A DNA stretch of 64,000 nucleotides from Candidatus Thorarchaeota archaeon (lineage in GTDB: Archaea; Asgardarchaeota; Thorarchaeia; Thorarchaeales; Thorarchaeaceae). Of the stretch, positions 1 to 64,000 are shown piece by piece; position 1 is the stretch's first letter; each line of letters starts with the position of its first letter. Made by a program: the position numbers and the translations under genes. The stretch covers positions 64,001 to 128,000 of the forward strand of contig PRDH01000039.1 of the NCBI GenBank assembly GCA_003345545.1, read 5' to 3'. The notes under the pieces are model-generated. The model was not told where the DNA came from. It did no database searches and was given only the letters and a program-made list of their open reading frames with translations.

Positions 1-275
1 ATTTCACAGCCATTGGCTTTTTCATTGAAGAAGATGCAGCATGTGCTCTCCACCGCTCCCTCCAGTGGTTTTCGCGCTGTTTCCAAAGACATAGGATCTT
101 CCCCACTCTCAGGCAATGTCAGTGACATGCCTGGTAGGATGTTCATGAGATACCCCTGCGCAGTCCATCTGCCCAGATCTCCTAGAGTGACGTATACATG
201 GGGTCGGGTATGACAGGCTCTTGTCGTACATTTTTGTTCGAGGCATTTGAAGTTGTACTTAGACTTCTCAGACAT
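1..275 (-). CDS. YkgJ-like (CxxCxxCC) Zn/Fe-chelating cysteine-cluster protein, truncated by the window edge
   Basis: Not in the ORF track; my translation from ATG at 275 is MSEKSKYNFKCLEQKCTTRACHTRPHVYVTLGDLGRW...CCIFFNEKANGCEI. It shows an F.C..C...C motif, vtxxDlxR and C.F......C.I. A GGTGA SD lies upstream. Confidence 0.7.
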   Translation of the reverse strand, partial: MSEKSKYNFKCLEQKCTTRACHTRPHVYVTLGDLGRWTAQGYLMNILPGMSLTLPESGEDPMSLETARKPLEGAVESTCCIFFNEKANGCE

Positions 276-448
276 CTTCATCACCGAGACTCGGTATCCT
301 GTCCTTGTCGTTATTATGAAGACTTTAATGTTTTCGAAATAGCTAAAACATCTTCAATTCCTTCCTCTGTCGGCAGGTTTTTGTATAGCCAAAAGGCGGG
401 TGATGCTCGCCTCAAAGATAACATCTGTCTTGATTCGGAGTACTCAAA

Positions 449-712
449 ATGGCTCAGAACTCATGCTACGACAATGATATCCAGAACGTCTTGATGAAGT
501 CTGACATCTCTTCCAAAAATCTATCGCAGGAAGATGCCGAAACCAAATTAGTTCAATACGGTCCGAGTGAGCTCGTGAATGCTGATGCGTTCAATCCTCC
601 GATGATGTTTCCGGAGCCATTCAGGAGGCCTATGGCTATGCTCTCTATGATATCTGCTGTGGCCGCACTTGGGGCACGAACTAAGGGTTTGCGAAACAGC
701 GGAGGCGACTGA
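449..712 (+). pseudogene. Degenerate stand-alone N-terminal fragment of a cation-transport P-type ATPase
   Basis: NVLMKSDISSKNLSQEDAETKLVQYGPSEL aligns with MVLNVLDSSHEGLNQDEAAARLEQHGTNEI of the downstream ATPase. Its stop codon overlaps the ATPase start. Confidence 0.55.
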
Positions 713-3477
713 TGATGACCGAGTCGTGGCACACACTGGAAACTGAAATGGTCCTTAATGTATTGGACAGCTCCCACGAGGGCCTCAACCAGGATGAAGC
801 GGCAGCCCGCCTTGAGCAACATGGAACAAATGAAATCATGATTGCACAGAGAGGTTCCGCAATCCGGATGTTCATTAGACAGTTTTCAAACATCCTCACA
901 ATTATTCTTCTCGTGGCTGTTGTAGTCTCTTTTGTCGTAGGAGAAGCGGTAGATGCTGCTCTCATTATGGTCATTGTGCTCTTTTCGGCATTGCTTGGCT
1001 TTTCTCAAGAGTATCGTGCTGAGAAGGCTTTAGATGCTCTACGGCGGATGCTTACTCCCACTTCGGTCGTGCTCAGAGATGGACGACCTGTGGCAGTGGC
1101 AAGCAAGGAGATTGTACCAGGAGACATCTTAATTCTGAAGGAAGGAGATCGACTTACTGCTGATGGTCGCGTGCTAGAGTCTATCAATTTGAAAATAAGT
1201 GAGGCGGCAATTACTGGGGAGTCTGTTCCTGTACAAAAAAGCGCTTCACTTCTTCCTGAAGATACACCGCTCGGTGACAGACGCAACATGGTGCTCTCGG
1301 GCACCGATGTCATCTACGGGAAAGGAACTGCTGTCGTTGTGGCAACGGGCTTGAACACTGAATTCGGAAAGATTGCAAGTCAGGTCGCCACTGTGAAGAA
1401 GGAAAGCACTCCTCTTGAGAAGCGAACGAGAGAGATCGGCTTTTGGTTGGGGACTATTTCGCTGTCAGTGTGTGGCATAGTCATCGCCATTGGTCTTCTC
1501 AGGGAGTTTTTCATTAGGGGTTTCATTGAAACTACTTTCGCTGTCCAGATGCTATTGTTCGGAATCGCACTTGCTGTGGCAGCAGTCCCGGAAGCATTGC
1601 CTGGTGTTGTTACCGGAAGCCTCACAATAGGAATGCAGCGCATGGCTCGTCAGAATGCATTGGTCAGAAGAATGGCGGCAGTAGAAACACTGGGATGCAC
1701 TAGCGTTATCTGCTCGGACAAGACTGGCACGATAACTCATGGGGAGATGACGGTCAGAGAGGTGTACCTCCATGGTGCCACTCTTAGCGTCAAAGGTGAA
1801 GGATATGACCCCGTGGGTGAAATCGTTCCAACAGATTCGGATGAATCAATCCTAAAGCAAGACCGATTCCGCATGTTGATGGAAGCCTGTGTTCTCTGCA
1901 ATGATGCACGGCTTGAACAGGCTGATGGTCGCTGGAAAGTGCTGGGTGACCCCACTGAGGGTTCCTTGATTGTTCTGGCAGAAAAGGCCGGAATCAATGC
2001 CGAACTCCTTAGGTCTCAGCATCCGCGTATTGGTGAGGTTCCATTCAGTTCAGACAGAAAAAGGATGAGTACCTTGCACTCAACTGCGATCGGCACTACT
2101 CTGGTGTTCACCAAGGGCGCTGCTGAGGTTGTCTTGGACAAATGCAGCCACGTTGCTGGTGATAGTGGTCACGAGCAGATGACGCCTGCCATACGAGACG
2201 CCATACTTGAGAAGACCTCCGACATGGCAGCTCGAGCTCTTCGGGTCTTAGCTCTTGGCTACTGTGAAACTGGTCTTCTTGATATGACAGACGAGGATGC
2301 TGTAGAGCACAACCTGACTTTCCTCGGTCTTGTCGGAATGATTGATCCGTCAAGGAAAGATGCAATTGACGCGATTGGGATATGCAAGTCTGTGGGCATC
2401 CGCCCAATTATGATAACAGGTGACCATAAGCTGACCGCAGTCGCTATCGCAAATGAGGTTGGAATTCGCCAGCCAAATGACCTAGTCCTGACAGATACGG
2501 AATTGCAGGAGCTTTCTGACCCGGACTATATGAATCTCGTTGATAAGGTCACTGTCTATGCGCGCGTGTCGCCATCGAGCAAACTCAAAATTGTCCAGGC
2601 TTGGAAGCGACGTAACGAAGTGGTAGCAATGACCGGCGATGGAGTCAACGATGCACCTGCGTTGAAGCAGGCTGACATAGGTGTCGCCATGGGAATCACT
2701 GGCACCGACGTCACGAAGGAGGCTGCCGACCTTGTGCTGGCTGATGACAATTTCGCGACCATCCAGAAGGCAGTCGAACTCGGCCGATGGATATATGACA
2801 ACATCAAGAAGTACCTTGCCTATCTGCTGAGAGCTAATCTCATCGAGATTATAGTCTTGTCAGCTGTCGTCCTCATCGGTTATCCATTGCCGTTACTTCC
2901 TGTTCAGGTGCTCTACATCAACCTTGTCACAGATGGACTTCCCGCCATTGCACTCGGGCTGAGTCCCCCCGATGCAGACATCATGAAGAGACCGCCAAGA
3001 AATCCAAATGAGAGCATATTCTCCAGGGATGTCAAGCAGTTCTATGTCATCACTATACTCATTCAGGTTCCCTTATTCCTGTTCGCCTTCATGAGTACGG
3101 CTCCCCTTGGAGTCGCCGTTGATGATCCTTCAATGGTAGCAGCACGTACGCTCCTATTTTACCTGTTCGTGTTCTGCGAGCTGACTCTGGCTCTCACATG
3201 TCGGTCGCTGAAATACACTATCTGGGAGGCACGACCTCACAGACTACTTGTAGGCTCTATCGTTTTCAACATAATTCTGACCGTAGGACTCTTTGGCTTT
3301 GTCCCTGGTGCGGCAGAAGCCTTTGGTATTGTCCCGCTGAGTTTGATGGGCATAGAGATAATCATCGGCGCTTGCCTAATATCACTCTTGGCCATTGAGG
3401 GACTAAAGCTAATAACTCGCAGGAATAACAACAACAACACAAATCGACTCAACACGATGATGACGATAGATCGGTGA
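712..3477 (+). CDS. Cation-transporting P-type ATPase (P2A, Ca2+-ATPase-like)
   Basis: TGES, PEAL, CSDKTGT phosphorylation site, KGA, MITGD, TGDGVND and NLVTDG motifs; ~10 TM segments. Confidence 0.96.
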   Translation: MMTESWHTLETEMVLNVLDSSHEGLNQDEAAARLEQHGTNEIMIAQRGSAIRMFIRQFSNILTIILLVAVVVSFVVGEAVDAALIMVIVLFSALLGFSQEYRAEKALDALRRMLTPTSVVLRDGRPVAVASKEIVPGDILILKEGDRLTADGRVLESINLKISEAAITGESVPVQKSASLLPEDTPLGDRRNMVLSGTDVIYGKGTAVVVATGLNTEFGKIASQVATVKKESTPLEKRTREIGFWLGTISLSVCGIVIAIGLLREFFIRGFIETTFAVQMLLFGIALAVAAVPEALPGVVTGSLTIGMQRMARQNALVRRMAAVETLGCTSVICSDKTGTITHGEMTVREVYLHGATLSVKGEGYDPVGEIVPTDSDESILKQDRFRMLMEACVLCNDARLEQADGRWKVLGDPTEGSLIVLAEKAGINAELLRSQHPRIGEVPFSSDRKRMSTLHSTAIGTTLVFTKGAAEVVLDKCSHVAGDSGHEQMTPAIRDAILEKTSDMAARALRVLALGYCETGLLDMTDEDAVEHNLTFLGLVGMIDPSRKDAIDAIGICKSVGIRPIMITGDHKLTAVAIANEVGIRQPNDLVLTDTELQELSDPDYMNLVDKVTVYARVSPSSKLKIVQAWKRRNEVVAMTGDGVNDAPALKQADIGVAMGITGTDVTKEAADLVLADDNFATIQKAVELGRWIYDNIKKYLAYLLRANLIEIIVLSAVVLIGYPLPLLPVQVLYINLVTDGLPAIALGLSPPDADIMKRPPRNPNESIFSRDVKQFYVITILIQVPLFLFAFMSTAPLGVAVDDPSMVAARTLLFYLFVFCELTLALTCRSLKYTIWEARPHRLLVGSIVFNIILTVGLFGFVPGAAEAFGIVPLSLMGIEIIIGACLISLLAIEGLKLITRRNNNNNTNRLNTMMTIDR

Positions 3478-3520
3478 GTTCATAGCACCATACTCAACTG
3501 ACAGGAGAAGATTAGAGGCA

Positions 3521-4363
3521 CTATGAGGGCAACCTTTTCTCCAGCCACGCTGCCAAATCAGCCATGACTTGGTCCTTTTCAGGCTCGACATGAAGCTCGT
3601 GATAGAGGCCCTCATAGAGTTTCCATGTCTTGTCCTTCGAGGATAGCCTATCGAAGAATACCTTGTTTTTGTTCGGGTCAGTGGCTTTGTCAAGACCTGC
3701 CTGCTGAAGCAGAACGGGGAGTGTAATTAGTGATGCAGAATTGAATGCATCTTCTGATGCTCTGAGACCTTCAATGCCAAACCTCGCTGTGACTCTCTCG
3801 AATCTCAAGGGGTCAGTCTCATGATCTCTTATCACACTGGGGTTCCTGCTCAAATCACTGTAGTTCAGATTGCTGTCGAAGTATTTTTTGATATTCAGGA
3901 TAGAGAGAAGATGCCCCGCAAGACGCTTGCCGGTGCCAATACCAAGTGTCTGACTGACTGCTGGCACTTGAAGTATGAGGCCATCGATGTCTCGAGGATA
4001 CTTGGCTGCATACCTGACTGCGTTGACTCCTCCGAGCGATGACCCGAACAGGAATGCAGTTCTGTTGAGGTATCGGTCCTTGGCTTGCATTATCAGATTC
4101 TGAATGTCTTCGACATATTCATCGAAGTTCATGACATGCCCTTTCAAAGCAGAATAGTGCCCAAAGCCACGCATATCCGGTATGAAGACAGCGATTCCCT
4201 GTTCTGCAAAATACTCCCCAATGTTCTTGAAGTCACCAGCATGACTACCCAGCCCGTGGATGACTATCAGAAGAGCCCTCGGGTTGTCATTGTCAGGACG
4301 CCATACCGCCAGGAACATACTTGTCCCGTCATATCCGCTGTACTTCGTTTCCTCGTACTGCAT
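3521..4363 (-). CDS. Alpha/beta hydrolase, lysophospholipase/monoacylglycerol lipase family
   Basis: HGLGSH, DMRGFG, GSSLGG nucleophile elbow, catalytic D (AGLDK) and H (LYHELH). Start adjusted to MQYEE. Confidence 0.9.
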   Translation of the reverse strand: MQYEETKYSGYDGTSMFLAVWRPDNDNPRALLIVIHGLGSHAGDFKNIGEYFAEQGIAVFIPDMRGFGHYSALKGHVMNFDEYVEDIQNLIMQAKDRYLNRTAFLFGSSLGGVNAVRYAAKYPRDIDGLILQVPAVSQTLGIGTGKRLAGHLLSILNIKKYFDSNLNYSDLSRNPSVIRDHETDPLRFERVTARFGIEGLRASEDAFNSASLITLPVLLQQAGLDKATDPNKNKVFFDRLSSKDKTWKLYEGLYHELHVEPEKDQVMADLAAWLEKRLPS

Positions 4364-4456
4364 GACTACCACTGTTCGCTTGTGGTGACTCTCCACTATT
4401 TATCTTAGTGCGATGAGAGGAGAAACATGACCCTGAGTGTCACCTCAGTCATCAGA

Positions 4457-5338
4457 CTAGAATCTCATCGGTTTTGGCTCATCGCCTGAATAGTCATAGA
4501 AGCCTCTTCCAGATTTTCGACCCAGCCATCCTGCTCTGACCATCTTCCGTAGTAATGCCGGTGCCCTGTACTTACTATCTTTGAACTCATCGACAAAGTA
4601 GTCACTGATGTAGAGTGCTGTATCGAGACCAACGAAGTCGAGCAATGTCAACGGACCCATGGGCCAGTTAAGACCCAGTTTAACCGCCAAATCCATGTCT
4701 TCTACGGTGGCCACACGTTCTTGAATGGCAAAGACTGCCTCATTGAGTGCTGGTACCAGTACCCTGTTGACAGCAAAACCTGGCGCCTCGTTGACTATCA
4801 CGGTCTTCTTTCCGGCCTTGTGGGATACATCCTCGATTACTTTCACAGTGGCCTCCGCAGTTGCCTGCCCCTTTATGATCTCTACGAGACCCATAACTGG
4901 AACCGGATTGAAGAAGTGCATTCCTATGAATTTCTCAGGTCTCTTTGTGACTGCGGCCATCTGGGTGATACTGATGCTGGAGGTATTCGAAGCGAGTATG
5001 GCACGTTCGGGTGCTGCTCCATCGACTTCCTTCCAGGTGTCTAGTTTCAGCTTGACAACCTCAGGAATTGCCTCGATAACTAGATCAGCATCCTTCACTG
5101 CGCTCTTTAAATCGAGAACACCTTTTACCCGTCCCAAGATTGCATCTGCTTCGTCTTGACTCATCTTGCCCTTGGAAACCCCACGATCAAGATTCTTCTT
5201 GATTGTTGCTAGTCCATTATCTACGAATTTCTGTTCAATATCTCGCATTTTGACCTCATAGCCAGCTTGTGCGCAGACATGGGCTATTCCATTTCCCATC
5301 TGTCCGGCGCCTAACACTGCAATCTTTTTGATTTCCAT
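4457..5338 (-). CDS. hbd: 3-hydroxybutyryl/3-hydroxyacyl-CoA dehydrogenase
   Basis: GAGQMGNGIA, EAIPE, SNTSSIS, GMHFFNP, PGFAVNR, PMGPL and GRKSGRGFY motifs. Start at MEIKK after a GAGGTGA SD. Confidence 0.93.
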   Translation of the reverse strand: MEIKKIAVLGAGQMGNGIAHVCAQAGYEVKMRDIEQKFVDNGLATIKKNLDRGVSKGKMSQDEADAILGRVKGVLDLKSAVKDADLVIEAIPEVVKLKLDTWKEVDGAAPERAILASNTSSISITQMAAVTKRPEKFIGMHFFNPVPVMGLVEIIKGQATAEATVKVIEDVSHKAGKKTVIVNEAPGFAVNRVLVPALNEAVFAIQERVATVEDMDLAVKLGLNWPMGPLTLLDFVGLDTALYISDYFVDEFKDSKYRAPALLRKMVRAGWLGRKSGRGFYDYSGDEPKPMRF

Positions 5339-5456
5339 GATATCACCTCGTAGTACGAATACGAAACGCCACTCGTTCGATGCTGCCACTAAATATGTCT
5401 ATTGATAGAAGGCTGGAATCCAGCAAGAAGTGAACTCACGAGAGTGCAATGGACGT

Positions 5457-6086
5457 TCATATTCTCTCATACCTGAATGCACAGCGCTTGTCACCTGACG
5501 CAATGGTTTCCTTGCGGGTGAATCTTATCCAGGTGTCGACGACGCTAGCAAGAATGCCATCATACTCGCAAAGGATTGGCCCCAATTCAGGTCTCCCTGC
5601 TTCTCGCAGGATATCAAAGTAGAAACATCTCTGAATATCAAATCCGAATTCTTTGTCGTTCTTGTGGACCTCAATTAGCTTGAAGAACTCATTTTCATAG
5701 TTTGCCTTGTTTCCACTTCGGACCCATTCTGTGAAAGCATTCCATGGGTCTTTGCTCTGCTTGAAACCGGCTGCTTCCGTTTCAAAGAAACCCAGCAACA
5801 TCTCTCTATAGATTGCAAGAACTGACTTCCTCAGTTGCGAATACGATGCTTTGCCTTCTCTGAGTACATCATCGACGGCCATGACAAAGAGCGAGTTGAT
5901 GCCGTGCCTCTTTGCCAATGGATTAGGCATCATCTGGCTGTAGTTGTTATAGTGTATCCTGAACTGCCTATCATACAGCTTATGCAGAGCTTCTCCTCTC
6001 TGCTGGCCAAAGAGTCTGGTGAACTCCTTTCCTGCCAAATCGGAAAAATAACCAATGAGTTGTTGAGATTGAGATACCTCGGTCAT
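5457..6086 (-). CDS. ATC-hydrolase-family (V4R-like) protein
   Basis: FDIQRCFY...PELGPILCEYD...RKETIASGDKRCAFRY pattern. Confidence 0.75.
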   Translation of the reverse strand: MTEVSQSQQLIGYFSDLAGKEFTRLFGQQRGEALHKLYDRQFRIHYNNYSQMMPNPLAKRHGINSLFVMAVDDVLREGKASYSQLRKSVLAIYREMLLGFFETEAAGFKQSKDPWNAFTEWVRSGNKANYENEFFKLIEVHKNDKEFGFDIQRCFYFDILREAGRPELGPILCEYDGILASVVDTWIRFTRKETIASGDKRCAFRYERI

Positions 6087-6159
6087 CGTCTTCCGTCTTC
6101 TTTGCGGTTGTTAAAGGAGTTTGGGATACTTGCATGTTTCTCTCGGATATCACTCTTGC

Positions 6160-6233
6160 CGTGAGTGGTCACCATGTGGTCAGATTCGTGGTCAGTCCAG
6201 CTCAGAAGGGGCATATCTTGTGACCACTCCACG
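6160..6233. repeat. Inverted repeat GAGTGGTCAC/GTGACCACTC with three GTGGTCA direct repeats, the first within its left arm
   Basis: Perfect 10-bp arms at 6163-6172 and 6220-6229; GTGGTCA at 6165, 6176 and 6188. Confidence 0.6.
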
Positions 6234-6584
6234 ATGGGTTGTGAATCATTATGACTAGGGACAGTCAAACACGCAATCGTAACTTGAAATACGGATATCA
6301 TAGGTACGTTCAAATCGCTGACGCACTGGCCCACGCCTTTGCCTATAGAAGGTGAGTGAATTTTCGGTGACGAAATGGCAGAGAGCGCCCCAACTGCATT
6401 CCCGATCAGTGATTGCTGACACATACTTTAGAAAGCAGTCCATCACGGCAGTATCCAGCTCTGCTCCCTTCAAATGTGTCCTCGGAATGGTCTATGCAAA
6501 ACACTCAATATTTCAAATAGTATATGAAGCAAATTCTTGCGTACTGGAAAATGTTTATAATAAACCGTTCACAGATTTTGGTTT

Positions 6585-6787
6585 GTCAGTCAAACCTTAT
6601 ATGCATCCGAAGCACAGCGAATGCGCGACCGATATCGGCGTCGCAAGACGTTTCCGAATAGTCTTGGTGTTTCACTTGCACATGCATCAAATGAATCTTC
6701 TATCTGCAAAGTGGTCCCGGTCGAGCGGCCTTGGGACCGCTGCCCTAAAATGGAGTGTTGACAGAGATGAAACTCACTGTTGCTGAC
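6585..6787 (+). ncRNA. Candidate structured ncRNA or leader RNA (copy A)
   Basis: Nested helices GTCAAAC/GTGTTGAC, ATGCAT/ATGCAT and GAAGCAC/GTGTTTC enclose two hairpins; also GTGGTCCC/GGGACCGC. G-U pairs favour the + strand. TTTATAA box at 6554. Confidence 0.45.
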
Positions 6788-6879
6788 CAATGGCATGGCT
6801 CACGAGCCATAACACAACTAGGATTTGCATTGAAGAAACTTCTTCTCAGGAAGACGCATACCCGCAGGAGCAAGGAAAT

Positions 6880-8418
6880 ATGGGTCTATTAAAATCGTTT
6901 CTCGGTCTGCCAGAGGCGACAGACAAAGTCTTGCACTTGGCAAAAATCATGGCCATCCTCGGACCTCTCGCCAATTTCACTTTCGTGCTCTCCACGACAT
7001 TCTATGTGATTTTTGTTGCAGAGGCTCTTGGCGGCGGCTCCGGTATGTACCTTCAAGGTATGGGTCTTGTTGGAACTCTTGTAGTTGTTCAGATGGTTGT
7101 TCAGACGATGCTGGACTACCCGACGGGTGCAATCGGAGATTGGATTGGTCAGAGATGGATCATTGCATCATCCTGCATATGCTTTGCTGTGTCCTTCATC
7201 ATGCTTTCTTTTGTTACCACTTCAACACCATTCCTGTACTTGGTTGTGGTCTACCTTCTAGCTGGAATTGCGGCGTCTCAGCAGAGCGGCGCTTTCAGCG
7301 CCTGGTTCGACAACAACTACCGTGTAGCGATGCCTGGTGACTCCGATCGGAAGCAGTATGGTGTATTCTTGGGTCGCACGGGCATGGTAATGCAAATCGT
7401 TGCGACTGCGTCCTTGATTCCTGGGAGTATTCTTGCTGTGTTATTCTCAAGACCTTGGGTATTCCAGTTTCAAGGTGTTCTTGCCCTAGTCTTGGCTTTG
7501 ATTTCATTCCGTCTGGTCAGAGACTTTCCAGAGGTCGAAGCGCAGCGAATTGAGCGACCAGATATGGGCGAGTACATTTCGATATTGAAGGGCGGCGTGA
7601 GTTTTCTCTTCAGATATCCCTTTGTGAGGTATATCGTTATGGGAGGCATGCTTGCTACGAGCAGCATAATGGTGTGGGGCAATCTAATCCTCTTTCCGAT
7701 GTACTATCTATATCTTATCACAGATGTTGCTGTGGCTAGTTTCAGGACGCTCCTCTTTTTGCCAGGCATTCTTGCACAGGAACGTTCTGGCATTTGGTCT
7801 CGAAGATTTCAGCCAAAGAAATGGATTCCACGTTTCCGATTTATGGAAACCTGTGGATTTGTCTTCTTCTGGCTATTTGCGACGATCATGTATCTCTTCC
7901 CACCCGTCGCTGGTGAGTCTTCCAACATCATCTCAATCTATTGGCCGTTCACAGGGATTCAGCTGTTGACCCTTCCTCTTGAGAATCTCCTGCCAATCGT
8001 TCTGATTTTCACTATATTCGTCACTACGAGCTTCTTCGGCGGCTTTGCGGATGTCTTGACCCAGAGAGTGCTATTAGACGTGATTCCAAATCGCATTCGG
8101 AATAGCATGTATTCACTCTATCCAACCATCGCCACAATCTTCGCGATTCCTCAAATCGCTCTCTTCGGATGGCTAATCATGATCATTGGCTTTCCGTTGA
8201 CTCTGGCTGGTTGCGGTATAGTATCCCTTGTAGGCGTCATTATGATAGTACATGGTTTTAGACATGAGCCTCCAGAGCGCGAGGAAGCTACATGGTCCGA
8301 TAGAGGCCCGGCACTAGACCAATCAACAGGTGCCACAACTCGGGATGAAGTAGAGGTCGAATCAGAGCTACTTGATACAATTGAGCAGTTGCTCGACGAT
8401 AAACCCCCCAAAGACTAG
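6880..8418 (+). CDS. MFS transporter
   Basis: DYPTGAIGDWIGQR (MFS motif A), ~12 TM helices, acidic C-terminal tail. Start adjusted to MGLLK. Confidence 0.88.
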   Translation: MGLLKSFLGLPEATDKVLHLAKIMAILGPLANFTFVLSTTFYVIFVAEALGGGSGMYLQGMGLVGTLVVVQMVVQTMLDYPTGAIGDWIGQRWIIASSCICFAVSFIMLSFVTTSTPFLYLVVVYLLAGIAASQQSGAFSAWFDNNYRVAMPGDSDRKQYGVFLGRTGMVMQIVATASLIPGSILAVLFSRPWVFQFQGVLALVLALISFRLVRDFPEVEAQRIERPDMGEYISILKGGVSFLFRYPFVRYIVMGGMLATSSIMVWGNLILFPMYYLYLITDVAVASFRTLLFLPGILAQERSGIWSRRFQPKKWIPRFRFMETCGFVFFWLFATIMYLFPPVAGESSNIISIYWPFTGIQLLTLPLENLLPIVLIFTIFVTTSFFGGFADVLTQRVLLDVIPNRIRNSMYSLYPTIATIFAIPQIALFGWLIMIIGFPLTLAGCGIVSLVGVIMIVHGFRHEPPEREEATWSDRGPALDQSTGATTRDEVEVESELLDTIEQLLDDKPPKD

Positions 8419-8579
8419 GATGGGCAGAACCACCACTCAGATGGCTCCTCTCTTTTGCCTGTATCATCTCAACAGAGTAAAGTTAATAGACGCCTGCGTG
8501 AAATCTCGCTAGGTGTTCTAATTTGAGCGATAGGCCAGGATTTCTTGTGGTTTCCCAATCGGGATCGGGCCTTCAGACA

Positions 8580-9425
8580 ATGGACTATGAGAGGAAAATG
8601 GTCCTTGCGAAGGATGTAAAATTCGCTGGAGAAGATGGTTCTCTCGAGCTGACTGATGTACGCCTCGTTTGGTACAAAGCCCCGAAGAAAACGAGCGGTC
8701 TGAAGAAGTTTGGAGCAATCGCTGGTGCAGTGGCTGGAGCCGCGCTCCTAGAAGGTGCTGGCAGGCAGCTGGGCGGCATTGGCGGGAGTCTCGTGCGTGG
8801 CGCAGGCCGGGGGCTAGGATATGTTGCAGTCGGTACTGCTGTGTCTCGCTGGACATCTGATTCATTCTATAACAAAGACGCCAAAGGAAATACAGAGAGT
8901 ATTGCAGTGCCCCTCCTGGCAATTGCCCAGGCAACACAGAGTGGTAATAAGCTCATTGTAGAGCTGAAGGCCGGGGGCAACATGCAGTTTGAGTTCAAGG
9001 AGAATAAAATGATTCCATCGATTGTTGCCAATGTTGACACAGCCCAAGACCAAGGCAAGTGTCCATATTGCGGAGCCGGAGCTGGTAATGTGTCAGCTTG
9101 TCCGAGATGTGGAGCTGCACTTGGAGGAAGTGGGCAAACCAGTAGCGGTGAAGCAGGAGCAGCGCATGTTTCCACAAGTGGTGGTTCTGGTAGACCTACT
9201 CATATCGATATCGGCCCCGCTGGAGGCGGCGGCGGCTCCGGATCAATGCGCATTACCTACTCAGTCGATAATGATGAGAGTGGCGAACCTAAATCAGTCG
9301 ATATAGACTACTCGGGCGATAAGGCAAGCAGTGGCAAAGGCGCTGGAGGATATTGTCCCAATTGCGGACAGCCCTATCCAGTCGGTGCCAGATTCTGTAA
9401 TGCGTGCGGGCAGAAGCTTAGTTGA
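8580..9425 (+). CDS. Zinc-ribbon protein with an N-terminal PH/GRAM-like domain and a Gly-rich insert
   Basis: GSLELTDVRLVW; CPYCG...CPRCG and CPNCG...FCNACG double zinc ribbons. Confidence 0.65.
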   Translation: MDYERKMVLAKDVKFAGEDGSLELTDVRLVWYKAPKKTSGLKKFGAIAGAVAGAALLEGAGRQLGGIGGSLVRGAGRGLGYVAVGTAVSRWTSDSFYNKDAKGNTESIAVPLLAIAQATQSGNKLIVELKAGGNMQFEFKENKMIPSIVANVDTAQDQGKCPYCGAGAGNVSACPRCGAALGGSGQTSSGEAGAAHVSTSGGSGRPTHIDIGPAGGGGGSGSMRITYSVDNDESGEPKSVDIDYSGDKASSGKGAGGYCPNCGQPYPVGARFCNACGQKLS

Positions 9426-9437
9426 TTCAGTTTTCTT

Positions 9438-9467
9438 GAAAAGGTTCCTCTACTGAGGAACCTTTTC
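9438..9467. terminator. Bidirectional hairpin terminator between convergent genes
   Basis: Perfect 13-bp stem GAAAAGGTTCCTC-TACT-GAGGAACCTTTTC. Confidence 0.7.
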
Positions 9468-9477
9468 TTCCTCTTCT

Positions 9478-10233
9478 TCATCTGAACATGTCTTCATTCT
9501 TAGGTCTGACAATGTCCTTCGCAGAATCATCATCTTTCAGGAATGCGTAGCCCCTGATGATGACTGCAGGAATCCCTTGTCCAGCTTGTCCCATCAACGG
9601 CTCGGCAAGTGAAGCTATCTCATCCACCTGACAAACAGTGGAACGTTGCAGGATTCTGCCATAGAGGTCACTTCTCCCCTTGTTATACTTGAACGGAGCA
9701 ATGCCTGCACAGCCAACAGCAATATTCACAGAGCCTCTTCGCCAAGGCCTTCCCTGAGTATCTGAGATGATGACCGCTAAACGCTTTCCTGACTCTCTCT
9801 CCATATTTCCCAGTAGCTTCCTTGCAGATGCATCGGGGTCTGCCGGCAGGAGAATATAGGTTCCCTTGGGAGCATTAGATCTGTCTACCCCACTAAAGTT
9901 GCATACTATCCCTGAGCGAGTTTCAGTGATTAGAACTCCTTTGCTTCTTATGACCTCGTTGCTCTCTCTGAGGGCAAGTTCCACCTGAACTGGGTCAAAG
10001 TTATTGTCATTAGCAATCTCTCTTGCCCGAGCAGAGATCTCCACAGACTCTCCAATGATCACTCTCCCCTCAGCCTTTGACACAATCTTCGACGCTACAA
10101 CGATGATATCGCCATCTTCGAGTCTGATTTCGAGTTCCCCAAGAGCTTCGAGTATCCGTCTGGATATGCTATCGCCGCTCCTGATACTCGGTATATTGGG
10201 TATGCCAATTGCATGAACACCTTGATGCGACAT
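9478..10233 (-). CDS. cofE: Coenzyme F420-0:L-glutamate ligase
   Basis: GDIIVVASKIVSKAEGR, GVDRSN, LPADPDASA, IISDTQGRPWRRG and DEIAS motifs. Confidence 0.94.
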   Translation of the reverse strand: MSHQGVHAIGIPNIPSIRSGDSISRRILEALGELEIRLEDGDIIVVASKIVSKAEGRVIIGESVEISARAREIANDNNFDPVQVELALRESNEVIRSKGVLITETRSGIVCNFSGVDRSNAPKGTYILLPADPDASARKLLGNMERESGKRLAVIISDTQGRPWRRGSVNIAVGCAGIAPFKYNKGRSDLYGRILQRSTVCQVDEIASLAEPLMGQAGQGIPAVIIRGYAFLKDDDSAKDIVRPKNEDMFR

Positions 10234-10571
10234 TGTCCCAGTCTCTCATACCTCCTACTCATAAACATCTTTCTTCAATGCGAATCGAATTGCGTTTTCC
10301 TGCTAGTTTCTCCATTCTCATTGGTTGCTGCGGATACACATTACGGTACAGAAGGATTGGCTTCATGGACATAGTAGGCTCTAATGGATCCATCAACGTA
10401 GAGAAGAGGAGTTTGAAGGCATTAGCGACGGGAAAGAATAATATGCAATAGAAATCACTTCGAGAACACAGTCAAGATGCGCAAAGCATGTTGAAGCAGG
10501 GAAAGATTATCAACCGGATGCGAATTCAAGTATTGAGTCACAGCTGACGGTTTCTTGTGGAGTGACAGAAA

Positions 10572-12590
10572 TTGAGTCCTAATGAAGATGCGAGTCCAGA
10601 CAAAGAATCTAAACCAAAGCCAACTCCAACAGCAAGCCCAGTCGCAGGTGTAGGCGATATCAAGGAGGGAACAATTGCAAAGTTCATGCGCAAGAGGACT
10701 CAACTGGTTGGCTTTGAAACAGGTCTGAACAAGCACACTCAGTATTCTATTGAGTTTCTGGACAATGCCATCGATGCACTGGAGTCATGGTGGTGGAAGT
10801 CAAAGAAACGTCCTCGCCTCGCAGATAGACTGGAGCCTGAGATTATTGAGGAAGTCAAGAAGAAGCTTTCAGAGGGCTTGATCGACACAATTGCACTCAG
10901 CAAGCAACTTGAGAAAGACGTTCGAGCGGGAAAAGAAGTTCAACTTCCACCCAGGAAAAAGGAGACTCTTGAGGAGCGCATCACTGAGTTCAGAAAATTC
11001 GTTACACCCCTTCGAACTCTCATCACCAAGCGCGAGCCGCTGGTCGTCATGCAGATAACGGAAGTGCAGATGCCCGATCTCATCCCTATTGATGACGAGG
11101 AGGGTTTCAAGGTTTATGAATTCACCTGCTTTGATACTGGCGTGGGAATGGTTCCAGCAGACCTAGAGAAGTTCGGAATGTATCTGGCGTCGAGCAAGTC
11201 AGAAAAACTACGGCAGACAAGGGGAAGTCAGGGCTTTGGAGCTCCCTCTGCTTTCAGTGATGCCCAGAACACCACTGGCAAGCCGATATTTGCAGTCACC
11301 AAATGCTATACTTCTGAGCTTGCCACTGCGAGCAGCTTCTATACTACAACAGCGAATACCAAGGACTATGTTGGCGGACCGATAGACATGGATTTGCCAT
11401 TCAATCATGGCACTTATATCAGGCTCTACTATTTGAATATACAGTATCGAAGGGGCTATTCTGATATCTACGTAGAGATGGCATCCCTCCTGAACTCACA
11501 TGTGACGATCATCCTCATAGACCCGTATGGTGAGGTTCGTATCTATCCAAGAAGAGTCGCCAAATTCCCCGATGAACCAAAGTATGCGCAGCCCCACCCT
11601 GCGAGTATCAGAATCGGCGAGTTTCAAGATCTTCTTAGAGAGACTCCAGAATCTGATCTCAGAGGCTTCCTCACAAAGGCCTTCTGCCGTCTGAGCCCGA
11701 ACAAAGCGAAGACCATAGTCGATGAAGCAAGTAAAGAGCTGCGTAAGCGACATCTTGAACCCATAACTCTTCAGACACCTGCAGACTCACTGTCGAAGAC
11801 CGAAGTAGAGCTTCTCTATCGCGCGTTCTCCAGTGAAGAGTACATTGCCCCACCTACTGACACTGTTGTCACAGTAGGGGAGGAGGTTTTTGAACGGACG
11901 ATTATGGAAGCATACAAACCAGATTTCGCAGCAGCAGTGACCAGAAAACCTACATCGGGAAAAGGTCTGTCGTTCGCAGTTGAGGCGTGTATTGGTTATG
12001 GTGGCGAGATAAAACCCGCATCATCTGCTCCGATGGTACTCTGGAGGTTTGTCAATAGGGTTCCAAAACTGAGAGATAACAGCGACTGCGCTACTTGGAA
12101 GGCGTCGGCACAGGTCAACTGGAGGAACTACAAGGTTCAAACCTTTGATAACGGGATACCTCGTGGTCCAATAATGGTCTTCATTCATGTCTGCGGAGCC
12201 TATGTGCATGTGATGTTCAAGGGTCAATCGAAGCAGGCTCTGGCAGAGGATGAGGTGCTCATTCGAGAGATCAAACTGGCTCTAGAAGATGCAGGTCGGA
12301 AGTTCCGAAGATTCATCACAAGAAGAGAAACAGATCGGAGAAAGGCAAAGCGTGCAGGTATTCTTGCTATGTACGCCGACCAGTTTGCAGAGAGTCTGGT
12401 GTACATCGCCAATGATGGAAGGAAGAAGCCCCTCTTTGACGCTGAAACAATTGCGGGCCGAATCCGCGACTCCATCTCAGGCTTTGAAACTGAGGGAGAG
12501 GAAGACGAGTCTGAAGTAGGAGTGGAGGAGTCTGAACTTATCGCAGATCCGACCACTGATGATCTGGATTTCGATGACATAGGGAGTTGA
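10572..12590 (+). CDS. top6B: DNA topoisomerase VI subunit B
   Basis: GHKL motifs EFLDNAIDA, DTGVGM, SSK...QTRGSQGFG and HGT; PHP; RFVNRVP; FKGQSK; located directly upstream of top6A. Confidence 0.93.
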   Translation: MSPNEDASPDKESKPKPTPTASPVAGVGDIKEGTIAKFMRKRTQLVGFETGLNKHTQYSIEFLDNAIDALESWWWKSKKRPRLADRLEPEIIEEVKKKLSEGLIDTIALSKQLEKDVRAGKEVQLPPRKKETLEERITEFRKFVTPLRTLITKREPLVVMQITEVQMPDLIPIDDEEGFKVYEFTCFDTGVGMVPADLEKFGMYLASSKSEKLRQTRGSQGFGAPSAFSDAQNTTGKPIFAVTKCYTSELATASSFYTTTANTKDYVGGPIDMDLPFNHGTYIRLYYLNIQYRRGYSDIYVEMASLLNSHVTIILIDPYGEVRIYPRRVAKFPDEPKYAQPHPASIRIGEFQDLLRETPESDLRGFLTKAFCRLSPNKAKTIVDEASKELRKRHLEPITLQTPADSLSKTEVELLYRAFSSEEYIAPPTDTVVTVGEEVFERTIMEAYKPDFAAAVTRKPTSGKGLSFAVEACIGYGGEIKPASSAPMVLWRFVNRVPKLRDNSDCATWKASAQVNWRNYKVQTFDNGIPRGPIMVFIHVCGAYVHVMFKGQSKQALAEDEVLIREIKLALEDAGRKFRRFITRRETDRRKAKRAGILAMYADQFAESLVYIANDGRKKPLFDAETIAGRIRDSISGFETEGEEDESEVGVEESELIADPTTDDLDFDDIGS

Positions 12591-14809
12591 GATTCTTGAG
12601 CGGAAAAAAGAAGACTAAGAAAGAACCGGAAATTGTGCAATCAACTCTTGGCGACCTCATTGAGGCAAAAACACAGAAGAAAACCACCTCAAAGAAGAAA
12701 TCAGAATCAAAGCCTCAGAAGAAAGCCGCATCAAAGAAGAAAACGGAATCAAAGCCTCGAAAGAAAGCCGCATCGAAGAAGAAGCCAGACGCAAAGCCTC
12801 AGAAAGAACGGAAACCATCTTCTAAGAAGACAAAACCAACCTCTACGAAAAGCACCAAGGCTCCGAAAAAACAAACGAAAAGTAAGACCGAGCAGAAGAA
12901 AGAAACTCCTGCAACCAAGAAAGACACCACCGAGATATCTCTGCAGATGCTACCCGGCATCGGACCGAAGCTCGCGGAGCGTCTCACAGCAGCTGGTTAT
13001 GGTTCAGTAGAACATCTGTCAAGAGCTCGTCCGGACTCACTCTCAAAGAAGGTTGATGGTCTAAGTAGTGCTGGAGCCAGCAGTCTAACTTCCGCCGCGA
13101 AAGACCTTTTGCGTAGGACGGAAACAAAGAGTCAGCCAACTGAAGAGGCTCCTCTGGATGAAGTTGCGGCATCTGAAATCCCTGAATCGAAGTTGAAGCT
13201 CACTGACATACCAGGGGTCGGAACAAAGCTAGCGCTATCTCTTGAGAGAGCAGGCTATACTTCGGTAGCTAGACTTTCACGCTCCCGCCCTGATGCTGTT
13301 GCAGCCAAAGTGGATGGCCTTAGCATAGCGAGCGCGACAAAGCTAGTTGCATCCGCCAAAGAACTTGAGCACGAGGAAGAGGTCGAGAGAATCATTGGTG
13401 AACCTGCTCCGATCATCGTTGCAGGAAAGGAAGACACAACGATAGCCAAGAAACAGGTAGAAACACCTGTGGAGAAGCCCATGGAGCAACCCAAGAAAAC
13501 AAAAGAAAAAGCTTCCAAGAAGAAGGAAAAGCCAGTAGAGGTTCCCATCAAGAAGAGAGCCAAGAAGGCTGCTGCTCCGCCCAAGAAGAAACCAAAACCC
13601 ATCAAGAAGAAATCTAACTTGAAGGTCTCTCCTGCCATCATTAAACTCGCTGCGGAGATGAAACAAAACTGGGCTGAAGCGGAGAGGACGGCAATGGAAC
13701 CCAAGTCGGAGGGAGAAATTGCACTAGCAGAGACTGTCGAGGTCATCAACCTGACAGCTGAAGACACAACTGACCGGTTGGTGGAAGCTGCTCTTGATGT
13801 CCTGAATGAAACAATGATGACGGGTCGTCCAGCATTTGAAATACCTAGTAGGAGCGGAGACAACATCGTGTGGGATGAGGTTCGCGACTTGCTTCTGCTG
13901 GGAATGCGTACGATCTCACGGCCATATCACTCTCTCGCATCAGTCGTTGACGCCACGCGTACTGCCAGAGTCATGGAGATTGTCTTCAATCTCCTGAAGG
14001 CGAATCTGCATGCAACGAAAAGAGAGATCTATTACAGTGATGTCAATCTATTCAGAGATCAAAAATACAGTGACAAGATCATCGAAGATGTAGCGTCAAT
14101 GCTGCAGACAACTCGTGATAGCGTACACATAGTTGCATCAGCTCGTGGCTCAGCAATGGGCAGAGTCACTATACGCGATGGCGGCGATGTTATTGATCTA
14201 ACCAAGATGGGAACTGGCGGTTGGGCTGTGACACCCTTCCTTGACCAACTGGAAATAATCGAGAGTGACGCAGAGTTTATTCTCTTGTCAGAGAAGGATG
14301 CAGCTGTCATGCGGTTGGCAGAGGCAAAGTATTGGAATCGTCAACCTTGCATAGTCATCACAGGAAAAGGTTCTGGGGACATTGCTACTAGGGCTTTTCT
14401 GAAAATGCTCGTGAAAGAACTAGAGATACCTGCGTTCTCTCTGGTGGACTCTGATCCCTATGGGCACTACATCTATTCTGTCTTCCTCAGAGGAAGCAAG
14501 CGGCTCAGCTATGAGTCTCCCTTCATTGCCACACCAGAACTCAAATTGCTGGGAGTCCTCAGCAGAGATTTGGACGAGTACAAGATTCCCAAATCAGTCA
14601 GAATCCCAATGCAGCCTGCCGATGTCAAGCGTGTCAAAGATATGTTGAAGGAACCATTTGTCCAGCGCAACAAACCTTGGGTTGAGGATCTTCAGTTGAT
14701 GCTCAGGATAAAGGAGAAGGCCGAGATACAAGCGTTCGCCAGCCATTCGTTCGAATACCTGACTGATGAGTACCTACCTAGGAAACTCGACACCGGCGAC
14801 TGGATCTAG
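12587..14809 (+). CDS. top6A: DNA topoisomerase VI subunit A (Spo11 family) with a long Lys-rich and tandem HhH N-terminal extension
   Basis: TKREIYY catalytic Tyr, TOPRIM EKDA, TGKG..D..TR, DSDPYG and KAEIQA. About 380 extra N-terminal residues. Confidence 0.93.
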   Translation: MRFLSGKKKTKKEPEIVQSTLGDLIEAKTQKKTTSKKKSESKPQKKAASKKKTESKPRKKAASKKKPDAKPQKERKPSSKKTKPTSTKSTKAPKKQTKSKTEQKKETPATKKDTTEISLQMLPGIGPKLAERLTAAGYGSVEHLSRARPDSLSKKVDGLSSAGASSLTSAAKDLLRRTETKSQPTEEAPLDEVAASEIPESKLKLTDIPGVGTKLALSLERAGYTSVARLSRSRPDAVAAKVDGLSIASATKLVASAKELEHEEEVERIIGEPAPIIVAGKEDTTIAKKQVETPVEKPMEQPKKTKEKASKKKEKPVEVPIKKRAKKAAAPPKKKPKPIKKKSNLKVSPAIIKLAAEMKQNWAEAERTAMEPKSEGEIALAETVEVINLTAEDTTDRLVEAALDVLNETMMTGRPAFEIPSRSGDNIVWDEVRDLLLLGMRTISRPYHSLASVVDATRTARVMEIVFNLLKANLHATKREIYYSDVNLFRDQKYSDKIIEDVASMLQTTRDSVHIVASARGSAMGRVTIRDGGDVIDLTKMGTGGWAVTPFLDQLEIIESDAEFILLSEKDAAVMRLAEAKYWNRQPCIVITGKGSGDIATRAFLKMLVKELEIPAFSLVDSDPYGHYIYSVFLRGSKRLSYESPFIATPELKLLGVLSRDLDEYKIPKSVRIPMQPADVKRVKDMLKEPFVQRNKPWVEDLQLMLRIKEKAEIQAFASHSFEYLTDEYLPRKLDTGDWI
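12704..12805 (+). repeat. 42-bp tandem repeat (~2.5 copies) encoding ESKPxKKAASKKKx
   Basis: GAATCAAAGCCTC starts at 12704 and 12746; a degenerate GACGCAAAGCCTC starts at 12788. Confidence 0.85.
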
Positions 14810-15015
14810 TAGTGGTCATAGTTCAGTTCTTGTTGCCACTGTGCTTCCCGGTCCGTGAACTGCTGCGTCCCAGAAATGGACGAGAACGAAAGATGGTCAC
14901 ATCAAATACCATCAATAAGCTCTCAACTATGCCTTAGTGAGAGTGATATCGACCTCATCTCTCGTGGAAAAACCTCGAGGCTGACCCGATTCAAACCACG
15001 GTAATGTCTTGCCAA

Positions 15016-16221
15016 TCAAGCCTTTCGGATTTTTCTATCTAGAATCTTCAAGCGCTTTGTATCCTCGCCCTCACGATACTTTGCTGCTGACTCCTGGTAC
15101 TTCGCAAGAGCATCTCTTGTTTCACCGGCTTTTGCAAGACGGTCTCCCTCATCCTCAAGAGACTTCCCCCAAGCTAAATAGGCGTCACGAGCTCGTTCAG
15201 CACATCGAGCTCGTTTCTTTGCATCAGTAGTAAACATATAGAGTTCTCGAGCTTTCTTGAACTGAACTACTGCCCACTCAAACTCACCTTCCTTTAGGTG
15301 ATTCTCTGCTTGCTCGTAATGAAACCTTGCCATATCGTCGTAGCCAACATCGATTCTCTTGGTGGCTTCTGCAAGGTTCTTCTCATTTCCTGATTTCTCA
15401 AACAGCAACTTTGCCATTTCGAAGTTCTCAATCGCTGCTTCGTGTTCGTTCTCTTGTAGGAGTCGATCTCCGTTCTCTACCCTTGCTTTTCCCAGTGCAT
15501 CAAAGACATATTGTGGGTATTCAAAGCCATCAGATGTTGGTATGTTTCCGCACGTTAGGCAAACCGGAGTTCCGAGTTCACCAAGAGGCTTCTTGAGCGA
15601 GATTCTTTCTGGTTTTCCGACGACCACATCAATGAAACTTGGACTTGTACTGCCTCTTCCCTCGGGGAATAAGTGCGCAACTGCATCCCTTGTAGCGTCA
15701 TCCCTTACTTCAGGAAAGAGATGAACCAACGCTTCATCAGTAGTGACCGCGATAGCATGAGCTTCGGCGAATACTCTTGGGGGCTCAATCTCCTTGAAGG
15801 GCATACCTTCCTTTATCTCTTCGACGCCCTCTTCCCAAGAGAGTTCACTTGGTGCTTTGCTGCTCTCTACTTCAAATGCAGGCGCCGGTGTAGTGACAGG
15901 GCTTAGTTCTCCTTCAGCTTCCGGGAGTTTCTCATCAGCAGGCAGCCCTGGCAATTCATCATCCCAACTTAGCTTCTCCGCAGAGCTTGATTCGGTGGAT
16001 TCAGGCAGAGATTGTCCGGCAATAGGTTCTAGTTCTGGGATATCTTCTAATCCTGATTCTTCAACAGCAGGCAGAACATCATCTACTCTATCCGAGAGTT
16101 GCGCCTCTGGAATCTGCTCAGGGAGGAGATTCTCTGGAATCTTATTCCCACACTTTAGGCAGAAAGTCGAACCTCTTCTCAGTTTTGCACCGCATTTAGG
16201 GCATTTTACGTGTTCTGACAT
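15016..16221 (-). CDS. Zinc-ribbon protein with acidic linker and TPR/SNAP-like helical repeats
   Basis: CPKCG...FCLKCG; Glu/Pro-rich linker; CLTCG; three repeats of the type G/A-D/E..L...E.E.A...F..A..LY/F. Confidence 0.7.
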   Translation of the reverse strand: MSEHVKCPKCGAKLRRGSTFCLKCGNKIPENLLPEQIPEAQLSDRVDDVLPAVEESGLEDIPELEPIAGQSLPESTESSSAEKLSWDDELPGLPADEKLPEAEGELSPVTTPAPAFEVESSKAPSELSWEEGVEEIKEGMPFKEIEPPRVFAEAHAIAVTTDEALVHLFPEVRDDATRDAVAHLFPEGRGSTSPSFIDVVVGKPERISLKKPLGELGTPVCLTCGNIPTSDGFEYPQYVFDALGKARVENGDRLLQENEHEAAIENFEMAKLLFEKSGNEKNLAEATKRIDVGYDDMARFHYEQAENHLKEGEFEWAVVQFKKARELYMFTTDAKKRARCAERARDAYLAWGKSLEDEGDRLAKAGETRDALAKYQESAAKYREGEDTKRLKILDRKIRKA

Positions 16222-16336
16222 TAGTTGAACCACTTCAAGTTCTACTTTGTTTTAGCCTTAACACATTGGGAAAGATGCTGTAATTCTCTCGGGTTTCCAT
16301 ATGAACGCTTTTCGTACGGCATCGAGGAACTACACG

Positions 16337-16960
16337 TCAGCTGATGTAAACAAACGGATAGGTCAACGCAGTTATGATCACTCCCAAGAAGACCCCACTG
16401 ATTGATTGGATCATGGAATGCTGCTGCAAGACTGTTCTAGCCCATATGACCAGTATCCAGAGCAAGATCACAGGAGTCGCTATTGCTCCGAAGACGTATA
16501 TCAGTGCAGTTCCAGGTCCACCCACTCCAGCGCAATGCACAGAGACCTTTGTCCTCAGGCTGACAATTGTTACGCCCAAAGTCACAGTGAAATAGGCTGC
16601 GGCCAAAGCACTCATGACAGTACAGCTGTAGAGATGATACAGTATGAATGCCAGTACATAGCAGAGCAATGAAAAAAGAAAGAACTTGGTTCTGCTCTCC
16701 CGCTGAGACACATCCAGATCGATATTGCCTCTTGCCGCCTCAAAGATGATTGGTGAGATAGGCAAAACGACCATGAAGATGATACATAGCAGAAGTGATG
16801 TTGTTGGCGTCAGAGTCGACCCAAGACCTATCGGAGAATACCACGAAAAGATAATACCAACATAGAGGTTGATGAGCGGCGCTGGGGTCAATCTTGACAC
16901 AATGCGAGCAGCAGTGATTCTTCTTCCATGAAGCTCAATAAGCTCGTCTCCATATTTCAA
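16337..16960 (-). CDS. PAP2-like membrane protein
   Basis: About 6-7 TM segments with KVSVHCAG and WARTVLQQHS..Q...G motifs. Confidence 0.65.
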   Translation of the reverse strand: MKYGDELIELHGRRITAARIVSRLTPAPLINLYVGIIFSWYSPIGLGSTLTPTTSLLLCIIFMVVLPISPIIFEAARGNIDLDVSQRESRTKFFLFSLLCYVLAFILYHLYSCTVMSALAAAYFTVTLGVTIVSLRTKVSVHCAGVGGPGTALIYVFGAIATPVILLWILVIWARTVLQQHSMIQSISGVFLGVIITALTYPFVYIS

Positions 16961-17159
16961 GGATTCATTTCTCCGGATGGAAGTGCACCAGAAGCATTAG
17001 ACTTTTCATCTTTTCCCCTGAAATCATCCTTCTGATGAGCATTCCGTTTTACCTTAACTGGTCACTAATGGGCGGAACATATGACAACAAACCTTTTCTT
17101 TGTCATCTGCCACGTTTTCTTCCAAGAGAACCACAGAATCCGCTAGGATGTGCGACATA

Positions 17160-17468
17160 ATGCCAGCAATGCCAAAGCGAGAGATATTCGAGAGAATCAT
17201 CCAAAACATTACGAGCAAGTTTCCTGACGTTTACGCAGCACTATTCATCAGTCCTGAGGGATTTCCTATCAATACTTGGGGCGTTTCATTAGAACGAGCT
17301 GAGGAAATCTCAGCGTTACTAAGCTCCTTGATTGGTAAGACATTGGAGATAGTCAAGGGAGTTAAGGAAGGGGGTCTGCTGTCCTTCATCCAGATTCAGA
17401 CGAATATGGGCGGCATACGAATCGCACCTCAAGAGGAGTTCATCTTGGTCACGTTGACCAAGACATAG
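17160..17468 (+). CDS. Roadblock/LC7 domain protein
   Basis: AALFISPEGFPI...ISALLSSL...FIQIQTNMGGIRIAP...FILVTL pattern; start uncertain. Confidence 0.8.
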   Translation: MPAMPKREIFERIIQNITSKFPDVYAALFISPEGFPINTWGVSLERAEEISALLSSLIGKTLEIVKGVKEGGLLSFIQIQTNMGGIRIAPQEEFILVTLTKT

Positions 17469-17599
17469 ATGGACCATCAGTCGGAAAGCAGTTGCATATC
17501 ACTCGGAAAGTCCACTAGTGCTATTTTTATACTCTGTGAATCGATTACTGCATGTCCACGAGCAGATGCAATGTTGAGCATCTGAGGGAGGCCTTCATA

Positions 17600-18661
17600 G
17601 TGTCACCAAAGAAGACAGATGTCGAAGATACAGAGGATACAGAGGATACAGAAGATTACGAGGAATTCGAAGGTGGAGTCAGCGAATCTGGCGAAGCCGC
17701 AGAGGTAGGGAGCGAGTCCGTCGCAGGAGTAAATGTCACCGATCTGCCTGGCGTCGGCCCTGCCATAGGCAAGCGGCTTGCTGAGTCTGGGTACAAGAGT
17801 GTTGAAGCAATAGCCGTGGCTTCTCCAAGTGAGTTAGCGGCGGCCGGGTCGATTGGCGAAACAACAGCGACCAAGATAATCAAGGCTGCCCGTGAGATGT
17901 TAGATATCGGTTTTGAAACCGCAGATTTGCTACTTGAGAGGCGCAAGATTGCAGGTCGAATCTCGACTGGTTCAAAGGCTCTGGATGACATGTTCGGTGG
18001 AGGTCTTGAAACCCAATCGATTACCGAAATGTATGGCTCTTTCAGGTCTGGGAAGACCCAGATTGCGCACCAACTGGCTGTAATGGTTCAGCGACCACCT
18101 GGCTCTGGCGGTCTCAGTGCCACTGCCATCTATGTTGATACAGAGGGGACATTCCGACCAGAACGTCTTGTGGATATGGCTGAAGCGCTGGGAATGGACG
18201 TTGCCAAGGTACTGAAGGGTGTCGTCTGGGCTCGTGCGTATAACTCGGACCATCAAATCCTGCTATGTGATCAGGCAATGGAGATGGCACCTGATACAAA
18301 TGCCAAGCTCCTAGTCATTGACTCTGTTACGAGTCATTTTCGTGCGGAATACACGGGCAGAGGTACCTTGGCTGCAAGGCAGCAAAAACTGAACAAGCAC
18401 CTCCACCATCTGCAGAGAGGCGCTGAGATCAATAATATGGCTGTCTACATAACCAACCAAGTAATGGCACGACCTGATGCATTCTTTGGCGATCCCACAG
18501 CTCCTGTCGGTGGCCATGTTCTTGCTCATGTCCCGCAGACAAGATGCTATTTGCGAAAATCCAAGGGCGAACGTAGGATATGTCGGCTGGTAGACTCTCC
18601 GAATCTCCCTGAAGGCGAGGCTGTATTCACGGTCGTCAAAGATGGCATTCGTGACGTCTAG
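17600..18661 (+). CDS. radA: DNA repair and recombination protein RadA
   Basis: N-terminal HhH domain, GFETA polymerisation motif, Walker A GSFRSGKTQ, DTEGTFRPER, VIDS, RQQKL and DSPNLPEGE. GTG start after GGAGG. Confidence 0.96.
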   Translation: MSPKKTDVEDTEDTEDTEDYEEFEGGVSESGEAAEVGSESVAGVNVTDLPGVGPAIGKRLAESGYKSVEAIAVASPSELAAAGSIGETTATKIIKAAREMLDIGFETADLLLERRKIAGRISTGSKALDDMFGGGLETQSITEMYGSFRSGKTQIAHQLAVMVQRPPGSGGLSATAIYVDTEGTFRPERLVDMAEALGMDVAKVLKGVVWARAYNSDHQILLCDQAMEMAPDTNAKLLVIDSVTSHFRAEYTGRGTLAARQQKLNKHLHHLQRGAEINNMAVYITNQVMARPDAFFGDPTAPVGGHVLAHVPQTRCYLRKSKGERRICRLVDSPNLPEGEAVFTVVKDGIRDV

Positions 18662-18680
18662 GTTGATCTTACGTAGAGAT

Positions 18681-18699
18681 GGATGGTTTCCGACCATCC
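18681..18699. terminator. Hairpin between the convergent radA and GGR genes
   Basis: GGATGGT-TTCCG-ACCATCC. Confidence 0.45.
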
Positions 18700-18705
18700 T
18701 GCCTC

Positions 18706-20064
18706 TCATTGAAAGTTTGCATCTTCAATTATGCTGAGTACATTCTTCTCCCAGGACTCTAGACCTGTGGGATTAGATGGATATGTTGCGTATACCCTGC
18801 CCAACTTCTTCATTAGAGAGGAAGCTTTTTGGATCTTAAGAAGAAGCGATATACGTCCCGCTCCTCTCTTCGCCCTCTTCATCTTGTCAACAATCCCGAT
18901 AGAGATCCCGCCACCCTTATTGGCAGCAATGAGGTCATCGGCCTCAAGCAGTCTTCTCTCAAAGCCAAAATCCAAGTCCTCGTCCGTGACGCCCTGCAAC
19001 AGCTTCCTGAAAATCTCAAGAGATGCCAGTCTCTTTCCAAAATCCGGCAAGTATCGTGTATTGTAAGACCATAATCCATTGGCAGACAAATCCCGTTTCG
19101 CAATCGCCTCTCGGGCCACTTCACCGAGGATGATGCCCGCCCTCATGCCTGCACCGATGCCACCACCATGAATTGGATTCACCTGCAGGGCCGCGTCGCC
19201 TACGAAAGCCACGCCATTGCCAACTAGACTTTTCAGTGGTCTTCTGACAGGAACTGCGCCGCCTTTCCCATCAATGACAGTGCTCTTGAAGAGGAGCGGA
19301 TAATTGCTCTTGAATGACTCAAAAAGGGCTTTTGGCGAACCTCTACCACTTCCACCAGTTATTCCCACGCCTGCGTTGACTTCCTGTATTCCCTTGGGAA
19401 ATATCCATGCGTAGCCACGAGGGGCAGTCTGACCACCGAGAAAGACTCGCGCAACCTCCGGTTCAGCCAGAGGAACCTTCAAACTCAGTATCTCTCGATA
19501 ACAGAGCGCCACATCAGCCTTGTCGATGTTATTCTCAATTAAGGGGCCATCCAGTTGATTCCTGATTACTGCTGCAAATCCACTCGCATCGATGACAATC
19601 TTGCTCTTTATCGTGGTCTCCTCCCGAGTGGATGCATCTCGGTAGTGTATCCCTGTAACCTGATCCCCGGCAATAGTGGGCGGTCCGACATGAATATTGG
19701 GGATGAACTTGACACCGGCCTTCACTGCCTCATTAAGCAGTCTCTGGCCGAAAGTCAGTCTGTCAATTGTCCAACCATCGAAGTCTGACCAACCACGGAC
19801 TTTTAGCTCATTCTTCATGCTTGGTGGGTATACGTCTGCACCATCAATCACTGAGGAGATCTCATTGTCATAAGGGCTGTTGATACCTGTGGCCTCAAAA
19901 TGCGACTTACTTATCTCATCGCCACATACTTTCTGTCCGACTTCATTCTGAGGCTTCCTGTCCAAGAGAAGTGTCTGAAGGCCAAGTTCTGCACACCGTC
20001 GAGCTGTAACACAGCCAGCAGTACCTGCCCCAACAACAACAACGTCTAGCCTCTTCAATGTCAA
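18706..20064 (-). CDS. Digeranylgeranylglycerophospholipid reductase (geranylgeranyl reductase family)
   Basis: VVVVGAGTAG, KVCGD, IDASG, PRGYAWIFPKG and GDAA..VNPIHGGGI motifs. Confidence 0.9.
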   Translation of the reverse strand: MTLKRLDVVVVGAGTAGCVTARRCAELGLQTLLLDRKPQNEVGQKVCGDEISKSHFEATGINSPYDNEISSVIDGADVYPPSMKNELKVRGWSDFDGWTIDRLTFGQRLLNEAVKAGVKFIPNIHVGPPTIAGDQVTGIHYRDASTREETTIKSKIVIDASGFAAVIRNQLDGPLIENNIDKADVALCYREILSLKVPLAEPEVARVFLGGQTAPRGYAWIFPKGIQEVNAGVGITGGSGRGSPKALFESFKSNYPLLFKSTVIDGKGGAVPVRRPLKSLVGNGVAFVGDAALQVNPIHGGGIGAGMRAGIILGEVAREAIAKRDLSANGLWSYNTRYLPDFGKRLASLEIFRKLLQGVTDEDLDFGFERRLLEADDLIAANKGGGISIGIVDKMKRAKRGAGRISLLLKIQKASSLMKKLGRVYATYPSNPTGLESWEKNVLSIIEDANFQ

Positions 20065-20189
20065 TCGTGGTCTAGAATCACTCTAGGGATTTAAATACCT
20101 GCATGACACACACGATGTTTTTCCTGTTCAAACGAAACAAAAGGCTCTTGACACAACCATTATTTGCATCAATGAGTGGTCAGGCTCAT

Positions 20190-21506
20190 GTGAGCCAAAT
20201 GCAGAATCTTGTTGTTGTCGGTCTCCAATGGGGGGATGAAGGAAAGGGCAAGATTGTCGATGTCCTCTCGGAAGATTTCGATATAGTTGTTCGCTTTCAA
20301 GGCGGTAGCAATGCTGGCCATACTGTCAAGATTGGCAAGGATGTTTTCAAATTCAGGTTGATGCCCGCGGGAGCAGTGCGTGGCAAGAAGACAGTAATTG
20401 GCAATGGCGTTGTTGTTGATCCCTTCGTTCTAGCACAAGAGATTGACCAATTGAAAAAGGCCGGCTTCAAAATCGACCTCGTTTTGAGTAGTAGAGCTCA
20501 TCTCACAACTCCCTATCAGGTCTTGATTGACGGACTCCAGGAGTTGTCAAGGGGGAGTTCGAAGGTTGGAACGACCAAACGCGGGATTGGTCCCACGTAT
20601 GCAGACAAGATATCAAGGAATGGAATTCGAGGAGCAGATATTGCTACACTTGAGATTTCTGATGAATGGCACATGCTCAAGGAGATATCGGAGTCCAAAA
20701 TTCACCAGCTTTACCATTCAGTGATTGACTCAACAACAAAGGACCAACTGGATGAGTTTTCTCATACATTGAGGAAGATCCTGCCCTATGTAGGCGACAG
20801 CAGCGACTTTCTTAACGACGCCATTGATTCTGGAAAAAGAGTCCTCTTTGAAGGCGCTCAGGGTGCCCTTCTTGATATTGACCATGGCACCTATCCCTTT
20901 GTGACAAGTTCCAACTGTGTGTCCGCCGCTGCTTCGACGGGCACTGGAGTGCCGCCGACCAAATTGGGTTCGATACTCGGTATCGCAAAAGCCTACATGA
21001 CCCGGGTGGGTTCCGGTCCGTTTCCTACCGAACTGGAAGATGAAACGGGGCAGAAGATTCGGGAGAGAGGTGCGGAATTTGGAACAGTCACAGGAAGGCC
21101 GCGAAGATGTGGCTGGCTTGATCTGGTCGCCCTCAGATACAGTGCAAAGCTTAATGGAGTGCGTTATTTGGCAATCACTAAGGCTGATGTTCTCACTGGT
21201 ATCGATCCCTTGAGAGTCTGTGTCGCCTACGAGATTGATGGTACTGAAGTGAAGACCATTCCAGCATCCTCCTCAGTGTTTGCAAGAGCAGTGCCAATCT
21301 ATGAAGAGATGGAAGGCTGGTCGGAGCTGCCTAGGATCACAAGGAGTCCCGATATGTTCAAGCGGCTGCCTGATGCAATGCATCTCTATCTAAGGAAGAT
21401 TGAAGCCTGGACCAAATCCAAGGTTGCAATAGTTTCTTTAGGCCCCGATAGAGCAGAAACCATCGTTGTTCCGAAATCACTCCCGGTGAGCTCTATCCAT
21501 GTCTGA
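20190..21506 (+). CDS. purA: Adenylosuccinate synthetase
   Basis: QWGDEGKGK, GGSNAGHT, GTTKRGIGP, FEGAQG, GTYPFVTSS and GTVTGRPRRCGWLD motifs. Start approximate. Confidence 0.97.
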   Translation: MSQMQNLVVVGLQWGDEGKGKIVDVLSEDFDIVVRFQGGSNAGHTVKIGKDVFKFRLMPAGAVRGKKTVIGNGVVVDPFVLAQEIDQLKKAGFKIDLVLSSRAHLTTPYQVLIDGLQELSRGSSKVGTTKRGIGPTYADKISRNGIRGADIATLEISDEWHMLKEISESKIHQLYHSVIDSTTKDQLDEFSHTLRKILPYVGDSSDFLNDAIDSGKRVLFEGAQGALLDIDHGTYPFVTSSNCVSAAASTGTGVPPTKLGSILGIAKAYMTRVGSGPFPTELEDETGQKIRERGAEFGTVTGRPRRCGWLDLVALRYSAKLNGVRYLAITKADVLTGIDPLRVCVAYEIDGTEVKTIPASSSVFARAVPIYEEMEGWSELPRITRSPDMFKRLPDAMHLYLRKIEAWTKSKVAIVSLGPDRAETIVVPKSLPVSSIHV

Positions 21507-22059
21507 ACTCTATCATAACAATCGACGCAACGATAATGAGAACGGCGACTGCCAGAAGAGGTGGCACCCAGGTCAGAAAGCGTCCAAATAGCTGCAGAAG
21601 CGTCGACGGTTCCAGACCGATGACTGCCAAGTATCCCCATACGACGAGGCCTCCGTAGATAGCAAAGATAGGAAAGAGAATCGGCCCACCACTTATGACC
21701 AAGAATAGTATCAGGACTGCAAGCTTGCTCTTCGTCGGATCCAAGAGGGGCAATGGAATAGACTCGTTGTCGTTGAACTTGAAGTAGTACCAGATTAGGA
21801 GTGTTGGAAAACGAGCCTTGATGATCTCTAAGACCTGAGTTCCGAGTTGTATTGATAGCAGGAGGCCTGTGTGAACTAGCATATAGCCCAGAACCAGGAC
21901 GTTCAGGATGGGCAGCGGATTTGATGGGTCAAAAAACAACTGCAGGCTCTGAATGATACCAACAAGAACTGAGAAATTCACAATAAGCAGTAAGATGTGG
22001 CCAATAGCGCCTTTGAAGATAGGCTGCCAAGTCGCCATCGCGATCCATCCAGAGGTCAC
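21493..22059 (-). CDS. Hypothetical multi-pass membrane protein
   Basis: 4-5 hydrophobic helices; abuts the stop codon of the Rab-like gene. Confidence 0.7.
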   Translation of the reverse strand: MTSGWIAMATWQPIFKGAIGHILLLIVNFSVLVGIIQSLQLFFDPSNPLPILNVLVLGYMLVHTGLLLSIQLGTQVLEIIKARFPTLLIWYYFKFNDNESIPLPLLDPTKSKLAVLILFLVISGGPILFPIFAIYGGLVVWGYLAVIGLEPSTLLQLFGRFLTWVPPLLAVAVLIIVASIVMIEFRHG

Positions 22060-22686
22060 TCATACCCCAAGCTTAAACGGCTTTTGGGACTGCATCCCAG
22101 TAGATGTTGGGTCCAATGGGCCAAGCTCATGCTGTTTTGCGATGGCTCTCGTGACTAGGTCGGTAAAAAGCGTATCGACGTTTTCTCCAGTCTTAGCACT
22201 TGTCTGGTAGTGGAGAACATCAAGCCAGTCTTCCACCATACTCCCAGCTTCTGGTGGGACTAAACGATCTGGCCTATCAATCTTATTGGCGACAACGGCA
22301 ACGACTGCATTCGGGCAGACTGTGATTAGTTTTGTGTACCATTCGCCTATGTCCAGAAATGTCTGTGGTCGAGTAACGTCATACACAATGATAGCCATTG
22401 ATGCTCCTGCCATATACCTGCGGCGGAGTTCATTGTAGGTTGGTTGCCCTGCAAGATCCCAGAGGACAACACGTGCTGTCACTCTGCTTCCGGTGGGTAG
22501 GTCAACTTCAAGGGTCTTGAGTGCGAAGGTTGTGCCAATTGTAGCAATGTATCGCTCACTGAAGCTTCCTTCGGTGTATCTGCGGATGCAGCTGGTTTTG
22601 CCTACTGCTCCATCACCTAGAGCAACCAGCTTGAACATATGCGAGATACTCTCTGTTGACAATTCAGACTCTATCCTATTACTCAC
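22060..22686 (-). CDS. Rab-like small GTPase
   Basis: G1 GDGAVGKT, G2 TIG, G3 WDLAGQ, G4 NKID, G5 TSAK; no C-terminal Cys. Confidence 0.93.
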   Translation of the reverse strand: MSNRIESELSTESISHMFKLVALGDGAVGKTSCIRRYTEGSFSERYIATIGTTFALKTLEVDLPTGSRVTARVVLWDLAGQPTYNELRRRYMAGASMAIIVYDVTRPQTFLDIGEWYTKLITVCPNAVVAVVANKIDRPDRLVPPEAGSMVEDWLDVLHYQTSAKTGENVDTLFTDLVTRAIAKQHELGPLDPTSTGMQSQKPFKLGV

Positions 22687-22856
22687 TCTGCGGGTGAAGT
22701 TCCAGTCTTAGGCATTTAACTATTCTCGGAATGTATGCCAGCCATATGGAGGACGCTCGAGCAGCGAAATTTGCTGCTTTTTTGAGGTATTTATCACCAT
22801 AAGGATTAAGTCAATGCTTTCCCCAGAGTTGTTGTAACTCAAACTGGTGATACTCT

Positions 22857-23561
22857 ATGGCAGAGCAATTCCTGAACCGATTGAACAAGATGGATGAGAG
22901 CATCCACCAACTTGGAGAGACCCTAAAGCGAATGATTACCATTCTTGGTACAGTAACTGAGATTAAATCTGAAGTGCGCGCAGCAAAGGAAGATATTATT
23001 CGAGCGTTGGCAAGCAAGCCTGCTGCCGCGCCTATAGAACATGATCATACCGATGAGCTAGCAAAAATGGTTGTTCAGGAAGTTGGAGATGTTAGGGTCT
23101 TTGTGCAGCAATCCATGGAATCACTGAAGAATGATATGGTTGAGTTACTTCAAGTGATGATTGCTAATGTAGAGAGAGTGCAAATAACCGCTCCTTCTGC
23201 GCCATCGAAGCCATCTGCGTCAGCAGCTCCTCGACGCGCACCCGCGCCTGAGTATGTGGAAAGTGAGGATCAAGTTTCATCTTCGCTCCCTGCTGACCGA
23301 TCTATGAAGATTGGGGAGGAACTGACCGGAATACTGAGTTCATTGAAGATGGGCTGTGTTTCAGGAGACGTATTGGATGCGATGGCCTTAGCAAAGGATT
23401 CTATCATGAGTACAGTTCCAAGCGACCCGATCATGGTCAAAATTGACAAGTGGATTGGGCTTGTTAGCAACTACCCAAGGCGAAATGAATTGCAGGCACG
23501 AGACCTAGTCAAGCTGAAGAAAGAACTGAAAGAGGAGATTCAGAGATACAGTCTTGCTTAG
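22857..23561 (+). CDS. Hypothetical coiled-coil protein with Pro/Ala/Ser linker and C-terminal helical domain
   Basis: Heptad-rich N-terminal half, APSAPSKPSASAAP linker, GGTGA SD. Confidence 0.7.
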   Translation: MAEQFLNRLNKMDESIHQLGETLKRMITILGTVTEIKSEVRAAKEDIIRALASKPAAAPIEHDHTDELAKMVVQEVGDVRVFVQQSMESLKNDMVELLQVMIANVERVQITAPSAPSKPSASAAPRRAPAPEYVESEDQVSSSLPADRSMKIGEELTGILSSLKMGCVSGDVLDAMALAKDSIMSTVPSDPIMVKIDKWIGLVSNYPRRNELQARDLVKLKKELKEEIQRYSLA

Positions 23562-23983
23562 TCTTCCTCATCCGCTTGTGGTGCTCCGTCGGCAATCATC
23601 TTCATTGTGGCCAATACTCGAATCACATCTGTCGCTGTGACAACTCCGATGATATCATTGCCTTCAATCACTGGTATATGTAGTCTATTCGCTTGATTCA
23701 TCAGTGCGATTACCTGTCCGAGGTCTGCCTCCGGGCCAATTGTCACTACTGGAGTAGTCATGATGTCCTCTAACGTCAGAGATTTGTACAATTCCGGTGA
23801 CAGAAGCTGTGCAGCAATAATCTCCTTTCTCGTCACAAGTCCTGCCATGACATCTGAGCTTGTCACAATGAGACTGCCGACATCTTCAGCAGCCATCAGT
23901 TTTGCAGCATTGACAAGAGGTGTATCCGCCTCAGCAGTCAGAATCAGAGATGTCATGAAATCTCTCACCGTGAGCTGAGCCAT
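23558..23983 (-). CDS. CBS domain pair protein
   Basis: TVRDFMT...VGSLIV...GLVT; DIMTTPVVTI...HIPV...IIGVVT. Confidence 0.92.
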   Translation of the reverse strand: MAQLTVRDFMTSLILTAEADTPLVNAAKLMAAEDVGSLIVTSSDVMAGLVTRKEIIAAQLLSPELYKSLTLEDIMTTPVVTIGPEADLGQVIALMNQANRLHIPVIEGNDIIGVVTATDVIRVLATMKMIADGAPQADEED

Positions 23984-23999
23984 TCTTCCACACTCCATA

Positions 24000-24608
24000 C
24001 TACGTTAGAGGGTTCTTGCTACCCTTCAGTGCATTAAGAAGAAGCTTTTCGGCGCACTTTGAAAACACATCAGCGACTGCTGTGCCGGTCTTGGCAGATG
24101 TTTCGTAATACTCTGCTTGGAACCAACTTCGCAGCATCAAACCTGGTTCTTGAGGAACCATCCGTTTGTCGGTCAAGTCTATCTTGTTCGCACAGATTAA
24201 GACTGGCGCTTCCGGGCATACTTCACGGAAGGATTCAAACCAGTTGTTCATAGCCATGAAGGTTTCTGGTTTTGTCACGTCATATACGATTATGGCGGCT
24301 GATGCCCCCTTCATGTACTGACGTCTCAATTCCCGGTATGTAGATTGGCCACCCATATCCCAGATGCTCAAACGGACCTGTCTGACATTCCCTTGAGTGT
24401 CTCTTGTTTCAACATCCTTCGTGGCGAATGTAGTTCCAATTGTCTGTTTGTACTCCTCGTTGAATATGTTCTCGGTGTATCGCCTCAGTAGCGAAGTTTT
24501 TCCCACCATGGCTTCTCCCAGTAGAACAATTCGGAACTTGTACCCCTGAAAGCCGTCCGCGGCATCAGGGTCTTGTATAGAGTTCGTTCTTTCTATTCTC
24601 TGAGCCAT
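24000..24608 (-). CDS. Rab-like small GTPase
   Basis: GEAMVGKT, TIG, WDMGGQ, NKID and ETSAK motifs. Confidence 0.93.
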   Translation of the reverse strand: MAQRIERTNSIQDPDAADGFQGYKFRIVLLGEAMVGKTSLLRRYTENIFNEEYKQTIGTTFATKDVETRDTQGNVRQVRLSIWDMGGQSTYRELRRQYMKGASAAIIVYDVTKPETFMAMNNWFESFREVCPEAPVLICANKIDLTDKRMVPQEPGLMLRSWFQAEYYETSAKTGTAVADVFSKCAEKLLLNALKGSKNPLT

Positions 24609-24713
24609 TTGGGAGAACTCCAATCAGTAATCAGAACTATCTGTAGGGTGTCATCCCTGTCCGCCACTTATATGTTTTCTGCGGAGAGCTCTCCTAGCTT
24701 CGCCAGAATATCA

Positions 24714-26381
24714 TCATGTCCCGTTCAAGCTACTAGGGAGGAATAGTTCGAAAGCAACTACCGGATAGCCTAGACCGAAGTTGTTGAGTATCTCAGGTGA
24801 TATCTCTCCAAAGAACCCACTGAGTCTGCCTCTGACCTTGATACTTGCGGATCTGCCCTGGATGAAGTCAGAGCATGCAGATGCTTCGAACTCGAACTGA
24901 TTGTCAAGTCCCAGGTTCCTGAGCAGGAATCCGATTTCTGTCATAAGACTTGTGACGTTGACTTTGGCATCAGTCACTAGACCGCATACCGATGGTAGTT
25001 GGTCTACGCAGGTTTCCTTGGATTCATCAGGGATTATGATGTCGCCAACTTCGAAGATCCTCTGCGGGTAGTCTGCATGCTCGTTCTTCGAGGCAAAATC
25101 AAGAAGAACAGGCAGGAGAGAGTTCCTGAGCACGGAGTAGCTTCTGCTCTTGGGATTGCTCGTAGTCACAACCGGCCTGCTGCGACCCATGCGTTCATTC
25201 AATACCTCAGTTGACGTCATTATGTAGTTCATGACCTCAAGATACTTCATACCGACCATGAGATCTCTGACCTTATTCTTGAGTCTGGTGACTGGATTTA
25301 CACTACCCGTGGTCATCGTCTGTGGCATTGCAGGTTGTATCTTATCGAACCCGAATCCGATGGCGATGTCCTCCATGATATCAACAGGATGAAGAATGTC
25401 CATCCTGTATTTCGGAATCTGCACACGAACCTTCTCTCCTTTGGCCAATCTTGCGCCATATCCCATCCTTTCAAGAGCTCTGGTTATCCTATCGCCATCG
25501 AGATCGAGGCCCAGTAGCTTATTGACATCCTCAATACTGATTGTCATCTGTTCAGGACTGAAATCGGGAGTTTCCTCGACTGTGTCATCTGGATAGGTGA
25601 TAGTCACTGATTCAATCTGTGCTCCCCGTTCAGCTAGCGACGCAGTGATTATGTTCAACGCCTGTTGCACTGTCAAAAGATGCGTTCCTGTGACTTCCAC
25701 AAAGAGATTCTTTGTTTCAGTTGTTATACGTCCAAGGTCATTACTATTGATTATCGGTGGAAGACTCAACACTTGCCCTTTCGAATCATAGAGGAGCGGC
25801 CATCTTTTGTGAGCTTCGATGATTGCTCCGAACTCGACTCCCTTCTCATGATGAGCCAAGATTCCTGGCCCGTCCATTTCCGCTTCATATCCCAGCGGTA
25901 CGAACCTTATCTTCTCAGGCTTTTCCGTTCCGTAGATTATCGGAAATTCCAGTTCATCATAGACGTAGAGACCTATGCTTGCCTTTTTCCTGTTCCTTCC
26001 GTGCGTCGAAGTAAGTGCTTCCTGAAGGTGCATATACTCCTTGATCAGTTCATCGTCAGCTCTTACGCCCTTGAGTATTGAGCAGCAAATGAACGGCCTA
26101 ATCTTGTTGAGACCTGGTTGAACGATTATTTGCTTTCCCGATTTCTTCACATTGTACTTCTTGAGTCCTGGCTCTATATCTAGAAATGATCTGACAGCAC
26201 GTGCTATACCCTCAGTAGAAAGCATGTCTTGACGGTCTGGATTGACCTCTATCTCAACGACATTCCCCTCGATTCTCTCAACTTCAGCCTTCAAGAGGAA
26301 TAAGGATTCCTCGAGTTGCTCCAGAGTGAGTTTCTCACCAATAAGTGACAAGAGATCATTGATTCTACATTCTACTATCAT
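24714..26381 (-). CDS. pheT: Phenylalanine-tRNA ligase beta subunit (archaeal type)
   Basis: PDRQDMLSTEGIAR, GRNRKKASIG, LSLPPIINS, RMDILHPVDIMEDIAIGFG and PQRIFEVG motifs. Confidence 0.96.
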   Translation of the reverse strand: MIVECRINDLLSLIGEKLTLEQLEESLFLLKAEVERIEGNVVEIEVNPDRQDMLSTEGIARAVRSFLDIEPGLKKYNVKKSGKQIIVQPGLNKIRPFICCSILKGVRADDELIKEYMHLQEALTSTHGRNRKKASIGLYVYDELEFPIIYGTEKPEKIRFVPLGYEAEMDGPGILAHHEKGVEFGAIIEAHKRWPLLYDSKGQVLSLPPIINSNDLGRITTETKNLFVEVTGTHLLTVQQALNIITASLAERGAQIESVTITYPDDTVEETPDFSPEQMTISIEDVNKLLGLDLDGDRITRALERMGYGARLAKGEKVRVQIPKYRMDILHPVDIMEDIAIGFGFDKIQPAMPQTMTTGSVNPVTRLKNKVRDLMVGMKYLEVMNYIMTSTEVLNERMGRSRPVVTTSNPKSRSYSVLRNSLLPVLLDFASKNEHADYPQRIFEVGDIIIPDESKETCVDQLPSVCGLVTDAKVNVTSLMTEIGFLLRNLGLDNQFEFEASACSDFIQGRSASIKVRGRLSGFFGEISPEILNNFGLGYPVVAFELFLPSSLNGT

Positions 26382-26389
26382 GCTATCAC

Positions 26390-27898
26390 CTACCTTACGA
26401 AATAACTCCTTCTAAGCCAATTGAGGTCCTGTGAAAAAAGGTCCCTGATGTCATTGATGCCCATCGCTGCCATGTAGAGTCTTCCTGCTCCTATTCCCCA
26501 TGCAAGAACAGAGTCCCTAATCCCTAGAGGCTGCGTGACTTCGGGTCTGAAAATGCCTGATCCTCCAAGCTCTATCCATCCCAGTTTGTCATGTTTTCCA
26601 AAGGTTTCGACACTGGGTTCTGTGAAGGGAAACTGGCCCGGTTTGAACTTCAGCTTCTCAATGCCTACTGCCTTGCATATCGCCGTGAGATAACCAAGTA
26701 AGTTTCTCAGAGTCAATCCTTTGTCCATGATTATACCCTCGCATTGGTCAAACTCATGAGCATGTGTCACGCTGAGTGATTCCGATCTGAAGTTACGATC
26801 AACTATGAACATCTTTTGAGGGCTCTCTCGATGTTGGTACAGAAATCTCATTGATACCGGTGTGGTGTGAGGACGCAGACAGAGTCTTGTTGCGACTTCC
26901 TTATGGTATGGCCAATCCCATCCCTTTGACCCTGTTCCACCGCCATTCTCATGAACGTTCTTCACAGCTTCGTAGTACTTCTTATCGATAATGTGGCCAT
27001 GGTCGTACGGAGCTGCGACTCTGAATTGATCCTGTACATCGCGAGCTACATGGTCTTGCGGGACGAAGAGAGCATCATGACCCCAGAATTCAGTTTCAAC
27101 ATAAGGACCGAACCATTCTGTGAAACCCAGTCCCACCATAATCTCCCTTAGCCAATCATTGAACTCTGCATATGGATGTTTTTTCCCGTAATTGACATAC
27201 TCTGGCTGAATGCCAACATTGTAGGGTCTGAACTTCCTTCCCTTCCAAGCACCACTAGAAAGCATCTCCGGTGTGAGGTTTCCAATGTCTTCAGTTAAAT
27301 CTGCAAGAATATCCTCCGCATGGACCAAGTAGTTTCTAGATAACTCCGCTTCAATGATTTTTGTGATGACTTCACTGACTAGCTTTCTCTCAAGCAGCTG
27401 CTGAAGAGCTGGATCATCATTCTGAATGCTTGCACCATTCCCTTTGGCAATTGATTCAAGTGCTGCTGCGACTGGCGATTTGGAATAATCTCCAATAGTA
27501 GATAGAATCGTTGTATCCCCTTGTTTTGAAGCGTGAGCCCATTCATTGCGTACTGCCCAGGCCATTGCGATGCCTTTTGTTCTGGGTGATATGCCAGATT
27601 TTGTCAATACAACTTCAAACGGAGCTGTTCTTCCCGATTCCTCTAAAGCCTTCACCAACCGGATTTCCGGAAGCCCGTCTCTTGCATATTCCTTGCCTTC
27701 ATCTGTGAGGGCATACGATATCTTTTCGCGAGTCTCTAGTTTCACGATTCCTCGTACAGCAAGAGCATTAAGAATGGAGATGACTCTCTCAGTGTTTTGT
27801 TCTGTGATTTTGGCTATCTCGTCTGCTGAAGATTTTCTTCGTAATTCGACCAGACCCTTGAGAATCGTCTTCTCTCCTGTCGTCAGCTGCTCACTCAT
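26390..27898 (-). CDS. pheS: Phenylalanine-tRNA ligase alpha subunit (archaeal type)
   Basis: GKKHP, DALFVPQDHVARD, LRPHTT, NFRSE, FPFTEPS, GSGIFRPE and AWG motifs. Confidence 0.96.
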   Translation of the reverse strand: MSEQLTTGEKTILKGLVELRRKSSADEIAKITEQNTERVISILNALAVRGIVKLETREKISYALTDEGKEYARDGLPEIRLVKALEESGRTAPFEVVLTKSGISPRTKGIAMAWAVRNEWAHASKQGDTTILSTIGDYSKSPVAAALESIAKGNGASIQNDDPALQQLLERKLVSEVITKIIEAELSRNYLVHAEDILADLTEDIGNLTPEMLSSGAWKGRKFRPYNVGIQPEYVNYGKKHPYAEFNDWLREIMVGLGFTEWFGPYVETEFWGHDALFVPQDHVARDVQDQFRVAAPYDHGHIIDKKYYEAVKNVHENGGGTGSKGWDWPYHKEVATRLCLRPHTTPVSMRFLYQHRESPQKMFIVDRNFRSESLSVTHAHEFDQCEGIIMDKGLTLRNLLGYLTAICKAVGIEKLKFKPGQFPFTEPSVETFGKHDKLGWIELGGSGIFRPEVTQPLGIRDSVLAWGIGAGRLYMAAMGINDIRDLFSQDLNWLRRSYFVR

Positions 27899-27925
27899 TG
27901 ATACGCAAAACTCCTGAGTTCAGTA

Positions 27926-28024
27926 CTAGGGACCGATAGACCGCACACACAATAGAATGATGATTGAGGGCTCCTTTCAGTGGAGCATCGTAAATTGGCG
28001 GTTATCCATCCGTCCTTCACCTAG
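27926..28024 (-). promoter_or_regulatory. Candidate structured 5' leader of pheS-pheT
   Basis: On the minus strand, CUAG..GGAC.GAUGGA..ACCGC pairs with GCGGU.CUAUC.GUCC.CUAG and encloses GCUCC-ACUGAAA-GGAGC. A TTAAAAA box lies ~25 nt upstream. Confidence 0.4.
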
Positions 28025-28074
28025 TCTACTTGACCTATTGGCTCCTCCTTTTTAATCTGTCGTCTCTCTTCGTC

Positions 28075-28122
28075 TGACGCATGACGCAACGTTAAAATAG
28101 CGTCACTAGTGCGCGTCACTAG
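28075..28122. promoter_or_regulatory. Four TGACGC/GCGTCA boxes around the TATA-like GTTAAAATA of prf1
   Basis: TGACGC at 28075 and 28082; GCGTCACTAG at 28100 and 28113. Confidence 0.45.
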
Positions 28123-28185
28123 GCGCAATTTGCCACCTGAGTTTTTTGGGAAATAGGCAATAATGAGCAGTTGAAGGAGAAGAAC

Positions 28186-29265
28186 ATGTCCGCGGAGCGT
28201 CAGAAACTCAAACGCAAGGTAGAGCAGCTCAAGGCCTTTAAAGGACGGCACAGTTCTTTCACTACTCTCTATATTCCTCCCACGAAGGCACTGACAGATG
28301 TAGTCACTTTCGTGAAGACTGAACTAGCCGGCGCTGACAACATCAAGAGCAAGACAAACCGCAAGAATGTTGCAGATAACCTGACTGCGATTCTCAGTGA
28401 ACTCACTAAGGTTCGCAGCTTGCCTCCTACAGGAATGGTCTTTTTCTTTGGCATCGAAGAGGTAGGTGGGATTGGTAGACCAATCCGCGAGATAGTGGTT
28501 CCACCATCACCAATCTCTCAGTTCGTCTATACATGCGGCCGCGAATTCATAACTGAAGAGCTCGAGGCCATGACTCACCCTAGAAGTCTAATCGTGATTG
28601 TACTCCTTGAAGGTGGCAAAGTCACAATTGGCTATCTTCGCGGCAAGCATATGGAACTTGTACGGGATGAGGACTTTTACATTATAGGAAAGACTAGAGC
28701 TGGTGGACAGAGTGCAAACCGATATCTCAGAATTCGTGAGGAGAAACTGCAGGAGTTCTTCAAGCACGTAGGTCGGATGCTAGGAGAGCTACTGATTGAC
28801 AATATTGCCAATGTGGATGCCATAGTGCTTGGCGGCAATACAATCAGATGTCTAGAATTCCTCGACAAGGGGGACCTTGACTACAGAATAAGGAACAAGA
28901 TTGTAGATACGATAATACCTGTAAGTGTGATTGATGAAACCGGTCTCTTTCAAGCAATGAAGGAAGCATCTAGGATTCTAAAAGAGACCGAGATATACGC
29001 GGAGCGTCAGGCTTGGGATGGTTTCTTGGAGGATCTCATGAAGGGGTCGAATACAATAGCCTATGGAAAGAAAGAGGTTCTCGAGGCGCTCAAGATGGGG
29101 CGTGTGCAGACTCTTCTGATCACAGAGGATCTTGCTAACCAAATGGACTCGCTATACGATGATGTTACCCAATATGGCTCCGAGCTCCTCGTGTTCTCAA
29201 ATCAGACGGAGTCCGGAGCTGAGTTGAAGTCCTTTGGCGGAATGGCTGCTCGTCTTCGATACTAG
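28186..29265 (+). CDS. prf1: Peptide chain release factor aRF1
   Basis: LYIPP, NIKS, YTCGREF (YxCxxxF), GGQS, AYG..EV and FGG.AA.LRY motifs. Confidence 0.92.
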   Translation: MSAERQKLKRKVEQLKAFKGRHSSFTTLYIPPTKALTDVVTFVKTELAGADNIKSKTNRKNVADNLTAILSELTKVRSLPPTGMVFFFGIEEVGGIGRPIREIVVPPSPISQFVYTCGREFITEELEAMTHPRSLIVIVLLEGGKVTIGYLRGKHMELVRDEDFYIIGKTRAGGQSANRYLRIREEKLQEFFKHVGRMLGELLIDNIANVDAIVLGGNTIRCLEFLDKGDLDYRIRNKIVDTIIPVSVIDETGLFQAMKEASRILKETEIYAERQAWDGFLEDLMKGSNTIAYGKKEVLEALKMGRVQTLLITEDLANQMDSLYDDVTQYGSELLVFSNQTESGAELKSFGGMAARLRY

Positions 29266-29280
29266 TCCATACAGATTGAC

Positions 29281-29697
29281 CTATTCTCGTGGCGGCTTCG
29301 GTATCTCAGTCAAGGTGATAATATCCTCAATCCATTTCGCCAGTTCTTGCCCAATAGACTCAATGTACTGCAGCAATGAGTCGGCGTATTTGGTCAGGTG
29401 CTGTTGTTCAAGACTCTTGGACTTCTCAGTGAATTCCTTGATTCGTTTTGGTAATCCTATTGACCATCTACCTGTCGTCAATTCTGCTTTTCTATCACTG
29501 AGGACCTTCTTGGCGACTCTCTTCTTCCGACTAAGGTCAACAAGCTCTTCCAGCAACTTTTGAACCGCGATGGTTGCTGCTACTAACCCCTTGGCATCTA
29601 TCTTAGATTCCTTGTCTCTGCTCGTATAGTAAACTTGCTTTAGATCTCTCTTGGCAGCAACTACGTTGGCGAGGAGTTTCAATAATTCGTGAGCCAT
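29281..29697 (-). CDS. Hypothetical helical protein
   Basis: Plausible 138-aa ORF with a GGAGG SD. Confidence 0.65.
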   Translation of the reverse strand: MAHELLKLLANVVAAKRDLKQVYYTSRDKESKIDAKGLVAATIAVQKLLEELVDLSRKKRVAKKVLSDRKAELTTGRWSIGLPKRIKEFTEKSKSLEQQHLTKYADSLLQYIESIGQELAKWIEDIITLTEIPKPPRE

Positions 29698-29751
29698 GAT
29701 GCCTTCATTCCCTCCTCGAACGTATAAAGGTCTATGTTTCTTTAGTTGCCT

Positions 29752-30414
29752 TCAGACAGCTGAGTAATTGCATTCTCCACTTGTGGAAAATGGGCATACT
29801 GTGCACTTGGTTTCGCTAGGCGATGCTCTAGGGAGCCGCTTGTTGTACCAGACTTCATCAAGCCTTTTCAGATGCATACGAATCTCATCAGGATTGAATT
29901 TCCTCTTGAAGACTCTCGCATCTCCACAGTTCCAGCAGTTTCTTCCTAGTTTGTCTTGAAGGCACTGCTTCGCAGTGTCCTGAAGACAATACACAGTGAC
30001 AAGTCTGGCTAATCTACACGAGACTCCACTCTCCGCCAAGGCAAGCGAATACAGCCCGGCCTGAAAGAGGTCCTCCGGTTTCATCTTGCTCGGCAGGCGA
30101 TTAACTGGGAACTTGTGCTCAATCAGCGCGTCTAGAATCGGAACGTCGTCCCAATGCAGAACTGCACCATCAAGCCTGCCAATGAACCGGTGAGCAAATG
30201 ATCTCACCTGCTCTTCGCTGAACAGATAATACACGCCTCTATTGCGCTGACTTGGCCGCAGTGAGAGAAACTCGGTAAGGCTCAATGGCGCTCTCTTGGC
30301 CTTCTTGACGGACGACCAAACCGGACCTAGACTGAAGCTGGATCTCCCAAGTGATAATATGGAGACAATTATGATGAGAAGCGTGAATACCAGTATGCTC
30401 AACAGTTGTTGCAT
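29752..30414 (-). CDS. Cas4-like PD-(D/E)xK nuclease, C-terminal half, with N-terminal TM anchor
   Basis: GRLDG, LIEHK, FQAGLY (QxxxY) and C-terminal CTVCPF....C motifs; hydrophobic N-terminal helix. Confidence 0.75.
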   Translation of the reverse strand: MQQLLSILVFTLLIIIVSILSLGRSSFSLGPVWSSVKKAKRAPLSLTEFLSLRPSQRNRGVYYLFSEEQVRSFAHRFIGRLDGAVLHWDDVPILDALIEHKFPVNRLPSKMKPEDLFQAGLYSLALAESGVSCRLARLVTVYCLQDTAKQCLQDKLGRNCWNCGDARVFKRKFNPDEIRMHLKRLDEVWYNKRLPRASPSETKCTVCPFSTSGECNYSAV

Positions 30415-30418
30415 TTCA

Positions 30419-30679
30419 TCACCATACTATCCAAATGATTCCAAGGACCACTACTGCAATTATCCCAAAGATCGGCATCCATTGAGTGCCTCCTGGTTCA
30501 TGAGTCCTTATTGTGGACACTAGATTATGAAGCATCGTGCCATCGATGCTTGCTTTACTGACTGCGTTACTCTGCCTTTGCGTTAGATAGAATCTGTACT
30601 CACATAGGAATTGAGTTCTGAGTTCAGAAACCTCTCTGAATCTCGAGAACGACGTTCGTTCATCTTCAGTAAGCCGCAA
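30419..30679 (-). CDS. Cas4-like nuclease N-terminal fragment with C-terminal TM anchor
   Basis: VSELRTQFLCEYRFYL...GTMLH (Cas4 first Cys and G...H motif), followed by IFGIIAVVVLGIIWIVW. Confidence 0.7.
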   Translation of the reverse strand: MRLTEDERTSFSRFREVSELRTQFLCEYRFYLTQRQSNAVSKASIDGTMLHNLVSTIRTHEPGGTQWMPIFGIIAVVVLGIIWIVW

Positions 30680-30833
30680 CTTGATTCGTCTAATAGTTCC
30701 GTACGGCTATTGAAAAGGGGCACACCCCGAAGCGCAAGTCCGGAAGCAAACACTAGATGCTTTTATATTCGAGTTTTGGATGAATTCACAAACAGGATTT
30801 CACTCTGGAGAAAAAAGGGTGAGTGGTGATTAG

Positions 30834-31256
30834 ATGTCAGAGGATTCCTATGAAGGAGCAACAGCTGGAAGAGTACTCGTGTTTGGAAGTAGTGGATCCG
30901 TGAAATTCCCAACTGCTTTCAAGAATGCGATGGGAACAGATCGCGGCTTGATGGTGCTCGTGCATAAAGATCGACTCATCAAAATTTTCCCTCTAGATAG
31001 TGACGAGGTGCTCTTCTTGAGTCTCGAAATTGGAAAACTCAGCAACGACTTCCTCACAAAGCTATCCCAAATCTTCAAGAGAGCTGGTCTTGTAGATCTC
31101 TTGTTCTCTACAGGTGTCTGTCTTCGAGGAACGAGGTGTTTCTACGAGTGCTATTTCAATCCGAGTCAACTCAGTTCCGATACGAATGAGCTTGAGAGTT
31201 CTCTGAAAGTTCTTGATGGAGTTCAGAGAGTTCTGATTCAGAAGGTAGAAGTATAG
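30834..31256 (+). CDS. Putative AbrB-like plus ACT-like regulator
   Basis: GSVKFPTAFKNAMG at the N-terminus; ACT-like L.KLSQIF...L..L..LDGVQRV. Confidence 0.5.
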   Translation: MSEDSYEGATAGRVLVFGSSGSVKFPTAFKNAMGTDRGLMVLVHKDRLIKIFPLDSDEVLFLSLEIGKLSNDFLTKLSQIFKRAGLVDLLFSTGVCLRGTRCFYECYFNPSQLSSDTNELESSLKVLDGVQRVLIQKVEV

Positions 31257-31285
31257 TTTCAGGAAGGCTTTGATCTTCCTTCGTT

Positions 31286-31966
31286 TTGATTCCGGGTGTA
31301 TTCTCCTTGCAGGACATCATTCTCTTCATAACCGACATGATTAGTCAGGGGTATCTGGGACTTCTCATCATATGTTTCATGATTAACATGATTCCCTTCT
31401 TGAGCCCCAGCAACATGGTTCTTGCAGGGGCAGCAGTACTACTACTCCCGAGCTTCAATCCCTTCATTGTTGGGTTTGTGGTGGCAATATCCGCCACAAC
31501 TGCGAAACTTGTACATTTCTACGTCGTTCGTGGATCTCGTATGGTCCTGTCGCAAGAACGTCTAGCATCTCTTGACTCAGAAAAAAAGAGAGTCGAGAAA
31601 TGGGGCCCTCTTGCTCTCTTTATTGCCGCGGCTTCTCCGGTACCTGACGATCCACTCATTGTATATGTTGGGCTTGCCAAGTATAGCTCTGTGAAGTTCC
31701 TATTCAGTTATTTTACTGGAAAAGTGATTGTGACAACCCTGGGTGCACTGATAGGATACGGTGTCGGTGGCTATTTTGAGTCCATGCCCATCGTGTTAGC
31801 TTCAATTGCCCTGACTGCGTTGATTACGGGATTTCTGTGCAAGAGGAAGACTGAAGGAGAGTCATCTGACATGCTTCAGACTAATCTTGAAGCAGAGATA
31901 CATGATGACGATACGTCAGCTGATAAGGCGGCAGAATCGAATGATTCTGAGGAAGGCTCGGGATAG
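31286..31966 (+). CDS. DedA/VTT-domain membrane protein
   Basis: NMIPF, AASPVPDD...VGL..Y...KF...FTGK motifs; several TM segments. Confidence 0.8.
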   Translation: MIPGVFSLQDIILFITDMISQGYLGLLIICFMINMIPFLSPSNMVLAGAAVLLLPSFNPFIVGFVVAISATTAKLVHFYVVRGSRMVLSQERLASLDSEKKRVEKWGPLALFIAAASPVPDDPLIVYVGLAKYSSVKFLFSYFTGKVIVTTLGALIGYGVGGYFESMPIVLASIALTALITGFLCKRKTEGESSDMLQTNLEAEIHDDDTSADKAAESNDSEEGSG

Positions 31967-32030
31967 CTCGCCAACTCACCTACTTCGGTAATCTTAAGTG
32001 ACCACGCATACACTCTCACGCCAATTCTAG

Positions 32031-32435
32031 GTGACAAGATTGACCGGAACAAGCATAGCTGAGATAGAATGCGAGAAGTGCAAAACAGTTTTCGAAACAC
32101 AAGTGATTGAGCACATCGACCTATCTGAAGACCGCGAAATCATCAAGGCGCTGAGGATTGGTAAAGCTAATCGGGCTCAGTGCCCGAAATGCAAGAAAGT
32201 TATGTACTTGGACCGGAGTATTGTGGTAAACTTTGAACCAGAGAATCGAATTGTAGTATATGATCCGAACGCTACATCTCAGGAGGCCAAAGAGAGTCTT
32301 CAGAGCGAATACGATAGTATCATTGCCTTCAATGAGATTCTGAAGGAAATTGGGGCGGAAACAGAATTCTCTATCTTCACTTCTCTTGATGATCTGAAGC
32401 CCCTTCTTGACGAGTACGAAAAGACCCACAGATAG
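32031..32435 (+). CDS. CpXC-domain zinc-binding protein
   Basis: CEKC...F.......I......L..G......CPKC pattern. Confidence 0.75.
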   Translation: MTRLTGTSIAEIECEKCKTVFETQVIEHIDLSEDREIIKALRIGKANRAQCPKCKKVMYLDRSIVVNFEPENRIVVYDPNATSQEAKESLQSEYDSIIAFNEILKEIGAETEFSIFTSLDDLKPLLDEYEKTHR

Positions 32436-32436
32436 A

Positions 32437-33504
32437 CTAGAGTCTCTTCTTGCCCAAGAGGAATTCTTCAACCCAACGCTCTGCTCGATACATCGTTGTA
32501 GGCGTAGGCGGCATTTTGAAACCATATGCGGAGATGGACTCAAGTGAACCTCCTATACCTCTCTTCAAAGCCAGCTTTGTTCCCCTGATGGCATCCAGCA
32601 GGATAGGTCCAGCATTTGGCCCATCTGTCACTTCCATTCTGATATCTATCTTAATTGGAGCGCCACCGAATTGACGTCCGTTGATATAGAAGAATGAATC
32701 GCGGCTGTTATCCATGAAATCAACATAGTCTGATGACCCTGCAACGAGTGGAGCATCATAGGGCAAGTCTTGGCTTATTGCTGCGCTCTTGACGCCTCTC
32801 TTTCTCATTCTGCCTCTGTAGTGAGAGTCCAACGATTCCGCACCGCCACCAACATCAAGTTGATAGCTCTTGTCCACCTTCACACCTCTTGCAACCAGAA
32901 GCTGCAGAATACTGCGATGTAGGACTGTGGAGCCCAGTTGATCCTGAATATCGTCACCGATAAGCGGGAGTCCCTTCTTCTCGAACTTCTTATTCCACTC
33001 AAGATCTGAAGCTATTGATATTGGCGTCGCGTTGATGAAGGCGCACCCTGCGTCTAACGCTGCTTTTGCATAGTACTTTGTAGCATCTTCTGCTGAACCA
33101 GGCAAGAGATTGACAAGAATCTCTGCACCTGCGTCCTTGAGCACCTTGACAACATTCGCATCAGGTGCGTTGGAGAGACTCACAAGTGTCTGAAGCATTT
33201 CATCGACTCCATCCAATAATGGACCCTTGGCGACAATGACACCGGTCTTAGGAACTTTCGAAAAGCGCATCACATTGTTGGGTTTTGCAAAGATTGCCTC
33301 AGAGAGGTCAAAACCAATCTTTGTATCAGCAACGTCGAAAGCTGCGACAAACTCAATATCACTCACGTGGAATCCTGCGAAATCGGGATGAGCTAAACCA
33401 GGTACATCTCCCTCTGTCTTCACATTCTTGTAGTACTCTACTCCTTGGACTAGAGCACTTGCAACATTTCCAACTCCAACAATTGCTACTTTGATTCCAT
33501 CCAA
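32437..33504 (-). CDS. ino1: Myo-inositol-1-phosphate synthase
   Basis: IKVAIVGVGN.AS.LVQG..YY, FVAAFDV, GDDI..Q.G.T..HR, D.PN.G and SAY..K.PP motifs. TTG start after GAGGTGG. Confidence 0.92.
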   Translation of the reverse strand: MDGIKVAIVGVGNVASALVQGVEYYKNVKTEGDVPGLAHPDFAGFHVSDIEFVAAFDVADTKIGFDLSEAIFAKPNNVMRFSKVPKTGVIVAKGPLLDGVDEMLQTLVSLSNAPDANVVKVLKDAGAEILVNLLPGSAEDATKYYAKAALDAGCAFINATPISIASDLEWNKKFEKKGLPLIGDDIQDQLGSTVLHRSILQLLVARGVKVDKSYQLDVGGGAESLDSHYRGRMRKRGVKSAAISQDLPYDAPLVAGSSDYVDFMDNSRDSFFYINGRQFGGAPIKIDIRMEVTDGPNAGPILLDAIRGTKLALKRGIGGSLESISAYGFKMPPTPTTMYRAERWVEEFLLGKKRL

Positions 33505-33553
33505 TTGTTCCACCTCTGGTTCTTTTCGGACCTCTCTTGTCAATGTCTTATAT

Positions 33554-33577
33554 ACTATTCTATTGATATAGAATAGT
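33554..33577. promoter_or_regulatory. Palindromic operator-like site between the ino1 promoter and the candidate ncRNA promoter
   Basis: ACTATTCTAT-TGAT-ATAGAATAGT, perfect 10-bp arms. Confidence 0.55.
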
Positions 33578-33633
33578 TAGACAATCGTTGTTGGGGAGGA
33601 AGAGTTTATGTTGGTATCTTACGTATATTTCAC

Positions 33634-33869
33634 TGGACGATTGGCCGACACCATGTTGCTCCATGCGTCGTCGGTAGTCGTGGGAACGACGCAGATACAC
33701 TTAGTGGTCTATGCGAATGTCCCGTCGCGGGAGATTCGCCTCTCACCGAAAAGGTTCAGGGAGATACCCGAATAGTGTGTTCAGCGAGCACCACTCATGA
33801 TCAAAGAGAAAAGAGGGTGGACCTCGAGCCCCAAAAATGGGCACCAAAAAGGGCGTTGGCCTTCGTCCA
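33634..33869 (+). ncRNA. Candidate ~236-nt highly structured ncRNA (copy B)
   Basis: Closing helix TGGACGA/TCGTCCA plus GGCCGAC/GTTGGCC. Nested helices TGCTC/GAGCA, TGCGTCGT/ACGACGCA, ATACAC/GTGTGT, GCGAAT-TCCCG/CGGGA-ATTCGC, CCACTC/GGGTGG and GCCC/GGGC. TTTATG lies 29 nt upstream; no ORF of 60 aa or more. Confidence 0.6.
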
Positions 33870-33882
33870 CTCATTGTTCTGA

Positions 33883-35052
33883 CTAATTCTCCTCAAGTTG
33901 CTCTGACAGGAGCTCCATGATATCTAGGACTCTCACTCTACTGCTGATACTCTCTGCGCCTTCTTTCAGATTACGCACGCAGAATGGGCAAGCTGTTGCT
34001 AGAATATCCGCCCTGACCCCCTCTGCAGTCTTCACTCTGTCAGCAGCAATCCTTCTGGCAAGGGACACATCAAATGAACGCAGACCTCCTCCAGCCCCAC
34101 AGCACATTGCTGCTTCCCTATTGGGGGTCATCTCAACAAGCTCTACACTGGGGATTGCCTTTATGATTTCTCTGGGCTCTTCGTAGACTCCTAGCGCTCT
34201 CCCCAGATGGCAGGGGTCATGCCATGTGACTCTCCTTTGCCTGTCACCACCCCTCAGTATCAGTTTTCCACCTTTGATAGCAGACTCGAGGAATTCAACC
34301 ACGTGCACCACTTTCGGCATATCTAGACCAAAGTACTCTGAATAATCCTCGCGGAGTGTCTTTAGGCATCCCGCACATGCAACGATGACTGTTTTTGCAC
34401 CGGACTCTTTGATACTCTGCATCACTCTCTCCGCATTCTCTCTTGCACTGTCAATGCGTCCTGTCCTTATCATGACACTTCCGCAACATGGCTCATCTTC
34501 CAGAACTGCAAAATCGTACCCAGCAGCTCTCAAGACTCGGGCTGCCGATTTTGCTGTTTCAGTCAATTTGAGACCTGCTGTACAGCCTGCAAAATACAGT
34601 ACGTCACCTGTGCTCGGAATGTCAAATCCTATCTCAGCCACCCAATCTCTACGTGTCTTATTCGTCTCGGTGTACGGATTATTGTATCTCAGAATCTTAT
34701 CCGCTATCGCATCACGTGACTCGTTCGGTATCTCATTGAGCACATCCCGCACGCTTTCCAAACACTTCGCAGGATCGAACTCAGCGGCGCAAATGGCAGT
34801 GCAATTGCCACAGAGTGTACATGTGTAGAGCGCTTCTGCATTCTCCGCGGTCTTCATAAGTCTTCCTTCGAGCAGAGCAATGGCTACCTGAATTCTGCCC
34901 CGCATGAAGCTAGTTTCAAAACCAGAGGAGTTCTTCCAGACGGGACATACTCCATCAAAACCTCTGTCTTCATAGACTGCATTTCGACACATGCCGCATC
35001 TGCGACATTGTGCCAAGTTCTCCATCAATTCATCAATGCGAGCACCAGTCAT
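33883..35052 (-). CDS. Fe-S oxidoreductase with 4Fe-4S and CCG domains (GlcF/HdrD-like)
   Basis: CRRCGMC, CTLCGNC...C, EPCCGS, WHDPCHLGR, CCGAGG and TACPFC motifs. Confidence 0.9.
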   Translation of the reverse strand: MTGARIDELMENLAQCRRCGMCRNAVYEDRGFDGVCPVWKNSSGFETSFMRGRIQVAIALLEGRLMKTAENAEALYTCTLCGNCTAICAAEFDPAKCLESVRDVLNEIPNESRDAIADKILRYNNPYTETNKTRRDWVAEIGFDIPSTGDVLYFAGCTAGLKLTETAKSAARVLRAAGYDFAVLEDEPCCGSVMIRTGRIDSARENAERVMQSIKESGAKTVIVACAGCLKTLREDYSEYFGLDMPKVVHVVEFLESAIKGGKLILRGGDRQRRVTWHDPCHLGRALGVYEEPREIIKAIPSVELVEMTPNREAAMCCGAGGGLRSFDVSLARRIAADRVKTAEGVRADILATACPFCVRNLKEGAESISSRVRVLDIMELLSEQLEEN

Positions 35053-35110
35053 TGTCAGAGTCCCCCTAATGTCCGTGGCGGCCTGATTCCATCGGGATCA
35101 CCAGACCTTT

Positions 35111-36538
35111 TCATTGCTCTTCACTTACATGTTCAATCCCTGGAATGACGCCAGGATTCATGATATTGTTGGGATCGACTGCTTCTTTTATGTCGCGAAG
35201 GAACTCCAAGTAGGTTTGCATCTCTGTTATCCCATCCACCCAATATGGTGCAAGTTTGAATGGAACCGCACCTGTCTTGAAGAGGCGTTTTGAGAGCTCC
35301 TTGTGAGCTGCACGTGCTTTGATTTCTTCATCTTTATCTTGCGGGTCATAGAATATCTGAGGATAGTAGTTGTATGATCCATGCCCAGACTGAAATCCGG
35401 CAGTGTGACCAGCAATGCCGTACTCGTCAAAGAGAGGCCACATCTCTTCTATAGTACGATGCCACTGCGACTGAGGTTGGTGATGGTACAGGATTCGCCA
35501 GTGCCAACCGTGGACATAGGATGACCTTGCAAGCTCTCGCATGCGATCATTCCATTCCCCCCGCGGGAGTTCACGAATGCCAATGACCTGTCCCCCGACT
35601 CTTTCGCAGGCCTCTCTGGCAGCTATGACGTCGTTCTCCAACTGATTCTCTCTTACTCTTCCTATCACCATAGATATGGTGACGGGTGGCCATTCGTGCT
35701 TTGGGACTCCATACTCCTCTCCTACCATTTCCAGAAAGAAATCCAGAATTCTACCCTCATATATCGCAATCCAGACCGTGCTCAAGTCATCCTGTTTCAC
35801 CTCAAACACGAATCTCTCAGCGTCTTGGGCGCTTTGAAAGCCATATGTGTTGTAATCGAAGTAGTGCATTCTCTTGAAGGTCTTCAGAGATACTTTCGTG
35901 ATGATTCCAAAAGCTCCTAGTGAACCGATGAACAGTCCTGTCAGATCAGGGCCGAAGGCATAACGGAGGAATGGCCCTGGAGCATTGGGGTTGGCCTCAG
36001 AACCCGTTTGTATGATTTCGCCATTAGGCAGGACCACCTCAAGACCCAGAACAAGCTCAGCAATGCATCCGAATCTGCTTGAACCAAAACCTGCTCCGTT
36101 GACTGCCACATTTCCAGCAATTGTAGCACTCAAGGAGGAACCGGGATAGATAGGTAGCCATAGGTCATACTTATTGAGGAACTTGTCTAGCCTTCCAAAG
36201 TTGATGCCAGCGCCAACTTTCACAGAACGCAAGTCTTCATAAATGTGGATATCGTCTAGCCTCAAAAGGTCAACAACGAGTCCCCCCTTCTTGGGAATGA
36301 CCTCTCCCTGCAAGCTGGATCCTCCTGCGCGAGGGGTCACAGGTATCCTGTGCTTATTTGCGATCTTGATGACCTGCGACACTTGATGTGCATCTGCTGG
36401 TCTCACTACCGCTGCTGGCAGAACTGGTTCGTAGCTGGTAGAGGCCGATACTGAGTAAGTCAGTAGTACATCCTTCTTCGTGCTGACGAATTCCTCACCT
36501 ACGATGGCGACAAGCTTCTGCACAACTTCTTTTTTCAA
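35111..36538 (-). CDS. FAD-binding oxidoreductase (GlcD/VAO family)
   Basis: PRAGGSSL.G, ATIAGN, GLEVVLPNGEI, GSLGAFGIIT and DPNNIMNPG motifs. Confidence 0.9.
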   Translation of the reverse strand: MKKEVVQKLVAIVGEEFVSTKKDVLLTYSVSASTSYEPVLPAAVVRPADAHQVSQVIKIANKHRIPVTPRAGGSSLQGEVIPKKGGLVVDLLRLDDIHIYEDLRSVKVGAGINFGRLDKFLNKYDLWLPIYPGSSLSATIAGNVAVNGAGFGSSRFGCIAELVLGLEVVLPNGEIIQTGSEANPNAPGPFLRYAFGPDLTGLFIGSLGAFGIITKVSLKTFKRMHYFDYNTYGFQSAQDAERFVFEVKQDDLSTVWIAIYEGRILDFFLEMVGEEYGVPKHEWPPVTISMVIGRVRENQLENDVIAAREACERVGGQVIGIRELPRGEWNDRMRELARSSYVHGWHWRILYHHQPQSQWHRTIEEMWPLFDEYGIAGHTAGFQSGHGSYNYYPQIFYDPQDKDEEIKARAAHKELSKRLFKTGAVPFKLAPYWVDGITEMQTYLEFLRDIKEAVDPNNIMNPGVIPGIEHVSEEQ

Positions 36539-36564
36539 TTCCCGTCCTCCCGGGAATCCGGTTC

Positions 36565-36900
36565 TCAGAAGATATGTCTAATCTTCATGAGATCTGATGC
36601 CGAACCCTTGACCTTGAGCTTTCGCTTCAGGAGCGCTGATGCTGCGCTTGTTTCTTCTAAGAAGAGCTTCCGAATGGTATCTTCATCGCTTTCAATCTTC
36701 ATATCCGGATTATCGATACTTCCCGAGTTCACGACGATATTGTTGTCTTTAACCAGGAAGTTATACTCTTTGCCTTCCTTGAGCGTCAAGAGTGCTGTTC
36801 GTTCCCATCCATTGATGGCCTCCTTCGTCTTCTCTCGTTGGAGACCGTCTGCGACTTTTACTCGCATTAGTTCAAGCAAATCATCTGTCATACGGATCAC
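36565..36900 (-). CDS. SCP2 sterol/lipid-binding domain protein
   Basis: PDMKIESD...LF......A......KLKVKG..DL pattern. Confidence 0.8.
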   Translation of the reverse strand: MIRMTDDLLELMRVKVADGLQREKTKEAINGWERTALLTLKEGKEYNFLVKDNNIVVNSGSIDNPDMKIESDEDTIRKLFLEETSAASALLKRKLKVKGSASDLMKIRHIF

Positions 36901-36989
36901 TTCAGATTCATGTCGCAGTTCAGCGCAGGATTAAACTGTTTTCCTCCTTTAGGAGGGGTCTTCGACACAATGCGAGCTTTGTCGATTAG

Positions 36990-37640
36990 CTATTTCCGAT
37001 GAGCTTTCACAATGTCCAGGAACTTCTGTACGTTTTCGGTTATTACTTCGTATCTGCTTTCTTTAATCGCCTTCCTGTCAGTGATTGCACTGCCCACCCC
37101 GAGCGCAAAAGCTCCTGCATCAATCATTGGGCCAGCTGTATCGAGCTCTACCCCTCCAGTTGGAACGAGAGGGATCTGGGGCAACGGTCCTCTGATGGCC
37201 TTCAGGTACTCTGCACCGCCGACATTCCCGCACGGAAAGACCTTCACAGCATCTGCTCCCATTGTATATGCTTCGTAAATCTCAGTTGGCGTCAGTGCGC
37301 CTGGGATGACTGGCTTCGAACGCCCGATCACTGTCTCGATGAGATCCCGCGAGTAGTTTGGGCTCACGATGAAGTCACTTCCTGCCTTTATGGCCTCAAT
37401 AGCCATTTTGCCATTGACCACGGTACCCGTGCCAATCAGGACTTTGTTCCCAAATTGCTCAACGAGTTGCTTTACAACATCAATTGCTCCAGGAACACTC
37501 ATGGTAACCTCAACGATATTTATGCCGCCAGCAAGAAATGCATCAGCAACTTTGAACGCGACTTCTGCAGACTCTACACGAATGATTGGAATCAATCCCG
37601 TGTCATGAATATGCTTCAACGCTTTTTTCTTGTCCCACAA
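36990..37640 (-). CDS. eda: KDPG/KHG aldolase
   Basis: IPIIR, VEVT, GTGTV, FIVSP, PGALTPTE, VKVFP and PTGGV motifs. TTG start just after the kinase stop. Confidence 0.92.
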   Translation of the reverse strand: MWDKKKALKHIHDTGLIPIIRVESAEVAFKVADAFLAGGINIVEVTMSVPGAIDVVKQLVEQFGNKVLIGTGTVVNGKMAIEAIKAGSDFIVSPNYSRDLIETVIGRSKPVIPGALTPTEIYEAYTMGADAVKVFPCGNVGGAEYLKAIRGPLPQIPLVPTGGVELDTAGPMIDAGAFALGVGSAITDRKAIKESRYEVITENVQKFLDIVKAHRK

Positions 37641-37647
37641 TCTGCTT

Positions 37648-38643
37648 TCACCTCTGGATTCGGAGTCCTCTCTCGCCACCCTTAAGTAACTTCTCCACCT
37701 CATCCTTGTAGACAAAGGCAAGGTCTCCTGGGACTGAGTGCTTCAGTGCTGAGAATGCTGATCCGAAGTCCACTGCCTTCTGAAGGTCCTTCAACATAAG
37801 ATGACCGTAGATGAATCCTGCACTGCAAGAGTCTCCGGCTCCCAATCTGTCTACTATCTCTACATCGTAGACAGGACTCTTGAAGATCTTGCCGTCTGAA
37901 TATGCAAACACAGACCACCTGTTTAGCCACACCGACGGCGTTTCCCGCAGAGTAATGACTACGACCTCGAACCCGAATTTGTCCTGAAGCTTTCTTGCTA
38001 CGTCTTCGTAGTCCTTGCCTTCAATTCCATAGACTACCTTCGTGTCTTCTTCTGTCGTAATCAGGATGTCGATGTTTTCAGAAACTGGTTCCGTGAATGC
38101 CTGTGCCTCTTTTGGAGTCCATAGTTTTCCTCGGTAGTTCACATCATACGAGACTTTACAGCCCTGCTTCTTGGCAGCCTTCAGTGCCTCAACTGTTGCT
38201 TCGGCGCAGCTTCTGCTCAATGCAGGTGTTATCCCACTTGTATGAAAGAGCTTTGTTCCCTTTAGGATGCTTGCCCAGTCTACCTCTCCAGGTTTGATCT
38301 TGCTGATCGCAGACTCCTTTCTGTCATAGATGACTCTATTCGCTCTCGGTGCAGCGCCGAACTCCACGTAATATACGCCACAGCGACTTTCGGGATCCCA
38401 AACTATGTGTGAGGTGTCGACTCCGTGTTCTTGAGCCTTATTACGGATAAAGTGACCAATCGAGTTGTCCCCCAGTTTTGTCACATAAGCTGTCTTGAGA
38501 CCAAGTCTGGCGCAGGCAACTGCAACATTCATCTCTGCTCCACCTGCATGAGCATCGAAGCTATGAGTCTGTTCAAAGCGCATGAAATCTGGAGGTGAAA
38601 GTCGGAGCATCACCTCGCCAAAAGTGACCACATCATAAGCCAT
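37648..38643 (-). CDS. kdgK: 2-keto-3-deoxygluconate kinase (PfkB family)
   Basis: FGEVMLRLSP, GGAEMNVA, VIYDR..SA, SGITPALS, DVNYR.KLW and DRLGAGD motifs. Confidence 0.88.
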   Translation of the reverse strand: MAYDVVTFGEVMLRLSPPDFMRFEQTHSFDAHAGGAEMNVAVACARLGLKTAYVTKLGDNSIGHFIRNKAQEHGVDTSHIVWDPESRCGVYYVEFGAAPRANRVIYDRKESAISKIKPGEVDWASILKGTKLFHTSGITPALSRSCAEATVEALKAAKKQGCKVSYDVNYRGKLWTPKEAQAFTEPVSENIDILITTEEDTKVVYGIEGKDYEDVARKLQDKFGFEVVVITLRETPSVWLNRWSVFAYSDGKIFKSPVYDVEIVDRLGAGDSCSAGFIYGHLMLKDLQKAVDFGSAFSALKHSVPGDLAFVYKDEVEKLLKGGERGLRIQR

Positions 38644-38720
38644 CTTTTCCAGCTCCAAGTTGTCAAACGTGGTCAAGATGACGAGCCGCGTGTTAAATCT
38701 GTTGTTAAGTCTCTGGTCTG

Positions 38721-41096
38721 TCAGACACTGTGACTTGAGAACTCGGTTCTGGCAATGACTTCATCTTGCACAAATGGATCTAGTTCGATGAAGTAGGCAC
38801 TATATCCAGCAACTCTCACTATCAGGTCTCGATGCTGCAGCGGATTCACCTTTGCATCCTCAAGCATTTCTCTAGATACGACATTGAACTGGACGTGGAA
38901 TCCGCCCATCCGGAAATATGCATCGACCATTCCTAGGAATTTCTCTCGTCTTGCTGTTGTGTCAAAGAAGTCAGGAGTGAACTTCATGTTATAGAGGGTC
39001 CCATTGTAACAGAGTGAATGATCAAGACGGGCAACTGATTTCATCGCTGCTGTCGGACCGTGTGTATCACGATTCTGAGTGGGGGACACCCCATCAGATA
39101 GCATGTGGCCAGCCTTTCGTCCGTCAGGAGTCGCTCCAAGTGTTTCTCCCTGGGGTATGTACATTGATACTGAAAAGAGAGCAGCATGATACGGGCCATT
39201 TCTCGTAGTCATCCGGCTTTGAATGGATTCACAGAATGCTCTTCCTGTGTCGCGAGCTAGAAAATCTACTCTCTCGATATCATTCCCATACTTATCTGGA
39301 TCATTTTCTAGTCGCACACGCAGCTCTTCATGATTCTCAAAATTCTCTTCGATCGCACTGAGTATATCTTCCATTGTAAGTTCTTTGCGCTCGAATACGT
39401 ATTTTCGAAGTATTTCTAGGGAGTCTGCTACGATTGCGACTCCGACTCCCATGATCCCGCCGCTGTTGTAGATGGTTCCGCCCTCTTGCATTGTAAGGCC
39501 TGATTCAATACAACCCTCAAGCAATGCAGAGATGAATGGCGTGGGTTTATGCTCTGCCAAGACACCCGCGGCTATTCTATCCGCTCGGGTCAGCAATTCG
39601 ATGGCGTAGTCAATCTGTTCTTCGTAAGCTCTCCAGAGTTGCTTGAAGTCCTTGAACTTGCGTGGATCCCCTGTTTCTCTTCCAGCCAATTCTCCGTTCT
39701 TTGGATTTCGTCCATTGTTCAGAGTTATCTCAAGAATCTTGGGAAGGTTGACATACCCAATGTTAGGTCGCGGATCTGTCTTTCCACCGATTATGGGCTC
39801 AACGCAACCCAGTATCGCGTAGTTATATGCTTCTGACCTATCTGTTCCTTTATCAACCATCAGCGGGATGATTATCTCATCATTGAATAGCCCGGGCATA
39901 CCAAGACCCTTTGAGATCACATCGACTACCTTGAGTTTCATGTGTTTTGGTGTCTTCTTATGCCATCTGTAAGAAACGGTTGGCTGAGTGACTCTAATAT
40001 TCGCAGTGGCCTCGAGGACCAACTCAGTCAGCTCATTGCTTACGTCATTCCCTTGAGCGTCCTCGCCTCCAACGGTGAGATTCTGAAACATGGGATGCCC
40101 TGCGAACGCTATACTGTAGTATTCATTCCGCAATTTGATTAGAGATGTGAACTTCACCCATAGCATTTCAAGAAGTTCAAGAGCATCAGCCCTGTCTATC
40201 TTCCCATTCTTGAGGTCTCCTTGCAGATACGGATGCAGATACTGGTCGAATCTACCGGTAGACATGGAGTGTCCGTTCGACTCTGTTTGGACAAGAAGGT
40301 GAATGAACCAAAACGATTGCAGTGCTTCATGGAAGGATTCAGCAGGCAGTGCTGGGACTTTTGCGCAGATTCTTGAGATTTCTAGAAGCTCGTTTCTTCT
40401 GGCTTTGTCATTCTCCTTAGTGGCCATCACCTTGGCTATACCAGAGAATCTCTCAGCAAATCGAATGACTGCCTCTATCTGTATTCTTGCGGCTTGGTAG
40501 AACTCACGCTTGTTCTCATCGTGCTTATTCTTGTTCTCAAGAGCCCTTACTTCTGAAAGAATATGGTTCAGACCCTTATTGATCACTAGCGGATAATCAA
40601 CGATGACATGCCCTATTCCAGTGCCCGGAGCTCCAATAGTGAATAGTCCTGCTTTGGATGCTCTTACCGACTCCTCTGGCAGGAGTTCTCCCGCAATCTC
40701 AGCGGTGCTCTTTCCTTTCCAGAACTCGAATACCTCACGTAGTTTTTCCTTGTCATTCTCATCAATGGAGAATCTCTCAGTTCTCCTCTTGCTGAACCTA
40801 TCAAGTTCCTCGTTTATCCAGCCCCAGCTATACTCGGGAAATACTTGGCATGACCTTGGAGTTGGACCCATGTTACCGACAATGAGTTCCTCTGGTTCAA
40901 TCCTGAGAGTCATCTTATCCAGCACGTGAGCGAACGCTCCGGCAAGGCGGATAATTGTGGATTCAGACATGTGGTCCTTGATATATTCTGTGAAAAGGAC
41001 TGCTCTCTCAGAGGATATCGTTGGCTTAGATTCAAGCATCCTCTGTTTAATTCTCAAGGTTCGTGCTGTCATCTCAAGTCCTACTGCTCCATACAT
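38721..41096 (-). CDS. Glycyl radical enzyme (PFL2/diol-dehydratase-like)
   Basis: C-terminal RVAGYS glycyl motif, GCVEP catalytic Cys/Glu, SNGHS, GRFDQY and ATPDGR. Confidence 0.93.
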   Translation of the reverse strand: MYGAVGLEMTARTLRIKQRMLESKPTISSERAVLFTEYIKDHMSESTIIRLAGAFAHVLDKMTLRIEPEELIVGNMGPTPRSCQVFPEYSWGWINEELDRFSKRRTERFSIDENDKEKLREVFEFWKGKSTAEIAGELLPEESVRASKAGLFTIGAPGTGIGHVIVDYPLVINKGLNHILSEVRALENKNKHDENKREFYQAARIQIEAVIRFAERFSGIAKVMATKENDKARRNELLEISRICAKVPALPAESFHEALQSFWFIHLLVQTESNGHSMSTGRFDQYLHPYLQGDLKNGKIDRADALELLEMLWVKFTSLIKLRNEYYSIAFAGHPMFQNLTVGGEDAQGNDVSNELTELVLEATANIRVTQPTVSYRWHKKTPKHMKLKVVDVISKGLGMPGLFNDEIIIPLMVDKGTDRSEAYNYAILGCVEPIIGGKTDPRPNIGYVNLPKILEITLNNGRNPKNGELAGRETGDPRKFKDFKQLWRAYEEQIDYAIELLTRADRIAAGVLAEHKPTPFISALLEGCIESGLTMQEGGTIYNSGGIMGVGVAIVADSLEILRKYVFERKELTMEDILSAIEENFENHEELRVRLENDPDKYGNDIERVDFLARDTGRAFCESIQSRMTTRNGPYHAALFSVSMYIPQGETLGATPDGRKAGHMLSDGVSPTQNRDTHGPTAAMKSVARLDHSLCYNGTLYNMKFTPDFFDTTARREKFLGMVDAYFRMGGFHVQFNVVSREMLEDAKVNPLQHRDLIVRVAGYSAYFIELDPFVQDEVIARTEFSSHSV

Positions 41097-41108
41097 TGAT
41101 TACCTTTC

Positions 41109-42287
41109 TCATACGGCATTCCGGAGCAGAGTCGGAAGGAAAGTATCGAGCCTGCTCAGGGCTTCTTCGATTCTCTCTGTCGAAACAGCGTAGCACAGTC
41201 TGAGGAATCCCTCTCCAAACTTGCCAAATGCAGATCCGTGGACTGTCACAACGCTTGTTTCCTTGAGAAGCTTGAGCACAAGGTCATAGGACTTCATACC
41301 ATACGCTGACACATCTGGAAAGGCATAGAATGCGCCGCTGGGTGGATCCAATTCTACTCCTTCAATAGCACTCAATCCTTTGGTTATGATATCTCGTCGC
41401 TTCTTGAATGTCTTGAGCATATCATCCACACAACTCTGGGGTCCGATTACCGCTGCCTCCGCTGCCTTCTGCGAAACAGATGTGGGCATCGCGACGATGT
41501 GCTCTTGAAGTTTCGTCATTGCAGCAATGACTTCCCTGGGACCAACGCATGCTCCAATGCGCCAACCCGTCATCGCATAGGTCTTGCTCAGAGAGAAGAG
41601 AGAAACAGTACGCTCCTTCATGCCCGGGAGTGAACCAATGAAGAGGGGCTTTTCTGTACCATACCGAAACTTTTCATACGCTTCATCCGCCAGGACGTAG
41701 ATGTCGTGGTCTATACAGACCTCAGCAATTCTCTTCATTTCCTTGCTGGGGATTATTCCTCCAGTCGGATTGTTTGGCGAGTTGATAACAAGCATCTTGG
41801 TCTTCTCTGTGATTGCTCGTTCGAGCTCTTCTGCTGTGAAACTAAATCTGCTCTTCTTCTTCAGTTGGATTGACACAGGGACACCCTGTGCCAACTTAAT
41901 GTGTGCATAGTGGCTGACGAAACCAGGGTCTGGATAGATCACCTCGTCTCCCGGATTCACAATCACCATGTTTGCAAGCACAAGCGCCCCCATTCCACCT
42001 GACGTGCACATGAGTTCGGTAACCGGGTCCGCGTCAATCCCGTTGTCACGCTTGATCTTCTGTGCGAAGGCCTCACGTACTTCGATTAGTCCTGCATTGT
42101 GTGTGTATTTTGTATATCCCTCATCAATGGCCTTCTTGGCTGCTTCTTTGATGTGTTGAGGTGTGTCAAAGTCCGGAAGTCCGACAGTCATGTCAAAGAC
42201 ATCAGTTCTTCCAATGACCATATTGTAGATTTTTCGGATTTCGCTTCCGGGAACATATGCATTTCTATCAGCTAACACAGAAACCAC
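41109..42287 (-). CDS. Class I/II PLP-dependent aminotransferase (AspC-like)
   Basis: GLPDFDTP, NSPNNPTG, DEAY and SLSKTYAMTGWRIG motifs. Confidence 0.93.
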   Translation of the reverse strand: MVSVLADRNAYVPGSEIRKIYNMVIGRTDVFDMTVGLPDFDTPQHIKEAAKKAIDEGYTKYTHNAGLIEVREAFAQKIKRDNGIDADPVTELMCTSGGMGALVLANMVIVNPGDEVIYPDPGFVSHYAHIKLAQGVPVSIQLKKKSRFSFTAEELERAITEKTKMLVINSPNNPTGGIIPSKEMKRIAEVCIDHDIYVLADEAYEKFRYGTEKPLFIGSLPGMKERTVSLFSLSKTYAMTGWRIGACVGPREVIAAMTKLQEHIVAMPTSVSQKAAEAAVIGPQSCVDDMLKTFKKRRDIITKGLSAIEGVELDPPSGAFYAFPDVSAYGMKSYDLVLKLLKETSVVTVHGSAFGKFGEGFLRLCYAVSTERIEEALSRLDTFLPTLLRNAV

Positions 42288-42432
42288 CTAGTTACGAATA
42301 TGAGAACAGATTCCTGTTTATATAACCTCTCGAATGTACCATGTCTATTAAAGAGGACTCTAGCTATGTTCAGAGGAGTTTTAAGACGCGCAGCTGTAGG
42401 CGAAATCATGAGTGTATCTGGTGATATAGAAG

Positions 42433-42903
42433 ATGACGCGACCTAGTGCTGATGAAGTCAGAAAAGTCTGCATGGCTACTCTTGCGGATGCTCATGCTGT
42501 GTATGTGGAAGCAATACGCCAGACCATGGGCAGAAAGGGCCTCAATGCCATTGGTGAAGCGAATAGATTGCATGGACTGACTCTCGGCAAATCAGCGATA
42601 CAGTCTGGAGGACTAAGAAAGGGGGATCTGCATTCGATATTCGACTTCTTTAGTGCTGCTCATCCCTATTTCGGATTCGAGCTCGAAGTGGATTCTTTCA
42701 CGGATACGAAACTCGATCTCAAGGTCACATCTTGTCCCTGGATAGATGCCTTCAGAGCTCGAGGTGCTGGTGAGGATATCTGCACATGGGTCACCCAGAT
42801 TGATGAGGGAATTGGTCAGGCAGTTGACCCCACTGTCAGACTGACGATTCCCAAGTGCATGATGCGGGGCGATCACTACTGCATCTACAGTTATACAAAG
42901 TAA
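42433..42903 (+). CDS. ATC-hydrolase-family (V4R-like) protein
   Basis: VTSCPW...IC....D....CMMRGDHYC.Y pattern. Confidence 0.75.
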   Translation: MTRPSADEVRKVCMATLADAHAVYVEAIRQTMGRKGLNAIGEANRLHGLTLGKSAIQSGGLRKGDLHSIFDFFSAAHPYFGFELEVDSFTDTKLDLKVTSCPWIDAFRARGAGEDICTWVTQIDEGIGQAVDPTVRLTIPKCMMRGDHYCIYSYTK

Positions 42904-42908
42904 TAGAA

Positions 42909-43586
42909 GTGGATGAATTGACGAACAAGAAGAACATCATACTGCAGAGAACCCTTAGACTGTATGTTGCTGCTCTGTCCGATGCTGCAGATGAAATTGG
43001 GTTGAATCAGGTCTGTATGGACCGCGGGATAATTCCTCTTACGGAAAACAAGAGGACGGCTGGTTTTGCTAGAACTGGAAAGATGGTGAGGTCTCCAGTC
43101 AATCGTCCGTACGACGAAGCTCAGTTGGACACATTCATGAGTCTGGTCACACGAGCAGTTGATGGAGACATCATTACTATTGATATGTCGGGGAGCACCG
43201 ATTGTTCAGCCTGGGGACAGGTTCTCAGTCGGATCGGGAAACCCTTGGGAGTCCGTGGTGCCATTATCGATGGAACCTCCAGGGATATTGATGATATTGA
43301 TAGAATGAACTTCACCGTCTTTGCGCGAGGTCGTCATCCTGGGACGATGCGTGGGCGAATGGATATGGAGTCTGTGCAGGAGCCCGTTGTATGCGGAGGC
43401 GTCACCGTGCACCCTGGCGACCTAATCTTTGGAGACAGCGATGGCGTTGTGGTGATTCCTACTGACCATATCGAAGACATTCTGGTTCATGCTGAGAATG
43501 TCGTTTCAACCGACAAATGGTGGGCAGAAAAGCTCGATGAAGGAAGGGACCCACATGAGTTGCATAAAGAAAGACCAATCCCCTAG
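42909..43586 (+). CDS. RraA/HMG-aldolase family protein
   Basis: LSDA, AWG, G.IIDG..RD and GGVTVHPGDLIFGDSDGVVVIP motifs. Confidence 0.88.
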   Translation: MDELTNKKNIILQRTLRLYVAALSDAADEIGLNQVCMDRGIIPLTENKRTAGFARTGKMVRSPVNRPYDEAQLDTFMSLVTRAVDGDIITIDMSGSTDCSAWGQVLSRIGKPLGVRGAIIDGTSRDIDDIDRMNFTVFARGRHPGTMRGRMDMESVQEPVVCGGVTVHPGDLIFGDSDGVVVIPTDHIEDILVHAENVVSTDKWWAEKLDEGRDPHELHKERPIP

Positions 43587-43650
43587 TCTTTCTAGTCAGA
43601 AGCATAGAGACCAAACCACAAGGCTTTAAGCTCGCAGATATTGAGCTCGA

Positions 43651-43968
43651 GTGGCCACAAACCAAGGTGGAATAACAGGTCCATTGGCGAAGAAACGTAA
43701 ATCATCAGGTCGAGCAAAGGGCGGATCCGGCCACAAGGGCGCAGTCCAGTGCTCGAGATGCGGTCGTCTAGTCCCATCGGATAAGGCGAAGAAATTCACC
43801 AAAGCTGTCAGCGCTGTTGAGCCACAGATTGCACGAGAACTTCGGCAACAGGGTTCATACATACCTGTGCACAGAGTGACATCATACTACTGCATCAGCT
43901 GTGCTGTGCATTCTGGTAAAATGAATATCAGAGAACATAGCGAGAGGAAGACTGTTCCAAGTCGCTGA
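43651..43968 (+). CDS. rps26e: 30S ribosomal protein S26e
   Basis: KKRKSSGRAK...VQCSRCGRLVPSDKAKK...YCISCAVH...R pattern. Confidence 0.93.
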   Translation: MATNQGGITGPLAKKRKSSGRAKGGSGHKGAVQCSRCGRLVPSDKAKKFTKAVSAVEPQIARELRQQGSYIPVHRVTSYYCISCAVHSGKMNIREHSERKTVPSR

Positions 43969-44081
43969 ACCGCATCACGATGAAGATCGACTACTCCCAG
44001 ATTGAGGAATTCATGTGAAGTGCCCGCATTAGGGGACCCACCGAATACTGCTGTTATTGCTAGCGCTGTATCTAGATGGAC

Positions 44082-45233
44082 TCAATTGTGAGGCTTCCTG
44101 CCTCTTGCCTTCCTTTTGTATACACCCCTCTTCACTGCATAGTCGTACATCTCGATTATCTTCTCAGGTGTCGAGTCAGGTTGGATGTTATGCGCCGGGG
44201 CAAGAATGTAGCCTCCACCAGGGGCGAGTGCAGCAAGCCTTGTATCTATCTCTCCTCTAAGATTCTCCATAGTACCGAGTTCCGCCATGGCGCGCTGAAG
44301 GTCAATTCCACCGTGGAATGAGAGGCGGTCTCCATACTTGGCCTTAAGTGCACTCGATTCCATTCCAAAGGCAAGCGGCTGGATTGGGTTTAGGATGTCC
44401 ACCCCTACTTCGATCAGATCATTGATTAGGGGTTCCACAGCGCCGCAGCTATGATAGAGAACCTTCACGTGGGGTGAACGTTTGTGTATCTCCCCATAGA
44501 TTTTCTCATGTCGCGGCTTAATGAGGTCACGGTACATCTTGGGACTGATGATGAGACCGTTTTGGTGCCCTAGGTCATCTCCAACCTGTACCATGTCGAG
44601 GTACTCTCCGACTTCGTCCAAGAGAACCCTGTTCATATCAAGCGCAAATTGCATGCACTTGTCCATCATGGCCTCAGCGAGTTTCCGGTTCGTGGCCAAG
44701 TCTATGAGGAACTTATCGAATCCTCTCATATAGTGCTCACAGATTTCGAACACTCCCCACGGCCCTCCGACCATTCCAACCACAGCGTATTCAGTTTCCT
44801 CATGGAGGTGTTTCGCCCACTCAACAACGCCCTCCATTCTTGAGGGATCATCCACGTCGGGCCATTCGTAGTTCTCTACCTCTTCGACCTCTGTGAACTG
44901 AGCCCACGGATAGTATGTGATCTCCCAGTATGGTCCGAACCACTTTCCCCTGAATCCATACTCCGAATCAGTCGTTCCATCGGGATAGGTCCTCATCTGG
45001 AAGCTCGATGCCGTGTTCATGTAGACCCTGCGAAAGTCGATGTGAAGTCTACGCAGGAGCTCTTCCGAGGTCTTCCAGCTCGACATGATACCCCACTCTT
45101 GGGTCTCGGGAGACGTGATTCCAAGATGGTCGCGCAGCCTCTCATATGCTGTTGGAGTAGTCCAATAGTCAAGGGGCACTCTGTCAGGTTCCTCGTGGTG
45201 TAGTGCAGTCAGGACTCTTTCTCGCGATTTCAT
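44082..45233 (-). CDS. Uroporphyrinogen decarboxylase/MtaA-like family protein
   Basis: M.SRERV..AL.HEEPDRVP, GDDLG.Q, HSCG, NPIQP and GGYILAPAHNIQ motifs. Confidence 0.88.
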   Translation of the reverse strand: MKSRERVLTALHHEEPDRVPLDYWTTPTAYERLRDHLGITSPETQEWGIMSSWKTSEELLRRLHIDFRRVYMNTASSFQMRTYPDGTTDSEYGFRGKWFGPYWEITYYPWAQFTEVEEVENYEWPDVDDPSRMEGVVEWAKHLHEETEYAVVGMVGGPWGVFEICEHYMRGFDKFLIDLATNRKLAEAMMDKCMQFALDMNRVLLDEVGEYLDMVQVGDDLGHQNGLIISPKMYRDLIKPRHEKIYGEIHKRSPHVKVLYHSCGAVEPLINDLIEVGVDILNPIQPLAFGMESSALKAKYGDRLSFHGGIDLQRAMAELGTMENLRGEIDTRLAALAPGGGYILAPAHNIQPDSTPEKIIEMYDYAVKRGVYKRKARGRKPHN

Positions 45234-45387
45234 GGCAGTAAGACTGCATACATTCTAATATTAAAAACACTCTATGAGGTCGACTTTAAGAAAAGTTAAT
45301 AGAGGGGCCTTTAATTGTGCCAGAATACGTCGCTATTCAGACGGAGATTTGAGATGAAGTCAGCATAGCATGACGGCGTGATAGCAG

Positions 45388-46770
45388 ATGGTAGATGCAG
45401 CAAAGATTACTCGCCTTCTGGCCAAGGTGGTAGGTCCAGAGAGAGTAAGTGACAAGGACTTTGACCTCATCCCTTATAGTAGGGACCTGAGCCCGGCAAG
45501 GCAGAAGCTGCCCACACATGTGGTTCTGCCTCAGAGCAAAGAAGAGATACAGGGTATCTTGAGGATAGCGAATCAGGAGAATGTGCCGGTGTATGTCAGG
45601 GCTGGAGGCACTTCGCACTGGGACGCATACCTTGCTCAGGAGCCCGGCATTATGTTGGATATGAGCAGGATGAATAGAATTCTCTATATCAACGAGCGCG
45701 ACCTCGTAGTCACGATTCAGCCAAACTGCACATGGGCGAAACTGGATAGGGAGCTTCGAAAACATGGCTTGACCTATCTCTGCAGTGAGGCCGGTGGTCC
45801 TGCTATGACAGTAGGAGGCTCGGTCATGAAGGCCGGTGCCGGACCGCATTCCACCGCAAAGTTCGGATGTCATGGAGATCAAGATGTTATCACACTTGAG
45901 ATGGTGCTGCCTAACGGTGATATAGTGCAGACTGGCTCTGCAGCCTGGCCTAGTGCTGGAAAGTTTGAGAGGCAATGCCTCGGGCCTGACCTCGCTGGTA
46001 TGTTCATTGGTGCTGAGGGAATCCTGGGAATATGCACTGAGCTCACTATGAGAATCCGACCAGCCACAGATTTCAAAGAACGGCTGATAGCCGTGATGCC
46101 ATCACTTGATAGTGTAATAGAGTTCGGTCACTTCATCAATCGCAATGTTGGAGATGAGTATCTTCAGGGCATCTACCTATGGGTTGATCCGAATGCTCCT
46201 GATGTCTTCACTCTCATGATGGATATCTTCGGTTATGAAGCAGAGATAGTCGAACACAGAAAAAAGAAGTTGAGTGAGGAAGTCAAGAAGCTGGGTGGGT
46301 CGCTCGGTGATAGAGGCCCTGCTGATGACTATTTTGGTCATATTCTCACTGGACTGACTGATATCTTCGCTACTGGAGTCTGGCACTTCTTTGGTGCTGG
46401 CACTCTCAGAATAGATGATATCAAGTTCGTCTACGATGTCTGGAGGACTGAGTTACTCCAAAAGCGAGGCTATCGCAAGGCTGGTTTTGGAGGGCAAGTC
46501 CTTCCACGACGCTGGCTCGCATTCATGGTGACTAATTATCATGAGCCTGGTGACTGGGATGAGCTAGTCAGAATGGCTCATGAGATTGATGAGATTATTC
46601 TTGCAGGACCCGTCATACCCTACGGCATTGGTGGGCGCGATGGTCTTCGTGACATTGTTGCTTCTCATGATACGGGCTACTATCGACTCCTGAAGACCCT
46701 GAAACGGACTCTAGATCCCAAGAACATTCTGCAACGGGGAATATTCATACCTGAGGAGGAGTTGCAGTGA
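45388..46770 (+). CDS. FAD-binding oxidoreductase (GlcD/VAO family)
   Basis: RAGGTS, TVGG, LEMVLPNGDI, GAEGILGI and DPKNIL motifs. Confidence 0.88.
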   Translation: MVDAAKITRLLAKVVGPERVSDKDFDLIPYSRDLSPARQKLPTHVVLPQSKEEIQGILRIANQENVPVYVRAGGTSHWDAYLAQEPGIMLDMSRMNRILYINERDLVVTIQPNCTWAKLDRELRKHGLTYLCSEAGGPAMTVGGSVMKAGAGPHSTAKFGCHGDQDVITLEMVLPNGDIVQTGSAAWPSAGKFERQCLGPDLAGMFIGAEGILGICTELTMRIRPATDFKERLIAVMPSLDSVIEFGHFINRNVGDEYLQGIYLWVDPNAPDVFTLMMDIFGYEAEIVEHRKKKLSEEVKKLGGSLGDRGPADDYFGHILTGLTDIFATGVWHFFGAGTLRIDDIKFVYDVWRTELLQKRGYRKAGFGGQVLPRRWLAFMVTNYHEPGDWDELVRMAHEIDEIILAGPVIPYGIGGRDGLRDIVASHDTGYYRLLKTLKRTLDPKNILQRGIFIPEEELQ

Positions 46771-47963
46771 GAATCAAGGAATTTCAGGACATGATTTATG
46801 CCTGTGGACGCTGCAACTATTGCAGAGGACAGGACTTCAACGAACGATGCCCTGAGATTTTTACTCAGATCTGGGAGTCTTCTACTGGTCGGGGGAGGAT
46901 GGCAATTGCTCGTGGGATTCTCGAGGGAAAGCTCGACTATTCAGAGGAGCTAGGAGAGCGCATCTTTGGCTGTTTTATGTGCGGCCGTTGTAGGGAGGAA
47001 TGCAAGAAGGCCGCCAAGATTGATATCATTGCAATTACGAAGGCTATGAGAGCTGACTTCGTTGACCAAGGGGTGAAAATACCTGAAAGCGGTTCAAGCA
47101 TGGTCAATATTGCTGTTTCGAGCGGCAATATCTTCGCAGACTCGCCTGCAGCTCATGCGAAATGGGCGCAGGGCCTCCAGTTTGTGAGAGGTTCTGGGAC
47201 TCTCTTCTTTCCAGGCTGCCTTGCAAGTCACAGATTCAAAGAGAAGACGAATATCCTTGTTCGATTGTTGCAGGCTGCTGGCTACACCCTTGACTTCTTG
47301 GGTGATGATCAGACCTGTTGTGGCACTCCGCTTTGGATCACGGGGAGGACTGCGGATGCCAAGAAGTGGGCTCAAAACTACCTCAGGAAACTGAAGAAGC
47401 ATGGTGTCAAAGAGATAATCACACCTTGTCCGAGTTGCTTTAGAGCGTTTGACGAGGAATATCCTCACCTGCTTGGCATGGAGAAGTTCCCAATTCGTGT
47501 CCGGCATACAGGCGAGGTACTTGAGGAGATTGTGGAGAAGAAGAAGCTGAACTTCAAGGTACCAATCAATAAACGCGTCACCTATCATGATCCCTGCGAG
47601 ATTGGTCGCTATAGGGGTATCTACGAACCAGCCCGAAGAGTCATCAGAGCATTGCCCGGTGTCGATTTTGTTGAGATGGAGAGAAATAGAGCAGACGCAT
47701 TCTGTTGTGGCGGTGGAGGCGCCGTAAAGATCACGTATGAGCATCACTCCAATACTGTCGCGGAAGAGCGGATTCGGGACTTCGTTCGGAGTGGAGCCCA
47801 GGTCATGAGCACGGTCTGTCCTGCCTGTGAGATGAATCTCACCCACGGCACATATGCCGCGGACGTACAAGCTCGTGTATTGGATGTTGCAGAACTGATG
47901 GCAGTGGCTGCAGGAATCGTAGACAGAGAGATTCTAGAAACAGACTACTTCCCCGAAGATTAG
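46767..47963 (+). CDS. Fe-S oxidoreductase with CCG domains (GlcF/HdrD-like)
   Basis: CGRCNYC, CFMCGRC...C, TCCG, YHDPCEIGR, CCGGGG and CPAC motifs; GTGA overlap with the upstream gene. Confidence 0.9.
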   Translation: MRIKEFQDMIYACGRCNYCRGQDFNERCPEIFTQIWESSTGRGRMAIARGILEGKLDYSEELGERIFGCFMCGRCREECKKAAKIDIIAITKAMRADFVDQGVKIPESGSSMVNIAVSSGNIFADSPAAHAKWAQGLQFVRGSGTLFFPGCLASHRFKEKTNILVRLLQAAGYTLDFLGDDQTCCGTPLWITGRTADAKKWAQNYLRKLKKHGVKEIITPCPSCFRAFDEEYPHLLGMEKFPIRVRHTGEVLEEIVEKKKLNFKVPINKRVTYHDPCEIGRYRGIYEPARRVIRALPGVDFVEMERNRADAFCCGGGGAVKITYEHHSNTVAEERIRDFVRSGAQVMSTVCPACEMNLTHGTYAADVQARVLDVAELMAVAAGIVDREILETDYFPED

Positions 47964-48009
47964 ATGGGTGGCTTGATTCTCTCTTGAGCCTTCGGGATAT
48001 GTTTTCTCA

Positions 48010-48300
48010 TTATCCCCCGACCGCAGCAATCATGAAGACAATAAGGTCGCCCTTTGAGACCTTCGTGTTGATACCGTCACGAGCTACCATGTTCATGCCA
48101 TTCACGAACACAATGGCATCTCTTCTCAGAATCCTTTCTTCTCTGTCATCAAGATAGACCTCAAAGCGACTGCCATATTCTTCATGAAGCTCTTTGATCA
48201 AGTCCTCTATCGTTGAGCCTTCCTTTGTGTCGAATGGGAACTTGTTGTGCTCTGAGTTCTTCAGTCCTTTGTTCATAAGCTTCACAAAGACTTCGGTCAC
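48010..48300 (-). CDS. MoaD/ThiS/SAMP ubiquitin-like sulfur carrier
   Basis: VFVNG...GD......AVGG ending in a C-terminal diglycine. Confidence 0.88.
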   Translation of the reverse strand: MTEVFVKLMNKGLKNSEHNKFPFDTKEGSTIEDLIKELHEEYGSRFEVYLDDREERILRRDAIVFVNGMNMVARDGINTKVSKGDLIVFMIAAVGG

Positions 48301-48499
48301 TTCTCGAGTTCACCACTCATTATTCGAATAGATTAACTTTAAATTAAGTTTGTTGGAGTGGTTGTTGATGGATTACGCCCACCGATGCATCTCATGCGAC
48401 TTAGGGGCGGGCAGTCGCAGAAGTACGTTAAAGAAACCTCTTCTGTCATTAGCCAAAACGTATATGTATCCTTAAGTTCCAGCGAGCAAAGGGCAATCA

Positions 48500-49303
48500 T
48501 TGAGTCCAAAAACATCAACGATGGGTGCGATTGACTTGTCAAATGCAAAAGAGCGTAGAACTCTCAGAGAATGGCTGATGGAAAACGCACGCGAAAACCC
48601 CGTCCATTATAGGGAGATTGCTGTGGCGCTGGACAGAGACCCGGCATCCGTTTCTGCATCGCTGTCCATTGAAAAGGCGCAGGCTCAAGAAACTGGGCGG
48701 CCTGCATATTTCCAAAGAGTAGCGCCGGGCCTGTACAGATTCAACGACCTTTGCGAGGGAGCAATCACTGAACAGCAGATTGATGAGGATCTTAGAGAGA
48801 AGGCCCGAGCCAGCAAACTGGCAACAAGAGCTGAAATGAATCAGGCAATCGCTGATCTCGATCTGAACGGATTCAGAGAACTGGCGGAAATCATCCTCAT
48901 AAACATCCGAGTTAACCGAGACGATCTCCGGGAACGTGAACGATACAACAATACCATTGTATTCACTGGCAGCTGGCTTGATGACGGTGGTAGAGCTCCA
49001 GTCGTATTCTACGCGAAGAAGTGCAATCTTGATGAGCCAATTGGAAAAGAAACAATTCTGGAGATACGTGGGGCGTTTCCAGTGTACGGGGCGAATCAGG
49101 GTGTTCTTGTTTCAAATGGCATCTGTTCGTCTGAAGCAACTCGTGAAGCAGTTCAACCAAATCTTGTAGTACCGCCTGTTCATATTATGGATAAGGAAAT
49201 CATCATGAATGTCCTCTTTGAAAGCAGGACTGGTGTCAAGTCCAGCAAGGTCGAGATATTCCTCCTCGACACAAATTTCTTCAAGGCACTGATGCCCGAG
49301 TAA
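48500..49303 (+). CDS. Winged-HTH (HARE-HTH-like) plus Mrr-like restriction endonuclease domain protein
   Basis: PVHYREI...ASVSASL...F.RVAPGLY; FxELxxxIL; AKK...IG...I.E.RG.....QGVLVSNG..S..A. Confidence 0.7.
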   Translation: MSPKTSTMGAIDLSNAKERRTLREWLMENARENPVHYREIAVALDRDPASVSASLSIEKAQAQETGRPAYFQRVAPGLYRFNDLCEGAITEQQIDEDLREKARASKLATRAEMNQAIADLDLNGFRELAEIILINIRVNRDDLRERERYNNTIVFTGSWLDDGGRAPVVFYAKKCNLDEPIGKETILEIRGAFPVYGANQGVLVSNGICSSEATREAVQPNLVVPPVHIMDKEIIMNVLFESRTGVKSSKVEIFLLDTNFFKALMPE

Positions 49304-49543
49304 CGAATTGACCGATAATGTCCGTGTTATTGTGAATCGATTCGATTTGATTCTCGTTCTCAGGGGTCTTATGACTTCAGATGCCAAGCTCATTGATAGC
49401 TCACATTCTTTTGTTTAAATATGTGAGTTTAATACGAAAAAAAAGTAAACCCCTCAACTTAAATATCAGGGTATACAGTGGTAGGGGCATCACGATACGA
49501 TTCTTTCTTGTCGTGAGAGAGAAAAAAAAGGAGAACATCACAA

Positions 49544-51085
49544 GTGAGTGAGGATAAACTCCTCTTTGTAAGAGAGTCGTCCGGCCTCGTCAAGGAAGTG
49601 GGCACGGGCTTTGCTCTCCTCCTCCCAATAGCACTGACTTTGGGCCCATGGTTCCACTATTTTGGACCACAGGTTTCGACTTGGTATCCTGGTGCGCATC
49701 TTGTTCCGATGTATGCACTGGGTGCAGGAGCTGTCTTCTTTGAAGCCCTTGCGCTCATGTGTCTGATGCTCGCCATGCCAAGATCTGGAGCATCTTACCA
49801 CTTCACTGGAAGAGGTCTGAGCCCCATTTTTGGTGTCATGGAAGGTTGGAGAAGTGTAATCACGAACCCTGTCTTCAGGGGGACTGGAAGCTTTTTCGCA
49901 GTACAGATCTTTGCAGGTGGTCTTGCAGTCATTGGCGCCGCAACGGGCAATGCTGGCTTAGTCAGCTTTGCAGCGACCCTCAGCGGCGATATCATCTGGC
50001 TCTTCACCGCCGCAGTGCTGATGATCCTAGTCGGATTCGTCTTTGCCTACCTTAGTGTCAAATGGTTAGGCTGGTATGTAATCATTATTGGACTCGTCAA
50101 CATTTTGGCTCTGCTAGTAGCGGATCTTGTCATGCTTTCAACACCAATGTCTCAGGCGGTCTGGGAGAACTCGATGGGGCCTGGAACTTGGGCTCCCATA
50201 GCTGCCTTTAATCCAACTACGCCAGTAAACTATGTAGACTTCAACTTCGGTGCAGTAGGAGGCGCTCTCCTGATAACAGTTGGTGGAATGTGGCCATATC
50301 TCATCATGCCTGTAGCTGGTGAGGTTTCACAGCCCAGTAGAAACATTCCACTGAGCAATGTTGGTGGGTGGGCAGGTATTGCCTTCTTCTTCTTGCTCTC
50401 TGGTTTTGCTGTAGAGTCATCCATGGGAAACTATCTGTACGGTGTCAACATGGTTGGTGGTGTGTTCCCCGGTTTCGGCAACTATGCCGCAGTCATTCTT
50501 GGTGCCAACCCACTTGCTTGGTTCGTGATATTGTGTCCAATCTTTGCAAGTCTGGGCGACTCACCTAGCAACGCACTGTGGGTCACTCGACCAATGCACA
50601 GCATGGCCATGGACAGATTCTGCCCTGAAGCATTTGCTCGTGTCCATCCAAAATACCATGTACCGCACATCACGCTGTACTTCTGGTTGATCCTTTCGAT
50701 TGGTACAGTAGCATATGCTACATTCCTGCAGTCCTTCTATGGTACAGCTCTAGCCGGACTGATTGGAGTGGCGTATACATACGTCTTCATCAGATGGCAG
50801 ATGGCTTTGGCAGCAATTTCCCTACCGTACTACAGACCGACCCTATGGGAGCGGAGTGGAGGCTGGAAATTCCTTGGCATTCCACTGGTTTCTCTAGGTG
50901 GTATCGTTTCTGGTGCTGTGTTCTTCTGGGCAATCATTGCATACGTGCCGACGCTACCCTATGAGGTCGCGTTCACGATTGCCGTGTACGTGATAGGTCA
51001 GATCGCCTACATGTACTATGGAGCAAAGAACAAGGCTAAGGGCATTGAGATGTCCGCCATCTTTGGTCAACTCCCACCAGAGTAG
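49544..51085 (+). CDS. APC-family amino acid/amine permease
   Basis: LFVRESSGLVKE, MPRSGASY, AGEVSQP and AMDRFCP..FARVHPKY.VP motifs; ~12-14 TM segments. Confidence 0.9.
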   Translation: MSEDKLLFVRESSGLVKEVGTGFALLLPIALTLGPWFHYFGPQVSTWYPGAHLVPMYALGAGAVFFEALALMCLMLAMPRSGASYHFTGRGLSPIFGVMEGWRSVITNPVFRGTGSFFAVQIFAGGLAVIGAATGNAGLVSFAATLSGDIIWLFTAAVLMILVGFVFAYLSVKWLGWYVIIIGLVNILALLVADLVMLSTPMSQAVWENSMGPGTWAPIAAFNPTTPVNYVDFNFGAVGGALLITVGGMWPYLIMPVAGEVSQPSRNIPLSNVGGWAGIAFFFLLSGFAVESSMGNYLYGVNMVGGVFPGFGNYAAVILGANPLAWFVILCPIFASLGDSPSNALWVTRPMHSMAMDRFCPEAFARVHPKYHVPHITLYFWLILSIGTVAYATFLQSFYGTALAGLIGVAYTYVFIRWQMALAAISLPYYRPTLWERSGGWKFLGIPLVSLGGIVSGAVFFWAIIAYVPTLPYEVAFTIAVYVIGQIAYMYYGAKNKAKGIEMSAIFGQLPPE

Positions 51086-51099
51086 AATCTAGATTGTAT

Positions 51100-51137
51100 G
51101 AAGAGAGCCGCAAGCTCTCTTCTTCCCTTTTCTTTTT
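51100..51137 (+). terminator. Hairpin plus U-rich terminator after the permease
   Basis: GAAGAGAGC-CGCAA-GCTCTCTTC followed by TTCCCTTTTCTTTTT. Confidence 0.7.
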
Positions 51138-51181
51138 CAGTCTGCAACTCACTAGAGCTCTTGAGGTCTAGATTTTATTTG

Positions 51182-52123
51182 CTATTCGTCTCTTGCGTCT
51201 TCTGGAAAGTCTGTGATGGGTGGGAACCTGTTTCTGCTGGCCTTACTTGCCAAGGGCTCCAGCTTATCCCATGTCCTGTGAAATCTCGACGGAAACGACC
51301 AAGGCCGAATGACAAGATACTCGCGAACATTCTCTGAAGAGCTGTACTCATCTAGAGCCTTCTTTGCCTCTCGAGTAAAAACATGCCGCTCGTCATCATT
51401 TAAGACCTGTTGCTCAAAAACATAGGCATCTTCTTTCCATATGTATTTGACCTGGACTTCGTCATTGTCTTCAACTATGCGATGCACAAGTCTCCAGGGC
51501 CAAAATGTAGACATCTGTTCAAGTTGTTCTCCCGCGCCATAGAAGTCAACTGACATTCCCTCTTTACAATAGACGTAGTCAGGACCGCGTTCTCTGAATT
51601 TCTTGTTTGGTTTGGCCATACGACCCTTTCTAACCCAGTCATAGAACTCCCCTCTTACTCTACTGTAGATCTCACAACGGTCAAGTATGTACTTCACAGC
51701 TGCAGCTGTTCCATGGTGTGCTAGTCCCCGAAGCGAGGGCCGATCGAGTCGCTTCTCAATCAATTCTCGGACAGCCTGGATGTCCTCAGTTGGAATTGTT
51801 GTCCAAATTGGGAAGACTGCTCTCCCAAAAGGTACCGTGTGTAGAAATACGATTCCGGCCGTTCCTATCGGTTCTAAGCCCTCAAGCAGTTCTTCATTGA
51901 CTGGCCAAGTGTTTCCATTCCTGCAATAATGGACCTCACTCACTTCGAAGGAAACCACTTCATCCCATTGCGCATCAAAAACCGCCTGGTACTTCTTCTT
52001 CTTCTTCTCGCGTGGAAGAATAAACCTAGCCTGAGTAGGATTGATCTGTATCTCTTGTCGTGCCTTGCTAAATGGGCAATTCCCAATGTATTCTGCATCA
52101 GGCAGTGTTTCTTCATCAGACAT
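51182..52123 (-). CDS. Hypothetical protein
   Basis: 313-aa ORF with an AGGTGA SD; no recognised motif. Confidence 0.65.
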   Translation of the reverse strand: MSDEETLPDAEYIGNCPFSKARQEIQINPTQARFILPREKKKKKYQAVFDAQWDEVVSFEVSEVHYCRNGNTWPVNEELLEGLEPIGTAGIVFLHTVPFGRAVFPIWTTIPTEDIQAVRELIEKRLDRPSLRGLAHHGTAAAVKYILDRCEIYSRVRGEFYDWVRKGRMAKPNKKFRERGPDYVYCKEGMSVDFYGAGEQLEQMSTFWPWRLVHRIVEDNDEVQVKYIWKEDAYVFEQQVLNDDERHVFTREAKKALDEYSSSENVREYLVIRPWSFPSRFHRTWDKLEPLASKASRNRFPPITDFPEDARDE

Positions 52124-52281
52124 GATACATTCACCTTTGTGAAGTCGCCCTAGTGTATTCTAGACATGGCTTGACTGGTCATTATTTAAGTGTACTTAAA
52201 AGAGTTGGTTAATCTCTCTATAAGAAATCAAAAGGGTTAAAGGTGCGTGACCTTGTGCCTCCCTGAAGAGGTCTCCTCACG

Positions 52282-52983
52282 ATGAGCCAACGTACAAACC
52301 GAGAACGCGACTCCAAGACGTCTCTCGATGACTTTGAGTTTGATCCAACCGAGCTGGATTTGAAGAAAAGCAAGAGTCTGATTACGGTCTTTGACGGTTA
52401 TCGAATCCAAAGAACATATGACCTCAGGTTTGTAGACAAAGCGATAAACAAGGGTGAAATGCCAAAGTCATTCATTCGTCAGTGGGGGACCATCAGAGCG
52501 CTTCTGCACAAGCTAGCTGCAATTGGTCCTAAGGTGACTGGGGTAGAGTCATGGCTAAATCGGAAGCAATACTTTGCCTTTCTATCTTTAGCAACAATCA
52601 CCATAGCGGCTCCAGTGCTCCTTCTTACGTGGGTGTTTCGATGGGAAGCGCTTCAGGATATTGCAATGCCCTTGGCGCTGGTTGCTGTGGCTCTAATGTT
52701 CATCAATTTCCTATTATCATCGTGGTATAATCGAAAGGTTGCGTGGGCGATATACTACTACTTAGAGGATAATCCGAATTTGGTTGCCAAAGAACGAGCA
52801 ATTCTCAAAAAATGGGTTCAGAGTCTCATCCATCACACAGCAAGAGTGATGAGACAGAGCGGACTCGATCCTGATAAGAATTTGGTCAAGTTCTGGAACG
52901 ACGACTATGTAGGGATAGAGGTGCTCAAAGTACCTTCTGGATTAAGGAAGAACTACGTTGTGAAAGTCAAACTGACTGGTTAG
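52282..52983 (+). CDS. Hypothetical protein with two TM segments
   Basis: Two hydrophobic helices in the middle of the protein; GAGGT SD. Confidence 0.7.
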   Translation: MSQRTNRERDSKTSLDDFEFDPTELDLKKSKSLITVFDGYRIQRTYDLRFVDKAINKGEMPKSFIRQWGTIRALLHKLAAIGPKVTGVESWLNRKQYFAFLSLATITIAAPVLLLTWVFRWEALQDIAMPLALVAVALMFINFLLSSWYNRKVAWAIYYYLEDNPNLVAKERAILKKWVQSLIHHTARVMRQSGLDPDKNLVKFWNDDYVGIEVLKVPSGLRKNYVVKVKLTG

Positions 52984-53047
52984 TCTTGGCGTGCTCTATC
53001 CATTTGTCTTTTTCATGGCTGAGAAGCCTGTAGTTGGTTCTCAGCCA

Positions 53048-54163
53048 CTAGACTATCTTCTCAATGGGTCTATACTCGACGTCGAATCCGAAGTGCCGCG
53101 GGCCTAAAGCCTTCAAGCCCTCTGCCCCCCTGAAGATTGGTTCTGCCTTCATTCCAATGACGCTTACCTTATCGCCTTTCTTGATGTCCGTGTTAGTGAT
53201 GGGCTCGCCACTCTTGGCATTTATTATCTCTATGATATCTGGACTTGTTATCCAGGGTTTTTCATCAAGCCAGGTCATATGGTTCTCATTCTTGAACCAC
53301 ACCTTGAATTTCTTACTTGATTTGATACCAGAACCTGTGATCTCAGTTTCTCCCCACATATACCCCTCTCGATTCTCCCATGTCCTGCCTGTAACCTTCC
53401 CTCGGAAGAGTATCCACCCTCCAACATTCTCGACAATCTTGTCAGCAGGATCATCTCCTGATTCTCGACTCTCTCGAATCATCTTCCCCACGTTGTAGCT
53501 CTTTGTGAGGGTTCCTTTGATAATGGCATCATGAAAGTCTGCTCCCTTGACTGGAAAGGCAACATTGCCAAGACGACCCCATGCCACTTCACTCAAAGCC
53601 TTGGAGATTCGCTCGCCCATCTCGTAGTTGATGACGTTCTGTACGATGCTCTTATTTCCAAACCAGTCAATGAGAGCCATGGGCGCCATTGAGAAGCCCT
53701 TGACACAAACAGTGTTTTGGCATATCTCAGGTACCGCTCTTCCTGAATAGTCTCCATCAACACAGGGAATGCCATGTTTGACAGCAGCATCAATTGGCGC
53801 TGGCGTATTCACTCCACCCAGCTCAAAGGGAGCGACTGCTTTGAATTTGACGCCCATGAAATCCTCAAGTGCTGCCAAACCACTGGACAACTCCTTCTCA
53901 AAATAATCCCAGGGGTATCTCTTCCTTAAAGCTTCAATCTCGGGAGTAGGAGGTGCGATTGTCCCAGAATAGTATGGGCATGCAACCCAGTCACTATTTC
54001 TTACTGTATTCACATCAACGATTTCAATTGTCTGTCCTTTCTCGACATGAGGATATAGCATATTGAGACCAAGTTGTTTGGACCCACCGCCGCCAGTTCC
54101 AAAGAAGGTACATCCCGTTGTGAGGTCTTCCACATCAGTCCTTGTTTTTAATATGAGCGCCAT
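53048..54163 (-). CDS. DUF917 family protein
   Basis: GCTFFGTGGGG, ELGGVN, VDGDYSGRAVPE, FKNE and PDII motifs; C-terminal GP..FG...Y.P. Confidence 0.88.
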   Translation of the reverse strand: MALILKTRTDVEDLTTGCTFFGTGGGGSKQLGLNMLYPHVEKGQTIEIVDVNTVRNSDWVACPYYSGTIAPPTPEIEALRKRYPWDYFEKELSSGLAALEDFMGVKFKAVAPFELGGVNTPAPIDAAVKHGIPCVDGDYSGRAVPEICQNTVCVKGFSMAPMALIDWFGNKSIVQNVINYEMGERISKALSEVAWGRLGNVAFPVKGADFHDAIIKGTLTKSYNVGKMIRESRESGDDPADKIVENVGGWILFRGKVTGRTWENREGYMWGETEITGSGIKSSKKFKVWFKNENHMTWLDEKPWITSPDIIEIINAKSGEPITNTDIKKGDKVSVIGMKAEPIFRGAEGLKALGPRHFGFDVEYRPIEKIV

Positions 54164-54274
54164 TCTAAACAGTCCCTGTCAGATTTGTTAAATCTGGTTT
54201 AACCTAGCCAGTATATATTTCCAACGGATGGTGTCGAAATAGACATTTCACTCGTGCGGGTCATTCCTCCTACG

Positions 54275-54322
54275 AGAAAAAAAGAACATTGTGAGAGAAG
54301 AGGGAATCTTCACTCTTCTCTC
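54275..54322 (-). terminator. Hairpin plus U-tract terminator after the metallophosphoesterase
   Basis: GAGAGAAGAG...CTCTTCTCTC stem; T8 tract downstream on the minus strand. Confidence 0.6.
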
Positions 54323-54335
54323 TCAGATTTGAGAA

Positions 54336-55277
54336 TTATAGTTCGACGCGACCGGCCTGCACCTTTCCATCTTCAATAGTAATCAGGAATGCTTTCAGAA
54401 TACCTTCTCTGTATTCAGAACCAGGATTCACGCATAGCGTTTTGCCAAGGCTTCTGTAGCCAACGCTTTCGTGTATATGTCCGTGCATGCCCAACATAGG
54501 TTGGTACTTCTCAATCACGGCTCGCACTGACTTGCTTCCGACCGGACCAATAATCTCCTGTGCACCAGATTTCTTCACCTTGTGCTCTTCATCAAGCGAT
54601 GGTGCAGTATCAAGGCCAGAGTTGTACGGAGGGTCATGGAAGTTGCATATGACCTTCGAGTAGTCTTTTGTATCGAGGCGTGCAAATTCCTCTTCCAGTT
54701 TTCCAAGCAACTCATCATCAGGGCATTCTCTGGGTGTTTGCCAAGGAGTCTTACTTACCCATTCACAGCTAATCATGGGATATCCTCTTACGTCTATCAC
54801 TCTCTTCAAAGGGTATATGACCTTAGGATCTCTCTTGATCACATCATCAATAGCCCAACTATCATCGTTTCCAGGGTTCACCACAACCATCACGTCACCG
54901 GAAATCCTCTCGTTAGCCATTCTCATCCAGAGTTCGATTCGTTGAATCATCAATTCCTCGAAGAGCTTGGTGACTGCACCAGGAGTTTCGCGAAGCTTGG
55001 CGAATTCGTCAGCAGTCATAATCCTCGGGTAGTACCCCTCGTCCATAGTGAACTTGACGAAATGGTCTAAGTCCTTCTGCTTCTTGAATTCCTTTCTCTT
55101 TCCTTGAGGTGAGGCATACCACTTGTCCTCCTTCTCTTGGATTATGGGAACTATAGCTTTGCCAGTCAGGTCGCCGCACATCATGGCAACATCGGCCTTG
55201 AATACATTGGGCGCGCGACACATCTTCTCCCATGTCTGTTGGCTTCCGTGTGGATCAGCTGCTAAGAAGATTCTCAT
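54336..55277 (-). CDS. Icc-like metallophosphoesterase
   Basis: DPHGS, GDLTG, GNDD, HDPP and HGHIHE motifs. Confidence 0.9.
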   Translation of the reverse strand: MRIFLAADPHGSQQTWEKMCRAPNVFKADVAMMCGDLTGKAIVPIIQEKEDKWYASPQGKRKEFKKQKDLDHFVKFTMDEGYYPRIMTADEFAKLRETPGAVTKLFEELMIQRIELWMRMANERISGDVMVVVNPGNDDSWAIDDVIKRDPKVIYPLKRVIDVRGYPMISCEWVSKTPWQTPRECPDDELLGKLEEEFARLDTKDYSKVICNFHDPPYNSGLDTAPSLDEEHKVKKSGAQEIIGPVGSKSVRAVIEKYQPMLGMHGHIHESVGYRSLGKTLCVNPGSEYREGILKAFLITIEDGKVQAGRVEL

Positions 55278-55480
55278 CTTGTTACCTCGTCTCGTTCTCT
55301 CTGCTTGGAGTTCAAACACTCTTTGCTCAGATTGTTCTTTGCGTGTAAATCGGATTTAAAATCCTAATGGTACAACACAATTCGTACTTTAACTGGACTT
55401 ATAGAAAACGCAGTCAGGGCACAAGATATTAATGTCAACATGTTTCCGGGGTAATAGCAACTGAGTCCTCACAATTTGAG

Positions 55481-56293
55481 GTGACATGGTTATTGACAGG
55501 TAAATATGACCCAATCAACGACGACTTCATGCAAGAAGCATTGAGAATCGAGAGAGCAGCCGCAGATAACGATATCCCTCTACGAATAATAGGGTGTCTT
55601 GCATTCAGACTAAAGAGCCCTGACTTCACAGATCTTCACATCAAGATGGGGCGGGAAGTCACAGATATCGACTTCATCTCTTATTTCAAATACCAGAGCA
55701 AGCTAGTGAAGCTGTTCAAAGATGAACTCGGTTACTATTGGGTACCCCCAGGCTTCGCTAGAGCAAGCAGTCTACGAGACCTTTTCATCGACCAACAGCG
55801 CAACAGGAAGATAGATGTTTTCTACGACCACTTGGATTTTAGCCACAATATTGATTTTACTAAGAAGAAGAGGCTCGAAGCTGATGAGCCAACAATTCCC
55901 TTGGCCGAGTTGTTCCTTGAAAAGACGCAAATCCTAGAAATCAATGCTAAAGATTTGAAGGATCTGGTAATCACTTTCTTGGCCCATGATATTAGTGATA
56001 CCTTCGATGACACGAACGTAAACGGTCGCTATATTGCAGATTTGCTCTCGGATGATTGGGGCTTCTACCATGATGCCACAGAGAACCTCAAGAAGCTCAT
56101 TGACTTTGTTCCAACAATCAACGAGCTCACACAAGAACAGAAAGACTTGGTCATTGAGCGTGCAAAGAAGATGGAAAAGATGATTGAGGACACACCAAAA
56201 ACCCGCGCGTGGAAGAACCGTGCTGCGGTTGGCACAAAGAAGCGTTGGTACAAGTTTGTGCATTCGATGGAAGGGACACGCTCAGCAGAATAA
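55481..56293 (+). CDS. Putative nucleotidyltransferase-fold protein
   Basis: LRIIGCLAF...R..TDIDF...KIDVF...LFLEK.....KD..D, resembling the pol-beta-like hG[GS]-DxD-D pattern. Confidence 0.65.
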   Translation: MTWLLTGKYDPINDDFMQEALRIERAAADNDIPLRIIGCLAFRLKSPDFTDLHIKMGREVTDIDFISYFKYQSKLVKLFKDELGYYWVPPGFARASSLRDLFIDQQRNRKIDVFYDHLDFSHNIDFTKKKRLEADEPTIPLAELFLEKTQILEINAKDLKDLVITFLAHDISDTFDDTNVNGRYIADLLSDDWGFYHDATENLKKLIDFVPTINELTQEQKDLVIERAKKMEKMIEDTPKTRAWKNRAAVGTKKRWYKFVHSMEGTRSAE

Positions 56294-56312
56294 AACGTCG
56301 AGGTGCATTGAA

Positions 56313-57431
56313 ATGAAGCTGACTAAAGAGAATGCATATGATATGCTAATCGGTGTCGGGATACTCGGCACGGGCGGCGGTGGCGACCCGGTGTCATTTG
56401 GCAAGCCTCTTGTTGATTGGGACTATCAAAGAGGTAGAACGTACGAGATTACTGACCCCACTCAAGTCAAGGACGATGCCTTTATTGTATGCGGAGGATA
56501 CATGGGTTCTGTCAATGTCTTCAAGTCTATTGGCGACATGTTGCAGAGCTGGGAGACTAGGTTTGAACTCCACGAGGCTATGAAGATCTCTGAGCGAATC
56601 ACAGGAAAGAAAGTGAACCATTTGGTTCCTTTTGAGCTCGGAGGAACAAATACAACCGTAATGCTGTCTCTAGCTGCTCGAGCCGGAATAACAACAGTCG
56701 ATGGTGATGGACTTGGTCGTTCTGCTCCTGAAACCCAGATGATCTCCTTTGTTGGCTATGGTATTGAGCTTTGCCCGATGCCGGTTGTTTCAAAGAATGG
56801 AAGCATCATCATTGTTGACAAGACCACGTCCCCCGCTCTTGCTGACGAAATCGGTCGTTTTGCAGTAGTACAAGATGGCGGTGTCGGGGCGAATAACCAC
56901 TACTACCAATCTGGCAAGCAGCTGAAGAAGGCAGTGATTCCTAATAGCATATCCAAGTCAATTGAACTAGGCAGTGCTATTCGTGACGCAAATGACAACA
57001 AGCGTAACCCAATCGATGCATTCTTGGATATAATGGGTGGGCGAGTTCTCACTCATGGCATCATCGAAGAAGTGAAGGGTGAAGACCGTGCAGGTCACTG
57101 GCATGTGCAGGTGCGAATCAAGCCAGAGGATCTCCGAGGTCGCTTTGAGCTTGTGGTCAAGAATGAGTATATGATGGCTCTCTGCGATGGCAAGCCTGTC
57201 GTGATGTTCCCGGACCTCATATGCATGCATGATCCGAAGACTGGTCGCGGTGTGATGAGTGCGAGTCTGAAGAAAGGACTCAAGGTTGTCGTAACAGCGG
57301 TTCCAGCGCATGAACGACTTCGCTATGCTGGTAATACTCCGATTGGCAAGAAGGCATTCTCTCCAGAACGCTACGGGCATCCCGAACTTGAGTATAAGCC
57401 CATGGAAGACATTATTGGGCGGCTTCACTAG
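56313..57431 (+). CDS. DUF917 family protein (second paralogue)
   Basis: GVGILGTGGGG, ELGGTN, VDGDGLGRSAPE, KNE and FPDLI motifs. Start adjusted to MKLTK. Confidence 0.88.
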   Translation: MKLTKENAYDMLIGVGILGTGGGGDPVSFGKPLVDWDYQRGRTYEITDPTQVKDDAFIVCGGYMGSVNVFKSIGDMLQSWETRFELHEAMKISERITGKKVNHLVPFELGGTNTTVMLSLAARAGITTVDGDGLGRSAPETQMISFVGYGIELCPMPVVSKNGSIIIVDKTTSPALADEIGRFAVVQDGGVGANNHYYQSGKQLKKAVIPNSISKSIELGSAIRDANDNKRNPIDAFLDIMGGRVLTHGIIEEVKGEDRAGHWHVQVRIKPEDLRGRFELVVKNEYMMALCDGKPVVMFPDLICMHDPKTGRGVMSASLKKGLKVVVTAVPAHERLRYAGNTPIGKKAFSPERYGHPELEYKPMEDIIGRLH

Positions 57432-57489
57432 TTCTGTGAATTGCCATTGCGTCTTAATTTATGAGACATCATAGGAGTGGAGATACAAC

Positions 57490-58254
57490 GTGACAAGGCT
57501 AGCATTAATTGGTGCGACAGGTACCGACTGGTGGGTTGACCCCAAGAAGAAGTCCTTTGTTCTGTCCTTTGTTCCCAAAGGCAGCGAAATTGGAAACTTC
57601 ACGCCTCGATATGGTACTCACAGCGTTGAGTCACACGTTGACGAAGCCTACAACGCTCCTTTTATTCTTGAGCAGGTTGTGAGGGCGAATAGAGAAGGCT
57701 ATGATGTCATCGTCATTGATTGCGCATGTGATCCCATTCTTGACGCTGCAAGAGAGATTTCGAAGATTCCAGTAGTTGCTCCAAGAAACGCGTCTCTTCA
57801 CCTCGCGCTCACCCTAGGAACAAGGTTCGGAATCGTCACGGTGCAAGGAGACTCGCTGAAACGGTGCATGGAATCCGGGGTCAGAAGGGAGGGCCTTGAG
57901 TCATTCTGTGCAGGTGTTCGATATCTAAGTATGCCAGTTCTCGATGTTGCTAAACGTCCTCTTGAAGCTCAGAAGGAGCTTCTCTCCATGTGCAAGAAAC
58001 TTATCGAGGAGGATGGAGCCAACGTCATAGTTCTCGGCTGTACAGCCCTATCTCACGAAGTGGATTTGAAGCCAATAATGGCGAGGCTCGGAGTACCGGT
58101 AATTGATCCTTGGGTAGTAGCAGTGAAGACTGCCTTCATGCTTGTTGAAGCAGGACTTTCGCATAGCAGAGTGGCCTATCCTTCTCCTCCTCTGAAACAG
58201 GTCAACGAGGATCCTGTACTCAAGGGAGCGTTTGATAGTTATCTAAAGAAATAA
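57490..58254 (+). CDS. Hydantoin racemase (Asp/Glu/hydantoin racemase family)
   Basis: IDCACDP...AARE...PV, IVLGCT and PVIDP motifs; two catalytic Cys. Confidence 0.88.
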   Translation: MTRLALIGATGTDWWVDPKKKSFVLSFVPKGSEIGNFTPRYGTHSVESHVDEAYNAPFILEQVVRANREGYDVIVIDCACDPILDAAREISKIPVVAPRNASLHLALTLGTRFGIVTVQGDSLKRCMESGVRREGLESFCAGVRYLSMPVLDVAKRPLEAQKELLSMCKKLIEEDGANVIVLGCTALSHEVDLKPIMARLGVPVIDPWVVAVKTAFMLVEAGLSHSRVAYPSPPLKQVNEDPVLKGAFDSYLKK

Positions 58255-59490
58255 TCACTCGTTTGTCTGTTTCTTCGACCTACGAAGAAGTGGGACTATC
58301 AGGAGTAGAACGATGACAGATAGTACTGCGCAAAGCACGAACGGATACTCCGGAGAACGGTCCATGACAAGACCTCCGACCATGGGGCCGAGGAAGAGAC
58401 CCACTCCGCCCATGCTCTCAACAAGCCCGGCATGCCCTCCCTTTTCGTCCTCCGTGGCTGAGACAATAAGATACAGAGCTCCCAAGTAACTGAATCCCAC
58501 GGCTATTCCCGATATGGCCATAGCCAATCCCCAAACCCACATGCTGTTTACCGCGAACATCATTACGGATGAAACACCAGACAGAGCTGCACCTGCGATT
58601 ATCACGTTTCCCATTGTTCTCTCTGGCAAACGTGCACAGATTATGAAGGCTAAGGTTCTCACGAAATTCCAAATAATGAGAAGATTTCCAAAATCCTCAG
58701 TACCGTAGCCCAATCCCTGAACATAACGCGGCAACAACGCCAGAATGACAGTCGAAATTACTCCCCATAGGGCTACTGATAGATATGATGCGATGAATCT
58801 TGCGCCTGTCTTTGAGTGGACTGGTCTGGGTCTGTCGGTTGACTTCCGTTTCTCTCGATAGATTGTCTTCATCCTATAGTTTTGCATCATTGCTCCAATG
58901 ATTCCCAGGGACACGAACTCGACAGCAATGATCACGTATATGCTTGAAAAGACTCCATACCTGCCTGTAACATATCCAATCAGGAACGGGCTGATGATCA
59001 TGCCAGCACTCCAAGATGTGGAGAAGTTGCCTAGTGTCACTGCCTGAGATTCAGGCGATAGCTCTGCGACCATTCCTTCAATGGACGGTGCAATGAATCC
59101 ATAGACGACTCCCTCTAATGCGCGGATGAGTATCAAGTGTATGGGAGTGCTACTAAACGGATACAGAATAAGGACCGCGATGTAGGCCAAAGTTGCAATC
59201 AACATAGAGGCCCTTCTTCCTATTCGATCTGAGATCTTTCCACCAATCGAGGGCGAGAACATGTACACAAGACCAAAAGAGCCAATGGCAAGACCGGCGA
59301 GGAAACCAGACCCTCCGAGTTCCCCAGTGTACCATGATGCAAAAATCTCTGTTGTCCCTAGAGTGAGGGTCACCAAGAATGTTATCACATAACCGATAAG
59401 ACGGTTCTTTCTCTTGGCAATTGAAGGGAGGTCAGGCTCCCCGTCTACGTCTAAACAGAACATCTCTGTGTCTTCATGTATCTCCGCCAT
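58255..59490 (-). CDS. MFS transporter
   Basis: GKISDRIGRR motif A, R.LEG, 12 TM segments. Confidence 0.9.
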   Translation of the reverse strand: MAEIHEDTEMFCLDVDGEPDLPSIAKRKNRLIGYVITFLVTLTLGTTEIFASWYTGELGGSGFLAGLAIGSFGLVYMFSPSIGGKISDRIGRRASMLIATLAYIAVLILYPFSSTPIHLILIRALEGVVYGFIAPSIEGMVAELSPESQAVTLGNFSTSWSAGMIISPFLIGYVTGRYGVFSSIYVIIAVEFVSLGIIGAMMQNYRMKTIYREKRKSTDRPRPVHSKTGARFIASYLSVALWGVISTVILALLPRYVQGLGYGTEDFGNLLIIWNFVRTLAFIICARLPERTMGNVIIAGAALSGVSSVMMFAVNSMWVWGLAMAISGIAVGFSYLGALYLIVSATEDEKGGHAGLVESMGGVGLFLGPMVGGLVMDRSPEYPFVLCAVLSVIVLLLIVPLLRRSKKQTNE

Positions 59491-59523
59491 AATCTCTCTC
59501 TCTCTGACTGGGTATATCCGTTT

Positions 59524-60531
59524 TCAATGGAGGTGCGGTGCCACTTTCGTTGCTAATATTTTTGCTGTCTTTACTGGATCGGTACCTGGTACAGGGAAAG
59601 CCACCAAGGTGTTCGCACCAGCATCGATGAACTCCTGCAATCGCTTGAGGCATGATTCGACATCTCCGACTACACCTAGTGTCTGTACCATCTTGTCAGT
59701 GAGCAACTCACCAACATCTTTGCCTGCCTTCTCTGCTTCTTCGAAAGAGTGAGTATCCTCATCTGTGATGTCTGCGTATTTCATCAGCGGTCCGCCAGGT
59801 TGTGAATGAGGCACGTAATACTTCATGAGACCACGTGCAAGATTGAGTGCCTTGTCTTGGTCATCGTCAATGACCATGGGTAGGTATGAAACCATCTCAA
59901 ACTTGGTCAGGGACTTACCTGCCTTGTCAGCACCCTCTCTCACTCGATCCCAGGCAAACTTGACATAACCTGGTGTGTTGAAGATAGACAAGATTGCACC
60001 ATCACCAATTTCGCCGGTGAGTTGGAGACCCATTTTGCCTTCGAATGCTAGGTATACTGGAGGACTCTTTCTTAGTGGCTTGAAGATAAGCTGAATATCC
60101 TTCGCCGCAAAGAACTCACCGCTGAATGATATCTTCTCGCCGGTAAGAATCATTCTGAGGAGTTCTACGCACTCTCTGGTTCTTGAAATTGGTTTCTTGA
60201 CGTCAAACCCCATTTGAGTCATCCAATATGGCACCCCCGAACCAAGTCCGAAAACCATTCTCTTGTTGCTCATCTCATCTAGTGTGGCAAATTCCATAGC
60301 CATCAATGCAGGATGACGTGAGTAGGGATTGATAACTCCCAGGCCAATCCTCACCTTCTCTGTTGCCATCGCAGCGGCAGCCAGGTATGGTATTCCACCA
60401 CGAAAGAAATAGTCCTCAGCGTACCATACCGAATTGAGACCTGCCTTCTCTGTAGCAATTGCCATATCCACTGCTTCTCTGACAGGAAACACTCCTGTCA
60501 TTGCCAGTCCAACTTCTTTGAATCCTTTCAT
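59524..60531 (-). CDS. LLM-class (Mer-like, probably F420-dependent) oxidoreductase
   Basis: AE.AG..SVW.AED, IGLGVINPYSRHPA..A...ATLDE.S..R...GLG.G and GEIGDG motifs. Confidence 0.88.
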   Translation of the reverse strand: MKGFKEVGLAMTGVFPVREAVDMAIATEKAGLNSVWYAEDYFFRGGIPYLAAAAMATEKVRIGLGVINPYSRHPALMAMEFATLDEMSNKRMVFGLGSGVPYWMTQMGFDVKKPISRTRECVELLRMILTGEKISFSGEFFAAKDIQLIFKPLRKSPPVYLAFEGKMGLQLTGEIGDGAILSIFNTPGYVKFAWDRVREGADKAGKSLTKFEMVSYLPMVIDDDQDKALNLARGLMKYYVPHSQPGGPLMKYADITDEDTHSFEEAEKAGKDVGELLTDKMVQTLGVVGDVESCLKRLQEFIDAGANTLVAFPVPGTDPVKTAKILATKVAPHLH

Positions 60532-60588
60532 CTGAATCGTTCTCCGTTATCTAGCATCTCGTATCATTCTCATTGAATATGGGAAAGA

Positions 60589-60608
60589 AGAGGAGAGGTA
60601 TCTCCTCT
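60589..60608 (-). terminator. Hairpin at the AOR stop codon
   Basis: AGAGGAGA-GGTA-TCTCCTCT with a pyrimidine tract downstream on the minus strand. Confidence 0.5.
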
Positions 60609-62532
60609 ATTCCTTGGGAAGCTTCTTCAGCTTTCCGAGATAGTCAGCTACGTCTTTCAAGCCAAGCTTCTCTAGAGTGCTTCGCTTGGGCCAACTTGTT
60701 TCTTTATCCCATTCATGAAGTTCATAGTATCGGTCGAGCATTCCATCAAGTTCTTTTTGCGAGTTCATTGCTCCCTTTAAAGGTCCTGATGCTGCTCCTT
60801 CATTCATGAGACGCCATGGCAGATTGTCGTGGGCTCGTGTCGCACCTCTGGTGACATTGAACGCCTTCTCCAAGGTACACACACGTCGTCCAGTCCGCAT
60901 CATCTCTTCCTCTGTCAGCTCGATTCCCGTTGCGGCCGCATAGAGTCTTGCCATATTCTCAGGGTTCACGCCGAATGCTGCCGTGGATGTAAAGACACAG
61001 AAACCCAGTGCCTCCGTGATCTCATAGCAGTCTTCGTGCCATCTGACAATCTCTGCCCGATACTCTGTGAAGTGAGGAGATGCCCATTTCTTGCTTCCAG
61101 TTATCTTCTCGATGACAGCCACCGCTTCTGGACTCGTGCCAAACTCGGCGAAGGTCTCGGTCATCAAGTGATCATTGCCTCGTGGATTCACAGCAAAGGC
61201 AAGGGAGTAGGCTTTTGCAGACCGTGTTTCTACATTAGACTGCTCCAAGCCCTTTGCGTTCATTACTGCCCATTTGTATGAGTCGTGACCGATTTTCTTG
61301 GTTGCAATCTTGAGACCGTCGCCCAGCAAGTCGCCAAGCTTGCCCTTCCTAAGGGCAAGAGCTTCTATGACCTTGAGAAGCTCTGGCAGCTTGCCCCATC
61401 CTAAGTCCAGTCCATTTGTATCTTTCTTGGTGAGAACGCCCCTCAAGTAGCTCTCAATCGCCCACTGAGCAACACCACCTGCTGTGATAGTATCAAGTCC
61501 GAGTCTGTTGCACATCTCATTTGCCAACAGGACACCTTCAGTATTGATAATTCCGGGTCCGTTGCCGAGGGCACCGAAGGTTTCATACTCTGGACCGCCG
61601 CTGGCAATGCCCGCATTTGGTCCCTTATCTATTGTAGAGTAACGATGGCACGCAATTGTACAGCCAAAGCATGCCACTCTCCGTTTCAGATACCCTTCAC
61701 TGACGAGTGCCTGCCCAGTAAGCGGATAGACATTCTCTGTATATCCAGTCTGCCAGTTCTTGCCCGGAAAGGCATGAAGTTCATTCACTCCAGCCACAGA
61801 CGCTGACGTTCCAAACTGATGAAGACCCTGAGCGCCGCTGTCTGCTCTCAGATTCTCTCGCATTTCCTCCGCAATCTTGGCGAATTTCGCAGGGTCTTTC
61901 ACTTGTATTGGATGGGTTCCTTTCACAGAGATCGCTTTGAGCTTCTTCTTGCCCATGACAGCTGCTCCTCCGCCTCGCCCAGCTGCGTGATATACCGAGC
62001 ATTGAATAGAAGCTGCGCGAACAAGATTCTCCCCAGCCGGCCCGATGTATAAACCTCTGGAGTCATCTCCATGCCACTTCTTCAGTAGCTTGTCAGTCTT
62101 AATGATGTCCTTGCCCCAGAGTTTCTTTGCATCCAAGACCTCTACGAGGTCATCCTGAATATGAATGTAGACTGGCTCTTCTGCCACTCCATGGACAACG
62201 AGATGGTCATAGCCAGCATACTTTAACTCAGCACCCCAATGGCCTCCAGTATTGCTCTTAAGGTAGAGACCCGTGGTGCATCCAACTGTCGTCACTGATG
62301 TTCTTCCAGAAGCGGGAGCGGTTGTGCCCGTTACGGCTCCAGGTGCAAAGATGATAATGTTTCTTGGGTCATCCCACGTGATTTCAGGGTCCTTGCAATA
62401 GTCCCATAGAATCCTCGCATTGATGCCTCTTGAACCAACGTACAACTTGCGCCATTCTTCAGGGAGTTCCTCTACCCAGCTCTTTCTCTTGCCAATGTCC
62501 ACGTGCAGTATCTTTCCTTGGTGACCGTACAA
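60607..62532 (-). CDS. aor: Aldehyde:ferredoxin oxidoreductase (W/Mo-pterin AOR family)
   Basis: GGHWGAELKYAGYD, IGPAGEN, AGRGG.AVMG.K.LKA, CFGCTIAC, GPEYET, GLDTI and YYE...WD motifs. Confidence 0.93.
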   Translation of the reverse strand: MYGHQGKILHVDIGKRKSWVEELPEEWRKLYVGSRGINARILWDYCKDPEITWDDPRNIIIFAPGAVTGTTAPASGRTSVTTVGCTTGLYLKSNTGGHWGAELKYAGYDHLVVHGVAEEPVYIHIQDDLVEVLDAKKLWGKDIIKTDKLLKKWHGDDSRGLYIGPAGENLVRAASIQCSVYHAAGRGGGAAVMGKKKLKAISVKGTHPIQVKDPAKFAKIAEEMRENLRADSGAQGLHQFGTSASVAGVNELHAFPGKNWQTGYTENVYPLTGQALVSEGYLKRRVACFGCTIACHRYSTIDKGPNAGIASGGPEYETFGALGNGPGIINTEGVLLANEMCNRLGLDTITAGGVAQWAIESYLRGVLTKKDTNGLDLGWGKLPELLKVIEALALRKGKLGDLLGDGLKIATKKIGHDSYKWAVMNAKGLEQSNVETRSAKAYSLAFAVNPRGNDHLMTETFAEFGTSPEAVAVIEKITGSKKWASPHFTEYRAEIVRWHEDCYEITEALGFCVFTSTAAFGVNPENMARLYAAATGIELTEEEMMRTGRRVCTLEKAFNVTRGATRAHDNLPWRLMNEGAASGPLKGAMNSQKELDGMLDRYYELHEWDKETSWPKRSTLEKLGLKDVADYLGKLKKLPKE

Positions 62533-62535
62533 CTT

Positions 62536-63027
62536 TCATGCAACCTCCTTCTTGATGTCTTTGTAGGCAGCCATTCTGGCTGAACGAAGCTTTTTCTTTT
62601 GAGTGAACAACTCGTCTGTCCTCTTGACCCACAGTAGAGCACCGGGAACGCAATGCTTGACGCAGTAGGGATCTCCTTTGCAGAGATTACATATCAGAGG
62701 CACACCAGTTTCAGGATGTGACCTAATGCCATGGTATGGACAGGACTCGACACAGGACCCACATTGTGTACATATCTCCATGTCAACTGTAATGATTCCT
62801 GTTTTGGTATCTCTGGAGAGCGCACCGTCAGGGCACGCCTTAATACATGGGTGTGCTTCACATTGCTCGCAAAGAAGCTGAACGCCCAGCGCGATGTCCT
62901 CTCTCTTTAGAATCTTGATCCTCCCTCGAGCTGGATCGAAGAGGTCTTCCTTGGTGAGTGAACATGCAAGGCTGCACTGCTTGCAGCCCGTGCATTTGTC
63001 CATATCAACAAGCAGCAATTTTTCCAT
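62536..63027 (-). CDS. 4Fe-4S dicluster electron-transfer subunit of AOR
   Basis: CTGCKQCSLAC, CEQC...PC...CP, CTQCGSCVESCP and CNLC....C...C motifs. Confidence 0.92.
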   Translation of the reverse strand: MEKLLLVDMDKCTGCKQCSLACSLTKEDLFDPARGRIKILKREDIALGVQLLCEQCEAHPCIKACPDGALSRDTKTGIITVDMEICTQCGSCVESCPYHGIRSHPETGVPLICNLCKGDPYCVKHCVPGALLWVKRTDELFTQKKKLRSARMAAYKDIKKEVA

Positions 63028-63356
63028 ATCTTTTCCTTCCAATGGCCAGTTGTTAAAGCAAGTTTAGTATCTTCGGGGCCTATTTTAATCCTGCCCTTCC
63101 CGTTCTGTTTCTTGAAACATATCGAAGCAAAAGTGGTGCCACAGAAATGACGTGTAGACTCCGTTGACGCACTCCCGATGAGTGTCTATATGATCAAGGA
63201 GTACACCAGAGGTTTTCCTATAAGAGGCAGCTTAAGATTCTTCCTCATCTCTTTAACAATTGAGGGCATCTCTATGCTAGTGGTGGCGTAGGACTCGTCA
63301 CGTCATAAAGCAATGAGTTTTAAGACTCAGGGAAGTTTCAAATTCCGTGTATCACC

Positions 63357-63926
63357 GTGACAGAGGGACAAGAAAACATCACGCATGAAGATGAGCTCGG
63401 CGCAAAGGATTTGGAATGGGCACGATCTGATGATGTCAAGGAGGGTCTGCGTATGATATTGTCCCATCATCCTCCCTCTCTCTATGGTCATTGCCTTCGG
63501 ATTTCGGTAAGAGGCCATTCTTTGTATCTCTGTGGCAGGTGCACTGGGATATATGGCGGACTAGCGTTGGGTCTTCTGATGCTGTTCTTATTCGACATCG
63601 CTCTCGCACCGTCATGGCTTTGGTTCCTGATATCTGTCGCAATTGGATTCTCGACTGTGGTTGACTGGATGAGTCAGAGACTGACTCCACGTAAGACTAC
63701 AAACACTATCAGAGCGGTGACGGGCTTTTGTTCCGGAATAGGACTTGCCATAATCTTCTACCTCGGCAACGTACTGTACATGCTGGTAGCCCTAGCAGTG
63801 ATGAGCGTTTCAATTGGACTGGTGGGATTGATTGAGAACCGTAGAAGGTCCGCCAGTCTTGCAGCCCAGAGAGCAGAGATTGATGCCGAGGATTCGCTTG
63901 ATGATGACGGGCACGAATCAACTTGA
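63357..63926 (+). CDS. DUF2085-like membrane protein
   Basis: H....LCGRCTGIYGG, VDW..Q and N..R..TG motifs; 4 TM segments. Confidence 0.75.
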   Translation: MTEGQENITHEDELGAKDLEWARSDDVKEGLRMILSHHPPSLYGHCLRISVRGHSLYLCGRCTGIYGGLALGLLMLFLFDIALAPSWLWFLISVAIGFSTVVDWMSQRLTPRKTTNTIRAVTGFCSGIGLAIIFYLGNVLYMLVALAVMSVSIGLVGLIENRRRSASLAAQRAEIDAEDSLDDDGHEST

Positions 63927-64000
63927 GCAGTACATTATTGATTCATGCCAAAGTGTTTTAAACTAGGCATCGTGCGATTACTCAGTGACAAACGATGATT

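Follow-up and report, generated by a model that had tools for sequence, protein, structure and literature searches.

The segment at positions 6585-6787 of the analysed window, a 64,000-nt stretch of a Candidatus Thorarchaeota contig (PRDH01000039.1), raised the question of whether a structured RNA is encoded there and, if so, to which family it belongs. The original prediction described this segment (copy A) as a set of nested helices, homologous to a second RNA at 33.6 kb (copy B), which could act either as a riboswitch-like leader of an MFS transporter gene starting at 6880 or as a stand-alone RNA. Copy A is oriented on the same strand as the MFS gene and lies directly before it. Our comparison of the locus with its relatives indicates that copy A is probably a degenerate member of a leader that precedes the MFS transporter gene genus-wide, with no relationship to the 33.6-kb RNA.

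Every string quoted for copy A was found in the window, namely GTCAAAC (6589-95) with GTGTTGAC (6755-62), ATGCAT (6601-06 and 6682-87), GAAGCAC (6609-15) with GTGTTTC (6667-73), and GTGGTCCC (6711-18) with GGGACCGC (6733-40). A TATA-like box, TTTATA at 6554-59, was likewise present about 30 nt before the proposed start of copy A. The hairpin GUGGUCCC/GGGACCGC kept 8/8 pairs in all four close genomes, whereas in G001, the closest relative, the three outer helices kept 2/6, 3/6 and 4/7 of theirs. Thus, copy A contains a single real helix, and the nested architecture described around it is not conserved. The fold of the 203-nt plus strand was marginally better than that of shuffled sequences (z -1.8; 10/200 shuffles as good), and the minus strand had no fold better than shuffles (z -0.44). 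The 3' half of copy A, not the 5' half, was conserved in G001, G007 and G017.

Relationship to the RNA at 33.6 kb

In contrast to copy A, copy B folded clearly better than shuffles (z -4.3), and its homologues were identified by BLAST in 20 of the 24 sampled genomes of the genus. The RNA is flanked by one divergent and one convergent gene. The consensus fold derived from an alignment of 21 homologues comprised 61 predicted pairs, 15 of them with compensatory changes, and the same 21 homologues were used to build a covariance model (R1). An identity of either copy with RNase P RNA was rejected, as the RNase P RNA is located on another contig of the window's own genome (G000). Neither copy corresponds to the SRP RNA, which was found elsewhere in the genus mates. 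The archaeal SRP RNA gave no match in the G000 assembly (92.9% complete) and is present in 24/25 genus mates; its lack in G000 is probably an assembly gap.

The view of copy A as a diverged paralogue of the copy B family is favoured by eight short motifs arranged in the same order in both copies, by the TATA-like box preceding each of them, and by a semi-global A-to-B alignment ranking in the upper 2-3% of controls (z 1.9; 17/500 shuffles and 2% of 1492 random genomic 203-mers). However, the ordered motifs did not hold as a sign of homology. The colinear chain of exact matches (at least 5 bases each) amounted to 48 bases versus 41.7 +/- 6.4 in shuffles; 99/500 of the shuffles and 15% of the 203-mers drawn at random from the genome did as well, which corresponds to the chance level. 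The local alignment of the two copies was also at the chance level (z 0.55; 166/500 dinucleotide shuffles scored as high), and neither of the two covariance models found the other element. In an unfiltered R1 search of the whole window, copy B scored 224 bits, and the plus strand of copy A was absent from the 98 hits at E<=10. R1 gave no match at E<=1 in the 22 loci holding the orthologous leaders of copy A, a model of the leader core (R2) did not match copy B, and BLAST within G000 established no link between the two copies.

The conserved elements of the two families argue in the same direction. The invariants of the copy B family, i.e., the GGACGA/UCGUCC terminal stem, the blocks UCGUGG, UACGAA, UCGUGGGAA and GGUUCAG, and the combinations CACUCAU...GGUGGACCUC and CACCACUCAUG...GAGGGUGGACCUC, were all missing within 6585-6787. 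The shared 9-mer CCGAAUAGU falls in a portion of copy B that is variable outside G000 and G001. The strings GyGUUGrC and GyCrAcACC are covarying strands of a helix in copy B and fixed boxes (AGUUGACAGA and ACAAAC) in the family of copy A; where a motif is conserved in the latter family, its copy B counterpart is variable or covarying, and the reverse is also true. The identity to G001 was 63% for copy A and 97% for copy B. A paralogous origin of copy A is therefore hardly credible.

The two elements have in common their genome, in which they lie 27 kb apart, a conserved synteny and the absence of an Rfam match (none at gathering scores, and noise in the E-value mode). They differ in kind: copy B, ~240 nt long, stands alone and folds into several helices that include 15 covarying pairs, whereas copy A reads as an mRNA leader with one covarying hairpin. 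A spacing of ~26-28 kb between the MFS gene (6880 in the window) and copy B (33632), on one contig, was also observed in at least six other genomes (G001, G006, G011, G013, G016 and G020); hence, the synteny of the region is conserved across the genus. The window has one copy, not two, of a new Thorarchaeota RNA family, with no paralogous family to build on, and the negative result on paralogy removes a false lead.

Layout of the transporter leader in the genus

The 450 nt upstream of 22 MFS orthologues from the Thorarchaeota genus were aligned, the alignment of the leader core being named A3, and R2 was the covariance model of that core. MFS orthologues were found in 28/28 genus genomes with an identity of 72-89%, and the transporter had no NCBIfam or PDB sequence match. 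R2 gave one match per genome in 25/28 genus members, and where the match and the MFS orthologue share a contig, the match always lies shortly before the latter. Across 16 other genera of the class (55 genomes), R2 gave no match. The single match in G000 (Table 1) had the lowest score in the genus. The proposal that copy A belongs to a leader of the transporter gained support in this way, as the element is conserved before the orthologous MFS gene across the genus. The Rfam search, run in gathering and E-value modes, revealed nothing above noise for the G000 leader, and the canonical leader of G016 likewise had no match.

Table 1. Coordinates of the transporter leader, its gene and the comparator RNA within the window
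Feature	Position	Strand	Remarks
TATA box TTTATA of the MFS leader promoter	6554..6559	+	within ATG[TC]TTATA; conserved in 22/22 aligned leaders
Operator-like inverted repeat AAACC-N13-GGTTT	6562..6584	.	between the TATA box and the predicted start
Predicted transcript start and ACAAAC box (here GTCAAACC)	6585..6596	+	box conserved in the genus alignment
Fast-evolving spacer; position of ORF1 in relatives	6597..6652	+	54% identity to G001
Conserved leader core, match to R2	6653..6774	+	71.1 bits, E 1.9e-10
Pyrimidine (anti-SD-like) block CUUCUAUCUGC	6697..6707	+	CUCCUAUCUCC in nearly all relatives (alignment A3)
P1, UUCUAU 6698-6703 / AUGGAG 6750-6755	6698..6755	+	closes the junction over the uORF SD; support moderate
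P2 hairpin, 6710-6720 / 6731-6741	6710..6741	+	11/13 model pairs in G000
uORF2, 41 codons	6767..6892	+	SD = GGAG 6752-55; end 10 nt beyond the MFS AUG
GGAG Shine-Dalgarno of the MFS gene	6867..6870	+	9 nt before the AUG; conserved in G000, G001, G007 and G017
MFS transporter gene, 512 aa	6880..8418	+	Pfam MFS_1, 2.3e-16
Copy B, comparator outside the leader	33632..33872	+	stand-alone structured RNA conserved in the genus

The genus leader has a fixed order of elements. The TATA box within ATG[TC]TTATA is followed by an inverted repeat with the consensus AAACCATT-N7-AATGGTTT, the ACAAAC box, a micro-protein gene (ORF1, in 14 genomes), a conserved block that terminates in GGACAAAUCUCCUAUCUCC, the hairpin P1a (optional), the hairpin P2 (13 bp, loop GUGUGAUC), the string AUAGGAAG and, finally, the ATG of a uORF of ~35 codons. 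The TTTATA string is a putative promoter element, from which the transcript would start about 26-30 nt downstream, and the ACAAAC box at this predicted start is the first motif that had been quoted for copy A. The inverted repeat was present in all aligned leaders. Its arms changed symmetrically, reading AACCAA...TTGGTT in G008 and G024 and ACCGTT...AACGGT in G041, which is the pattern expected of an operator for a dimeric factor; a repressor may accordingly be a candidate for binding this palindrome. A role of the palindrome as a multi-site regulon motif was rejected, since the strict pattern had one instance in G000.

In many genomes, a frame of ~52 codons at 6425-6600, preceded by the SD-like AGGAGGT 7-8 nt before its ATG, crosses the TATA box and the palindrome. 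This frame was rejected as coding, as it had no coding signature (0.30/0.28/0.28 differences per codon position; 152 synonymous to 564 non-synonymous), and the segment was read as promoter DNA. The AGGAGG string adjoins the start (6424) of a divergent gene on the minus strand (6083-6424, 113 aa), which had no Pfam or NCBIfam match, showed genus-wide conservation limited to residues ~25-88, and shared 4 nt with the next gene, 5457-6086, which encodes an ATC_hydrolase-domain protein.

The leader core contains a hairpin that covaries, a closing helix with weak support and a further hairpin that is optional. P2 was 97.9% paired across the family, with compensatory changes in 5 pairs, and its loop GUGUGAUC was invariant in 20/22 relatives. 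The closing helix P1 (UCCUAU/AUAGGA) was paired in 77.7% of cells over 22 genomes, and its changes were mostly one-sided wobble changes; the only two-sided change was supplied by G000, in which P1 is fully paired. P1 had no counterpart in the six aligned leaders lacking the uORF. The optional hairpin P1a was 100% paired, and 4/8 of its pairs were swapped in G018 and G019 with the pairing left intact. None of 500 shuffles reached the observed helix pairing values, and the minimum-free-energy structure of the canonical G016 leader was the P1/P1a/P2 junction (z -3.85). The invariant loop GUGUGAUC, together with the invariant block GGACAAAUCUCCUAUCUCC, suggests that a factor may be bound there. 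Two further pairings were considered and rejected, namely a pseudoknot joining the P2 loop to the UUUCACAU block and a pairing of the pyrimidine block with codons 2-5 of the MFS gene, as in both cases the variable side changed without compensation.

ORF1 (38-41 codons) was found in 14/22 aligned leaders, between the ACAAAC box and the leader core, with the consensus MTMT..KPCLT.EDKTICVQSFGALCNAG.SVSE; the G011 example is located at L066:3189-3308 (minus strand of the locus). Its coding signature was clear (0.35/0.26/0.53 per codon position; 808 synonymous to 511 non-synonymous) and included a third-position bias. ORF1 was restricted to the Thorarchaeota genus and to the MFS leader, and it had no Pfam match. 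It was absent from G000, as neither a protein query of the genome nor a nucleotide profile applied to the spacer gave a match. An interpretation of the 5' half of copy A as an ORF1 relic was rejected, because the nhmmer ORF1 profile found nothing there; the equivalence of the two is positional only.

A uORF that begins at the conserved ATG, preceded by the conserved SD, and extends to the region of the MFS start was open in 15/22 aligned leaders. Its length was 34-41 codons in G000, G001, G007 and G017; in the other 11 it was 34-38 codons, in most cases 34-35. In G006, it was shortened to 23 codons. The ~35-codon uORF of the genus alignment ends 6-9 nt before the MFS ATG. Its coding signature was weak (0.30/0.34/0.37 per codon position; 229 synonymous to 458 non-synonymous), which would be a weak indication of purifying selection on the peptide. 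The MFS start was placed at 6880 on the basis of the conserved GGAG and of a stop in the 6790 frame of G001. In G000, the frame at 6790-6879, matching the C-terminal part of the uORF of relatives (TSSQEDAYPQEQGN), is now in-frame with the MFS gene, and the resulting ORF at 6790..8418 could include a 30-residue N-terminal extension of the transporter from the ATG at 6790.

Other frames in the region were rejected as genes. The plus-strand frames of 144 and 99 aa through copy A were not conserved, met an early stop in G001 and showed no coding signature in the promoter region. A 46-aa frame ending in MEC*, together with the MEC* mini-ORF, occurred only in G000, G001, G007 and G017. Indels broke the frame of the conserved block (read as 'ORF3') in several genomes, and the minus-strand frames of copy A (17 to 116 codons) included no conserved frame.

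Proposed mode of action

Judging from the arrangement of its elements, the leader would most likely serve in the cis translational control of the transporter. In the proposed mechanism, transcription would begin ~26-30 nt after the TATA box, perhaps gated by a factor on the palindrome. In the transcript, the pyrimidine block would pair with the Shine-Dalgarno region of the uORF, forming P1 and closing the junction around P2. Upon the opening of P1, ribosomes would translate the uORF of ~35-41 codons, cross the ribosome-binding site of the transporter and terminate at its start codon or beside it; with the stop in this position, translation of the transporter would be coupled to that of the uORF. 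The operator function, the sequestration of the SD and the coupling of the uORF to the MFS gene are thus all putative roles deduced from sequence.

Whether the core also senses a ligand is a separate matter. A metabolite riboswitch that senses the substrate of the transporter and exposes a ribosome-binding site would fit a core which precedes a transporter gene, which has invariant single-stranded blocks and, next to its covarying stem, a hairpin loop that is likewise invariant, and which folds, in the canonical leader, into a junction sequestering the SD. Such a switch is nevertheless quite improbable: only one long helix covaries in the core, a conserved multi-helix pocket is lacking, compensatory changes are lacking in the candidate pseudoknot of the loop with the upstream block, the element is confined to one locus per genome in one genus, and the Rfam searches matched neither the G000 nor the canonical leader. 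The other role originally suggested for copy A, a small stand-alone RNA with its promoter at the TATA box and its 3' end ahead of the transporter gene, is very unlikely. It would account for the presence of a TATA box and of a conserved hairpin, but no terminator-like site or U-run was found between 6585 and 6880, no second TATA-like box was seen between the core and the MFS start, and in most genomes the frames are continuous from the leader core into the MFS start. A reading that goes beyond translational control by the leader as such, and that we put forward with considerable doubt, is that the genus leader constitutes a new archaeal cis-regulatory RNA. Its three-way junction, through the invariant GUGUGAUC loop and the pyrimidine block, would bind a ligand or protein and gate translation of the uORF and, by termination-reinitiation, of the MFS transporter, with ORF1 forming part of the device.

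The copy in the window and its wider context

At ~295 nt, the G000 copy is shorter than the leaders of its relatives; ORF1 and the optional hairpin are missing from it, and its invariant motifs are mutated. Positions 6554-6892 of the window appear, on balance, to represent the promoter and the ~295-nt 5' leader of the MFS mRNA in a diverged and partly decayed form. The CUCC...CUCC motif is changed to CUUC...CUGC, the loop GUGUGAUC is replaced by UCGAGCGGCC (6721-6730), and deletions of 1 nt and 3 nt have shifted the frame of the uORF relative to G001. Given these mutations and the frameshift, the control exerted by the leader in G000 may be weakened, and the leader may no longer work by the proposed mechanism.

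A stronger version of this reading holds that the G000 leader is a relic, through which the transporter is still transcribed and in which the regulatory device no longer works. Besides the altered motifs, the missing ORF1 and the frameshift, owing to which the former C-terminal frame of the uORF reads into the MFS frame, it is favoured by the weakest R2 score of the genus (71.1 bits) and by the faster evolution of the copy A region than of the adjoining genes (identity to G001 of 63%, versus 86% for the MFS gene). However, P2 has kept 11 of its 13 pairs, P1 has retained full pairing through a two-sided change, a frame of 41 codons still runs uninterrupted from the conserved ATG past the MFS start, and conservation with G001 amounts to 81% over the TATA box and palindrome. 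Complete loss of function therefore seems unlikely, and we retain the interpretation of a diverged, partly decayed leader. The G000 copy provides an example of leader decay, in which motifs were lost, the uORF was frameshifted and the micro-gene was deleted, and the contrast between intact and decayed leaders may help to identify the essential parts.

Translational control by leaders and uORFs is a familiar mechanism in bacteria. The closest known kind of system is the bacterial control of transporter genes by uORFs and leaders and by termination-reinitiation coupling (PMC12548453, PMC8092293, PMC13285730). The bacterial uORF systems share with the Thorarchaeota leader a long 5' leader, a foldable ribosome-binding region, a membrane-transporter target and a short upstream ORF whose stop lies beside or overlaps the main start codon. 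The Thorarchaeota leader differs from them in belonging to Asgard archaea, in its archaeal TATA promoter, in the lack of a transcription terminator, and in its invariant hairpin loop and invariant pyrimidine block. It also resembles the SD-sequestering switches (riboswitch platforms and RNA thermometers), in that a short helix, UCCUAU/AUAGGA, would occlude an SD beside a stable hairpin; unlike in those switches, the occluded site would be that of the uORF rather than of the main gene. A limited literature search found no published account of such leader/uORF control in Asgard archaea. The leader is an undescribed element of a mechanistically familiar kind. It adds to a recurring Thorarchaeota pattern of long leaders, micro-ORFs and hairpins before MFS transporters, and, if the gated three-way junction outlined above is true, it would be among the first translational switches described in Asgard archaea.

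Follow-up and report, generated by a model that had tools for sequence, protein, structure and literature searches.

The window analysed here, a stretch of 64,000 nucleotides from the genome of a Candidatus Thorarchaeota archaeon, contains a gap of 339 bp between two minus-strand genes, ino1 and a gene for a CCG/4Fe-4S oxidoreductase (below, the Fe-S gene). In this gap lies a plus-strand gene for a structured non-coding RNA of about 237 nt (33634-33870). The first-pass annotation of this DNA had proposed a multi-junction RNA of about 236 nt at this place, with both neighbouring genes on the minus strand, and its extent as well as the orientation of its neighbours are confirmed. That the segment is a genuine gene of a new family of structured non-coding RNA is close to certain. 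The features of the locus, in window coordinates, are as follows.

32437-33543, minus strand: ino1 (myo-inositol-1-phosphate synthase), the divergent neighbour on the 5' side of the RNA gene
33547-54, read on the minus strand: TATA box of ino1 (CTTATATA on the plus strand), between the RNA and ino1
33593-33611, plus strand: promoter of the RNA gene, with a purine-rich BRE-like run (33593-33604) and a TATA-like TTTATGT (33605-33611)
33634-33870, plus strand: RNA gene, about 237 nt, 5' (U)GGACG ... CGUCCAC 3', 228 bits with the family model R1
33635-33652, plus strand: 5' strand of the terminal helix (5' strands of P1 and P1b)
33635-40/33863-68, plus strand: helix P1, with a change from A-U to G-C in one genus
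33644-52/33852-60, plus strand: helix P1b, an extension of P1, with double changes in all 8 pairs
33655-33662, plus strand: J1/2, conserved joining strand GUUGCUCC, which may pair with GAGCA 33786-90
33664-73/33681-93, plus strand: hairpin P2, of variable sequence, with 10 pairs, all showing double changes
33696-701/33774-79, plus strand: helix P3, which together with P4 encloses the P5-P6 three-way junction
33706-08/33766-68, plus strand: helix P4, 97.6% paired
33714-22/33730-38, plus strand: hairpin P5 (GAAUGUCC/GGAGAUUC), 99.1% paired and nearly invariant in sequence
33741-48/33752-62, plus strand: hairpin P6 (CUCUCACC...GGU[UCA]GGGAG), with an invariant 3-nt bulge UCA at 33756-58
33786-96/33815-25, plus strand: hairpin P7, with an A-rich loop
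33829-31/33839-41, plus strand: hairpin P8 (33828-33842), three pairs with double changes
33843-33851, plus strand: J8/1 joining strand, ACCAAAAAG in the window, ACCAAGUC in the family consensus
33852-33882, plus strand: 3' strand of P1b/P1, unpaired tail A-C(-C) and pyrimidine/T-rich stretch, ending 1 nt short of the convergent gene's stop codon (33883)
33883-35052, minus strand: CCG/4Fe-4S oxidoreductase (Fe-S gene), the convergent neighbour on the 3' side of the RNA gene

The segment 33634-33870 folds into one closed, branched structure. Its minimum free energy on the plus strand is -94.1 kcal/mol, compared with -73.3 ± 4.6 kcal/mol for dinucleotide shuffles, none of which equalled it in 200 (z -4.56); a comparison of this kind had been named as a check by the first-pass annotation, as had the search for compensatory changes described below, and both came out in favour of the structure. 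The minus strand likewise folds well (z -4.1), and folding energy alone therefore cannot fix the strand. From a MAFFT-only alignment of 19 homologues of the same genus (A1), RNAalifold derived a consensus with 62 pairs, of which 16 are compensatory within the genus. In the family-wide alignment of 41 sequences (A3), which was fitted to the model and hence favours it, 91.9% of cells are paired and 51 of the 62 pairs show double changes. The covariation score of A3 is 0.478 against 0.200 when shuffled, no shuffle among 500 reaching the observed value, and it drops to about 0.07 in a control in which the partners are slid by 1-3 columns. The MAFFT-only alignment had already given the same helices as A3, and in a scan of all column pairs, made independently of the model, the strongest covarying pairs almost all belong to it.

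Every helix listed in the nested fold that the first-pass annotation had drawn exists, and most are backed by covariation. All 10 pairs of P3/P4 are double-changed and these two helices are among the top covarying column pairs, while the outer stem of P6 is 100% paired with double changes present. P7 shows one-sided (wobble) changes only, because its 3' strand, GGGUGGACCUC (33815-25), is invariant; this strand is the most conserved element of the RNA. P8 is dispensable, being deleted in three species of the same genus. The pairing of TGCTC with GAGCA (33657-61/33786-90), also part of the earlier drawing, holds in part: it is compatible with 30-38 of the 41 sequences, but it overlaps and competes with the 3-bp base of P7, and neither of the two pairings shows a double change in the 41 sequences.

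Conservation of the RNA is two-tiered. P1b, P2, P3, P4 and P8 vary freely in sequence with their pairing kept. Near-invariant across genera are the ends of P1 (GGACG/CGUCC), P5, which has a conserved G-G mismatch (33719/33733) inside it, the core of P6 (CAC...GU-UCA-G with the 3-nt bulge, CAC and GUUCAG being invariant), the start of the P7 loop (ACGUUCA) and the 3' strand of P7. Two invariant words are each present twice, GGAC at the 5' end and in the 3' strand of P7, GUCC in P5 and at the 3' end; in the window they lie at 33635-38, 33719-22, 33819-22 and 33865-68. Alternative helices are therefore possible between the 5' end and P5 and between P7 and the 3' end, the latter of up to 7 bp (GGUGGAC/GUCCACC). 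Covariation of P1 in one genus fits P1 and breaks the alternative helix, and thus favours P1; a conformational switch between the helices is possible. The conserved segment is not a small protein gene, since codon periodicity is absent among the homologues, which show no coding potential, and since their lengths, from 215 to 250 nt, reflect indels of any size and without triplet steps.

Upstream of the RNA, the TTTATGT box starts 30 nt before the first G, and a YTTAW box lies at -29 to -31 from the first G of GGACG in 37 of the 41 homologous loci. This fixed spacing places the start of transcription at the first nucleotide of the terminal helix, and it substantiates the BRE-like run and TATA-like box that had been pointed out from the single sequence. 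The strand is given by the wobble pairs. Within the 62 pairs, the 41 sequences contain 281 G-U/U-G cells and 28 A-C/C-A cells, so that the structure must be read from the plus strand, the minus strand giving the reverse; the G-U pairs had been said to favour the plus strand, and across the family they do. Beyond the 3' strand of P1 the sequence continues with a single variable base, then C(C), then a pyrimidine/T-rich stretch. Over the 41 loci, the pyrimidine fraction of the first 12 nt of the 3' flank averages 0.77, a T run of at least 3 is present at 24 of these loci, and the stretch probably acts as a terminator. We infer that the transcript starts at the first G of GGACG and ends after CGUCCAC(C). 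A regulon sharing the promoter of the RNA was sought in the genome and nothing was found.

Contigs assembled from four metatranscriptome runs, belonging to four studies, cover 33646-33840, 33680-33853, 33657-33855 and 33674-33843. They stay within 33646-33855 and none enters the neighbouring genes. Run X8 alone also has a contig of ino1; there the RNA contig reaches a word depth of 327 and the adjacent ino1 contig one of 4.7. Parts of the window on either side of the RNA are uncovered in the metatranscriptome runs, which in assembled contigs is no proof of silence. Contigs of this kind show presence and footprint and carry neither strand nor exact ends; of the plus-strand coverage with discrete ends that had been named as a check, they thus provide a footprint confined to the RNA. 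Together with the promoter and the G-U bias, this footprint supports the earlier claim of an independently transcribed, structured RNA on the plus strand. The gene is independent of its neighbours, and its transcript is stable, abundant and highly structured.

When relatives were searched at the DNA level, most species of the genus proved to have full-length homologues, with identities of 70-96%. The covariance model built from A1 (R1) has exactly one match in the window, 33634-33870 at 228 bits. For the class, 87 genomes were sampled: that of the window itself, 85 that belong to one family, and a single representative of a second family. R1 matches once per genome in 68 of the 87, in 15 of the 17 genera of the class; one genome has two matches, the second being on a contig of 541 nt. 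By the same model the RNA is present in 15 of the 16 genera of its family and absent from the remaining genus (0/4 genomes) and from the second family. The genus that lacks the RNA has an intact syntenic site, at which the Fe-S gene ends 60-100 nt from the ino1 promoter and its palindrome. This gap is too short for the RNA, which is therefore truly absent there and not missed; as one genus lives without it, the RNA is not essential. Across the loci that carry it, ino1 is divergent upstream in 38 of 41 and the Fe-S gene convergent downstream in 36 of 41. The whole neighbourhood is conserved, and synteny therefore says little about function.

A core model spanning P3 to P7 (R2) was run on 151 Asgard genomes and found the RNA only in one Thorarchaeia family; a single match in another family, at E=0.055, was taken as chance. 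With a two-motif pattern, the matches outside the family among 400 genomes look random and are equalled by control counts. By R2 and this pattern, both of which very divergent relatives could escape, the RNA was not found in the 26 or more other Asgard families sampled. It represents a new family, present once per genome in almost all Thorarchaeia, and the proposal of an Asgard ncRNA class was right as to the lineage and too broad as to the range, which is confined to one Thorarchaeia family.

The first-pass annotation had also counted at least two diverged paralogues, on the strength of ordered motifs that it saw in common between the RNA and a second segment, copy A (6585-6787). Neither claim stands. 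R1 finds exactly one copy in the window and per genome, and with its filters off it gives copy A at most 6.1 bits, a trivial match. Copy A carries none of the six invariant family motifs (0/6), and its local alignment to the RNA has a z of 0.64 against shuffles. On its own account copy A folds only marginally better than shuffles (z -1.8) and would, if an RNA at all, be unrelated to the one described here. Searches of the 2.69-Mb genome for second copies with blastn and nhmmer matched only the locus itself, and seven pattern matches in IMG/VR viral contigs proved not to be real by R1 or R2. A MITE or other repeated mobile element, which many near-identical copies would have betrayed, is rejected in view of the single copy per genome, synteny at 38 of 41 loci and the lack of true viral copies.

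No Rfam 15 family matched in the RNA, either at the gathering score over the whole window or at E<=10 over the 651 nt around it (33400-34050). Among 16 divergent homologue loci no match recurs and none at E<=10 concerns the RNA, and the matches that were obtained are chance lncRNA/miRNA matches elsewhere than the RNA. The novelty that had been made to depend on Rfam is thus borne out, and so is the statement that the RNA is not RNase P RNA, SRP RNA, 5S rRNA or tRNA, for which ARAGORN and the separate loci of the known RNAs speak as well. The archaeal RNase P RNA (RF00373) is of a similar order of size, single-copy, multi-helical, paired at its ends and abundant, but its conserved regions are missing from the Thorarchaeia RNA, which its model does not match; the canonical copy of this genome lies at C12:49445-49784 (151.9 bits). 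The 5S rRNA model (RF00001) likewise gave no match, an expanded 5S rRNA was rejected too, and 5S is found at C68:12122-12240 here and at other loci in four relatives. ARAGORN reports no tRNA or tmRNA in 33000-34500, and the strand that leads into the 3' half of P1 extends the terminal helix and forms no T arm.

Archaeal SRP RNA (RF01857) was weighed separately, as a search for it in the window's genome (G000, 93% complete) returned nothing, which raised the question of an SRP RNA in disguise. Both RNAs have 5' and 3' ends that pair into a closing helix and both are single-copy and abundant, but the Thorarchaeia RNA is without the long helix 5 and the helix 8 motifs and is not matched by the SRP model. 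The congeners have both: a normal SRP RNA of about 310 nt is present in 26 of 27 at loci other than that of the RNA (in G001, SRP RNA at C3:175418 and the RNA homologue at C1:575878), and for this reason the missing SRP RNA of G000 is probably an assembly gap. The plus strand has no C box (RUGAUGA) and no D box (CUGA), as had been noted from the single sequence, and no Rfam snoRNA matched. The reverse complements of the conserved GUUCAUCA and GUUCAG read UGAUGAAC and CUGAAC, and a C/D reading of the minus strand is excluded by the 281 G-U against 28 A-C cells, the promoter and the T-rich end. Like Y RNAs, the Thorarchaeia RNA has a terminal stem that is closed and almost invariant in sequence, and it may serve as a protein scaffold, but it is much larger and more branched. 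The Ro60 domain (TROVE, PF05731) was found in none of five genomes, three with the RNA and two without, in a search in which control genomes gave matches, and no Y_RNA match was obtained either.

A closer likeness is to the large orphan structured RNAs of bacteria, such as the raiA motif, OLE, ROOL and GOLLD, which were found by comparative genomics. Like them, the Thorarchaeia RNA has a stand-alone gene, an abundant transcript of a few hundred nucleotides with covarying helices around a conserved core, a lineage-restricted distribution and a function that cannot be deduced from its neighbours. It differs from them in being archaeal and in matching nothing in Rfam 15, and from OLE in having no conserved adjacent partner gene. 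Bacterial RNAs of such properties have proved to be ribozymes, riboswitch-like sensors or cores of unexpected ribonucleoproteins. To our knowledge archaea have yielded very few complex structured RNAs apart from the universal ones, and in the literature on Asgard archaea, the closest prokaryotic relatives of eukaryotes, we found no description of this RNA or of other complex structured RNAs. Here an RNA of eight helices, with a core conserved almost to the nucleotide, is kept at one locus across a class of uncultured organisms; its distribution is narrow, and one genus does without it. With the alignment, the structure model, the boundaries and the promoter in hand, its function can be tested without culture.

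In the reading that we favour, the RNA works in trans and forms the core of a ribonucleoprotein. Blended into one figure, the gene, the new family and this mechanism are given a probability of roughly 0.55; the mechanism by itself, in which the invariant P5-P6-P7 region would underlie an RNP core or a scaffold that binds proteins, is tentative and falls somewhat short of even odds. The peripheral helices P1b, P2, P3, P4 and P8, being free in sequence with their pairing kept, would serve as scaffold. The invariant elements, namely GAAUGUCC/GGAGAUUC with its G-G mismatch, the CAC...GU-UCA-G bulge, ACGUUCA and GGGUGGACCUC, would present a fixed surface recognised by one or more proteins, which the RNA may assemble, sequester or modulate. 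Its paired, closed ends would shield it from exonucleases, and this could account for its abundance. In favour of such a core, the invariant nucleotides lie inside the helices and bulges of P5-P7 with covarying helices on their flanks, and nearly full-length RNA is recovered in the transcriptome contigs. Invariance inside helices and bulges points to partner recognition or to a tertiary or active-site core, and not to simple antisense. The complements of the conserved stretches show no clear enrichment in the genome, in a rough count, which was also counted in favour of the RNP.

A search of the neighbourhood for a partner protein identified none. The sole recurrent neighbour on the same strand is an SSB-like OB-fold gene (PF21473), at 16 of the 41 loci and in six genera. 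This family has 1-13 matches per Thorarchaeia genome, several in most, and occurs in the genus without the RNA as well; being multi-copy and in all genomes, it gives no phyletic signal for a partnership. The gene, which has its own TATA box, was rejected as a partner. One paralogue lies downstream of the RNA gene at L009:1956-2429 (plus strand) and 15 other loci, and carries a TTTATAGG box of its own. It has been lost from the RNA site in the window's subclade, and other copies of the family are found in G000 (e.g. C76:86993-87451 and C27:8222-8692).

Invariant nucleotides in paired regions fit the active site of a ribozyme or a ligand pocket equally well. It is unlikely, though worth keeping in view, that the RNA is a functional machine and not a passive scaffold, either as a new class of ribozyme or as a homo-oligomer joined through its P5 loops; if so, no large orphan RNA of this kind would have been described from Asgard archaea before it. 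The ribozyme reading, in which the invariant P5-P6-P7 core would form an active site, self-cleaving or directed at another RNA, and the variable helices a scaffold, we consider quite unlikely. The multi-junction fold, the placement of invariant nucleotides in bulges, mismatches and one strand of a helix, and the failure of any known family to match are all in keeping with it. On the other hand, no known ribozyme model matched at E<=10, no substrate is known, and the contigs span 33646-33855 without break or joint, which argues against efficient self-cleavage in that range.

We likewise give little credence to a trans-acting, base-pairing sRNA, which would reach mRNAs or stable RNAs through the single-stranded GUUGCUCC, the ACGUUCAUC loop and ACCAAGUC. 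Such a role would suit the conserved unpaired stretches, the A-rich loops, the abundance and the promoter of its own. Against it, the size of the RNA, its eight helices and its invariant paired core go far beyond what seed pairing needs, and the rough count of complements mentioned above shows no clear enrichment of targets.

An assembly made of RNA alone, with kissing dimers formed through an often palindromic P5 loop and leading to homo-oligomers, is improbable. Homo-oligomers have been reported for some large bacterial orphan RNAs, and in many genera the P5 loop contains CUGCAG, GACGUC, AAAUUU, GAUC, UAUA or CGCG. A 6-nt palindrome is found in 7 of 29 distinct P5 loops, compared with 2.2 in shuffles (P 0.003), but four of the seven share CUGCAG, which leaves only about three independent cases. 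At least 12 of the 41 sequences, close relatives included, have no palindrome of 4 nt or more; the window's clade is mostly without one, and the P5 loop of the window itself has only CGCG.

To read the RNA as a known housekeeping RNA that has diverged very far (RNase P, SRP, 5S, Y RNA or snRNA/snoRNA-like) or as a MITE is scarcely tenable, for although the RNA is single-copy, abundant, conserved and closed at its ends, RNase P RNA and 5S lie elsewhere in the genome and SRP RNA elsewhere in 26 of 27 congeners, Rfam (E<=10), the tRNA/tmRNA search and the TROVE/Ro60 search gave nothing, the distribution is restricted to one family of one class, and the single copy speaks against a MITE.

A cis-regulatory leader or riboswitch, belonging to the downstream SSB-like gene or to ino1 on the minus strand, is very improbable too. 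It draws on the recurrence of the neighbours, with ino1 divergent at 38 of the 41 loci and the OB gene on the same strand at 16. The structure, however, is on the plus strand, and ino1 is separated from the RNA by its own TATA box and palindromic operator, which places the RNA outside the ino1 transcript. At 25 of the 41 loci, the window included, no gene follows the RNA on its strand. The OB gene, at the loci that carry it, is served by a separate TATA box, about 40 nt past the T-rich end of the RNA. The RNA contigs stop inside the RNA, which has a T-rich end of its own. The first-pass annotation had held that the RNA cannot be a UTR of its neighbours, and strand and ino1 promoter position largely refute the leader in agreement with it.

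Immediately next to the ino1 TATA box lies a perfect palindrome, CTATTCTAT-N4-ATAGAATAG (33555-76), which may be the operator of a regulator that controls inositol-phosphate synthesis. Across most of the family's genera its core, ATTCTAT-N4-ATAGAAT, or a close variant of it is found in the same position next to that box. An operator shared with the RNA was considered and rejected: the palindrome travels with the ino1 TATA box, its distance to the promoter of the RNA is variable, and it persists in the genus where the RNA is absent, and for these reasons it belongs to ino1. Besides its syntenic ino1, the same genus has a distant second ino1 paralogue, at 42-43% identity (L108 and L109; G074:C11 and G036:C77).
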